From positions 152,749 to 216,748 of the forward strand of contig DF237038.1 of NCBI GenBank assembly GCA_000708835.1: a DNA stretch of 64,000 bases. The letters run 5' to 3'. The notes beneath the pieces were generated by a model that had not been told where the DNA came from, did not search any database, and saw only the letters and a list, made by a program, of their open reading frames with translations. The translations under genes were made by a program, and so were the position numbers. This document shows positions 1 through 64,000 of the stretch, one piece after another. Position 1 is the first letter of the stretch. Each line of letters opens with the position of its first letter. This stretch comes from Klebsormidium nitens (Eukaryota; Plantae; Klebsormidiophyceae).

Positions 1-223
1 CATCACCGGTGTGTCGCGTCGCGACAATTACTGTACGCGGTACTGACGATCGTGCAGACCGGTACTTGAGAATCCGGTCCGAGTTCATGAATTAGAATCT
101 GTCTGACATTCCGATCGTCAGAAACTTCCGGAGTTTCCGGCGGTACGGTACCGATCAAGTCTGACCGTACGTGAAATTTGAAAATCATGGTTTCGATCGG
201 AAGTTCCGACTCGAACCACCCTA
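1..223. mobile_element. Possible right end of a hAT-type non-autonomous element, truncated by the window edge
   Basis: Non-coding stretch dense in CCG/CGG and GTAC motifs, ending ...GAACCACCCTA at 223 (reverse complement TAGGGTGGTTC, a hAT-like TIR start). The other end and the TSD are outside the window. Confidence 0.3.
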
Positions 224-1193
224 GAGTACCGCGGTACCTAACTTGAAAGGAGAGTGCAGAAGATGGAAACGGGAGTGTAGGGAATGGCGCTTTTTAGAAG
301 CAAGCAATGGCGGCCAACTTTGCAGCCACGATGGTGCTTCTTCCGATTTGTCCTCAACATAACAAGATGTTGGAGCTTCGAAGGAGCCTTCATGACGCTC
401 TCCCAACATTTTTTTCTGCTTGTCAGAGGTTTTTATAAGCTGCATATGGCTCTTCTTTGCGTGCCAATTTGATGCTCCTCTCAAAGTGTAAAACCTGACA
501 CTGTCTAAGAATCTCCTCACACTTACTTACGGCCCGGCAAAATTTTTCTGAGTATTTGTACCGCCCGAGTAACATAAACCTGAGTAGCCGTGACGCGAAC
601 CGCCGGTAACACTGACGATATTCGATACGCGCTAAATCGATTTTGTGGCGGCCGGAGTCGGAATCGACTCGGCCGGTACCCACCATAGGTAGCTTGTGGG
701 GGAATGTACGCGATCGGCCAGGGCAAGAGCGCGCGGCACAAATTGCAACATTGCAATTGAGGCGCGCCTAGTACAGCAGATTGCATGCATCGAATCATGG
801 TACAAACGTGACGAACTTCAATCGTTTGCAAGTCGCACTAGGCTAATAAAAGCTCGATCATTTCCGGGTTTGCCGCGATCGGAGCAACAAGCTAGATCTG
901 CATGCCAATTGGTTCGATGCGCGCCGGAAACAGATGCATGCCGGCTATGATCGGACCATCGCAACCGTCGTGGCCGCCACGAACACTAACGCATACTGGA
1001 TTTGGACTCCGTTTCTGTATCCAGCTTGAGTGACCAGCCGCACGCCTTAAGCTCTTGAGAACAGCTACCATGCTTTGTTATAACATGCTCTCCCGTCCAC
1101 ACTGCCAGCCATTGTACGGCAGTCTTTTAAACAACGACTGTCCGGTCACCTGATTAACAAGGATGCGTGCAATGAAAACCTTCTCCTGTGCGG

Positions 1194-4100
1194 TCACCTT
1201 TCGGTCTTGGGTTCGTGCTTCGAATCTATTTGCCGGCTCAACTTCTCTACATCAGCCTCCCAAACCGGCAACGGATGCGCCTCGGTATTAAACACGTATC
1301 TATCAAGCGGCAACACATCCGAGTCGGACAACAGCAGGTACAAGTACTTCAAAGTCTCTCCCAAAAAGAAGGTTTCCATCTTATCCCTCTTGGGGGCAGG
1401 GATTTTGGTCACGTCATGGAGTGACGAGTAGCCCCCCGTGGCGACTTTCGCGTGCGCCTCGAGGCTTTTGAAGATGTCCCATCCCCATTGTCGGTACTGC
1501 TCGTCGCCCGTGATCCGGTACAAGACGAACAGCGACTCGACTGTCTCGGGACGTAGCAAGTTGTGCCGATCCAAAGGCTGTATGACAATGTCTTCTAGGT
1601 ACTTGCTCTTCGGGTTTCCGGGAGGCATGCCGTGCACGCCACTGCAAAGCAAACCGACGATAGAGCAGCCGTCAGAGAGGGCTCCGTCACGCGTTTGAAC
1701 TCGAGTTCCACTCTTGGACTTTCCATGCAACCTGCACGTATCTGGGCTCCGTTGATCTCGTGAGGCAAGCAGATGACAGCAACTAAAAAGCAGATCGCTC
1801 AATCCTGTCCAACCAAACAAACCGGATCCGGTGGCAGAAGTCGTCGAGCGGGGGAAAGAGCCATCGAACCGTTGAAAGCTGCTGCAGCGGAGGCGAAAGC
1901 TGGACAAGAAGACATCCTGGCCATATGCACCCTCAACATTCCCGGTTTGTCCCCAGCACGAACTGTCAGCCCCTTCACTTCTCCACAAGTGATTGAGATC
2001 TCTGGGAAACCTCTGGCTAAATGAAAACGGAGGATCTTGACAACTTGCACGTGAAAGATGGTTCGCCGTTGGTCCACCGCCAGAACACCCACAGGTTATC
2101 GCCGTGACCTCACAGCTGGGACTCTCAGACACATAGACGGCAACTTTTTCAAGGAGCAGCTCCTGCAAAGACAGCTACAAGCTCGCACTCCTTGATCCTT
2201 TCGTCTTTTCGCCTGGTCCATGTAATCCGGTCAAAGGCTGTCGCGTTCAACCAGCATCTGCCTCTGCTAGATGCAGCTAGGTTCCTGCGGTACCACCCCT
2301 TGTCAGCCAACGCGCTATCAGTGAGCCTCTGACCGTCCGCTCTCTCTTCACCTCACCCTTCCTGGGTCCAACCAAACATTACATCCACGTGTCAACCCCA
2401 CAAAACGCAAACAAATTGTATACTCACCCCCCTATGTTGAAGTACGCAATCTCAGGCGCCAGCCCCGTGATAGTGACTTCATACATCGCGTAGCACGTGC
2501 GGGTAAGCTCCTGCGCAACCCGCAGGTCTTCCTTGTCCACGTCAGAAAAGTCGCCTGCTGACATCGCCTCCTCGACAGTGCGGCCTTTCGTGGCGCCCAA
2601 CGCAAGCGCACCCGCCAGAAAACACACCTGAAACAAAGGGAAATATTTCAAGGATTCGAAGTGTTGCGTTCTATGTCCATTTCTCCGTGCTCCTTCGTTT
2701 CGTCTACTTTCCTCGTTGACTTTACGATTTCGAAGCTGTCTATTCTGTGTGCGGCAAAGTCGGCCGCCGGAACCGCTTCAACGGTACGCCCAAAGCAACG
2801 GCACTCCCGAAATAACAGACTGGAAGGCAGGGAATCATCACTCTCCTTCCTCTTGCTCTGTCTTTCCGTCTTTCCTCCTTGTCGACTTTACATGTCAATC
2901 CGTCTTTCCTCCTTGTCGATTTCACATGTCAAGATATTGCGCAGAGTAGTCGGCCGCTGACGTCACCTCTTCAAGCAGCACCTGGTAGGCCTACGTTGGA
3001 AGCGAGGGCGTTCGCCAAGACTCAGATTCGAAAATAACAACAAAGAAGCACTCGTCTCTCCGATTAGCATGTTATCAATAAACGGAAAAGCGGCAGGCAT
3101 GGCCACCTCTACGACACGGCCGGCCACGGCGAGTGCCCAGCAAGACAAGTACCTGAAACCGCGGATCCCTGTAGTTGGTACTCAAGAAAAGCGGCCAGCT
3201 GACTGAACGTAGCGCTTACGTCCTTCTCAAGTTCAGGGGTTGGACGACGCTCACGAAGCTCTTTAGGTCAAGAATAAAGTGCGTAAATATCCTTGACTAG
3301 GATAGTCACCAATTTACGCGTCTTGCGTAACAGCACGGCCTGCAGTAAACGCTGCCGCTCTTCCCCTTTACCGCGCACCAGATGAACCTTGGACAATAGT
3401 TCCGCCCGCAGTCCGTCCGGCCCTCACTTGACTTCCGAGACCCCCTGACCAAACGCAGACAAAAGGCGGGTCCGTTCGAACTCTCATCAGATGATCCGTC
3501 TTGGAAGACAGTTCCGCCCGCAATCCGTCCGGTCGCTCCCCACGAAGAGCAGCCCGGAAGGAAAGAAAGAGCCCAGCAGACGGAACAGGAAGATATTCCA
3601 AAACCGTGAACCCTCACCAAATGGTCCATTTTGGGCGACAATTCCGCTCGCAGTCCGTCCGGCCGCTCGCCCACGAACAGCAGCCCGGACGGAATGGAGG
3701 AGCCGAGCAGGCGGCCCTTGACGCCGGCCATCGACTCGTCCCACATCTCACGCAGCCACCGCACGTCGGAGCTCTCACCTGCGGAGAGTGAGCGTTAATT
3801 TCACTTGTGACTTGGTAATAGAACATGGGAGCCCTTTCCTGCAAAAAGTGGATGATAGTATCTTTTGACTGACTTGTACTATTGGAAGCTCGTCGGCGAA
3901 AAGCGAGTAGTAAGGTGACCTGAATCACGCCGGAAGACTTGCCCACGTTGAGTGCTTGACATCAACAAAACAGATGGGATAAGAATAGTACCCAACTTTG
4001 TTACCTCGGGTCATCCGCATAGGTCGGAGGGGTTGGATTGGGGCGTTGGACTCACTCTCTCTTCCAGTACCTTCTCGCTAAGCATCGACATGCTTTCCCG

Positions 4101-7100
4101 CTATGTAAATCGCGCACAAGATCCATCGACTAGCCGAAAAGGAGGAACCCGACATCAATTGCACACGTTTTCAGCTCAAACGTCGTCCTCATGCCAGAGG
4201 CCCCGCCAAAAATTCTTTCATAGGGGGTCACGCTTACCTGACTCCGCACCCCCCCGCTGCATCCACACCTTGATGAGGTACTCGTAGTAGCTGTCGCCGC
4301 GCGACCCGAGCCGGATGTTGTTTCCGTCAAAATGGCCGGAATGCGGGTTGATGAAAATCGGCACCAAGCCGTCGACGCTGTGCTGCTTTTGGATGTGCTT
4401 GACCACCCCGAGAGCGGCGTCGCAGTACCGGGGGTTATTGGTTAACCTGGAGAATAGTTACGTGTCAGGAGGGTATAAGCAGCAGGTTACAAGAGGTTAT
4501 GACCAGGTTGAAGGAAGGGAATATGGTTACGAGTGAGAAGGGGTTGGGGCATGAGAGGTTGAGGGACAAGTTAGGTTGCGCGTCGACTGAGAACCTACTT
4601 GGCCTCCAGTGTTTCTTGGTAGTACCGATAGGTAGGAGGTACGGTACTTTTCAAGCCATATTACTCATCTGGTTATGTACCTTGCGCTACCACGTGGATC
4701 CGAAAAGCCATCCGATTGGCTAAGAAATCTACGAAGCTTTTTGCTGCTTTTCGGTCGACCCGCACCCTTAAAGCTAAAATTAGAGCGAGCCTACGGGAGC
4801 CCTGGGCGATAGCAGGCGATGTCAAACGAATAACGGTGGTCACCTGCTACTTTCAGTGGGCTCGGTCAGCTTAAGAGGCGCCACAGTCTTGGACACTGTC
4901 GATTGGCCTCGATTCAGTCGAGGCTTTTCGAAAGGTTGGGTAAAGGTGAGGGGATCAGGAACAGCGACTGGTGGCAAGTGCTGATTGTGAACACGTAAGG
5001 CTCGACCGTTCAGGAACAGCACGCAATGAAGACCCATGTCCAACTAACCGGATGATCGGCAAGTGAGGGCGGAGTACTGTCGTACAAGTTAAGAGAATTT
5101 CAAGGACGTCTGTGATCAATTCACTTACGCGGCGTTTTTTGCCGGTAAGAGAAACCGTTAGCTGAGACCGGTGGTCGCACATGGGGCAGAAGTACAGCCT
5201 CTGGAGAGGCTCTGAAACGCAATGATGACCTCGGCTGCATTCAAGTAGGCAAGTGACAACCTGCAAATCGTTCTGCTTGGTATCCTTGTCCTAAAAACAA
5301 CCTGCGACCCTCAGAACGATGGAGCATCTGTTTTGGAAAATCAAAAAAGCAAGCAATTTAGAGCGAGAAAGTTGCTAGCGAACCATCCGTTTCAAAAAAC
5401 ACCCCACACTTCGCCAGCCAGCACACGCTTGTGAGCACACACAGCTTTCTGCTGACACGTGTCGAGCTTGAATCGACCATGAACGCCTCACTTGCTCAGG
5501 TAACAAAACTCCAGGCCCAAAGTCGCCACCTCCGCGGTGCTGCTCGACCCCCCGTCAAACTGCGCCGGCTTGCCCTCCTTATTCGCCAGGTGGACGTCAG
5601 AGAACGGCACTGCCGTCGGACTTGAGAACGCTGACATCAGCCGCTCCCCCAGGTCCTCTGCCCGCTTTAGGTACACCTCAGGGGGGGGTCCCCTCCCCTG
5701 CGATCTCACCGCCCCCCCCGCAAGCGCCAGGTCCGCGCCGCCCCCCCCGCTGAGATGGTACGCGCTCAACAACCCCCCCAGGACGCGGATCGTGGTTTCG
5801 AACAGGTTAACGTAACCCTGGCCCGCTAAGCGGCCCGGCAGCTCGCGGTCGATCCAGTTTCCGGCGTCCGAGACAATGTCTCCGAGGCCCATGATCATTG
5901 CGGTGTCGAGGGCGTCAACAATTGTCGCGCCTAAACCGCCCAGGCCGTCCTCCCCTTGGCGGCTCTCCGGCCGCAGCTCGTCGTGTCCCCACGCGTGCTT
6001 CCGGTACGCCCCCCATGAGTCCTCAAAAGCTGCCACGACTAGTTGCCGCCTTTTCTCCCACTCGGCAGAGTGTGAACCGGCCACCTTGCTGGGGCTTTTG
6101 ATCACCTTGCCGACGGGCTCTTCTTTCTTGCCTGCGCCAATACTTGGTTCATCCTCCTTGCTTGGGCTTTTGATTACTCTCACCACTGCGTCCCCCTCAT
6201 TCTCATCCCTCTTCCACTGCAAACCAGCGTCTTCTTCCAGCTCTCCCCCCCCGCTTCTGGCGGCGCCTGATCCCCCTCCCTCGGCTTCTTTCCGAATCAG
6301 CCCCCCCGTGTCAGAAATCCTCGTGCCGTCTTGACCTTGATCATCTTCTGCAACACCATCTAGAGACTCCTGCACTTCGACAGCGTCTCTCTCCTTGCTC
6401 GTCTTGCCGGCCTCAACCTTCCGCCCCCTCAGCCCCTCCTTTGCCTTCTCCCCGTCCCCGCTGCGCTCTTCCGCTCTTTCCGTGTGGACCTTGTCCTCCT
6501 TCTTTGGCGCCTCGTCCAGCTCGTGCAACAGATCCGCCAACTGTTCTATCTTCGCCTCCTTTCGAGGCTTACCCGAACCCTTCTCCTCCGCAGGTTTGGT
6601 CCAAGGCCCGTCGTCCGGATCCTCCGCAAGGCCCAACACTTCGGCGTTCAACACCGAACCCTGCATGTCCCCAGACTCCCCTTCGCTGACCTCCTTTTCT
6701 GCCTCTCCCGTCTTGCCAAGATCCTCTTTCCGTGTGTCTCCCTCCAAATCTCCCCTCCTCAATCGTCCCCAATCTTTGCCCCCCGCATCTCCCTCCTGGC
6801 TTTGCACTTCGCCACCGCTTTTGTCACCCTCCGTTTGCGAAACGCGCTCCTCACTGAAACCCTCCTCCTCCACAGCCAAAGGCAAGAACCGCTTGCCCCC
6901 AAAGGCAACACGTGGAATCGCCTCTACCGATGGCAGCGGCTTGGCTTCAGCCTCCTTCAAAACTGCCGTGTCGCTCAGCTTGTTGGTCGTCGATAAGGAG
7001 TCCTCTGAGGGGAGTGCGGTGGCCGTGTCGTCAGCGGTGGAGCTCGCGGGGGCATTTGTGTTTGAAAGCGACCAAAAGACGAAAAGCGCCACAGCAGCGA

Positions 7101-8151
7101 AGAGTAGGAGCACAATTAGCTGGCGGATGAGGCGCCCCTCCTTGCGCAGCAGCGTCTGGAAGAAGAATGATGTTTGTTAGGAAAGTATCCACAAGGCTAA
7201 TCATAGGGCTAACAATAAGGCTAAGCATCGAAGGCCTTGATAATAAGGATAGAGCTGACCATCAAAGGCCTTAAACATAAGGGTAACCATAAGGCGAATC
7301 AACAGCTAAACAGAACGCCAAGGTCAGTAGGCTGGGCAAACTGCTTCTGAAAGCTGCCCCTTCTGGTAAATGCAGCTGAATGTGGAACTAGAGCGTCTAA
7401 GGTGTATTCCAATCTTCGCAAAGTGCAAGCTTTCCTCAAGTATTTGCACTTAGTGGTTCAGATCTGATTCTTCAACCTCATGAAGAAGGGAGCAGCATCT
7501 GCACCACAAGCAGACGAAGCCAAGCTTCATCAAGCTTGTTCGCATTGATTAAAAGTTCTGACTTATTGCACAGCGCTTGTCAAAAGTTTCACGCAGCTGG
7601 GTGATTATTGGATGACACTGACTCTCATCAGACGAGTTTGTCTGTAGCGCTTAGCAATTACAACCAAAGCAGTGAGTTCAAAGGGTTGGAGGGGTCAGTA
7701 CGACCCTCTGAGGGGATTCAAATTGAAGCAACGTACTGCGCAGCGACAGTATGAAGATTGCGTTGTAGTGGCCCCATCTGTGGGCATGTTTTGTAATGAA
7801 ACAAACATCTGCATGGATATGCGACCAACATAATGAGACCAATTTTCTCTTAAAAGAAGGCGTCCAACAGAGGAACTGGAATATTTTGCCTGTCTGGATA
7901 CAGCTGCGTCTTGTGACTTTTCTGAGATCTACGAGTAGGTTAGACATGAAGAAACAACAGTGAGAAATGTTGCAAATCAGGGAAATTGCAGAACAACAAA
8001 GTAAAGACAAAGGTCTCAAAGGTCTGTCTTTGATGCAATAAATAGATGATGATCGAAGTTGTGAGGGCCAGCACGCTTGGATCACCTTAAGGATGCCCCC
8101 ACGCCGTCCCTTCGCATTGTCATAGCGATCCCGGCGGCTAGTTGGCAGCAT
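1194..8151 (-). CDS. MNS3: Class I alpha-1,2-mannosidase (GH47), MNS3-like; 6 exons, ~915 aa
   Basis: complement(join 8151-8086, 7155-5492, 4446-4238, 3778-3618, 2627-2428, 1641-1194) = 2748 nt, in frame, all GT-AG. GH47 motifs: [61 protein letters not shown]. Type II TM segment [19 protein letters not shown]-terminus [14 protein letters not shown] resembles plant MNS3 as I recall it. The exon 1 donor (GTGATC) is the least certain. Confidence 0.93.
3375..3617 (-). repeat. Degenerate tandem copies of the 3' end and donor of MNS3 exon 4, inside intron 4
   Basis: The exon end GAGCGGCCGGACGGACTGCGAGCGGAATTGTCGCCCAAAATGGACCATTTG|gt recurs at ~3545-3490 (donor mutated to AT) and ~3425-3379 (donor GT intact). 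Confidence 0.85.
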
Positions 8152-9044
8152 CTTGAGTATTGCTACTGAAACCACAACAACTTTCCGGTCTCTGGACAAG
8201 GTCTCTCAGCGATTCAATGCGGTCACTCCCTCAAATCACAGGCCACCTCAAATACACATATTGACAGAGTTCGAGCTTGCTTTCCTCTCATATGATGACA
8301 AGGATCTGTCACCGGTCCGCCTCCGCTGAGCTAAGCACAGGCTGCGTTGCTTGAGATCTCCGTAAGCAGCAATTGCAGCGCTGTCCGCACGCAACTCCCT
8401 GCTGAGATGCTCAGAAGCTGGCATCAAGGTCATGAGTAGAGAGGCTCTACACATGGAGACCATCATACAGCAGATTACAACTTCCCTGGCGCTTCTCCTT
8501 GCTGCCTCATGCCAATATGAATCAGGTCCACTGCACATGGAACAGCATGTCCTTTCTCTTGATCAACAGTTCACGTCAGGTTGAATACAGGCATACAAAA
8601 CCGGGTTTGGGGTAACCCAGCACGTTCCGGAGAGGAAACGGAACTCGCTGCGGGCGGTTGTCTGTCTGGTAGCTTGCATCCGCTTCAAAATTTCCAGCAG
8701 CGGAATGACGGTTAAACTCAAGGTTAGGTCGCCTCCAACAGTCCTGCAGGTTTGGCAGACAAGCAGCTTATTAATGGCCTATAGACATCGATTTCAGGCT
8801 TTTGGAGAAGGTGGAAAGGGGCGCTCGAAGAGCGTTGGTGGATAGGTGTGCTGCTGTTTGTCCATCCCTGCTTGTCGTCAAGCTAATCAAAGCGAGCCAG
8901 TTGCGCATCCGTGAATAGAGGGTTTTATTATTATTTTCTTTCTGGGGCTTGGAAGCTGACTGACTGACTTAAAGGGGATTCTCTCAGCATCTTTTTGGCA
9001 GGTGTAGGGGAGCGCTTGCGGGGCTGCACAGAGCAACGTCCGAT

Positions 9045-11570
9045 ATGCTGGGAGGTCGAGCGTTTGGGGGTGGGGGTTTTGGGGGGGGTCCTGTAGGGAC
9101 TAATGGGAGGGTTAGCAGGGGGTAAGTGGCTGCAAAACAGGTCTCCTCTTTCACCCAAGGGAGCAGCTTTTGTTTGGACAGGAACAAGGATGCATGGTGC
9201 TAAACTTGTGGTCGGCGGTTTTGCATAATGGTTATGTTAATACCATGGTGATCCTGGATTTTGGACTAGCTTGGTAACCATGGAATCTGGACTAGCTTGC
9301 TTCACTTGCGAGCTGGCTTCTAGCTTTTAGTGAACAAACACGCTGCGGATCCCCTGTGGATGTTCCTAGTCAAAGGCTGCAGGTAGTCTCAACAGGTGCA
9401 GAATACCTGAGTGGTTGCAGGCAGAGTAGACGCTCACGTCAATGGGTCTTCATTACCACCGCACTAGGGCTAACTCTTGGCGGGGTGCCATGTTTTCTCA
9501 AGGGATTTTGGTCCTGGGAGGGGCAGAGACTTTGACCCGGGGTATGGCGACCTCCCAGACCCCAAGCGGCAGAGAGTGCTGGAGCCGCCAATTGGAGGAC
9601 CGGGGCCGTTCTTTGGAGGGGGACCCCCTGCGCGGGGGGGGCTACCAGGCCCAGGATTTGGACCGGCAGGTGCTCTGGCGCCCCCTGGGCCCCTCCCAGT
9701 CAGGCGGGAGTTCCCGGTGGTGAAGCTGCGGGGGCTGCCGTTTCGGGCAAATGAAGTCGACGTGGTCGAGTTCTTCCAGGGGCTCGACGTGGTCGACGTG
9801 CTGCTCGTAAGGAATGCGGAGGACGGGAAGTTCAACGGGGACGCCTTCGTGGTGTTTGGGGCAGCAGTGCAGGTCGGCGGCCTATTTGGAGCTTCTGCTT
9901 CTGTTCCAAGTTTTTGGGCTTATCTGTATTTCGTGATCAGTTGCTTGAAGGAATGCAGCTACCAGCGTATCCATGTGCTATGCTTGTAGAGAGTATCTCC
10001 ATGTGCTCTGGTCCTTGGTTGGAAAAGGAAGGTGTTTCACTTTTTGGACAGCAATTGCTCCCAGGAGTCGGCACATGCACACCTACAAACATGTGTTAAG
10101 TTCCCCTCAGGATAGAAGATGAGAAGCCCATTCGCTGCCTTCTTCATGCAAGGACATTTGGGCACCAATCGCAGCCCCGTGCTCCTGTAGTTTCCTCAGT
10201 CAATTCCCTCGGAAGGAGTGCAGACTTCCAGCTCTAAGCGGTTGGCTGTCTTTGAGAACTGACCACATTTCTGCGCCCGCTGTGTGAGAAGCACGTTTAG
10301 CGGCTTTAAGCATCGAATCCTTTAGCCCTCTCCTTCTGTCTCCAATGTTTACTTTCGTTGCGTTTGCATTTGCTGTTGGTTTGTTTTTTTGCTACTCCTA
10401 CTCCATCCTGACCGCTGTTTATTTTCTCACCTGTCATCTCACCTCTGCTTTGCACAGGTCAACTTCGCTCTCCAGAAAAACCGCCAGCACATGGGCCGCC
10501 GCTACGTCGAGGTCTTCCCAACCAAAAAGTCGGACTACTACAAGGCTGTCGCAGAGGAGGTCAAGCAGGGGGGTCCTGTCGACCTCCCCCCAGTCCAGGA
10601 CCTCGCCCCCCCCCGCGGTGGTTTCCTACCCGGCCCTGGCGGCCCCCCTCCGCTTCGAGCCCCCATGAGAGATGACCGTTTCCGGGGGGAACGGGACATG
10701 AGGGTTAGGGAGCGCACGCCCGAGCGGAGGGACTACCCTGAGCGAAATAGGGGCCCCCCTCCTATGAGGAGCGCCCCTCCGATGATGCAGGGCCCTGTTA
10801 TGGACCGGGGCAACGAGTTCACGGTTGTCAAGCTGAGGGGCCTGCCGTACACCGCGAGCAAGCAGGACATCATCGAGTTCTTCGGCGAGTTCGGGCTGAA
10901 TGAAGACAGCCTGCATATTGTGACGTCAGCAGACGGCAGGTGAGCTTTGGGGCTGGAGAAGGTTGGAGGAGAAGTTTGGCACGGCCAACCAATTCGCTGA
11001 TCGCGGTCAAGCTTTGCAAGCTGGCATGCTCGTGCACTTCAGTCCTTTTCAGGCGTGCAGTGACTGAATGTACATGCGGTGGCAAAGATTCTTGGAAGAC
11101 AACATCTGGTAGAATCATTGGTCGTCTGATGGTATCTGTTTGTGTGCGCTTGTCTTTCTGCGGATTGCTTACTAGGGCCTCTGTAAGACATTTCCAACCA
11201 CGGTTGCTCTTTGTTTGTGTGCGTGTGCAAGCCTCACCTTGAAATTGCACAGTCCAATGAGCTATTACTGATGGGAGCTGATAAGCGGCTAGGGTGTCAA
11301 GCTTTGAGGAGGCTAGCCGTTACTGGATTACAAATCCACACGCGCTTGTGCATGTCTTAAGCATGCTTGCATCGTCGTTTCGATTCCTCACATCCGTCTT
11401 TGCTATCTTGCCTTGCCAGGTCAACTGGGGAGGCATTTGCCGAGTTCAACAGCACGGGGGATGCAAGGAGGGCGCTTGAGAAAAATAAGCAGATGATTGG
11501 CTCGCGGTATGTGGAACTGTTTCCGTCCTCACGAGAGGAGGCCACAAGGGCAGCCACAAGTCGTATCTAA
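9045..11570 (+). CDS. hnRNP F/H-like RNA-binding protein with two quasi-RRMs; 4 exons, 359 aa
   Basis: join(9045-9121, 9503-9872, 10458-10939, 11420-11570) = 1080 nt, in frame. qRRM motifs: VVKLRGLPF...GDAFVVF...HMGRRYVEVF and VVKLRGLPY...TGEAFAEF...MIGSRYVELF, with Gly/Pro/Arg-rich linkers. Exon 1 was inferred from phase compatibility. Confidence 0.88.
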
Positions 11571-12595
11571 GCATCGAGTCTGAGAAACGCTTATCGGACA
11601 TTGGGTCTCAGAAACGCTCATCTACCGTATAGATCTAGAAATTGCAGTATAGGAAGTCAGTGTTGCCTCCCAAGTGTTGCGGGGAGTGGTAGCGCTTACA
11701 TGCAAAGGAATCAACAAGGATGTATCATCATGGCATGTGCACCTCATCTGTTGTCTCCTTTGATGAATCACCGATTGCATGTGTATGGAAATTGTTTGCG
11801 TTTTGTTGATTCTGTCCGATTGACTTGGTCATTGCATTTGAAGCGGTGATGTATGGTCACCAAGCCTCAAAACGGATGTTTCAGTGCAACTTGCAGAGGC
11901 GAATCATTTCTGAACATGGAATGTGAATCTAATCTTCGCTACACCTGGCACAACACAAGACAATGGCGGCTCGACGCCAAGTCTTGCAAGATCGCATGCC
12001 ACTCTTGCTAATTTCATAGATTTGGAGGTCACAGACATGCGAAGCCCCAGCTTGTCTCAAGACTCAATGACAAAATGCTTTGATTGGAGATGGGCAAATG
12101 AACTTACAAGCAGCATGATGTCCGCTGGCGCCTGCGCTGTCAAATCTGCTTTGATGCATTCAATCTACAATGCCAATGGTTCATGCAACTGAATTGTCAC
12201 CAAGTTCCTAGTACGGAGACAACCGAAACCAAGCTTGCCAATGCCATTGGCCACCAATGGCCAGTCTTGAGCTGCCTCGAGACGTTTGGGTTTGCTCATG
12301 CAGCATTGAATCCAAGGGAAGCCTGGAGCTTCAAAGAGGAAGCCTAGAGCTCCAGTCCGTAGGCTTCAAGCAGCTTACGGCTCGATTACCGGTACGGTCC
12401 CTTACAACCTTGTACCGTACCTTGCTTCAGCTCTGCTCGTCGGCTGTCTCTAGCCGCTTTGTGAAGTTGCAGGGCGCCGTCAAGGGTCTGCTTCTCGATT
12501 ACGTCGGGCGCTCTATCATCACAGCCATTTGAGACAAAGGAAGCAGGATACGGTGCTGACTGAACGCAAGTTGTGAAGCCCCCTATCCTGCAAAG

Positions 12596-16787
<4,192 letters not shown>

Positions 16788-18182
16788 GCTGCTTTCTCAT
16801 TAGTTACGAAGTAAAGCCGTTTATCAGCAGCACGGCAGCCCTTTCGTGCAGCCAGGCTCTGGGAGCTGCGCGCACATGTGAAGATGCACGCATCAGCCTC
16901 GTTTTCTTTGTATTTTCACGTCTACCTTATCCATGTTTCCGTTATGTTGATCGCTCTGTTGTTTGGATGGCCGCCCACTCCTGTAGCTGTCAGAGGATTG
17001 CGCTTGAGGTGGCCTGCATGAGCCAGGGTCGTTGTATCAGCAGTGCACATCATACCGGGCTGCCCACCGAGAGCCTCTAGCACCTATACTCGTGCACAAC
17101 TGGAGCCTAGCCTAGCTGCGCTAGCTCAGATCTTAAGATTGATGCTATGAACTAATGGTGCAGGGTATCAGATACCTCATTGAGTGGCCTGGCAAATGAC
17201 AAATCAATGACTGAAGGAATCAGTTCTGATCGAGCACCAATTAGAATTGTATGCATGTTGTCGCAGATGCGTCAAGGTGCACTTTTCCTGTATAGTGTTC
17301 TTAAATGATTGAGTCTGGGCCTTTATTTGTGCAGGAACTAGTAATTGGCCTGGGGCCCTCGATGCTGTTCTCCTAGCTATATTTTCCACAAGGCAGCGAC
17401 GGTATTCCAAATTGACGTAGTGAATAGGCCTGAAAACCTACAAACAACAACATCACGAGATCATATAAAATCTTGCAATTCGGCATTCGTTGACATCATG
17501 GAAATAGCTGGCCGCCAGCCCATGACTAGTATAGCAATTGCACGCCTTCTTATCAAGCATAACAATCCAACAGGAAACATGTGCGTATGCAGCTTGTGTT
17601 TAGCATGATGGGACTAATCTCGTGATCACTTGCTGCATGCAGTCATAGTGTATGTGGTTAGCATCATTGCATTTTGAAGCTTGCGAGTGGTACAGAAAGA
17701 TCTGTAACAATGGGCGTTCTAGCAAGTGCTGTTTCACCCTCGAAAAAATAATGGGACGCACAAGTTGGCACTAATGGAAGAGCCCCAGATCGTGCGTGCG
17801 ACAATTCTCTCAAGTGGTGGTGTTTTGTCACATCACATGTCAGGATATCCAAAGCTTAGCCAGGACTCGACCACTGATGACTATCTCAGAACACTTGTAT
17901 CCATTGATCTGACTACATATGTGCAAATCCTGCTGTATTCAGCAGCTAAGCCGAATTGCTCATCGCCTTCACTTTCCTTCTCGTCCCACCTGACAACGAA
18001 GTGAATATTGCTTTCTGGTCGGAAAGACCTAGCTGCCGCCGGCAAAACCCAGATTCTTGCCAACTCCATGTCGCACGGGCCGACCAGCCTCTACGCCTGA
18101 TTAGCATCCAGAATCCTGATTAAGAGCAAACAAAAAGTAACGCATTTCAATCAAGCTAACCTATGACCATAACCTTTACACC

Positions 18183-18470
18183 TCATCGGGGGGCAGGCGT
18201 CGGCAGCGCCCCCGGGGCCTGCCCTGTCCCTAGCACTGCCTGGCTGCTCTCAAGCTGCTCCAGCTGCGCCTCCCTGTCCATCTCAATAATCAGCGGCACC
18301 CCCAGCACCAGAAAAGTCGTTCCCAAGATCCATGCAGCCTTGCCGGTGCTCCACAGAATCTTCTTCGTGACGTACACGGTGTTATCGAAGTACTGCTGGC
18401 CCTTCTGCGCCGTTGGTGACTTGGAGAGGCTGCCAAACCACGAGTCTTTTTGCCCGGCCGCTGGGGCCAT
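18183..18470 (-). CDS. TOM9: Mitochondrial import receptor TOM9 / plant-type TOM22; single coding exon, 95 aa
   Basis: MAPAAGQKDSWF...KKILWSTGKAAWILGTTFLVLGVPLIIEMDREAQ matches the plant TOM9 signature (STGKAAWIAGTTFLIL.VPLIIEMDRE). ATG at 18470. Confidence 0.93.
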   Translation of the reverse strand: MAPAAGQKDSWFGSLSKSPTAQKGQQYFDNTVYVTKKILWSTGKAAWILGTTFLVLGVPLIIEMDREAQLEQLESSQAVLGTGQAPGALPTPAPR

Positions 18471-19277
18471 TCTTGGATCACAGAAGAGGTCAAGGGCAGA
18501 ATATAAAACAGTAGTGTGCTTGTATGTAACGCCCGTCAGAATCTTCAAGAGCAACAGCTGCCTAGCTGCGTCCTTCCACCACGAGCACTATCAAGAGAGC
18601 GCCTGGACATTTGTGGAGACTGAGCAGTGAGCACTGTCCTCCTCCGGCCGTGAATCATGAACTCTGGCAGTGGAAGCGCAATCGAGGGAGATCTGCCACT
18701 CTAGCTGGTATATTTTGTTGGTCTCTACATTCGCCAGATATATAATTTCTTATATATTCAAGAGCATGCATAGAAAGTCGTCAAGGAGGATGCCGGCAGG
18801 CGGAACGCACAATTCTGAGATGGCCGAAACGCTGTCACAGCCGTCCGATCTTCACCTAATGAAGCCAGTCTGAGAGTGCACTTGGGCATTAGCTGCTAGC
18901 GACCAGGACCGGACTCTTAAGCTTGGGCCTCCTCTCTTGCGCCGGAGAGAACGAATCGTAGCCGTCAATTTGTTGACGTTGAGAGGATGGACGATGATGA
19001 CAGCCTGGTCGCTTGTCCCCCAGCCATTTCGAGATTGTGCGTTCCGCCTGGCCGGTTCCTTATCTTCCGAAGCCCTTGGTAACACCGTTACTACTGACGC
19101 CGTTGTTGTTCGGACCGTTCCCACACGCAGATATGGAAATTTTGGATTTGAAATGCGTGTTTTACCGGTAATACCGTGAATTGGTCTGGATGCAATCTAG
19201 ATAGAATTCAATTTTCACAGATCACAAAACTCTGGCCCTGGGCCTGGTTCAGGCGCGCCCCATGACACCAGATCTGC

Positions 19278-22200
19278 ATGCAGATTTTGGGCGCCAGAAT
19301 GGTGTCCCTTGTTGGCCGCTTTCGCCCCCAGCATTGGTGCCTGTGCTTCCTGTTGATTGCCTTGTGCATGCAGCGTGGGTTGTCAAGCTCTGAGCGTCCT
19401 TTGAGGCTTCGTTCTGCATTTCAAATGAGCGGTCACAAAAGCATCGGAGTTGTCAGCGCAAACTGCAGCGTGCCAAACTCTGCCGACGATTCAGCAGACG
19501 ACGAGAATGCAGGTTTTGACGGGGACGACGACGATGATGTCAGCTTAAAACCCGCCCGCCGAATGGGTGTGCAAGGGAATGAGAAGCTGGCCCCTGAAGA
19601 TGAATCAGAAGATGACAGCTGGAGAGTGGAAGGTACAGACTGGCAGGGAGACCTGGGGAGGTCGGTGGATCTACCCTGGCCAGGACATCACAAGCACCGG
19701 CATTTGCTGATTGGCGTGCTGACTCAGCCGTACTACAGCTGGAACATGACCAAACCTGATGCGGAGCACACCGGGCTGGACAAGCTGTTCATTGGTGCGT
19801 CATACGTGAGGTTGCTCGAGGCGGGAGGGGCGCAAGTGGTGCCAGTGTTTCATGACTCAACAGACGAGGAGTTTGAGAAGGTAAGTCAAGGGTTTGGTTA
19901 GTGTGCTTTGTACACTCGGTGGTTGATTGTGAATGCAGGCGCCATGTCTCTCTGTACCATGCTTGCGTAAGCCAATGAGTAGACATATGGGGTAGAGCTT
20001 GGCCTGACTCAGTTCTCCCCATCATGTACAAAGCATTGATGAGAGTGCATTTGAAATACGAATGAGCGCTAGTACGACTACGAATGAGCGCTAGTACCAG
20101 GAATAAAGTGGGCGCCAGCCAAGTTTGTCTTTGGATGGACCCTCCTGGTGGTGCGGCTTCATCCGTAGGTCTCTTGTTTCGCTCACTATCTTGATGTCAA
20201 GCATCGGACACGGTCTGTTAACTGGTGTTGCGAGCCATATCCGGACTGGATGTTTCTTAAGAAATCAGTCAAGCACGCACAAACAAATGACAGAAAGCTC
20301 GTCCATAGACTGTGCACTTCATGGTAGTCTCGATGCCCTCGGACTTGGTTTCTCAGGCAGCTTTCTGCCTGTGCAGGTCATGTCGCAGATCAACATGCTC
20401 GTGATACCAGGGGGCTTTGCCAGCCTCAAGAAAAGCAGCGAGTTCTACCAAGCGGGAAAGAAGCTCCTGGATGTAAGGCCTCCTCGGCACCATAAGGCTT
20501 CCGTTGTGCCGCCCCTATTTGTACGTGACTTATCTGACATCATACATCTGGAGAAGTGCGTGTCAAAGTTGAAGCTGCAATTGCTGTGCCTTGAATTGTC
20601 CGCAAATAGTTGAAGTTTCACCTCCTGGTTCAAGAGACTTAAGTGGTGGTATGTTAGGTTAAGCGACTCAGTTATAGAACGCGCAGGTCTGTGGTTGGCA
20701 GTCCCATCTGTCCCAGATAAACTGGCCTTATAGATAGCGGGACCTGATAGGTAGCAGAGCTTGTGCCGGTAGGGTTCTTCACGCTCATTCATCAACCGGC
20801 CCCATCAACCTCGTCGCCAAATTACCTTCTTTGATTTGCCAGATTCTGGTGTCACTTCTGATCAGGCTCATGAGCAGAGGCCAGCACCTCCGATCCTCTT
20901 TGTTTTTCAGCGGACATTAGGAGTCTTACGAACTCCTGTGTGTTCTGCAGACTATTTGACTTTTTGAAAACTCGGGATTGATTCGCCCTTTCGAAGCATC
21001 CGACTTTACGCTTCTTCTGTGCAGATTGCCATGAGGCTCAACGACGACGGTGACTTCTTTGCCGTCCACGGCATCTGCCTAGGGATGGAGCTCATGTTGA
21101 AAGCAGTTAGCGCGGTGAGGAACTTTTCTCGTACAATCAACCAGGCAGGAAATTGGGTTTGTGGACTCAAGTTATCCGCTCCTTCTCTTGATTGGTTCCC
21201 AGGGGACACCCAATCTCGACTTTGACTAATTTCCAGATTGCATCCTCGCACTGGTTGAAGCGACCAAATCGTTCTCGAAAATGTCTGTTGAAAAGCAACC
21301 ACTCAAGACACCAGTCTCAACAAAAGCACCTTTCAAGCAACATTGAGAGAGCCTATCGAGAGTTGCCGTGTTGAATCTGCGGATAAAGCTCAGATCGTCG
21401 AGGCGAGGGTACTTTCGATCTTCGGGTAGCTTCTGGGCCCTTTAAATAAACTCCTTCCCACGTAACTTCGAGCCTCCACCTACAATTGTCGTTTTGCAAA
21501 ACGTCCTGTCCTTTCGCTCAATTGTCAAATTTTGCCGGTCGGAGAATGCCGAACGAAGATGCCTGTTGAAAAAGAAGATTGCGCAGGCACAAAATTCCAA
21601 ATCGCAGACTGATGCTCGCTCTAGGCAGTGGTCAAGATGAAAGAATCCGCAACAGACTACTTAAAAGCTGCAGCGCACTTGCAAGATTGACTGATGTCAA
21701 AATCACATTTTTGAAGTCAATTGATCAAATTACCCTCTTTTTCACTGTAGAAACACAAGATACTGCGGCGGGTCAACGCCACCGCTGCGCCAGCAACCTT
21801 GTTCTTCCCCTACCGGTCGGCCAGGAGGAAAGCCATGTTTGCCTGGTGAGCGCTTAAACTCTCGTCCCCGTCCATTATGAAGCGAAGACAGTGACGTCAG
21901 CCAACGTCATCACGCCGCTCACGGCCGTGTGCGTGCCCCTTAACCTTGTGATTCACACTCTGTGCTGCCAACCTGTACCTGGCTATGATTTTTGTGCAGC
22001 GTTTTGCGGACAGCGTTTTGCGTGTTCCAGCCGTTTGGTGTCTTTTCACCAGGTCACCAACTGTGGATCTGCGATGCATTCGACGGTGACTCATGCGTTG
22101 GGAAAGACTGCGGTCGTGTTTCATGAGCAGAAGCCCGGTCTGGTCTCTCTTCCGCATGAAATTGGATGTTATGCCTAGCCCGATTCTCGTTCTGACTTTC

Positions 22201-25030
22201 TCGCGAAGCAAGCGAATGAAGGAGCATTCCTTAGTGGCAGATCCAGGCCTGTGCGTACTGGTCGATTGAGTGGCCCATCACATCTTCAGATAAAGACTTT
22301 TTTTCCCCCAAAGCTTCCGGGGGACTTTCGCCAATCTGGACCGTCCGTTGTGTCCAGCATGAGCTCATCTGCACCGTCCGTCTGTCCGCAGGTTGAGCGA
22401 TGAGTTGATAGAGCGGATAAAGCAAGTCCCGGTCGCTATGGAGAACCACCACGTAAGTCGAGTCTGTCCGGAGATTGTTTCATGAATCGAACTGCATGGA
22501 GCTTGGTCGGACTTCGTGACTCAAAAAAGAACGGCCTGATTGTTTCGATGACTTTCAGGGCCCAGAACCAGACTTGCGTATCAACTGAAACTGATGCATA
22601 TGCAAACGCGCTATAAAAGCGTCCGCAAGAGCGTTTGCAGCTACATCAAAAACGACACTCGAGACAGGAGTTCTTCGGCCTCTGACGGCAGGATATGACG
22701 TCAGCCATTGAAGGTGATTAGTTTTTCCCGGAGCTTTTAGCTGAATAGCCGCCGCACTCTATTACTGTGCAGTTTGGGCTGAACCCTGACCGCTTCGACG
22801 AGAACGAAGACATCTCCAATTTCTACGAGATGCTGACGACATCGCCCGACAAAGAGGGAACGGTGAGACTGCGTTTGTCGCCCTGTCGAAAGCCTTTGTA
22901 CAATCCAGACTGCACCAGGAAGCAAGCGAAAACGTTCGAGGCAGGCTCAGAAGTTTGCGGTGCAGCACAGTGTAGCCTGAAAGAAACGATGTGCGAGCCA
23001 AACAGGGTGCCTCCTACTCCCTTTCTCTTTTCCAAAGCGACAAAGGTCACGCAGGGTTTCTCAAGGGATGTTCAGAGGTTTGTAGGCGTTGTTCAGATAC
23101 GGGTTACTTCCACCCTCCCCGTGCTCGGTCAGAAAGCACCTGACTAGAAGTAACCCGGGTTACTGGTTAGGAGACACCTAACCCCCGACTCACATCCCAC
23201 GGACTATGGTCGGTGCCCCCCACCTTCAAGAACCTCTTCCGTCAGAATCTCCCGTCGCAAGCCTGCAGAATTCGCCCGACGATTCTGCCGCTTGTTACCC
23301 CCACAAAGTGTGTGCTACTGACCATTGTGACGTACCCTGCCTGCAGCATTACGTCAGCACCATCCAGGCTACCAGTTACCCCTTCACTGGGACACAGTGG
23401 CATCCAGAGGTAAGTGCTTCCGAATGCTCGACGCGTTTGGCGCCTTCAAAATTCTCTGAACCCCGAAACTTTGAGGGCCGCCTGAAGTCGAAACCCATCT
23501 CTTGACCCGCTTTCGCCTGTATCGCAACAAGAACTGGCTTCCGGTTGCGAAGAGATTGACTTGGTAGTAAAGGGTTTCTCATGGATTTCAGACTGGCCTT
23601 CACTATCACGCGCAAAATGTTGGAACGCTCTTATTTCGACGCGGATTTCCCTGTCATTCGGGACTCCGAACTTATTGAGAGCGAGTGTACCGACAACGAT
23701 GTGCTCATCAGGTTTAGTTTGGACGTCAAGCCGATCCGACGCTCGCATTGACCAGCCTCGTCTGTGTGTCCCGCTGCAGAAGTCTGCTTACGAATGGTAC
23801 AGCACTTACCACGTGCCGCACTCTTTGGACGCGATCCAATTGATGCAAGCGACCGCCAACTTCATCGTCAGGTATCTCCTTCACCTCCTCGTTCTCCATT
23901 TCCTCGTCGTTCTTCCTGCTTGTAGTTGGCTCCTTCCTTCCTCTTGCTGCCTTCCCTCCAGCTACCTTGTCTTTTAGCTCCTCCTTCCGTTCTCCGGCTT
24001 GCTTCTTTGTCGTTCACTTTCTTCGTCCGCATCGAATCTTCCTGGCTTGAAGCAACTTCAGTTCGTGTCGACATCACAGATGAACGCCCCGTTCCTCTTT
24101 TGAGTGCTCCACGTGGAAATTTGCCTTGCAGAGGTTTTACAAGAAACGTCAACCATTAGAATCTGCGTTGGCCTTGCGGACTATTTACAAGTAACTTCGG
24201 CCATCAGAGTCTGCCTTGAAACTACACTGATTGAACGGTGCGACACCACGAGCTGTGCAGCGCAAGTTGTTCGTTTCGTGGCGATTATAACGATCAGAAT
24301 TATAACCTCCGATGCTCATGCGTTTTTGTGTTCTTCCCCAGCCAAGCGCGCAGGAACGACCATCGGCTCCCGTGTTGGGACGACGAGCGGAAGCTCTTGA
24401 TCTACAACTATCCATTGCTCTTTGGAAGTCGGCAAAGGTAAGCTTCCTGGTTGGTCTGGAATCTTTCCGTCGTTTTTCTTAGTCGACGTGTTAGTAAGCT
24501 CTTGGTATCACTCGATGCCGCGCGCCCAATTATGCCAGTCATTGTTTTTCATGGGGCTCTCATTCAGCTATGCACAGCAGATTCGGAGCACACGATTATA
24601 GAGTTGGATCCTACGGAGACAACTGTTCCTCTTATCGCCACCGTCACAGCTGCATTTGGCTGACCGGAGTTCAATAGACGCAGCGATATTTGCGAGTGCC
24701 CTTCAGTGCGTAGGTGCTTTGGTGCCGTTTGCTCTGAAAATAATCAAAACAGTGTCGCTCCCATTTTGGGCTCTTGGTTCTTGTATCCACTTCTTCTGCA
24801 AAAATGTGCGTGAGGCGATAGCTGTTTACTCCAACGAAGACAACGTTTGCCTTAATTGGATTCGAAGTGATGACAAGTAAGTTATCCTTGCCTCCTAGTG
24901 AAGACGCGTTGGAGCCGAAGCGTCTGACTCACCTGCTTGCAGGCACTCAGTATACGACCAGTATTACATCGTCCCCGCACGAGCGGAGAGGCAAGCGTTG
25001 GCGCAGGGGGAGCAAGCGGCGACCATCTAG
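19278..25030 (+). CDS. GGH: Gamma-glutamyl hydrolase (peptidase C26, folylpolyglutamate hydrolase); 10 exons, ~457 aa
   Basis: join(19278-19880, 20377-20472, 21025-21114, 21751-21845, 22392-22452, 22773-22862, 23347-23409, 23780-23871, 24342-24437, 24943-25030) = 1374 nt, in frame. Motifs: IGVLTQP, FIGASYVRLLEAGGAQVVP, IPGG, catalytic Cys in GICLGME, MENHH, catalytic His in QWHPE, LIYNYP. N-terminal hydrophobic signal-like segment. Confidence 0.92.
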
Positions 25031-26324
25031 TTGCAGGTTTAGGGACCCTTCTAAACATAATGTGGTCGAAGCAATGGTTTCCGAGAGGTCAGTTTGAGAG
25101 TAGTGTATATTCTGGGTAGCTTTGCTTCTTAGAGAGGACCTGTGTGTTTGTCGTGCAAGAGCCGATGAAAGGCAGCATAAAGTGCACAGAGAAGGAAAAC
25201 AAGCGTGATTCCGGAGCGCCGGGTTTGATCCTAGGTTTGGTAGATAGTCATGAGAGAATCGCAAAAACAGATTGTTACTTCGTGAGAGGTCCGAAGAGCG
25301 GGACTAGGTGCAGGTGCAGGCAGGTCGGAGTTGCAGTTGAGTGTAGGTTGAGCACGTAGTTGTAGCTTGCAATGCCTCGTTTTGTGTGATTCTTCTAAGA
25401 CAAGGTTGGGTGCTTAGTCATCGGGTAAGCTACCGCCTAAAAAAGCTTGTACATCAACGTTGACACATCTCAGCATGGTCACTGCCCGTTTTCCGAAGCT
25501 TACACATGAGAAGGACGACCGTCACTGAGTCACTGAGTTGACCGCTGAAGTTAACTTGCAGAATTCTTGCATTGGCTTATCGTCAATTGTCAAGGGCCGC
25601 TGAGCACCTCAAAAGTTACTAGGCCAGAATAGCGTGGCCTACTAGAGGTCTAGTCGACCCTACTATAGGCAATGCCTGGCCGGGCCCTACAACTGTTGGG
25701 GTCACTCCTTGTATTATGACACGTATCACATGTTCGTGTGTGATACCAATCATACTACAACTGACCTTCCGACTGCAGTGCGTTGAGCCTAAGTCCCCAT
25801 CCTATCAAAAGCTTGTCATTTGCACAGGACGGCTGGCAAACGAGTCCGTTTGGAAACAATTATACGCATGCACGGTTGTACATCGATTGACATCGTTAAC
25901 GCACATGCGCTGACCATGTAAAAACCGTTCTGCAGAAGTCGTACCCATCGACTCGTCTTGACACGATGGGGTTATGCTGAGCTAAAATGAAGCGGAAAAT
26001 TTGACTTGGAGTGGCAAGGGCAAACATGCATCAGAGCTCTTGAGCCCAATCAGTATGAGCTGTTTGTCGATCTGGCCGAATGCAACCTGAATGCAACCAG
26101 TCCTTGTTAACGGAACGTCACTCGACCACAACAAGATACAAGCATGAGACGCTGCCTTTCACTTTCATAAGTCTAGTGACACGAGTCATTGGGGCTCACT
26201 TTCCTCAAGGTGTCTCCAGCGATTTCAAGGCACAAAAGTGAACTACGTTGGAGCAAGAGCACGGAATAGCATGTACTAAGCTCTATTGTGACCCCAGAAA
26301 GAAACGAAATCGAAAGTACTGGCC

Positions 26325-28005
26325 TCAACTCAGGACATCAGGCGACCGCACCTTAAATGTGATGAGGTAAGTAGGATACGCCTGGAAATCCTTGAACACC
26401 ACAAAGATGCTCGGATTCACCGGTTCATCCACGACAGAGTCGTACCGCGACGCGGCCGCGGCCATCGTCGTTTCCTCTAACGGCCTTTCGCCCTTTCGGG
26501 GGGGCTCTTTCATGCCAAAATAGCCCCCTGTGAATTCTCCAACTAGGACTTGGGCCAGAAACATGCAGTATGTTTCGTTAGCCTTCAATATTTTCGGGAA
26601 GCACGAGAAGGGCACCGCGAAGGAAGAGTCTCGCGCAAAATATGTGCCGTCGCCGTAAGCAGCCGCATTCTTTCCTGAAGCGGGAGACGGAGGAGCGTCA
26701 GCCGCATATTGCTTACTGAGGTATCGAAACGATGATAACCGTTTGAAATGGATCCCTTTTTCAAATTCTTGAAGAGCTTTTCATACAGAGCTGTGCGGTT
26801 TCTGATCATCTCGGGGAGTCTTGGAACTACTGATCGCTTCTGAGGATCATCTGAAGTGATGTAGTCTGCTCTGGCAGCCCGTCGTTTAAATTCTGAAAAC
26901 TGCTGTGCCATTTTATGGCGTGAATAATAACACCAGCAATCCTCGCAGACGAGAAATTTTGACGGACTTCTCGTACATGAAACATCCTTTTTTGAATCAT
27001 TCTCGAAACGTTGTAAGAAAGTAGGAGCAAACTGACAGGGGACTCGTGCACATGACAATCATCAGAGAACAATTCAGCACCACAGTACATTCTGACATGT
27101 CTGGCTATATGTAATCAAGGCTTACCAGCATAGGAGCGGTTGAACCCGTTAGCACAAATTGCCTTCGCGTGCTCCTTCGGCGTTCCATGAAAGAGCCACT
27201 TCTCGTTCTTGATTGTCGCCTTGTGCAGCGAGTGATGACGCCACAGCCACTCATTCTCCACTCGCTGAACGCCAATCAATGTGAACGCCTTACTATCGCT
27301 CGTCTTGTGAAACTCGTCGAGGTAGAAGAACCATTCCTCTGAGCCTTCAGCCGGGAGTGCGACGAGCTTCAGTCCTGCTCCATCTCCACCAATTCTCCTT
27401 CCCCAGGTCGATGGGAAGCAGAAATTACTAGCATCTCTTTGTTTCTGTTCGCTTTTACTTTGATCCTCAAGGACGGCGAGATCCTCCGACGAAGCCTCGA
27501 GTCTGCGCTCCAGCTCTTCTCGAGCGAATTGACGGATGATCTTGTTATGGACCTCTTGAGTGTTTCCCAAGATCGTCACTTTGCTCTCCTTCGCCCCACA
27601 AGCAGGGGGCTGCACAACAATGGAGACTCCATGCTCCTCCTCAAGCCTCTCGACAAGGTTTTCGCCCCCTGCTGAAAAGACAGAAGAGTCCACCCATTTA
27701 TCTGTACGAAACCCCTCAGACCTGAGTGCGTCTCGTATCAGAAAGACCTTGGCTTGACAAGACCGCAGCTTTTGTGCATTTGCAAGCCCTTCGAACCGCT
27801 CCTCGAATCTTTTCTGCAAAGAGGGAGATCTGCATTGCGTAGCAGGAGTTGCGCGCATGTCTTCAGTCTTCCCCTTTCTTGTCTTTGTTCTGCTGAGAAA
27901 CTGGCGGCTAAAGATGGCCACTATGCCTGCAGTGAGCAGCCCAACTCCTTTCAGTAGAACCTTGAAGTCGTCTTGATCAGAGAAGTAGGTCAGCTGGCCA
28001 GCCAT
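26325..28005 (-). CDS. PARP-family ADP-ribosyltransferase, PARP14/15-like mono-ART (H-Y-I triad), with N-terminal hydrophobic anchor and KH-like domain; 2 exons, 409 aa
   Basis: complement(join 28005-27126, 26674-26325) = 1230 nt. Motifs: WLFHGT, GFNRSYAGKNAAAYGDGTYFA, MFLAQVLVGEFTGG, YDSVVD...PSIFVVFKDFQAYPTYLITF. Confidence 0.9.
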
Positions 28006-29499
28006 GTTTCTGCTTTCGTTGACCTCCTCGCAAGCTCGATCTTGAAATACAGAGGTTTTGAAAAACCCTTTGTGGATGTGCTCCGCAGCAGGAGTATCAG
28101 GCTGATCCCTCGAGAAAAGTTAAGAGCTTCGCGATCAAATGGTCCAAGCCTTAAGGGGTCTCGCTTGCCGGTGCATGCTTGAGCCAATGACTATGGCTGT
28201 AAAACTCGAATGAGCCCGCAATACTTGAAACATTTACTGCCGTCTTGCTATTCCTTGTCTTTCTACCTCTCAAACGAGTAACGAATACGGCTTGCAGGAG
28301 ATCTTGTGTCTCACAGTCAGGGTCGTCACAAGTTATCAGAGAGACGATGTCCATTTGCAGTGTTACTTTTTGCAGTTTCTGCCTGAGGGCACAATTCAGA
28401 ACGTTTGCAGCCCAATTGTGACAAATATACTGCAGGTAAAGCTTTCGCTTAGACGCGTGCTGCGTCGAGCACAAGACAAGACTACAAAGCGAAGGACGTG
28501 ACTATACAGTGAAACTTTGGATACAACAGGAAAAGTTTGCGATGCTCCTAAAATGGAGAGGCGGCTAGGATGGGTTGATGAAACGTCTTATGATGTGACC
28601 ACGCTGACTAGTCTCTGTGGCTAAGGTCGTTACAGTTCAATGAGGACAACGACCGAACGAAATCCAGCCATGCAATAAAGTTGTTGGCAGCCATGGCGCC
28701 TGGGACGGCCTACTCAGTCGGTTCTGCATATGAACGCGTGCCTGTGACGCAGATTACGTACATGGAGAAGAGCTGCCAGACGTTCTCATGCAACGTAGCC
28801 AATTTATCATCCGTTGGTCCTATCATTGAATCGGACCTGAACTGTTAGCGTTAGGACATGCTGGACCGCATGATGCAAAGAGGTAACCAGGTTCATATCC
28901 CCACACGCGCCAATCTTTGACCACGATTTGGTTGTTGGTGCTCATAAATTACTGAGCCGCCTGCATTTCAATCTTGAATCCTTGCATGTAAGTTGATATT
29001 GCAATCCCACCAATTCTGGATGAGAGGCCAGTGAGTGGCGGAGACTTCGGCATGTTCCCGCCCTATATCGCTCGTGGAAACGCTCATATATGCCATGACC
29101 ATGTTTCTGTCATCAGTGCGGCTCATGCTATATGATTGCAAATTCCCGATAGGTCTGCACAGACTCTGGTCTCGACGTTGAACTGTTCGGGAGTGACAGC
29201 TTGATTTGAGAACTGATTGTACAACTTCCGAGTTTGTTGCTACTTAGAAATACGTCAGATTGTGTCGCCCGTCTCCGTCTTTCCTATGGTCAAAGCTGGA
29301 CCTTCGGAAGCATGAAACCCCCTAGAGCAAGTTGATTTCTGGACGCTTTAGCAGCTTTGATTAGTGCGCCTCTCCGCTGGTTAAGACCAATCCAAAAATC
29401 TTCCCTCTTCCGCCTACCTTTCTACAGCGCTGGCGAGAGATGACTCCGGAACACTCATTCAGTTCACGTTCCTCAAAACGTCTCTTGCTTCAAAGGGAC

Positions 29500-29712
29500 T
29501 TAAGCTTCACCCGACATATTTATTCCCTGCTTCCGCTTCTCCTTTACTAATTTCTTCTTTGACACCGGCTTCTTTTTTCTGGGGGGAGCAATCTTCTGAT
29601 AGTAACTAAACAGGAAGTAGTTTCCAACAACGAAGAAAAGCAGCACCGCTGTCACAACAATCAAGACGATAACCCCTGGGCTCAGTCCTTGTTGTTTCTG
29701 CCGGAGAAGAGC
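29500..29712 (-). CDS. S1FA: S1FA-family small membrane/DNA-binding protein, last coding exon (first exon not located)
   Basis: After acceptor ctccgcag (29714-29713) the frame reads ALLRQKQQGLSPGVIVLIVVTAVLLFFVVGNYFLFSYYQKIAPPRKKKPVSKKKLVKEKRKQGINMSGEA*, the S1FA pattern (GLNPG, TM, N, Y, PPRKKKPVSKKK, KQG, GE). Absent from the ORF track because the exon has no early start codon. Confidence 0.88.
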   Translation of the reverse strand, partial: ALLRQKQQGLSPGVIVLIVVTAVLLFFVVGNYFLFSYYQKIAPPRKKKPVSKKKLVKEKRKQGINMSGEA

Positions 29713-32700
29713 CTGCGGAGTGAGAATCAGCGTTAATTAGCTCTCAGGCGCGATCGAGGCTACACTTGAATGCACACAGAAGCGGAGGAGGAGAGTGAGC
29801 AAGAACCTGACTGCAAAGCTCCGAAAACAAGGAGTGAGAACGAGTTCGTCGACGACAGGATCGATTGTATTTGAAGCAGACCCCCAGCCTCCAAGGGTTT
29901 CTGTAATCTTCCAGATTAAAAGGCTTGTTCTGCTGGGCTTCCGGTTCACTCAGTATTGATGACAATTCCATCTGTAAGTGAGGGGATTCTTGTTGCTTGT
30001 CAAAGGGACCGGTCTGAATGAGAAGTTCCACCAGTTTGCCCGGTTTCTACCTGACTGCAGCAGATCATGCTTTCAATCACCCATCTGACCGAGAAGCTCA
30101 GAACAGAGACTGTGCGACCACAGTGTCCTATTTTGACAGCATACATGCCCCTAGTTTCTTTGAAACCAGAGTTGCCTCTTTTACTTCGGTCAAGTAGTCC
30201 TGAGGGGTAGGCTATGAAGATCCTCAATGTTAGATATTCAATTATCCAAGTAAGGCCCCGATGGGGCAAGCATTGAAGACCAATCAGAGAAGCCCCCGTG
30301 ATGTTGGCTTAGGGCACAGCTTTGACCAATTCAGAGAAGGCACCGATTGAAGCTAACCAGACCCCTGAGCAGCCAATGCGATCACAACCTCCAGAAACAT
30401 TACGTCCAGAAAAATGACAGACCACTTCAGTCAAGGCTTTCATTGCTTGCTGGTTGCTTTGTTGAAGACAATTGTGGACATGTGTAACAGCTTGGCGATG
30501 GGAAGGTCACTCAAGTGGAACTCTAGGATGTGTGCAGCTCAGGGTGCTTCCTTGATATCAGATTAGTGATGCCAACCAGAGAATCAGGTTTAAGTGGCTT
30601 GCAACAGTCTTATGAAGTTGGACCAGCCGAGGTTCAAGCAGATGAGCAACTTGAATTGTGGCTAGAACCGTAGATCTCAAAGTCCTCTATGGTGGTGCAA
30701 GGAGGGATGAAAGCAAGACACAGCAAAGCTGGGAAGGCGCATCGGATTTGTATGGTTCAGACAAAAGTTGTTTTCTCTATGCCACTTCAGAACCACGAAA
30801 GTGTCTGGCTGCAATTGCAGCAGCCTCCAGAGGGTTGAAGTGGACTGAAGTGGAAATTGCCCTGCCCTTGACTTTTCAGATCAGCGAAGCCAGCACATAC
30901 CTCGTCCACGTCCACTTTCATGTCCTCCATCCTGGCTCCTGGGTGGACCTGAACTTAAAATCGCTCCAACGGAGCCGTCAGCAATGTACCATACACTTTG
31001 CGCGCGCCTTGCACGCAAACTGAGTTGTTACTACCAAAAGCTCCACGTCCCCAACCCTGCTCCTTGCGAGCTGGGCACCACAAAGGCAGGCTGAAGGTCC
31101 CGCTCGTAAGCTCAAGCCGCAGCGCCTTTCTTGCTTAAAGTTAGGTAGCACTCCCTTTGTCATTGAGCTCCAAGCGTTCAATATACGGTAGGCAGGTACC
31201 TGAATTGCTCAAGCCGGAATTCCTAGATATGTATATTGCTTGAAGTTCCCTTGACACTGTTAAAGAGCAGGGACCTTATTGCGCCGCTGCAAGGAGCATC
31301 CGAGTGTTAATTTAAGGGGGCAAAAAGAAGGACGCAGCTGCCGGCATAGGTATATGGTGCAAGTTTATCTCGGGCAGCTGCTGAGGAAATCACACCTATT
31401 ACCTATAGTAGCTTCTTGTTCAGGCGCATGGCAGCCCCATTGAAGCGAGCAGAACGATCCGGCACCAAATCAGGGGGTCCCGATTCAAGGCAAGCACTTG
31501 CAGTCCACGGTGGCTCATGTGCAACCACTTGATCAGAAGATCAGCATTCAATGTCTCAGCATTCTTTCGAAGCAGTTGTCAGGCCAGTTATGGATGCGCA
31601 AGACATGGTAAGCAGGGGCCGTGGCGGTGTGGAGCGGGACGGGGCAAAAGCTGCTGTTAGCGGACAACATACTCAAGGTCAAGGCGCGAGAGCAGCTCAT
31701 ACGCCAGGTGCAGGGCAGAAACAGCAGGGGCGGCTGGGTGGCTGACCAATGGGGCTGTGCAGACGCAGGCGGCTTGGCACCAGCGCTCCATTGCCTCTGC
31801 CTGTCTGTCCTACCTCTTACCCACCACGTACTGCTAGCTGTACGCCATCCCCAAACCGCTGTTTGAAGGGATCCCCCCAAACTCAGAGTACGTTATGTGT
31901 ACAGCACGGCTCTTGATCTGCCCGCCCCCTCCCTGAGGAGTTTAATTATGATACAGCGGTGGTGCATATTCTGCTGGGGTCTATTAGGGAGCCCTGCAGG
32001 GGGATCCCGTCATCGGAGCACGCATCCAAGGTGGGGGTGCTCTTTGGTGCAAGGCCCTGAAGGAATCGGCAGCCCCATGCTGGCAGGCTGGCGAGGGAAT
32101 GGCAGGACGGAACGGCTGCTTGGGGCGAATATCAGAGGAACAACGACGGCACAGCAGGAGCCGCTCTTAGAACGGGGGGCAACTCACGCACAGGCAGCAG
32201 CGGCAGCCTCTCATGGTGCAGAGGAGGGGCACAGGAACGAGGGCCCGCCGCTTACAACGGCGACCGAGAGCGCGTCCTCGGTAAGTCAAGGGACTTGGAC
32301 CCTCTCCACTTGCAGAAATAGGGGCGAAACGCATACCATCTCATTTATTGGATAGAGGAAGCTAAATTTTGCTTCGCACTCATCTTCAGCCGATGAAACC
32401 TTAGGTTTCATTCTGTTCAATCGCGATTGACCCCACCACTTCTTTCAAGTAGGCGCTTCATTAATCCCCCAAGGCTTGCTTTTCTCTAGTGCCTGGCCCC
32501 TTTTGGGTTCACATCTACGAAGTACTGGCAGAGTCTTCCAGCTGGAAGCACTGTACATGATTGAAGAGCACTTGACTTTTGCTTGTTGATTTTGTGGGAA
32601 GTGTGCCTGACCAAGCACTAACCAGGTGGTTAACAGTCGATCTTCATTGTGCACAGGATGTCACGCGCCGTCACCAAGCTGCCTGACCCGTGTTCAGATG

Positions 32701-35391
32701 GACGCACCGCTATGTGCCTAGCGGATGGCACGGTAGGTGTCAAGAGCTGACATACCAGATTGTCATGTTCCTTCCTCGAAGACACAACAGTCTGCCTTGT
32801 GACACCTGGAGTGTTTCATGCTCACCCGCAATGAAGGAGTGGCTTGTAGGCTGATGCCTTCGCAATTGGGTACTGTAGACAAGGACGGTTGCATTGAGGA
32901 CTACGAGGCCGTGGAAGTCTCGGGTGGAGAAACGCTTGTGTACCATGGAACTGGGATCTGAGTCTTTGCCCCCAAGGATTGGTTCAGTCGGTTAAGCCCG
33001 CCTTGTCCATTCAGCACGCCCCTCTTTTGCCTCTTGCCGTTGTTCCAGGAGCAGAATCAATAAGATAGGCCGCCATTAACCCGCCTCCTAACGTTTCTGT
33101 ACTCCAGCTGCTGTGCCTGTAAAGAGGTCTCTTCCTGAACACCATAGGGCGGTGTTTGTCTCAACTACGCTGCTCTTCGTTGCCTGAAGGATTCAGTGAG
33201 AGGGGCGTAAAGCAAATCTCAGCGTTGGTGCCGAGTTGAACGTCGTCTAAAGGGGAACGGTTCTCCCTAACATCCTGATCTACGCTGGAGTGTTGCTCTG
33301 ATGACGTCTTCTTTTCCTGGACCAAACTTTTGACAAGCAAGGTCAGAACTAAGTCTCGATCTCAAAACTGTGCGTTTTGCGAAGGCAATCTGCTCGCCGT
33401 TTGCAGGACAGAGCCAGCCAGGATTGCAAGCTCAAGGCCGTCCAGCAGCGGCCACCGAAAATTCACTCGCCCCTCAGGGTCGCACTCGAAACCTCCGGGC
33501 TCCCAGCGACCATCACGGGTGCATCGGTCCGCCATTCGACAAACGATGGTAGTTGCGAGTCAAGGGCCTGAACTCGTATGTTCTTTGGTGAGCTCCACTT
33601 TATAAGTTCCTACCTCGAGCTTGCATACCCAACTTTCATGCATTAGCTGCTTGTTTTTGCTTGGAGGGCTTGATTGATCCCGCTATAGAAGTCTGCTCGG
33701 CTCTTAGGCTCATGTATTGGGTCCAGATATGGGAGTTTTCCTCTCTCTCAAAAGCAGGCATGTTCAATCGTCTTAAATCTTTTTCCTGATTTAAATCGAA
33801 GAGGCGACCACAATCATACAGGCTGTTCAAACAGCGTGACTCCCGAAGACGTTGCTTGCAAGTGTGCGGCCTGCCTATAGAGCGTGTTCAGGAGAATCTC
33901 GTGCAAGACGTTCTTAGTCGGAGTTTCTCGAAGAGCATTGATTTGAATTATGCTGATCAAGTAGCAGCACTTCTAGCTAAACATGTATCCTTTGATTCGA
34001 AGGACAACCTTGTCATGCACCTAGCGGCGATAATATGTAAGAAAGTTAGCAGGACGAGGCAGTAAAGCTTTAGGCTTGATTCCAGATGCTGTAAGTTCTT
34101 TGGGCTCCGGAGCACCATGTATTCTTCGTGCTTCCGAGCACTTAATCCTTTGTCAATGTTGTCGATGAGTATTTGTGAAGTCGACAACGGCATGCAGTTG
34201 CAAGCGGCCGCCCCCGTCATGATTGCGCAATACAGATGCTTGTCATGGCCAATTAATCATGACAATGTGCAATTTAGCACTGGCATGCATGCGAAGAATG
34301 GAAGCCTCAAGAAGATTAGCGCCATGAACCTACAAGACTCTTTAAGATGCCTACAGCATTATTCTGCATAATGTCCTGAGTCATGTGACTGTCCGGCGGC
34401 CCAGATGCTCAGTATAGTCAAGCGATTCCACACGAGAAAACTAAGCTTCAACTTGAACGGTAAACTATACTTTTGGATGGTTTTCAATCCAACGTAAAAA
34501 TCGATCAGAAGGTTGCAACCTGCCCAACAGGCTTGTCGATCCATTTACTGCAGCTAGGCAAATATGTTTGCATGCTTGATGCATGTTCTAGCTAGGTCGA
34601 TTGCTAGTACTACCTTAATCAAATCAAGCAAGCCTTCCGAAGTTTGGCCCCTGTTTATTGTACCTACCCCGGAAAAACGACTAATTTAGTTTGGCGCATG
34701 CCGTCTCAATAATCTAAGGTCGTCAGCTATGGTCGCAAAAGCACTATGGCAAGAAGTGCATGCGCAAGCACGCTCTACACTACATAGACACTCCAGTCGC
34801 CGGTAGTCTAGCTTAAAGCCCTTGTTTCGCATAAACCAAAACTCGCATAACCTGCATACTAGATACATTTCCATATGATAGTTGATCTAGCCAGATCAAA
34901 ACATCTGTGGACAGCTCAAAAGCAACTAGGAGCGTGGTACACCTTTGATCGCCGCTTGCAAGCGCCTACTTTAGCGCGAGCTCCACATCTCTATTTTTAG
35001 AGGCCCCTTGATCAGGAATAAAGTCAGAGCCTTGAGGTTTGCTCACAGATTCTGGAACAGAGATGAAGAGTAGCGTGTTAGAGAACATCACATCCATAGC
35101 AAAGCCTGAAAAAGCAGGGGACTTTTATGTCAATTCAGAAGTACTTCAGGACAAACGATTGACCAAACGATTGACCATCAGTTCGTAAGGTATCTCCTCG
35201 CATTGCACCTGCATAATTACCTGAAGCAATCAATCAATGCAGCAATCATTGTAGCATGAATAGACCCCAAAGCTGACCCTGCGCAGACTCGACAGCGATA
35301 ACACAGGTCTCCAACGGCAAGCAACAAGGCAACATTTTTGGCCGTGGTGCTTACCAGAAGATGCTAGTTTGAGAGAAACAGTAGTTCATTC

Positions 35392-37611
35392 TCAGGTCTT
35401 ACTATGTTTTGAAACAGCACAAGAACTGGAATTGTACTCATGAAGAATACATTTAGTCAAATGTAGCTCGGAACTTGAAGGAATAACTTTTGGAACTGAA
35501 AGCTCACCTTCCTGCTGCTCCAACGTCACTGTTTCATCCTTTGAACCAGCTCCTTTCGGAGAGGACACAAATGGCGCCCGCATACAGTATATCTTCCACC
35601 TGAGCAGGTCGCATAGGCTCGCGTTCGGGTGCGACTTCAGCTCACAGCAGAGAGCTCCAGCCTGATATAGCAGGGAGACTAGCTGGACAAATATGACTGC
35701 TAGGAACTCAACCCTGTCTACATAAATTGGGGTAATGCGCGATGTGCCCTGAGAGTAGACGAGTGACCCAAACACCGCCTGGAGTAAAGTCCCAAAAATG
35801 GCTTGCACAAACTGCCTACCCGTGTAATAATCCTTGAGGTTGATGGGGTTGCCGCTCACGATGAGTTGCCCACCCAACTGGGAGGCCGCAGTGAGTAGGT
35901 CCAACAAAAGGGTCAATATAACCCCGAGAACCAGGAGCGGTGGGACCTTAACCCATTGCAATAAAGTCAAGGCAGGCTCCCGCTCTGTATCTCGAGCAGG
36001 CACGTCCGCGAATGACGTCCCTGCCAGCTGCCAGTTAAGGTGGAAATTAACTCCCCCCAAGAGCTTAGTCTTAACCTGCTTAGCTTGCTTGCAAACACCG
36101 ACATGCGCTAAAGCTACAGCGAGAACCAGCCCGGTTATCACATAGTTGAGCAGCATAACCCCAAGGAGGACGTACATTGGCCAAGTCCCAGCAATCGCCA
36201 CCAAGAGAACCAGGTTAAGAACCAACCCTACAAGGGTAAAGACTGGCCCGGCGCCGCCAGACACGTATACGAGTACGGGTCTTAGGGTGGGCGAAGGCTG
36301 GGATACATTTCTACTGGAGCGCGTGGCAAGAAGATCTTCATAACCGGGGTAGAAGAAGTGAACGGCGAGGATGATCAGTAATAAGATCCCGAACCAGATG
36401 GCCCACGCAACAGCGATAACTATGGGGGCTTGGTCGTCCCGACACTTGTCCCCGCGGGGGGGCTTGAAGCGCGCTCCGGTATAGCTCGTTCCCATTGTCG
36501 GCAAAAGCTTCTCCAGCAGATTCGGGTCAACGAGGGAGTAGATATACGGGTTCTGGTCGAGCCGGAAATGCGTGGTGTTCAGGAACGTAAGGGTGTGCTG
36601 CCAGTTGTTCCCAACAACCATGGCCACTTTGCCCAGGCAAACCTGCTTCTTGTACGCCCGGGAAAGCCTACGGGCCGCTCGCGTCCCCCCAATATTCAGC
36701 CCGCACCCCACATCGTCAAAGCACGCCCCCCACAGACGTGGCGGTTCTTGCAAGGGGTTGAGTGTAAGGTCCAAATACCGCAGGTTTGGAAAGGCTCCAG
36801 GCTGCGACCAGGAAGGCGGCACCTTGGAAATTTTCCCCCCGACCGTAAGGAACGCGAGGCTTGGGAAAGCTAGTGGAGCCGCCCATGCGTCGGGCAGGGT
36901 TGACAGCTGGTTCCCAAAGAGCCCGAGAACCTGAAGTGTGGGGAACGCATTGGGGTTGCTCCAAGAACTGGGGACTTCCTCGATGAGGTTCAGCTCAAGG
37001 CCCAGCAGCTGCAGCTTGGGGAAGGAACCGGTCTGCCCCCATGCTTTCGGGAGGACCACGATCCGGTTCCCCAGAAAGTCCAGCTCGAGAAGCTCTGGAA
37101 ATGTCCCCGATGTGGCCCATGACTCTGGAAGGGTTTCGATGACATTGTAGGAGAGCAGCAAAGACTGGAGCTTGGGGAAACCGACGTCGCTGCTTCCCCA
37201 CTCCTCCGGGACACTACTCAGAGAGTTGGAACTGAGGTTTAGCACCTGGAGGGCGCGGAACGCGCCCAGTGCGTTCCCCCAGGCACCGGGCAGGGGGCTG
37301 CTGAGCTGGTTGTTAGACAGGTCTAGCAGCTGGAGATCTGGGAAAGCGTCCGGGTAAGCCCACGACTGGGGCAAACTGCCCCCAATGCTGCGATTGGAAA
37401 GGTCCAATGCGATGCTTTCTGAGAGGCAAGAACAGGCTTCCGGCCAGGGAAAGTCCACCAGGGTGCGATTGGCGCCTTGGAAGACGTCACAACAAGGGCC
37501 CGGGACATCTATGCTGGCAAGCCGGGGGAAAGGCCCTAGGAGTAAAGCGAGCGCGACGGCGGCAATATGCAGGCACGACGTGCGCCAGACCCCAAATGTG
37601 TTGGGCGCCAT
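35392..37611 (-). CDS. Intronless LRR-ectodomain, multi-pass membrane protein without a kinase; 739 aa
   Basis: One uninterrupted ORF. Signal-peptide-like N-terminus (LHIAAVALALLLG), about 9 LRRs of type LxxLxLxxNxLxxLPxxWxxxxxFP, then ~6-7 hydrophobic segments starting at APIVIAVAWAIWFGILLLIILAVHFFY, and a short acidic/Ser-rich tail. Confidence 0.85.
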   Translation of the reverse strand: MAPNTFGVWRTSCLHIAAVALALLLGPFPRLASIDVPGPCCDVFQGANRTLVDFPWPEACSCLSESIALDLSNRSIGGSLPQSWAYPDAFPDLQLLDLSNNQLSSPLPGAWGNALGAFRALQVLNLSSNSLSSVPEEWGSSDVGFPKLQSLLLSYNVIETLPESWATSGTFPELLELDFLGNRIVVLPKAWGQTGSFPKLQLLGLELNLIEEVPSSWSNPNAFPTLQVLGLFGNQLSTLPDAWAAPLAFPSLAFLTVGGKISKVPPSWSQPGAFPNLRYLDLTLNPLQEPPRLWGACFDDVGCGLNIGGTRAARRLSRAYKKQVCLGKVAMVVGNNWQHTLTFLNTTHFRLDQNPYIYSLVDPNLLEKLLPTMGTSYTGARFKPPRGDKCRDDQAPIVIAVAWAIWFGILLLIILAVHFFYPGYEDLLATRSSRNVSQPSPTLRPVLVYVSGGAGPVFTLVGLVLNLVLLVAIAGTWPMYVLLGVMLLNYVITGLVLAVALAHVGVCKQAKQVKTKLLGGVNFHLNWQLAGTSFADVPARDTEREPALTLLQWVKVPPLLVLGVILTLLLDLLTAASQLGGQLIVSGNPINLKDYYTGRQFVQAIFGTLLQAVFGSLVYSQGTSRITPIYVDRVEFLAVIFVQLVSLLYQAGALCCELKSHPNASLCDLLRWKIYCMRAPFVSSPKGAGSKDETVTLEQQEGELSVPKVIPSSSELHLTKCILHEYNSSSCAVSKHSKT

Positions 37612-38117
37612 TGTTTGGCGTCCTCATGACGCGTCCATTGTGTCCTCTGAAACTCTCGTGATTGACTTCTTGGCGTTGGAGTCATGACTCATCATGTGAA
37701 TGCAGGTTGATTAGCGTCTGCATTTGCCATAATAGTAATAGAGGCCCATGCATGGCTCTCCTCTCAGATCTCTAGCTGGATAGGAGCTGCATACCGGTAG
37801 TACAATACAGGCTGGAGCTCAATCATGCAAACTCCAACCTTATTGGAACAGCCTGCGCAGGAAGAATACAAGCTTACAACCGCAGGCAATCACCGAGCGT
37901 GCAGCCTATTATGTGTAATAATATGGTGCCCTGGGCGACATGCAGCTAATCAAGATGCTCTGCAACAGCCTCTTTGGACTGCTCCAAATTGTGCCAATCT
38001 GCTCGGGTATGAAAGCTCGCGCTCCTTATGATGCAATTCTGAGTGCCGCAGATTCCGAATCACGGAATCACACACATAATACATATGCATAGGTACTGGC
38101 AACTCACTTGTCTCCTA

Positions 38118-38267
38118 AGGGGCTTGTCTCCAAAAAAGGCAATGCCCCGGGCACCATAACAAAAGGCCCTAACCCAGAAGTTTACGTGCTCCGCGCCTCT
38201 AGCCATTCTAACCACCAAACGTGCCCTACCCGTCCCCGGGCCTATGAACTCTAGGAGACAAGCCCCT
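38118..38267. mobile_element. 150-bp MITE with 14-bp TIRs and TA flanks (Tc1/mariner-like)
   Basis: AGGGGCTTGTCTCC (38118-38131) and GGAGACAAGCCCCT (38254-38267) are perfect inverted repeats, with TA at 38116-38117 and 38268-38269. Confidence 0.65.
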
Positions 38268-38391
38268 TACGAGATAACGGAGTTAACACCATATCACACC
38301 TGTGAATTGTGCTCCCAAAAGTCATGATGCCAGAGCCGGCCGGTTTGAGATGCGACGATTGTGGAGTCAACGTGTCGACCGTACTCAAGAG

Positions 38392-38610
38392 CAGGGATTC
38401 CCATGGACTTTCGTCCCGGCCAGCCAGCCACAGGCAGTCCCCCGGTTGTACCAGCTGGGGGGCAGGCGGTTGGCTCTACCGGCCAGCTGAGTGCCCTACG
38501 GACTTGTCGATTTTACCAGCTACCGAGCTGGCGGGGTGCCTTCGGCACCAGCCAGGGTCCCGTCCCGGCCAGCCAGGTCCGCCCCAGGCTGCCAGTTGTG
38601 GGAATCCCTG
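38392..38610. mobile_element. 219-bp hAT-family MITE
   Basis: TIRs CAGGGATTCCCA (38392-38403) and TGGGAATCCCTG (38599-38610). Perfect non-palindromic 8-bp TSD CTCAAGAG at 38384-38391 and 38611-38618. Internal direct repeat CGTCCCGGCCAGCCAG at 38412 and 38561. Confidence 0.92.
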
Positions 38611-39608
38611 CTCAAGAGACTCACACTGCAGAGAGTCAAGGATCAAAGCTCCCAGCCCGCGTGCGCGCACGCCCGGCGCATCTGAGCTCGAAAGCCGCGC
38701 TGCTAGCGCGTGAGCGGTGATCGCATGCTCTGCTCTGCTCGCGGCCACAACAATGTACCGAGACTCTCTGAATCTTCAAAAGCAGAAGAGCAAGTACGTC
38801 GAAGCAAGCGGGCTTTATGGCTTCGCAAACATCTGGAGTGCCGAGGAACGAGGAGGAGAAGTTCGAGACGTGAGGGCGGCATGCAGGTGCTATGGAGTGC
38901 ATAGCCAGCACATGGTCCCATGCCGGCCATGTAGTAGAAGCCCATAAAGTAGTAATGGGACCAACGGTTGGATTCTCAACCCGCCATACCGGTCTGATGA
39001 GTCCACCGCGCGTGAGTCCATATCGACTGTATCGACGTGCAGATCATTCAGAGGGGCGAGGGAATTTCAGCGATGTTGGAATGTCGCCGGTGGTACATCT
39101 TGGTGCTCGTACTCGTGCCTTGTGGAGTGTGACGTTCTCCAAAGTTTCAAGCCTGCGAGAACACGAGCTGCTCGTCGCCTACGTGGTCAACCATGCACGT
39201 ACGTACCGCCTGACATGTTGCCCATGCTTCGAAATGCATTGAACCAGGCAAAAATGGTGATAGAGTGCCTGGTCGAAACATGTGTGACCCAACTCCAAGG
39301 AGATGATGGCACGCGTTCGGTGCGCCGCGTACAGACCGAGCCAGGGTGCGGAAATCTAAGGCCGTATAGTTGGCCGAATTCCCTTGACGACGACCGAACT
39401 TGTGTGCCGGCGGCCGCCTCTTTCATGGTGTTCGCTAAGGAGTGTGGCAAGAGGACAAAAGGATAGGACCGTCAAATGCCACCCGAGGGAAGACGCAAAC
39501 TCGACGGCAAAAGACGACGGCTCGGCTCATGATAACGACCGAAGTCCTTGAGTCTTGGCTGTTCTAGAGCCACTGTACCACACAGTGTCCGACATTCGCT
39601 GGTCCTTC

Positions 39609-42600
39609 TTACGACCAAGCTTCCACGTGGTACCGCCTGTTCTTCTCGAGATCCTTGAGCCAAGCGGCAGCTTTCTGCTGCGTCATCTGGCCTTCCCGTT
39701 GCGCCACGATCTCGAGAGCAGTGGCCACGTCGGCGGGCATCTTGTTAGCAGAGCCGGCTACGAAGATCGACGCGCCAGCCTGCAATAACGAATGTGTACG
39801 AGAAACATGTGTTGGTCCACGAATAACGAATGTTTAAGATGCGTCTGCGACCAGAAGCAGATACCGGAATCTACAAACCGATGAGAAAGGACGCCTGACC
39901 GGAAGTGCGTGACAGAAAACACATGACCCCTCCATGACTGCGTGAGGGCCTGTTCGCATACATGAACACATACAGTCTCTCTCTCCTCAGCTTCCTAAAC
40001 GATGCCAAACAAAGCCCAAGTCTGAAAGCAAAGAAGAAAAGCAAGGAGGGTAAACGAAACTTCTCTTCAGTTAGGTTCGGAAGGAGGACTCCGTTCGAGG
40101 GAGGAGACACGACAAGATACAACGGAACCCGAAAAAGGGGAAAGCAAGTCGAACGAAAGAGCAAAAGCAAGACAAAACTATGCTGATTCAAAAGGAAGCC
40201 GGTTGCCGCACCTGGAGCAGCTGCCAGACTCTGCGGCCTGGGTCCTCAATCCTGTGCAAGATAGACTCAGGGTCGGAGGAAGAGTCCATTCAGGGTTGGA
40301 GACACGGCACTATAGAACGGTCAAAGCAAAGTTGGACAAAATGCTAAGAGGAATACCAAAACCATGCTAAACAAAGGAAGGCAGTTGCCGCACCTGGAGC
40401 AGCTGCCAGACTTTGCGGCCTTGGTCCTTAATCTTGTGCGTGACGTACACTTTGAGCATCTGGTCCCGGGAGAACGCCACCGAGAGTCCCCCGCCGCGCG
40501 CCTCGCTCAGGACGCCCTCGCCGCGCGCGTACGAAAGCCACTGCACGCGCGAGCAAGCGCTTTAGTGCGCGAGCAAGCCCTTAATGTGCGAGCAAGCCCT
40601 AAATACGTGAGCACGCCCCTTGATGCGCGAGCAAGCGCCTTGATGCGCGAGCAAGCCTTTGGGTGCGCAAGCAAGGTCCTTCGAAGAATTCTTTCTACTC
40701 AACATATGTTTTAGATACTTCTAATCTGTGCTTACCCTTGAACAGTTGAGAGAAACTTGTCTGTACCTACTAAAACCTTTAGAGACCACCGCAAGCTACG
40801 CAAGCCCGTTCAAGAATCCTGAACAGCCTTAGGAACGCCTCAAACAAGACAGACTGCGGTACGAATCACCGTAGTTTGGGGTGTGCAGCAACTGTGAGTG
40901 AGTGGAATGTCGGGCCGACTATTCGCGTCAGCCTGGGGGGTTTTGCGACAAAGACCAGGAAGATTCAAATGCTATGATTCAAAGGCCCATCGGAAAGCTT
41001 CGATGGGCCTTTAAGTGGAGCCTTCAGAAGGTGAAGCGCTTTTGGTTGGTTGGGCGGTAGCCTCCGACCTACGGCCGATTCTCCATGGCACAGAGTTCCA
41101 TCTTCTATTGGAAGTTGTCAGGACTACGGTGAAATGCAGGCAAATGATGACGAACAAGATTCGAGGAAGGGTGTGGAGCGCCGACGAGGACGGGGAAAGT
41201 ACGAAGCAGAAGAGACGGACAACGTCGCCCAGAAAATCTAGGAGCGTCGCAATATAAAGCGCGCAATCCCGTTTGAAGGTGGAGGGGCCAAGATCAATGG
41301 TGAATGACATTGAAGGGGAGACGGGTCGAGTGACCCTGTACCTTCAAAACGCTAGCAAAACCTAAACGGGGAGAAGAAACTGCGAAGAAACTCCCAAGGG
41401 CAACGATCTGTGACGAATCCATCCAAGGAGAGGGTTCGAATGACCCTGTACCTTTAAAAATCAGCAAGAGCGACACCGGTGAACACCGGCGAAAACGAAA
41501 CCGGGAGAAGAAATTGCACGGGAAGATGGGCCGACTGACCCTAAACCTTCAAACACTAACGGCGCCGAAACCAAGAGAAGAGACCGCGAAGGAAGACGGG
41601 TCGACTGACCTATACCTTCAAACACCACAGCGAAGACGACAATATAAAGACAGGTAAACTGACCCCAGAATATCAAACACTAGCGAATCCGAAACCGGGT
41701 GAGGAAATTGCGAAGGAAAACGGGTCGACTGACCCTATACCTTTACCATCAAACACCAGCGAAAGCAAAACCGCAAAAGAAAACTGCGAAAGGAACGCCG
41801 AAGCGCACCTGGTCCTTGTACAGAAAGTCGCCCTTCTCCCTCCGGCACCCGAAGAAGAACATGCACGGGGCGCCCGGCGTTCCGTTCCGCTCCAGTTCCG
41901 TCCTTTCTTCCAGAAACGACCGGAACGGGGCGCAGCCCGTCCCAGGCCCCACCATAACCATTGGCACATTTGGCGGGGGCAGTTTTAGGAACCCCTTGGA
42001 GACCCACACAGGCAGTCGCACTGGTTGAGAGGGGTGGGGTTCGAGGGAGGCGAGCCAGTGCGAGCAGAGGCCGACACGTGTCCGCTTGTAGGGCGTTTGG
42101 AAGCGGACGACTGCGACGGTGACGTGGGCTTGGCGGGGGTGGGCTAGCAGGGAGGAAGAGATGGAGAAGGCACGTGCCTTTAGGCGGGGAACCTGCGGGA
42201 GCAGGCCGGGCTGATTGTTTGGTAAAAAACGAGAATAAAGAAACCGAAGGTAAAGACTTGGTTTCAGAAAGGTGAAGTGCAAAGGTTGTCTAAAGGTGGG
42301 CCAACAGGGAAGAGGGAATGGAAAAGGCACGTGCCTTTAGGCGGGGGACCTGCGTGGAGGCGAAGAACGATCGGTGGAAACGGCAAAGATGGTGAGAACA
42401 ATCAGAGGGGTGACTACGGGAGAGTTGCTCAGGGGACTGCACGGGCACTCGGGCGAGGGACCTGCGGGAGCGGTGGGGCTTAGAAATACTATGGACGACG
42501 GGAGATCAAGAACACGAAGACGGTGACTTTCTTCCTAGGAATGGGAACGCGACGCTTGCTTACTAGGAGAATTCTTGCCCTGGGGGACTTCTTGAGTCTG

Positions 42601-45600
42601 ACAGGTTTGTTCTGGTGAGTTCGTCACAAAAGACGAAATTGGAACGTATTGCCAACTTAGACCAGGCTCTGAGGGTTGCTTGCATCATCCTGAGGCATGG
42701 GAGATGATTTGCCAGCGGTTTTTAGGCCAGAACGATAGGGACAAGGTCCATTTATCCATTTCGACGCGCACTCTGCCGAATTCGGCTGGCCTTGAAAGAT
42801 GAGAGGTCCATTCAGCACCAAACAAAGCCAGTACGGGTTAGACAGACGTTAACTCGAGGAGAAGCAAGCTTGCCAGCTGTCAGCGAACCGGTCCTACTTA
42901 TCCTTACCTTTTGCATGATCCATTCGAGCGGCAGGTTTGCGGATGCAAGAAATAACAGGAGGTCAGACAGCGGCACTCACACCGACAAATAAGCCACCAA
43001 GCTTCTTGATAGGGCTCTGAATGTCTTAGGAATACGGAAGTACGGAGGACAACGAAAGCTTGCCAGCTGATTCTCACCACTTGCAGGATCCATTCGAGCG
43101 GCAGGTTCGCGGACGGGAAGTCGTCCATAACCTCGACCACCGTCCGGCGCTCCCGCTGGTTGTACCGGTACAAGTCGTCCCGCCCCTCGGCGGTCGCGAA
43201 GTACTGCAGCCGTTCGATCTCGTGCTCCGCAGTAGCGAAATGCGCGAGCACCTGGCAAGAAAATAGCAAGAAAATAGCAAAACTGGAGCCTTTGCAGGGA
43301 TTGTAAACTTGGGGATGCGGAAGCGAGAAGCTTGAAAGAGAATGAGAGCTTTGCCTACAAATGAAAGGTTTGAGAACAGAAGTGAGAAACTCAGGGGCTA
43401 TCGTATGCGGACGCAAAGCTTGTACGACTGAAGAGCTTCTGCTACAAATGGGAGAAGACTTGTAAAGCCTAAACATAGAACGTGCAAATAAGGCTTTGAA
43501 GACAACACCAGAAGAGGCGGATGCTCCATTACAATGTCCTATATGCTGAAGCAGGAAGCGGCAAAAGATGCACCCACAGCTTGTGAGAAATTCAGACAGC
43601 TCAGACCGATTCTCAATCGAACCAGGAGTATTCCTTCTATCCAATAACAGGTTGGAACATATAGCGGTGCTTTTTGGGCCAGCAGAGGCTCTCTAAAAAC
43701 GGTCAAGAAATACATAATGACTTCCAAGGGCGTACGTTTACTGCAACATTTTCCCCCCATCTTCCTCACGTGTGCAGCTTCCGCTGAATCTTTCTCTCCG
43801 CCGAGCTGCCCCGTAGATCCATCTCTCCGCCTTTTGAGGTCTCTCCCAACTTCGAACACGTGGCAGCAGCATGGCTACGGTGTCACAAAATGTATTCGCA
43901 GAAAGGAGCTCACCTCGAAGAAGTATCGTCTAGGCGACGCCGACGCCACGTCCAAGGCCGCTCGGACCAGGGCCCCTATTCGGACAGGTCCAAAGCCGTT
44001 CCCTCCATCCCGGTCCATACCATTCCGGTCGAAACCATTCGCAGCCCCGGCCGCTTTTTGTACCTCCTCCACGCCCTCGACTCCACCCCGATCAACTCCT
44101 AGCTCCACTGGGTTAGGTTTGAGGTCAGCGTGCGGGTTAGGTCCTATGTTTGCATACGAATAATTCAAACTATTGTCCGATACACTTTGCTGAGCGTCCC
44201 CATTTGTGTGCTGAACATTCTGCTGACTGCTCGGACCATTCCGCTGGCCGTCCGCGCCATTCCGTTCGCCGTCCGCACCATTCCGCTGGCCGCCGGAACC
44301 ATGCCGCTGGTCCTCCAAGCCCATCTGCTGGCCGTCCAACTCCCCTTCCCGCCCGTCCGTTCCAAGCTGTCGGCCATTCCGTCCGATTCTCCTCCCGTCC
44401 GATTCCGTTTGTCCGGCGTCCGGAACAGCACCTGACTCCCGCAGTTCAATTACAACCTCCGCATCCGCATCAAGACCGCAGCGCTCGCAGAACCGCCGGA
44501 CGACGTCAGGTGAGTTCTCGGGCATGACGTTGATGACGTCACCTGGAGCATAGGTCATGCCGGAGGCTCCGAGGTCCAGCTCGATGTGCCGGACGTCCTG
44601 CTCGTTGTCGGGTGACGTCAGTCTGACGTTGGCGACCTGGAAAGAGGAAACGAAAGAGCGGGACTCCAGTCAATCATGTCCTGAGACGGCACGTGGTTGT
44701 GCAAGGTATCTGGTGAAGCAGACAATTCCAGGATACGTACGAATGCACTCTACCATGCAGAAGCCAACTGCTTTTCGTGACCTCTCTTGAAGAGAGACAA
44801 CCTTGCCTCGAGCTTTCAGTTGAGCGCAAGTGATTGAACGACCGAAAGCAACGGGTTTGAAAGCTGGCGTCGTTTGTTTCAACTTCTCGGAGGCACCTTC
44901 GTAAAAGTTGAAGCGTCTTTTCCAAAGCGGGCACTGGGATGCTTCTTTTCTTCATAGCGCGACCAGCCGCAAACCCAACAGCGAAAGCACGTAGGACTGG
45001 GACAGTCTGGATAGAGAACACATATCCAACATTTGGTATGTAGTGACCATACTCACCATCGTGGCTAAGTACGGGTTCGCTTGGGAGTACCCCAGTCTTG
45101 CACCCGCTCCACCACCGGCTTTCACTTCCTGACCGGAACTAGCGCTCGTTGCAGCGTCCAGTACTGCAATCGCATGCAGGTTCTCTTCCAGTTCGTCTCC
45201 GCTCGCAGACGCCGTGGCGACCGTTGCGTTTCCGTTTCCAATCCGATCCGCTGCCCGTTCTGTTGAGTGTCCGTTTGCAGATGGCTGATAGTCCCTCTCT
45301 GGGCCCAGAACCCTGACTGCTCCTCCAATTGCTTCTCCAACAGCAGCAATCGACGTCGCATCTCTTTCAGAGTTCTCGATCTCCCCGTTTTCTCGCAAGC
45401 CGACCCGCGGTTGTCCCAGGTTCTGCGAATTTAAACTTAACCCTGCCTTTGCATCATTCGAAGGCGCTTCTGACAAAGGCTCAGGGGGTATTCTCTCTCC
45501 AGCTTTGCGCGCTGGCCGAGAGACGTAGGTGACCTTGAACTTGGGCGGATCGAGCACCAGTGCATCGCTTTCTGATGGTTCGGAAGCTCCGGGCGGCAGC

Positions 45601-47494
45601 GGGACGACGTGACGGAGCGCAGACCACAGATTTGCCAGCCACGGGTCCAGAGCCGCCTCGTACCTGCAGCATGACGTCAGGCTGACGTCAGACCTTCATA
45701 CTGACCGTGATCATATCTGAAGAGGACCTTTGCTGCATTGAGGGTAAACCAAGACGGGTATCGCCTTGAGCTGGGGAGAGCTTGACACATGTTGAGTGTT
45801 TGTCGAGAATTTCCAACCGTAACAAGACTCCTCCGATTTTCAGGTGAAGACATTCCAGAAACACCAGAGCGAAACGGCCCAAGACTACCCGTATCCATAT
45901 GATGGAAACGTTATGGACTCCGACATGATTTTGACCAGGTCCTGAAATCGATATCACACGAACACATACAATGTGAGACAATCCACCGCCGGAAAAGCGT
46001 GTCAATGCAAGCTCCTGAAAGCTTTGACTCAACCACCTCGGCAAGGTATGAAAACGGTTTCACTGGGCCCCTGAGTAGCAGTACCCCTTGATGATACGTG
46101 AAGCCGATTGCGGTACCTGAAAGACTGAGATACGGTCTCATGCGGTCACGTTCTATATCAAAGAATGACAAACTGGCAAGCGCTCACAAACTTACCCGGA
46201 TGGATGCTGATCGTCGCCCAGGCCCCGCGGCACGAGCGGCTGAGCCCCCAGATCCAGCAACCTCCTGTCCAGCTTTTTGGCTGTAATATTGTACTTCTGG
46301 TAACCCGAATCTCCTAACCCGAAAACTGCATATCTCAGGTGCTGCAGGCACGCCGGCGGCAGGCTCTTCCTCAGCAGGAACCGCCAGAAGGCGCGCATGT
46401 TGTCGGGGGGATCCCCCTGGCCTGTCGTGGCCGCGACGAAGATTGCAGTTGTCGAGTGCGCAAGCAGAGTAGGATCGCAGCAGTCCATGGAGAGCACGAG
46501 AGGGGCATAGCGACGGCGAGACGCCTCTCGGGCGATGCGCTCAGCGACATCCTGTAACCAGAACAAATCGCAAGATAGGTGCCCAGGTCGCAAATGAAAG
46601 CTCTGGGACATCTGACAAGTTCGAATGTTTTCCGGACACTTGCAGATACTCAGAACAGTTGCCTAAGTTTCAGGGGCCCTTCCAGTGGCAAAAAGGTACC
46701 TAGCTGAGGAACCAAGTATGGCACTCAGAGTGCGAAGACTCCCGCCGGTCACCAATCCTACTAGAGCAGACAAAAGAAGTTCCGTGTGCATACGTGACAG
46801 ATGTGTATCATCTCTGGTTCTAACCATAGAGCACTGCTTGTCTTTGAAATGACTTGCAATAGTGTACGGACCGCAGCCAATAGCTTGGAAAGAAGTTGGA
46901 TAATAGATGATCGAATGAGTGACTCCTCTCACCAACTACTCACAACAAATAGGCTCGTGAGCTGGAGCTGAAGACCTGACACGACTTCGAAGACACAAGA
47001 GAAGAACACGGCTCTATGCAAAACAATGAAAACCCATGGTGGAATAGCAGGCACTCAGAAAGAGGAGGCGGAAGAATTTCACGGTGGTGCGCAAGGCTGA
47101 GCTTCTAGTAGATCAATGCAGTGACGACTTAGCACATGTCACCTTACATAGTAAGCCCAATTAAAATCGCAAACAGGCCTGAAGCTTGACCAACAATTCA
47201 AATTACTGCCACCACGTCGATTCAGCTTGACTTTCTGAGCCCAATGGTTCTACACAAGGGGCAACAGGATCAGACTCAAAACGATCCAAGCGTGGTGTCA
47301 AACCTTCATCCAACTTATGACCACCACTAGGAGCTAATTTCCACATGGTAACCGGACCACGTTCTGAAATCCTTGTACCTCCGCGGACTGATGATCTGAA
47401 GATGGTTCAAGATGAAGGAAAAGAGCAGAGTGCTTTCACTCACCTGCGCATTCCCCGTCTGTGAAGCGTACAAAATCAGAAGCTTTTCCGCCAT
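39609..47494 (-). CDS. NDOR1: NADPH-dependent diflavin oxidoreductase 1 (NDOR1/Tah18/ATR3; cytosolic Fe-S assembly); 8 exons, ~870 aa
   Basis: complement(join 47494-47444, 46551-46196, 45663-45057, 44636-43914, 43251-43078, 42192-41809, 40540-40394, 39779-39609) = 2613 nt, in frame. Motifs: LILYASQTGNAQ, ATTGQGDPPDN, AVFGLGDSGY, RAFSISSS, MVGPGTGCAPFRS, FFGCR, VAFSRDQ, and terminal RYHVEAWS*. Confidence 0.95.
40547..40675. repeat. ~19-20-bp minisatellite, 7 copies, abutting the NDOR1 exon 7 acceptor
   Basis: Core GCGAGCAAG(C) at about 40549, 40569, 40588, 40607 (variant), 40627, 40647 and 40667 (variant). Confidence 0.85.
41290..41800. repeat. Degenerate ~60-115-bp tandem repeat, about 6 copies, in NDOR1 intron 6
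   Basis: Core GGAAGACGGGTCGACTGACCCTATACCTTCAAACAC with variants near 41316, 41430, 41521, 41591, 41651 and 41715. Confidence 0.8.
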
Positions 47495-48001
47495 TGTTTC
47501 CAGCCACTCAAGGACTATAAGAAGCCCCACAAACTACAGACTTCATAGGATTCTGATGTGCGATGCGTGAGAAGGGTTGAAAGAGCTCGTCAATATAAAG
47601 TTCCACCACCAGTGGCAACAGCAGAGCTCTTGAGTTGGCGGAAGAGAAGCCTCATATGCAGAAGGGCAGTAGACTGTGGCAGAAAATCGAATTAAAACTC
47701 TGCATGGGAAAGTGGCGCTTATCACACTTAGGACTATCATACGCCGTCGATTTTGCAGATCTACGGCAGTTGGCATGCCAACCAGTCCGCGGTGACGAAC
47801 CACGCTTCTTGGATTATCTCAAATTGATTTGTGCAATTTCCTAGTCCCAAGACTCCCAACTTCGCAGTTCTCTTGGAATTGTCAGAGTCTCTCCCTGCTC
47901 CACTTCAAATTTCCCTGTGCCTTCTGCCGCTGGGGAAGAGCCGCATCTTCAGCTGAGGTCTTGCAAGTTTTCGGGGGGCTGAGACGGGTGATTCTCAGAA
48001 T

Positions 48002-51000
48002 ATGGCTCTCTCGCAGTGGTCCTCAAGTGCATCTGCGCACTCCTCAGCATTGCTCCAGCTGAGGACAAGGTCGCACGCGGAGGCGAGCTGCTCGATGGTG
48101 GCGGCGACGAGAAGCTGCAGTTGTCCCGTTCTCTCTTCTAGACTTTCTGGAACAACTGTTCCGTCCAGACAGGAAGGGGTGTTCCAAAAGCTGCCATGTA
48201 GATCAAGCAATTCGAACACTCTTTTACACACCAGCTTCCTTGGCGAAAAAATAATCTCAACAAGACAAAACGCCTGCAGCAGCATTGATACAAATCAGCC
48301 GCTTCGTCGAAATCATTCCCCGTCAAGAGGGTATTCACACCACTCCAAGATCTCCGCCTCAGCTTCTACCACCCTCCCCACAATCTCTCTCCGCAATTAC
48401 AGCCCCGAGCCCTTTGTGCGCATCAGCGAGTGCCTCGTCCTTTCTCCCACGGCGGCCAACCCCAGAACCCAGAACCCCAAACCCCGTGGCATCATTGCAT
48501 TCTTTGGCGGGGCATTCGTCGGCGCGGTGCCAGATTTCACATACAGGTCAGGTTACTGATTAGCGTTGCTTTCAGTTTACTCGTAAGTCGTGATGCTGGA
48601 ATCTGCTCCACTTTTGCCAAGCGTGTCACTTCCATGTTTAATCAGCCTGGATCTTGTCAAGTTACATTGTGGGTGGTTGGAGCTGACTTCAGTGGTCTTT
48701 GCTTTTCTCTGTTGGCCTTTATGTTCTGCTAGGAGCTGGCACCGTTCATCTGGCATGGCTAGTCTCCGTTCACATGCTCTACCGTGAAGAACGTGCTTTT
48801 GGAGATTGGCCAAGCCCCCTTGGATGAGGTATCTTCAGAAAAATAGTTATCAACTGCCCCACATGTCCTGACTACAGGATATCCCGTTTCAATCAAGCCC
48901 GGTTTTCTTGCAGGTTTCTGCTAACCCAGCTGGCAGCTGCGGGTTATCTGGTAGTCGCGGTGCCCTACCAGCTAACCTTTGACCATAAGCAGGCAGCCGA
49001 GATTGTAGAGCGCAAGTTCCAGAATTGTCTGGAGACGTTGTACGTGCAAGGGGGCCTGGGACTTGCGGGAGTACCGGGGTCGACGGGGTCAGAGTTGAAG
49101 GAACTGCCGTTGTTTGGCATGGGCCACAGGTACGTTCACTTTTCCATTCATACTTCGTGGTTTCCTTTTTGCTTCTTGGTTTCAAGTTTCATTTGTTGGT
49201 TACTAAGACTGAGCAACATTGCGGTGGTGATTTTTCAACCACGGTTTCAGATTGATAACCGTGACTTGATACGAATTCTCTTCATCGTGTCCATTGTCAT
49301 AGTTGAAGTTAACCATGGACGTGCAGGACCTGTCTGAGAACTTTACCCATCATGGTCATACCTTATCATTGGATTCTTCTTTTGACCCCTTCCGTACGTT
49401 TCATTTGAGGCCTGAAGCTGAAGCTCATCTCCTGCAGCAATGGAGCTCTGCTCCACATGCTGACCAACAGTTTATATGCGGAAGGGGTCCGTCCAAAAGC
49501 AAACGTCATCATGTCATTCAACAACAAGCCCGCGAGCGAGGCTGTGCCCTACTTCGACCAGGTAGGGAGATGAGTTCACGACATTTGCCATGGCCAGATT
49601 GGAACATGAATATGTCATGAGTTACTCTACCTGAGTTTGTGTTACCCACTGGATTAAACGAAAAGTAGAGCGGTATGAAGTCGCACAGTCAACGCGGGGA
49701 ATTTCTTGCCTCCTTTTTGTGGACGCTTGTTAATCCGTCCTTCCTGGACGACATCGGACCTTGTACCAACGCAATCAAGTGTTGTCTTTTCCTCGCTTCT
49801 CTCTAGCAACTGATTGTCGTCGTATTCTCACTTCTTGAGCGAACGGTTTCATGTTTCTGTAGTGATCTGTCCGTCCCTTTGTATGGTCAGTTTCGGACAA
49901 ACGGAACCATCTCACTCCCATCTGGGTGCCAAGACTGCAAAGCTGTGCGTCGCTCACAACATGTGCATAACGAGATTATTCAGTCCGCAAATTGATGTGT
50001 ATTACGACGATTTTTGACGAACCATAAGTTCTCACCTAAACTCTAAACCCCGAAACCCCCCAGGTCGGTCCCGCCGTCGCCCAGTTGGCGCCGGTCCTCC
50101 GGGGATCCCCCTTCCAGGGCCTCGCAGAGGCTTTCGCCTCTGAAGCCACCCGGTTTGCGGCCTCGACCGACCTCCCAATTCCGGGGCTCCCTCGGGAGAA
50201 CCTCGGTCCACTCCTCGAAATCGCGCAGCAGATCGCGCCCGTGATTGGGCAGATTACCGACGGGGTCTCGGAATTTCGGCCGACGCCGAACGAGACGCGG
50301 GCGATTGCGGCGGGTGGTTACTATGTGCCGTCTACCCTGCTGGTGAGTGGATCATGCGGGTTGTGGGCCTTTTTAAGTTGGGCTAAGCTAGGTTATTTGA
50401 GCTGGTAATGTATGTAAATAAGTGGACAACTACGGGCGGCTGCTCGCAATCTGTCTGAGGCCGCCAGAGGTTCGCGGGGTCATGGCGAGCGGTTAGTCTG
50501 TGCCGTCCACTCTGAATGTAAGCCTGAGAATCAGGTATGCAGTGGTGCTGCACATATGTGCTTTTCCGGGCACTCGTAAGCCGCTTTCGCACGGAACTGA
50601 AAGCGGCAGTGATTAATTGCCGTCTCGGCTGCTAGTGATTTTCCATTTGGTGCTGTGCTGGCGGAGGGCGTTGTTGGTCTTTGAATTGGCGCTCTTAGAG
50701 AGGGTGTCGAGTCTCAGCACTGCGCATGGCCATCTTTCGTCTTTGGAACAGGGCCTCGAGAACAACGTTGGATGGAGCACTCTGTGCCATGTCATTGCTG
50801 GTCTTACTCGTCGACTGATTGATCTCGAGACTTGACTCTTTTCCGCGCTTGATAAATCAGAGGTGTCCGCCGAGCTCTTGAATTGTTGTCCTCAGGGCGG
50901 TCTTTCCGACTGCCTGCTTTTTGCGAAGTGCAGATAAAGTTTACGGACGATGGGATAGACGAGACCGAGACCCTGGCCGCCGCGATTCGGACGGGGGTCC

Positions 51001-51943
51001 AAAGCCGGGGGGGCGCTCTGCGGATCCAGGACTTGACGGGGAACCACGTGACCCCCCTGATCCAAGTAAGCGCCGTTTTCCGGACGAGGCTTTGCCCTAA
51101 TCCGCTCTTCTTAGTGTTGAGCAACGAGGTGCAACCTGTCACCGGTTCTGGACTCACCCGACTCTTCGACCGCAGATCTAGTCTCCTCTGAGAAACTGGG
51201 CATTCTCTCCCGCTTGCTTCAAGCATGCGTTCTGTTCTGGGTTTTATTTGCTCGTTTTCCTTCTTCTTGGCTCGTGTTTCTGCCGCTTCTGAAAGAACAG
51301 AGGGCCATGTCAGGGGAGGTTTGCCAAATCGGCCTCGACGACCAGTATCTTCGTCAGAATCTCGCATGCCTGTTCACTTTCAAGATTTTGCAAGTGGTCC
51401 TTGAAGCCCGACTTTGGTGGGGGCTGCGATAGCGGTACCAAAATGCGGCTTCAAAAGATGTTATTTTGGAACCGAATGAGTTTTGGAGTCAGGCCCGTTT
51501 GTGAGTTGTTGTCTACTATCCAGCAGTTGTAGCTGACTTTGGTGCGTCAGGGCTCCGTACCGCTCAGCACAACGCCCACCTCTTGCAAACATCTTTTGCT
51601 ACTGTATGCTGTCAAACTTTGGGTTGCCTCGTTGTGTGGTACGGTCAGAGCGTTTCCGGCCCGTCACAAGTTAATTCGGTTTGCAAGTCGAGGAGGCTAC
51701 TTGTACTGATCACAGAGACGTCTCTGACTTTGGCCCGCCGCTCGTCTCTGGCCGTATGAACGCGTTCCGTAGTGATTAAGTAACGGGTTTGTCGTGACAC
51801 TCACTTTGCAGGAAGTGAAGTGGGAGATCGGAAATGTGTACACTCCTCTCGATGCGGTTAGGCAGACGGTGCAGACTGCGGCGTTGGCTGATACCCGGCG
51901 GTTAGTGTCGGCTATTGTGTCCTTTCTCGACAGCAATATTTAG
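48002..51943 (+). CDS. DUF1350-type alpha/beta-hydrolase-like protein with a predicted plastid transit peptide; 6 exons, 475 aa
   Basis: join(48002-48546, 48914-49129, 49438-49561, 50064-50342, 50934-51065, 51812-51943) = 1428 nt, in frame. Ser/Arg-rich N-terminal ~120 aa. Motifs: GIIAFFGGAFVGAVP, VVAVPY..TFDH, nucleophile-elbow-like GMGHSNG, NVIMSFNNKPA, IKFTDDGIDET, GNHVTP. Confidence 0.85.
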
Positions 51944-53559
51944 ATCTCAACCAAGTTTTCCTTCACGATTCCATTTCGCATCCGTCACATCCATCTCCCA
52001 TGTGCTCGCGAATAGGGATTATGGCCATCGGTTGGAATCTACGGATGCAACGGGGGCGGCCGCCGTCGCACGATTATGCATTCCCTCAAGACTGTCTCAT
52101 TGTGCTTCGCTGAATGCTTGCATTAGTACACGTGCATTTGTCGCAAGCTTGGAGGGAGTGACCTGGGAGTGCCCGTAAGACTAAGACCGGTGCGCCTTAC
52201 TTTGGGTACTTCTGATTCCAGCTAGACGGGCAAACCCGACTTTCAATCCTGAACCATTGATCAGTCAGCGGCCGCACACGTGCGGATGTATAACATGCGT
52301 CGTGCGTGGCTCGTCTCCCAATGGTACTTTAAACACAATTTTGGAGGACGATCGATGCACTTGAGTAGCTCCAGAATGGAGTCAAGCAAAGAGTTAGAAG
52401 TTGAAATTCGGGTTTGCCCGTCTGAAAAATGATAGGGCGCACAAGTCTTAGCTGATTGTTGTCCTAGCATGAGCTTGTTGCTCGCTATCAGGTATATTGA
52501 CGGCTTAGGGTTAACTAGAGTTCCTTAAGCGCGGCCCGATCAATTTATGCATGTCGAGACCACTGCAAGCCACATGACTGCATGTGAGGGGCGCATCGCG
52601 GTGCTGTTCTCTCACAAGAATAGCGCAGCATTGGAGCTTTGAGCATGGACGGATGAAGCCTCTCAGTGATCGAAGCGAGATTTGGGCAATGCATGTCCTT
52701 CTCGGACGTGACTGCCAGCCAGTTTCTAAGAAAGTATGGTGTGAATAAGTCACCTCCGCCATGTGGGATGCTAAGTTCAGTTTTCGAGCCTTGATATTAT
52801 GGATTCTCTGGTGAGACGGACGGCTACGATGCTGGGCACAGCACAAAGTTCGCGCAAGCTTGCTGCTTAGCTGGCGCGAGGGATCCACCGTGTGTGAGCA
52901 CTGAGATTCAGGAACGAATCGAAGCTTCTTCAAGAATCGATACGTCAGGAGCGTTCGTCACGCTGAAATAGTTTCGACGACGATGTTCAAAGACGAGGCC
53001 AGAATGCCCCTGCCGACTGGCTCTGAGTCTGAGCTTGAGAGCAGCCTGGGCCCAGGGGAAGGGGAGGCAACAAACTTTTACAATTCGGCTTCAGGTTGCA
53101 ACCCCAGGGCCAAAGCGTTTCCTCCTCCAACAATTCTCATGCCATTTTCATGGCCCTGGGACTCACAGTACGTTGATAGCTCGCTTATTGTAACGGCGTA
53201 AGTTGGCGCAACTGTCGGGTTCGACGTTGTCATGGGTCAGCACCAGTTCACCAACTAGACCAGCACATTGTACAAGGGTTTCTCCATCTTACCTGCCTCC
53301 TTGAACGGCGATCTCACATTCGCTTCTCTTCTGCGTTGCTTCTTTGGAGAGGTTTGAAGTTGTAGGCCCCTCCCAAAATTCCCTTTCTGCGAGACTCCTG
53401 ACGACCACATTTAAAGGACACCCATTTTGGGTCGCTGTAGGAGTGTAGAGCGGAAAGACAAAGCCTTAATTGAACACAATCTGGTTGCAGTAGAATGTAG
53501 AGAAAAGATTTCTGCAAAGGAACGTAAAGAGAAGGCAGTTTGTCACTGATGGTCGGGCG

Positions 53560-56500
53560 ATGGAGTCAAGTGCGGAGAACGCAACAGCCGTCCGTCTGAT
53601 TGCCGCCGCCGCAGCCTCGAGTGTTGCAACCGCTCTGGCTTGTTGGTTAAGTGGTCCCCTTGTGCAGATGCCAGGAAACTTCAGCATGACGCTCCTTCAA
53701 GGTGTGACTCACAACTTGTCTCTTCCCTTTCATGAGAAAGACAGTACTGCTGTGCCTGAATCGGAAGAGTCTATATACAATTGGCATTAGGTGTGGCATT
53801 ATTTTTAACAGAGCTTGAAGGATTCAGAGGCTTTTCTGGTTCTGAGCAATTGAGAATGGGCCACCACAGAGGGTTGCAAACAATTCTGAAAGGAGAATTG
53901 CTCAGTGGCTGTAGTAGATTACTGTTGTGGAAGCCTTATAGCCTCCTTACTGCTCTTCTTGGCATCGATGTTATATTTTACCCAGGACAGAAAGTGTAAC
54001 CTTGTTCACTTTTCTGAAGTGTTCTAAATTGACAAGAAACGAAATGCTTTTTTCAATGTCCGAAGAATGAAAAGAATCAATGAAATGAGTAAGCAATCAG
54101 CTGTCTCTCTGAATTGCTTTTCCCCAGGATATCAGTTTTTGATCGGTTATTCAGTATCATCTAGGTCGTAGCAGTGGGAAATGTACCAATGGGGCAAAAA
54201 GCCGATTGCAAAGCTGTAGCTTGTCATTAGAAAAGAAAGAAGCACACAAAATCACTTTAGTCAACAGTTCAACACATCCCGCAGGTCGGAAGGCCGTTCG
54301 CCCTCCCTCTGACGTGGTTGACCCGTTCTGGGCCCTGATCAGAAATGAAGCTCAGCAGATCATTGCTGACACGAGCGGCGGCAGCGCCGAGAGCGCGCTG
54401 ATGTCAGACTACGTCAGCGAGTCCATCGTGAAGTGGGCCACCATCGAGGAAGCCCTGGCCAATCACCTGGCGGAGAAACTAGGCACGGCGGTTTTGTCTG
54501 CGGCCAAGTGGCGGCCTGTGCTGACGCGAGCGCTGGCGGAGGGGAAGCACGCAAGCGGCCTGACACTGGGGGAGGTGGTGCAAAAGGATCTAGAGACGAT
54601 TCGGGTGAGGAACCTGACGTCACGGCACACCAGAAGTAGCGGACATTGAGCATTCAGGAAATTGCCCAGGCTGCAATCATATTCAATATCGGTGGGAGAA
54701 CTCTTCCCTTTGGAGGAGAGGTTGGAAATCGTCTTGCAGAGGTCAACTGGGTCCTTTTGCCAGGAAAGTCTTTGTCTTTGGGGAAGGGGCACCCAGGCTC
54801 AGGCTTGAGCCTCCCCTCCCCTCGCAAGTTAGCAAGAGCTTGTAGTGCGTTTGGTTGGATGTTTAGTTTTGCAGTGGATACTTTGCGTGGGAATAGATCT
54901 GACGAATGCCTATAAAATCGCCCAATATTCACTTGTGCAGCAGCCCATGCTTTGAGATTTCTTGACATGTTTACTGTGCCAGTTGAGGGGGAACCTAGAA
55001 AATGAATCGGCTCTCCAGTCGAAGTACTCACACTCTTAGAGCATCAAAGCTAAGCATCAAAGCTAAGACGAAATCAAACCTTCTTCGCCCAAGGCAATAC
55101 TTACATTGGAAGATTGGAGTCTGCAGATAGATCGTTGGCCCTTCTCCGACATTTCACAAGAGTTCTTGTTGAGAGGTGGCATGCTTCTTACTGCCCCCAA
55201 GAATAGAGATAGTGCGCAGCTATGAAACCATTATCCGCTGAAAGTTCATGTAATATCTTCCCCCCCCCCTTTAGGTTCGTCTCTATGTGCCCCAGCTTCG
55301 AGGCGGCCTTTTCTCCACCTTAAGGAGTTCGTTCCTTGGTTCAGCACTGGTTCTGCACGGTGCCAAGCTAAATCCTAAACCTTAAAAATCCACTGATCTC
55401 AGAAACTTATGCTCCAGGACCGTGACTGTGCCTCCCCCGCTTCGAGCTCGCCTGTGTCCATTCTATGGAGTAATCTCGGGGTCTGCAACGTGCCACCTAA
55501 TGAATATCAGAACGTATAAAACCACCGAGTCCCGAGATTTTCTTTAGGATCAGGACCCTGCCTGCCCCAGCTCTGTGCGCGCGTTCTTCCACTTCAAGGA
55601 GTTTGATATGGATTTGTGAGGTGTCGGGCTAACTTCCAAAACCACTGGAATCTTCAACTTTCGCTTCAGGACCGCGATCCCGCCTGCCCCAGCTTTGCGC
55701 ATGCCTTCTTTTCTGGTCAGCAAGGTGCCTGGCTAAACTCCAGAACTCTTAGAATCACTGACATCAGAGACTCTTGCTTCCAGGACTGCGACCCTGCCTG
55801 CTCCAGCTTTGGCCCCACTTCGAGGAGTCCATTTTCGCATCTACACGGCGCCAGGCTAAATCCTTACTTTCAGAAGCACTGTATTTAGAGAAGTCTAGAA
55901 TGCTGAAGAGGTTTGAAAGTACTGAGTTTAGTATTTTACGTTCCAGGACCGCCACCCCGCCTGCCCCAGGGCTTTGCGCATGCGTTCCTCCACCTCACCT
56001 GCATCCCCAGACTGCAAGGTGCCGGGCCAAATTCCAAACTTTTTGAAATCGATCAACTTCATCAGCTTTTGGCTCAAGGACCGCGACCCCGCCTGCCCCA
56101 GCTCTGCGCACGCGTTCCTCCACTTCAAGGAGTTCATTTTCGCGTCTACACGGCGCAAGGTCAAAACCACTGATTCAAAAAAAAGTTCAGAGAAGTCTGA
56201 ATGCCAAAGAAGTTTCGATTTTACTCATTCCAGTAATTCTCGCTCTAGGACCGCGACCCTGCCTGCCCCAGCTTTGCGCACGCGTTCCTCCACTTCAAGG
56301 GCTTCCTCGGGCTCCAAGCGCACCGCGCCAGCCACTGGCTCTGGACCGCCGACAACAAGAAGCCGCTCGCGTCGCTCATCCAAGCGCGCATTTCCGAGGC
56401 CTTTGCAATGGACATTCACCCGGCGGCGAGGATTGGTGTGGGAGTGTTGATCGACCATGCGACGGGGGTGGTGATCGGCGAGACGGCGGCGGTCGGGGAT

Positions 56501-59500
56501 GGGTGTACGTTGTTGCACGGGGTTACGCTAGGGGGCACCGGGAAGGAGACGGAAGACCGGCATCCAAAGCTGGGAAAGAACGTGAGTCTTGTTCTCCGTC
56601 AGCTCCACGGCGCGCCTGTTTGGCGTTCTGCATTGTGTCCACTATCAATTGCACGTGCTTCGGCCTTGCGATCGACACCGTCCGTAGGTGATGCCGTTCG
56701 TCGTCTTTGCATGCACTCCTTCCAACGTCTCGGGGATAGGAAGCTGGATTTGGCTCTCGACTCCGATTCCGGCAAGCTCAAACCTCGCACCTCTCCTTCG
56801 GCATCGCTGCAAGCGGCCGATACAAGCTTAGACTTGAGATCAGTCATAATCCTGAACCTGCAGCGATTCGTAACGCTCGACCCGAAACGATTCATAAGCC
56901 TTCCGTTAGAAAGAACCTGCAGCGATTCGTAATACCCGGCCCGAAACGCTTTATAACCCCGCACTTGAAACGATGTCAACCGACAAACGAGTCACAACCC
57001 TGCTCACAGGTGCTGGTAGGAGCGGGCGCGAGCATTTTGGGCAACGTCAAAATTGGCGAGGGCGCCAAAGTCGGGGCCGCGGCTCTGGTGCTCACAGACA
57101 TTCCTGCACATGCCACGGCCGTTGGGTCCCCCGCAAAGGTATGTGTTCAAATCCAGAGTTTTATGTTTCGGCTTTCAAGGCTGTTAATATCGTTGGCTTT
57201 GACTTTTTTATCCACGAAACTTTGGCCCTCGGGTGTTGCGCTCTGTCCCCTTATTTTTGTTCCTGAGTCGCCACGTGGATGCCAGGGTTTCTAGCGCCTC
57301 CGAGCTAATGTCCTGCTTAAGGAAGATATTGAGGGGACGGATTGTTCGTAGGCTTGTTTTTGCGTTCGCGAAGCGTTTGACAGCTCATTTTTGCCTTCTG
57401 CGATTCTTATACAGCTCGTGGTTTTACAAACCGGGATTACCTTCTTTTTATCGGTCGTGCTCTAGTGCGGAATTGCAAACCACTCCTGAGCAGATTCGGA
57501 TTTCTGAAACCCGTTCTTAGACAGAAGTTTGATTCTCTGCGTGCAAATTCGTCAAATAGATTCAGCTGGGTGGCTAGAGCACATAAGACCGGCAAAGTGG
57601 AAGCATTGCAAGCACCAGAGTGGACAGGCAATGCCCGCGGCGAATGGCCCTTGCGATTCGTAGACAGTGGGCTTCTCGGGTTGTGCGATCAAAAGAGCTT
57701 GCATCCCGTTTTGCGCCGCCCCTGCAAGTTGCCCGCTCTCACGTTGATCAGACTAGATGTGATAGAATGTTTAGCATTTACCACTTTCCGGTTGAACTAG
57801 CAAAGCTCCAAAAAAGATGAAACGCGTGACACATTGATGCACAGTTTCTTTCATCCGGCAACTGCAGGACGTGCTCCATAGACCAACGTTGAACCTCTGA
57901 TACTCGGGAATCCCTCGAACCATGAGTTATTAAAGTACCAACCTCTCTTGCGACAACTACAGGTGGTGGGGCGCAGCAAGGAGGACTCGCCCGCATCCAA
58001 GATGGAACTTGGAGGATTTTCTGCTTTTGCCCATCTGGAATCATAGAGACTTTGTTACTTTCCGATCCTTCACCAAAATGACGTGTCTCTTCCGCGGCAA
58101 TTACAGGTGGTGGGGCGCAGCAAGGAGGACTCGCCCGCGTCGAAGATGGACCAGATTTGCAAGAACGTGTACCTCTTCCCCAAGAAGGCCCACTGGTTCT
58201 GCCCCTTCCGCACGCTCGACGTCGCGCAGCGCGGCTTTCTCTCGCCGCAGGACGTGTTCGAGAAGCTTAAGCAGAAGAACATCGACGTCTCCATCTCCGA
58301 CGTCGTGGAGATCTTCTTCAAGCTGGTAAGCTCGTTCGTTCTGGAAGTGTTGTCTGTTTGGCTCTGAATGTTCTTCAATTCTTGAAGACACCGCTTGTTT
58401 TGAGAACGCAGACCAGGATTGCACAAGTAGAAGAGCATCGACGTCTCCATTTCCGACGTCGTCGAGATCTTCTTCAAGCTGGTGAGCAACTGTTTACTAC
58501 TGGAAGCGTCGTCTTTCTGCATTTTCACATCTTCTTTTATTGAAAGTAAGCAGAGTCTTATCAGCGCAGTCAAAAGAAATGCTCAAGCAGAAGAGCATCG
58601 ACGTCTCCATTTCCGACGTCGTGGAAATCTTTTTCAAGCTGGTACGCTCGTTTCTTTTGGAAGAGTTGTCTGTCTGGCTCTGGATGTTCTTCAACTCTCG
58701 AAAACACGGACTGACTTGAGGTTTCAGAACAAGGTCTGCGCATGTAACATCCTGATTTTGACTGTGAACATATCACGTGTATTTGTTCTGGACGTGTTGT
58801 CTGTCTGGCTTGTCGGGTCTTCTTTTCCTCCTGAAGTCAAGTAAGTGCTCTGAAGGCGAAGAACTGAAGCTGGCTCAAGCAGAAGGGCATTGAACGCTCC
58901 ATGTCCTTACGGTATTGGCACCTCCTTCAAGCTGGTGTGCTCCTTCTTTCTGGGTGCGTCGTCTTTCTGGCTCTTGGATGTTCTCTTTACCTCTTGAAGA
59001 CAAGCAGTGTTTCGAGAACGCAGACTAAATGTTATTCAACCAGGAGGGCATGGCGATTCCGTCTCCGGCGGTATTGAGATCCTTTCAAAGCTGGTGCGAA
59101 GCTGGTGCGCTCTTCATCGCTGAAAGTGTTGTCTCTCTGGCTTGTCGAAATCCTTCAACTCTTTGCAATCAAAAAGAGTTGCGAGAACTTCGAAGAAGAA
59201 AAGAATGCTCGAGCAGAAGAGCATCGACGTCTCCGTTTTCTACGTCTCTGAAGTGTTCTTCGACCGGGTGCGCTCGTTCGTTCTGGAAGCGTCGTCTTCT
59301 GGCTTGCCGGATCTTGTTTACCTCTTGAAAATCAGGAGAGTCTTATCAGCGCAGCTCAAGAACTGCTCATGCCGAAAAGTATCGACGTGTCCATCTCCGA
59401 CGTTGTCGAGATTCTCTTCAAGCCGGTGCGTTCTGTCTTTCTGGAAGTGCCGACCTTCTGGCTTGTTGGATCTTCTTTTTGTCCTACAAAACGAGCAGAA

Positions 59501-60067
59501 GAACGTCGACGTCATCAAAAGCTTCTTCACACTGGTGCGCGCCGACCAAAGTCGTCAAGGCCTTTTGCCACCTTTTCTCCTGTCTTTGAAGTGTCGATCT
59601 CTTGGCTAAGCTCTTGGTTCCGTTCAGTCCCTTCTTTCTTCTTGAAGTCCCCATCCCCATGCGCAACTCCACCTTAGACGAGCCTGAGACACGCGAACGG
59701 TGGTGCTCGTGCAGTGGGTGTTCAAGGACGGGAGACGAGATCTGGTTACTATCCTGCCCGGCCACGATCGGTCGTAAAAGCCCTTTCGAATTAGACGGTC
59801 AGATCTCTCTGCTTCCTCTCTGAGCAACTTGTTCCTAGTTGCGTTATGGGCGCTGTAGAGCCGCTTGTTGTCGCCCTCTTTGATCCGCTTTCCCTTGCTG
59901 TTCAAATGCAGGACACGGATCACAATGGTCAGATTACCGAACAGGAGTTCCAGCAAGGGTACGACCAGTTCCTGGGGACCCTCAAAAAGCACGGCAGCTT
60001 TAAAACGATAATTGCAAAGCTGGGCTGCGATGATTCAATTCCAGAGAACAAGCCAGTGCTTTTCTGA
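53560..60067 (+). CDS. SAT: Serine O-acetyltransferase (SAT/SERAT, CysE family) fused to a C-terminal EF-hand pair; ~415 aa
   Basis: join(53560-53650 [or 53701; exon 1 uncertain], 54285-54604, 56249-56581, 57010-57138, 58107-58325, 59912-60067), in frame. SATase_N helix region PFWALIRNEA...LANHLAEKL, then DRDPAC...FKGFLGLQAHR, DIHPAARIG.G..IDHATGVVIGETA, HGVTLGGTGK...RHPKLG, GAGASILGNVKIG, AVGSPAK. Then loops DVAQRGFLSPQD and DTDHNGQITEQE. Confidence 0.88.
55261..56248 (+). repeat. Array of 7 degenerate copies of the SAT exon 3 acceptor plus exon start
   Basis: AG|GACCGCGACCCTGCCTGCCCCAGCT... variants with AG at about 55273, 55416, 55546, 55668, 55782, 55945 and 56077. The true acceptor is 56247-56248. 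Confidence 0.9.
57950..59540 (+). repeat. Duplicates of both junctions of SAT exon 5: one acceptor copy and 7 donor copies
   Basis: Acceptor copy ctacag|GTGGTGGGGCGCAGCAAGGAGGACTCGCCCGC at ~57957-58000. Donor copies of GAAGAACATCGACGTCTCCATCTCCGACGTCGTGGAGATCTTCTTCAAGCTG|gt end at 58481, 58641, 58934, 59093, 59267, 59425 and 59534. Confidence 0.9.
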
Positions 60068-61167
60068 GTGTCCTTGCAAACAACGTGGTGGTGCAGCCAG
60101 GCACGGGGTTTGCACGGGGCATTGTACAATATAACAAGCGTATAAGCGCAGCGGATCGGCTGAACAAGGGCTCTGCTGATGGAAGAGTTGTCCTAAGAAA
60201 GGGCGTACTCTTAGACACGATAACAGACCACACTATACGAGACAAGCTTTGGTACCGTATGTATGTTAAGCAATTGAATGAACAGGGAAGACCGAGTCAA
60301 CCGGAGTCCGAAAGGTTACGCATCGGGTATTTTAGCTCCATCTAGCAGGTGCCGGTCAAGTCGGCGTTCCCTTGTGGCAGGCCTGTCGAGCTGGCCCTAC
60401 AGGGTTCAATCTCTACCAATAGTACGCACATATGTGCAGCCCGGCCCCACAGGACCAGGTAAACGGCGGTTGAGCACGTGTTTGAAGTGCGGGGTCGAGC
60501 CCGCACAGCGAATGGTATTCATTTCGAATGTATGTTCAGAAGTAAGCAACGTGATTCAGAAGAAGTGCGGAACCTTGCCCGCGCGCATAATTCTGGTCTT
60601 GATAAGTACTGGCATTGGCCGCTCACATGCAGCGACCTCGCGGACGATAATTGATCGAACACATGATGTCACTTTTCGTACTCGCCGTAGCCAATAGGCC
60701 ATAGGCGTCGATCATGGCACACATGCATGGCACACATGTTTGAGCGTTAGTCTTCTTGCGTCTGCTCAGATGTCAAACTACTGGTTAGACTATACGCAAT
60801 GATCTACAGTGGTTCTCAGATACACCGTACCAACACTCTAATCTTGTAGGCAACTCGATCAGGCTAATTACTTTAGCTCGGGTATAGGGACTAACTAGCC
60901 TGGAGATTTTAGTGGCGGAGCGGGTAGGGAGAAGCTGGCATAGGCGAGTCGTCAGTAGAGGCTTGGGCCGCTCGGAATGATCAAAATCAATCAAGAGCAT
61001 GAGTAGATATAGGGACCGTATAACGGTAAGAGCTGCACTAGCACATAGAATGTTAGTGGCAAGTTGGTATGTCCGACTGCAGCTAGCTGTTGCCGAGAGT
61101 CGGCCAAGTATTGATATACAGGCAACTTGAACATGTGGTACTGCTTCTATACTGCTTATTTCTCATA

Positions 61168-61359
61168 CCGTACCAGCGTATAATTTCGTCAACAAATAAA
61201 TAATTATTTGGCCTGACGAAAATTTCAGAAATATATTTCAGGCGGTAATGGATCGATAATGGTATGTTTTAGCAGGTAACGTTGGGTCTGCCGAACTCTT
61301 GGAACGTTTCATAATTAATTATCTGGCGTCGAACCTGACGAAATTAAACGCTGGTACGG
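61168..61359. mobile_element. 192-bp AT-rich MITE with 24-bp TIRs and a TA target duplication (Tc1/mariner-type)
   Basis: CCGTACCAGCGTATAATTTCGTCA (61168-61191) versus TGACGAAATTAAACGCTGGTACGG (61336-61359): inverted, 1 mismatch. TA at 61166-61167 and 61360-61361; the empty site would be the palindrome CATATG. Confidence 0.85.
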
Positions 61360-62731
61360 TATGTACGTACCCCGAATCATTCTACTAACGTGTGCAAAAT
61401 GTGGGCATGTCTCAAGATTGAACCTATTAGTATAGCGTGGTGTTGCTCAACAATGTCCAGAGAGACGGTTGCTCAAGGAAGCTTCTTTCTCCTGAATCCA
61501 ATCAAGCTTTGATAGACAAATACGATTTTAGTATCGAAATTGTACATCGATCTGAGCAGGCCCGGCGGTCCATCGCGATCCACGTGTCCCGTCAATGTCA
61601 TAAATGACAGTTCTCACCGTGTCCAAGTTCGTTTTCTATACAAGCTTCCAATTCAGTTTTTGGTAGTTACATGATAAGAATCTCATCAATTGGCAGCGAA
61701 CCATTTTATCTACAGCTCTCTAAAACCTCAATCTGGCTACTACGTTTCAGAACATATGTGCAAATTGGCAGCCATGGCAAATTGGCGCCTCTACACATAT
61801 ATACAGTGTGCGCAGGGCGTGGCTTAGCACGCTCTGCTTGGCATATAATCGCAGCTTTTCGAACTTGAAGTCTTCCTACGTAGTTGTTTCGATTCCAATC
61901 ATGCTTATGGGTATCCAAAATATGGCAACGACTCAAGGGCGCCATGCTGCCACAGTGCAGTTTATGTGCAGTTTATCACCCACGCTCACATAGTACATCT
62001 GATGTCAATCGTACAGGGCTTGGAAACCCCCTCAGGAGGACCGGACACACCTTGCCCTTCGCAACTTTCACAACCCTGAATGCGTGCTCTTGAATGCACA
62101 CATTGCTTGCTCGGGCGCAGCGTTGCGGTGTACCACCACCTCGGGCCCATATTCACACCACTTGCTCAAAGCATGGATCCATTGTGACATACTTGACTCC
62201 CTTCCGGGTGGTCAGCTTTCCAGCAAACAAACAGCAAGAACAGCACAAGTACACTCCTGTGTACTCGGCCCATTCTGACCGCTTTGCCGCTGCTCGACAG
62301 CTGTCGCAAGCCTCCGCCGGGTTTGCATCATTTGAGGATCACCCAAAGAGAAGCCCCGGTCCGTATATTGTCTTGAACAGATCACTTACAAGATCCACGT
62401 GCCCCTCCACCAATCGGCCGCCGCTCAGTGCGGAACCACCCGCTCCCCATGAAATCAACATTGTATAGTTGATGGCCATGGCTCTTCCGCGCTATTTCTA
62501 AGAAGCAAGCCGGTGAATCGGTGTTGGCTGGACGTTTCTGCACAAGGCACCAGCTAGTGACTTGCTATCTGAACTTCGTCATAATGGCAATCAACGTTTC
62601 CGTTTCAAATTGGTTGACTGCCCCTGCAAAGCAGTGCAGTTCACTAAAGGACCACCTGCCGCACGCGTCATACGACAGAGTAACCCCGTAGAGATTTGGT
62701 CGCCAATCTGCTGATGCAACTAGGGGCCCGC

Positions 62732-64000
62732 TAATCTTGACCACAGGGGAGATTTTAAGTCGGAATCTGGTGTCCATGTCGGCAGCGGAACAACGGAAAT
62801 CCAATCAATTTCTGGAGTATTTTAGCATTTATTAATTGCATAAATAAAGTTTGGCAGTGGAAACGGAACGTACGATCGGCAGACTGACCGACCGCCGGAC
62901 TGTGACTATGGTGGGGTTGGTGGGGGGTTAGGGTGGGGGTCGGGGTGAGCCATGGCGGGACAACTTAGGGTTAGGGTGTCGTCACCTTCCCTTAGGTTTT
63001 TAGTTTGTTGTCAACGTCCCTGTGACTTGGTGGGGAAAGCTTGGTGGTTAGGGTGGGTTTGGGTAGGTCCTGGCGGGACGACTTAGGGTTAAGAGACCAT
63101 GAACCCTATGGTTTGAAGTAAGCGGTCTAGCGGTCGGTCGGTCCGGCTGGTCCGGCCGGGGTGGGCCACCCGCCGGGACCCGCAGTAGCGCGGTACGTAC
63201 CGATACTGGTACGTTGAATCTGGAAAAACTTCCCGGACCGACCGACCGGCGGACCGAGCCAATCGCGGTCCGGCAGTCGGTCGGTCCGCCTGGTCCGACT
63301 AATCTTGACCACCTGGGGGAGATTTTAAGTCGGAATCCGGTGTCCTTGTCGGCAGCGGAACAACGGAAATCCAATCAATTTCTGGAGTATTTTAGCATTT
63401 ATTAATTGCATAAATAAAGTTTGGCAGTGGAAACGGAACGTACGATCGGCAGACTGACCGACCGCCGGACTGTGACTATGGTGGGGTTGGTGGGAGGTTA
63501 GGGTGGGGGTCGGGGTGAGCCATGGCGGGACAGTGACTTAGGTTTAGGGTGTCGTCACCTTCCCTTAAGTTTTTAGTTTGTTGTCAACGTCCCAGTGACT
63601 TGGTGGGGAAAGCTTGGTGGTTAGGGTGGGTTTGGGTAGGTCCTCAGTGGCGGGACGACTTAGGGTTAAGAGACCATGAACCCTGTGGTTTGAAGTTAGC
63701 GGTCTAGCGGTCGGTCGGTCCGGCTGGTCCGGCCCGGCGGGGTGGGCCACCCGCCGGGACCCGCAGTAGCGCGGTACGTACCGATACTGGTAGGTTGAAT
63801 CTGGAAAAACTTCCCGGACCGACCGTCCGCCTGGTCCGACTACCTGGAGGAATCAAGGGTGCGGTCCCGGGCGGTCGGTCGGTCCGCCTGGTCCGGCTAC
63901 CAGGAGGAACCAAGGGTTGCGGTCCGGCGGTCGGTCGGTCCGCCTGGTCCGGCGGTCGGTCTGTCCGCCTGGTCCGGCAGCAGTGTCAGTCCTTCCGATC
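62732..64000. repeat. ~568-bp tandem satellite (2 units) with TTAGGG motifs and G-runs, followed by short GGTCGGTCCGCCTGGTCCG repeats
   Basis: The unit start TAATCTTGACCAC... occurs at 62732 and 63300 and the units are highly similar. TTAGGG at 62928, 62965, 62971, 63048 and 63083 in unit 1. The repeat runs off the window edge. Confidence 0.9.

What the first reader, a model, noticed from the sequence alone, without database searches (positions are those of the whole stretch)
53560..60067. Serine acetyltransferase with a C-terminal EF-hand pair: a possible Ca2+-gated entry to cysteine synthesis
Seen: the SAT beta-helix ends ...AVGSPAK|gt (57138). The next clean phase-0 exon (58107-58325) starts VVGRSKEDSPASKMDQ, a typical SAT tail, and continues without a stop into FRTLDVAQRGFLSPQDVFEKL (degenerate EF loop). 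It then splices to DTDHNGQITEQEFQQG (59912 onward), a canonical 12-residue Ca2+ loop with D1, D3, N5, G6, I8, E12. The protein ends KPVLF*. Established: bacterial and plant SATs use a free C-terminal Ile to dock into OAS-(thiol)lyase and form the cysteine synthase complex that regulates SAT. Inference: this enzyme has swapped that docking tail for a Ca2+-sensor module, which could tie OAS/cysteine/glutathione flux to Ca2+ signals. I do not recall this architecture, but I cannot confirm it is new.
Basis: partly seen in the sequence, partly recalled or inferred. Interest (0 to 1): 0.82.

Follow-up and report, generated by a model that had tools for sequence, protein, structure and literature searches.

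The report
Serine acetyltransferase fused to EF-hand pair
This algal gene really does encode the first enzyme of cysteine synthesis fused to a calcium-sensor module; the fusion is transcribed, conserved in many algal lineages, and apparently unstudied, so calcium may act directly on sulfur assimilation there.

Summary
A six-exon gene (53560-60067, + strand) encodes a serine acetyltransferase (SAT). Its tail runs, inside one exon, into a degenerate EF-hand and then splices to a canonical Ca2+ loop.

- **Transcripts:** spliced contigs from four runs in four studies carry all five predicted GT..AG junctions. The last junction has only 28-30 nt on its shorter side.
- **Conservation:** a related genomic contig (L001) keeps all six exons, the same splice positions and the same stop. 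Its EF exons are under purifying selection (dN/dS 0.10 and 0.06, dS about 1).
- **Family:** the architecture is not unique. Of 107 SAT cluster representatives with a complete core, 18 carry the same tail. Named members include Spirogloea, a pelagophyte, Eutreptiella and Octactis.
- **Tree:** 17 of these 18 lie on one side of the SAT tree, apart from the Ile-tailed SATs.
- **Databases and literature:** sources call them only "serine O-acetyltransferase", Pfam mostly misses the EF-hands, and I found no paper on the fusion.

Ca2+ binding and any effect on activity are inferred, not shown. The docking Ile is absent (the protein ends in Phe). I class this as a new variant of a known kind, of moderate to high interest.

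The parts
53560..53701 (+). Exon 1 (coding part): start codon plus a hydrophobic N-terminal segment (AVRLIAAAAASSVATALACWL); 1 nt is carried into exon 2.
   Evidence: Translation. The loose end of the RNA contigs before 54283 equals 53670-53699. L001 has the same start and the same hydrophobic segment. Kyte-Doolittle 19-residue maximum is 1.74.
54285..54604 (+). Exon 2: the main part of SATase_N (alpha-helical domain).
   Evidence: Pfam SATase_N 32.9 bits against a cut-off of 21. Joint 54604/56249 is present in 4 runs.
56249..56581 (+). [quoted passage not shown]
   Evidence: NCBIfam cysE profile 10-119, E 3e-40. Soybean SAT 4n69, E 3e-41.
57010..57138 (+). Exon 4: last hexapeptide turns, ending ...AVGSPAK.
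   Evidence: cysE profile 121-162. Joints 56581/57010 and 57138/58107 each have 127 nt on the shorter side.
58107..58325 (+). Exon 5: SAT tail (VVGRSKEDSPASKMDQ), linker, EF-hand 1 and the entering helix of EF-hand 2, all in one open exon.
   Evidence: Pfam EF-hand_7 profile 5-47. 85% amino-acid identity to L001 and dN/dS 0.10.
58218..58253 (+). EF-hand 1 loop DVAQRGFLSPQD: degenerate (Ala at position 3, Arg at position 5), so probably not a Ca2+ site.
   Evidence: The family alignment A2 shows that the G-[FY]-[LI]-[ST]-P motif is conserved while the ligand positions are not.
59912..60067 (+). Exon 6: EF-hand 2 loop, exiting helix, 30-residue C-terminal tail ending KPVLF, and the TGA stop.
   Evidence: Joint 58325/59912 in 4 runs. 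71% amino-acid identity to L001, the same stop, and dN/dS 0.06.
59912..59947 (+). EF-hand 2 loop DTDHNGQITEQE: canonical ligands at positions 1, 3, 5 and 12, with Gly6 and Ile8.
   Evidence: It is the only strict-pattern match in six frames of the window. The same position is canonical in most family members.
57963..58046 (+). Unused copy of the exon 5 acceptor and first 44 nt inside intron 4. If spliced in, it would give a short EF-less tail (..SKMELGGFSAFAHLES, then stop).
   Evidence: Repeat family D11. ORF. No joint to it in any of the 4 runs.
55413..56248 (+). Intron 2 array: about six decayed copies (period 114-170) of 'AG acceptor plus the first ~60 nt of exon 3'.
   Evidence: Repeat families D4, D5 and D7. 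Only low-depth unspliced contigs lie here.
58413..59522 (+). Intron 5 array: about six decayed copies (period ~124-170) of 'the last ~60 nt of exon 5 plus GT donor plus ~90 nt'.
   Evidence: Repeat families D1-D3. The copies are closer to the window's own exon than to L001's exon.

Best explanation
Shown: this is an expressed six-exon nuclear gene of a eukaryotic alga. It encodes a catalytically intact-looking serine O-acetyltransferase. Where canonical SATs have a C-terminal docking tail, this protein continues through a flexible linker of about 25-35 residues into an EF-hand pair. EF1 is degenerate and EF2 is canonical. The protein ends in Phe, not Ile. It belongs to a conserved SAT subfamily with this tail that is spread over several algal lineages.

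Inferred mechanism: EF2 binds one Ca2+. The resulting change in the EF pair repositions the linker. In ordinary SATs this segment lies next to the active site and takes part both in feedback inhibition by cysteine and in docking to OAS-(thiol)lyase. Ca2+ would therefore directly tune SAT activity or its cysteine sensitivity, replacing regulation through the cysteine synthase complex. A hydrophobic N-terminal segment, shared by many family members, may tether the enzyme to a membrane.

My odds: real fused gene and conserved family about 0.95; Ca2+ binding at EF2 about 0.7; cis-regulation of SAT by Ca2+ about 0.4.
For: - **Transcripts:** spliced contigs from four studies carry all five junctions, and exon 5 holds the SAT tail and EF1 in one open exon.
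- **Domain continuity:** the Pfam EF-hand_7 profile is contiguous over the exon 5/6 junction. cDNA- or ORF-derived homologues are continuous there, as ..LFFxL followed directly by DxDxDG.
- **Conservation:** L001 keeps the exons, splice positions and stop. dN/dS is 0.10 for exon 5 and 0.06 for exon 6, at dS about 1 or above, which matches the SAT core at 0.06-0.16.
- **Family:** 18 of 107 SAT cluster representatives have the tail, and 17 of them lie on one side of the tree. 35 of 37 Ile-tailed SATs lie on the other side.
- **Taxa:** Spirogloea, Pelagophyceae sp. CCMP2097, Eutreptiella and Octactis.
- **Core:** SAT motifs are identical to soybean SAT 4n69.
- **Loop:** the EF2 loop is canonical and is the only such match in the window.
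- **Fold:** the AF2 model of the tail of family member P0013 has pLDDT above 90 over about 60 residues, and its top 50 Foldseek matches are all EF-hand proteins. The linker has low confidence, which suggests it is flexible.
- **Literature:** the SAT C-terminal tail contributes to cysteine feedback inhibition and to complex formation, and the terminal Ile is critical for the complex (PMC13040420). Soybean SAT is regulated by Ca2+ through CDPK phosphorylation (Liu et al. 2006, cited in PMC4702179).
Against: - There is no biochemical evidence for Ca2+ binding or for any effect on activity.
- EF1 is degenerate, so at most one site is expected.
- Per-exon Pfam EF-hand scores (19.4 and 15.5 bits) are below the 30-bit cut-off.
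- Foldseek E-values for the proxy tail are weak (0.06-0.16).
- The last splice joint has only 28-30 nt on one side.
- The closest cluster, P0004 (73% identity in the core), has a diverged tail without an EF loop, so the module is dispensable in some relatives.
- The structure models are of a homologue (P0013), not of the window's own protein.
Confidence: 0.7

Rival explanations
1. The EF pair is a Ca2+-dependent docking module acting in trans. When Ca2+-loaded, it binds a partner (OAS-(thiol)lyase, a transporter or another enzyme) or a membrane surface. Ca2+ would then control where the enzyme sits or whom it meets, not its catalytic rate.
For: - EF pairs usually act by clamping a target helix (general knowledge).
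- The canonical docking Ile is gone, so some other contact with the pathway would be needed.
- Many family members carry an N-terminal hydrophobic segment followed by basic residues, which suggests a fixed location.
- The 30-residue tail after EF2 is conserved between the window and L001, including the terminal ..KP[VL]LF.
Against: No partner is known and none was tested. The tails after EF2 are not conserved across the family. The linker's position next to the active site makes a cis effect the simpler reading.
Confidence: 0.2
2. The EF pair is a structural or vestigial appendage with no Ca2+ signalling role, for example a stabilising cap or an oligomerisation aid.
For: - EF1 is degenerate throughout the family except in P0080.
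- Several members have a degenerate EF2: Ala at position 12 in P0149 and P0065, and no strict-pattern match in P0048, P0116 or P0121.
- P0004 has lost the loop altogether.
Against: The EF2 ligand positions are canonical in most members across very distant lineages. They are unchanged between the window and L001 at saturated synonymous divergence. That pattern points to selection on the Ca2+ site itself.
Confidence: 0.1
3. Gene-model artefact: the EF exons belong to another transcript, or the real mRNA ends in the duplicated short exon at 57963-58046.
For: An intact acceptor copy with a short ORF and a stop lies in intron 4. Contigs drop rare isoforms. The final joint has less than 31 nt on one side.
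Against: No joint to 57963 appears in any of four runs. The 57138/58107 joint has 127 nt on its shorter side. Exon 5 itself links the SAT tail and EF1. Homologues are continuous over the exon 5/6 junction. The exons are conserved with low dN/dS in L001.
Confidence: 0.03

Closest known systems
Canonical plant and bacterial serine acetyltransferases (soybean GmSerat2;1, PDB 4n69; E. coli CysE)
   Same: SATase_N plus left-handed beta-helix core. The DRDPAC, DIHPAA, DHATG and GGTGK..DRHPK motifs align identically (E 3e-41). The tail begins in the same way (..PAK-VVG-R/G-K-E..P...MDQ).
   Different: Canonical enzymes end about 20-40 residues after the helix in a free Ile, which docks into OAS-(thiol)lyase. 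37 of 107 representatives end in Ile, many with ..DY[VIM]I. Here an EF-hand pair follows and the protein ends in Phe.
Ca2+ control of soybean SAT by CDPK phosphorylation of its C-terminal region (Liu et al. 2006, J Biol Chem 281:27405; cited in PMC4702179)
   Same: It links Ca2+ signals to SAT through the enzyme's C-terminal region. From my own knowledge, phosphorylation relieves cysteine feedback inhibition under oxidative stress.
   Different: In soybean the sensor (EF-hands of a CDPK) is a separate kinase acting in trans by phosphorylation. Here the sensor is fused to the SAT polypeptide.
Enzymes with a fused EF-hand sensor (CDPKs, plant Rboh NADPH oxidases, external NAD(P)H dehydrogenases, mitochondrial glycerol-3-phosphate dehydrogenase) - from my own knowledge
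   Same: The logic is the same: a catalytic domain with an EF-hand module in cis that confers direct Ca2+ control.
   Different: The catalytic domain is unrelated. No autoinhibitory junction has been identified here. There is one functional-looking site instead of two to four.
Uncharacterised database entries with the same architecture: Octactis speculum A0A7S2BJI2 (P0182), Pelagophyceae sp. CCMP2097 KAJ1444591.1 (P0151) and KAJ1454061.1 (P0069), Spirogloea muscicola SM000209S06385 (P0013), Eutreptiella braarudii (P0174)
   Same: SAT core, conserved linker (D..L..V ... F.SIW..LD), EF pair with a canonical second loop, and often an N-terminal hydrophobic segment.
   Different: Core identity is only 40-70%. 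The tails after EF2 are unrelated and vary in length, up to several hundred residues. Sources name them only 'serine O-acetyltransferase' or 'trimeric LpxA-like protein', and none has been studied.

Membership tests
Serine O-acetyltransferase (CysE/SERAT) | N-terminal SATase_N alpha-helical domain | tested here: met
   Pfam PF06426 scores 32.9 bits on exon 2 and 28.5 bits on exon 3 against a cut-off of 21. Profile positions 2-79 and 82-105 are contiguous over the junction.
Serine O-acetyltransferase (CysE/SERAT) | Left-handed beta-helix core specific to SAT, not merely any hexapeptide transferase | tested here: met
   NCBIfam cysE TIGR01172 profile 10-119 falls on exon 3 (137.9 bits) and 121-162 on exon 4 (52 bits), and it is the best or near-best family on both. 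The best solved relatives are all SATs. No single exon reaches the whole-protein cut-off, as expected for fragments. The joined protein was not scored.
Serine O-acetyltransferase (CysE/SERAT) | Catalytic Asp-His dyad and Ser/Cys-binding residues (E. coli D92, P93, D143, D157, H158, R192, H193; numbering from memory) | tested here: met
   DRDPAC, DIHPAA, DHATG and DRHPK align identically with soybean SAT 4n69 and with 6wye.
Serine O-acetyltransferase (CysE/SERAT) | Acetyl-CoA:L-serine O-acetyltransferase activity | not testable with these tools
   This needs an enzyme assay.
SAT that forms the cysteine synthase complex | Free C-terminal Ile that inserts into the OAS-(thiol)lyase active site (PMC13040420) | tested here: not met
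   The protein ends ..ENKPVLF and L001 ends ..DKPLLF. Whether a terminal Phe can dock is unknown.
EF-hand pair (PF13499) | 12-residue loop with ligands at positions 1, 3, 5 and 12, Gly6 and a hydrophobic residue at 8, flanked by helices | tested here: met
   EF2 (DTDHNGQITEQE) fits the strict pattern and is the only such match in six frames of the window. EF1 (DVAQRGFLSPQD) fails at positions 3 and 5, so only one of the two hands meets this feature.
EF-hand pair (PF13499) | Score above Pfam's gathering threshold | tested here: inconclusive
   Exon 5 scores 19.4 bits (profile 5-47) and exon 6 scores 15.5 bits (profile 50-66), against a cut-off of 30. The domain is split by the intron and the joined protein was not scored. 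Family member P0010 scores 31.0 bits. Eight of the 41 members on that side of the tree match at E <= 0.01.
EF-hand pair (PF13499) | Four-helix EF-pair fold with a short beta-bridge between the two loops | tested here: inconclusive
   Tested on a proxy only, the tail of P0013. pLDDT is above 90 over about 60 residues, there are beta-bridges in both loops, and three of the four helices are clear. The top 50 Foldseek matches are all EF-hand proteins, with probability mostly 0.8-1.0 but E-values of 0.06-0.16.
EF-hand pair (PF13499) | Ca2+ binding | not testable with these tools
   This needs ITC, a 45Ca overlay or a mobility shift.
CDPK-like cis-regulated enzyme (it may work like one; no membership is claimed) | Autoinhibitory segment that the Ca2+-loaded EF module binds in cis | not tested
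   A conserved linker motif (D..L..V, F.SIW) exists, but no contact analysis was done.

The most novel reading that the evidence does not exclude
In a broad set of algae, a membrane-tethered SAT with its own Ca2+ sensor replaces regulation by the cysteine synthase complex. Cytosolic Ca2+ transients (stress, light or nutrient signals) would then directly open or close the supply of O-acetylserine, and with it cysteine and glutathione synthesis. Land plants later achieved the same link indirectly, through CDPK phosphorylation of the SAT tail.
Probability: 0.3. Interest if true: 0.8.

Novelty: new variant of a known kind. Interest (0 to 1): 0.62.

Why it matters
SAT is the rate-limiting entry to cysteine, glutathione and all reduced-sulfur metabolism. 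Its textbook regulation rests on the C-terminal tail, through cysteine feedback and docking to OAS-(thiol)lyase. Here that tail carries a Ca2+ sensor, in a family conserved from streptophyte algae to pelagophytes and euglenids. That implies a direct second-messenger input into sulfur assimilation which reviews of algal and plant sulfur metabolism do not mention.

The idea is directly testable with one recombinant protein and one loop mutant. It may also explain how marine phytoplankton couple stress Ca2+ signals to thiol and DMSP-precursor supply. Finally, it shows that domain databases under-report the fusion, because most of these EF-hands fall below Pfam's threshold.

Tried and rejected
1. 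**Word-index protein search with the tail.** Searching the tail of P0013 found only P0013 itself. Searching the tail of P0010 found three relatives. These tails are too divergent for 5-residue words, so the sparse results say nothing about rarity.
2. **Solved structures.** Exon 5 alone against the PDB sequences gave no meaningful match.
3. **Tandem Repeats Finder.** It missed the intronic arrays because the copies are too diverged. The repeat finder found them.
4. **Alternative terminal exon at 57963-58046.** I considered it as the real 3' end and rejected it, because no joint to it appears in any run.
5. **EF exons as a separate gene.** Rejected, because exon 5 links both parts, and because of the joints and the homologues.
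6. **Literature.** Seven full-text searches found no paper on a SAT to EF-hand fusion.
7. **Earlier scan notes.** They held nothing on SAT or cysteine synthase elsewhere in this genome.
8. **N-terminal hydrophobic segments.** My crude comparison between the two sides of the tree was weak: 3 of 16 against 2 of 33 at KD >= 1.6. This was partly because many representatives are N-terminally truncated. The trend rests mainly on inspecting complete members.
9. **Organism.** Not identified, because run labels are coded. My guesses are not used as evidence.

Full report
**What is there.** The stretch is part of a eukaryotic, intron-rich genome of about 50-56% GC. Six open segments on the + strand fit together in frame with GT..AG borders:

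| Exon | Coordinates | Content |
|---|---|---|
| 1 | 53560-53701 | start codon, hydrophobic N-terminal segment |
| 2 | 54285-54604 | SATase_N |
| 3 | 56249-56581 | end of SATase_N, catalytic core |
| 4 | 57010-57138 | last hexapeptide turns |
| 5 | 58107-58325 | SAT tail, linker, EF-hand 1 |
| 6 | 59912-60067 | EF-hand 2, C-terminal tail, TGA stop |

Pfam puts SATase_N on exons 2-3 and Hexapep on exons 3-4. It splits one EF-hand_7 domain over exon 5 (profile 5-47) and exon 6 (profile 50-66). NCBIfam's cysE model is likewise contiguous over exons 3 and 4. Exon 3 aligns with soybean SAT 4n69 at E 3e-41, with all active-site motifs identical.

Exon 5 is the key piece. In one uninterrupted exon it holds the usual start of a SAT tail and then a helix-loop-helix with a degenerate loop, DVAQRGFLSPQD. 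Exon 6 opens with DTDHNGQITEQE. This fits the strict EF-hand loop pattern, which I wrote from memory, and it is the only match to that pattern in all six frames of the 64-kb window. The protein ends ..KPVLF.

**Is it transcribed as proposed?** Twenty runs hold part of the stretch. I laid the contigs of four of them, from four studies and two organism labels. The runs are only guessed to be RNA, but the contigs are spliced, so they derive from RNA.

- All four runs show joints 54604/56249, 56581/57010, 57138/58107 and 58325/59912.
- The loose end upstream of exon 2 equals the end of exon 1.
- Introns are covered only by separate low-depth contigs, which I read as pre-mRNA or retained introns.
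- No joint leads to the duplicated acceptor at 57963.

There is one caveat. The last joint has 28-30 nt on its shorter side. This is because the contig graph branches there with an intron-retaining contig (58593-59940). It falls just short of the 31 nt the tool recommends. Independent support comes from the homologues described below.

**A related genome.** The protein search with exon 3 gave P0005, an exon-only prediction on a 62-kb metagenomic eukaryotic contig. That locus, L001, has all six exons with the same start, the same splice positions and the same stop. Synonymous sites are about saturated (dS about 1 or more). Despite that, dN/dS is 0.10 for exon 5 and 0.06 for exon 6, the same range as the SAT core at 0.06-0.16. 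Every Ca2+-ligand position of EF2 is unchanged. The EF exons are therefore coding and constrained.

**A family, not a one-off.** I compared the best 150 cluster representatives (50% identity clusters) of the SAT core with exons 5 and 6, each on its own.

- Many representatives match exon 5 over its full length and continue directly into a canonical loop at the position of exon 6.
- Pfam finds EF-hand families in 7 of the 10 I scanned individually, but only P0010 passes the gathering score. On the EF side of the tree, 8 of 41 match EF-hand_7 at E <= 0.01. This is why precomputed annotations mostly list only SATase_N and Hexapep.
- In the tail alignment A2, homologues are continuous (..LFFxL followed by DxDxDG..) exactly where the window has intron 5.
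- Named members are Spirogloea muscicola (Zygnematophyceae), Pelagophyceae sp. CCMP2097 (two paralogues), Eutreptiella braarudii (a euglenid), Octactis speculum (a dictyochophyte), and MMETSP transcripts.
- The sources name them 'serine O-acetyltransferase' or 'trimeric LpxA-like protein'.

I built a quick maximum-likelihood tree of the core only (153 columns, tails excluded; the window is represented by exon 3 alone). It puts 17 of 18 EF-tailed representatives on one side of a branch (42 rows, SH-aLRT 89, not starred). On the other side are 35 of 37 Ile-tailed SATs. The window sits with P0004 and Spirogloea P0013. This is consistent with one origin but does not prove it. Within that side, many tails are long but unclassified.

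**Fold.** AlphaFold2 models were made of P0013, used as a proxy because the window's own protein is split over exons.

- In the whole-protein model, the SAT core is confident. A low-confidence stretch of about 35 residues follows, and then a confident helical module.
- The tail modelled alone has pLDDT above 90 over about 60 residues and beta-bridges in both loops.
- Its 50 best Foldseek matches in the PDB are all EF-hand proteins: calmodulin lobes, troponin C, CBL2 and hippocalcin. E-values are weak, 0.06-0.16, as is usual for so short a domain.

**How it most likely works.** Shown so far: an intact-looking SAT core, a flexible linker, one canonical and one degenerate EF-hand, no terminal Ile, and conservation.

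[quoted passage not shown] Soybean SAT is phosphorylated in a Ca2+-regulated manner (Liu et al. 2006, cited in PMC4702179); from my own knowledge the kinase is a CDPK acting on the C-terminal region.

My inference is that Ca2+ binding at EF2 changes the EF pair and with it the position of the linker next to the active site. That would tune activity or cysteine sensitivity in cis, about 0.4. The alternatives are Ca2+-dependent docking to a partner or membrane, about 0.2, or a structural remnant, about 0.1.

Many complete family members carry an N-terminal hydrophobic stretch followed by basic residues, and so do the window and L001. This may be a membrane anchor. In lineages with secondary plastids it could instead be part of a targeting signal, and my statistical comparison was weak.

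Two clusters combine the EF-like tail with a terminal Ile, but have Ala at loop position 12. The closest cluster, P0004, has lost the loop. The module is therefore evolutionarily labile.

**Novelty.** Full-text searches pairing serine acetyltransferase or the cysteine synthase complex with EF-hand or calcium-binding gave no paper on the fusion. A 2024 review of the evolution of plant sulfur metabolism has no occurrence of 'calcium'. A review of diatom cysteine synthesis and a 2025 survey of CysE diversity do not mention extra domains. The architecture does exist in UniRef with automatic Pfam hits. I therefore class it as a new variant of a known kind: a known enzyme and a known sensor in an undescribed and unstudied combination. 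This gene is one member of the family.

**Left out by rule.** The six exons were never joined into one protein for any search, fold or tree. Every query was a single exon by reference, or a database protein.

Noticed in passing
window 55413-56248 (intron 2), 57943-58006 (intron 4), 58413-59522 (intron 5); L001 9390-9760, 10457-10521, 11849-12310, 12947-13142: Introns of this gene hold tandem arrays, with a period of about 115-170 nt, of decayed copies of exon-intron boundaries. The copies are the acceptor plus the start of exon 3, the acceptor plus the start of exon 5, and the end of exon 5 plus its donor. The relative L001 has arrays of the same kind in the same introns but with different copy numbers, plus a copy of the exon 3 end with its donor in intron 3. 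The window's intron 5 and intron 4 copies are closer to the window's own exon than to L001's exon, so the arrays are recent or homogenised. Splicing uses only the copy that is contiguous with the rest of the exon. The cause is unexplained.
   Followed up: partly
window 40191-43113: Further local two-copy duplications with spacings of 157-194 nt lie in another gene region. One pair (42897 and 43067) looks like a small exon with its AG and GT. Boundary-scale tandem duplication may therefore be a habit of this genome.
   Followed up: no
window 53590-53650 (exon 1); P0151, P0039, P0116, P0171, P0174, P0010, P0028: A hydrophobic N-terminal segment, usually followed by Arg/Lys, is seen in the window, in L001 and in many complete EF-tailed SATs of distant lineages. 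It may be a membrane anchor or part of a targeting signal.
   Followed up: partly
L002-L007 (transcript contigs encoding P0004): P0004 is the closest full-length cluster (73% identity in exon 3), seen in 13 transcript contigs. Its 114-residue tail matches only the first ~40 residues of exon 5 and has no EF loop, so the module was apparently lost or replaced in a near relative.
   Followed up: partly
P0001 (944 aa) and P0002 (1521 aa): The two top-scoring representatives contain 5 and 7 separate stretches that match exon 3. They may be gene predictions that read through repeated SAT exons or tandem SAT genes.
   Followed up: no
window 58297-58462 and 58593-59940: Low-depth RNA contigs read through the exon 5 donor and into exon 6 from the intron. 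A retained intron 5 would end the protein 13 codons after exon 5 and remove EF2.
   Followed up: no
P0149/P0171 and P0065: These family members have an EF-like tail and also a terminal Ile (..MSIMI..YTFDI). Their second loop has Ala at position 12. They may be intermediates that keep docking to OAS-(thiol)lyase.
   Followed up: no
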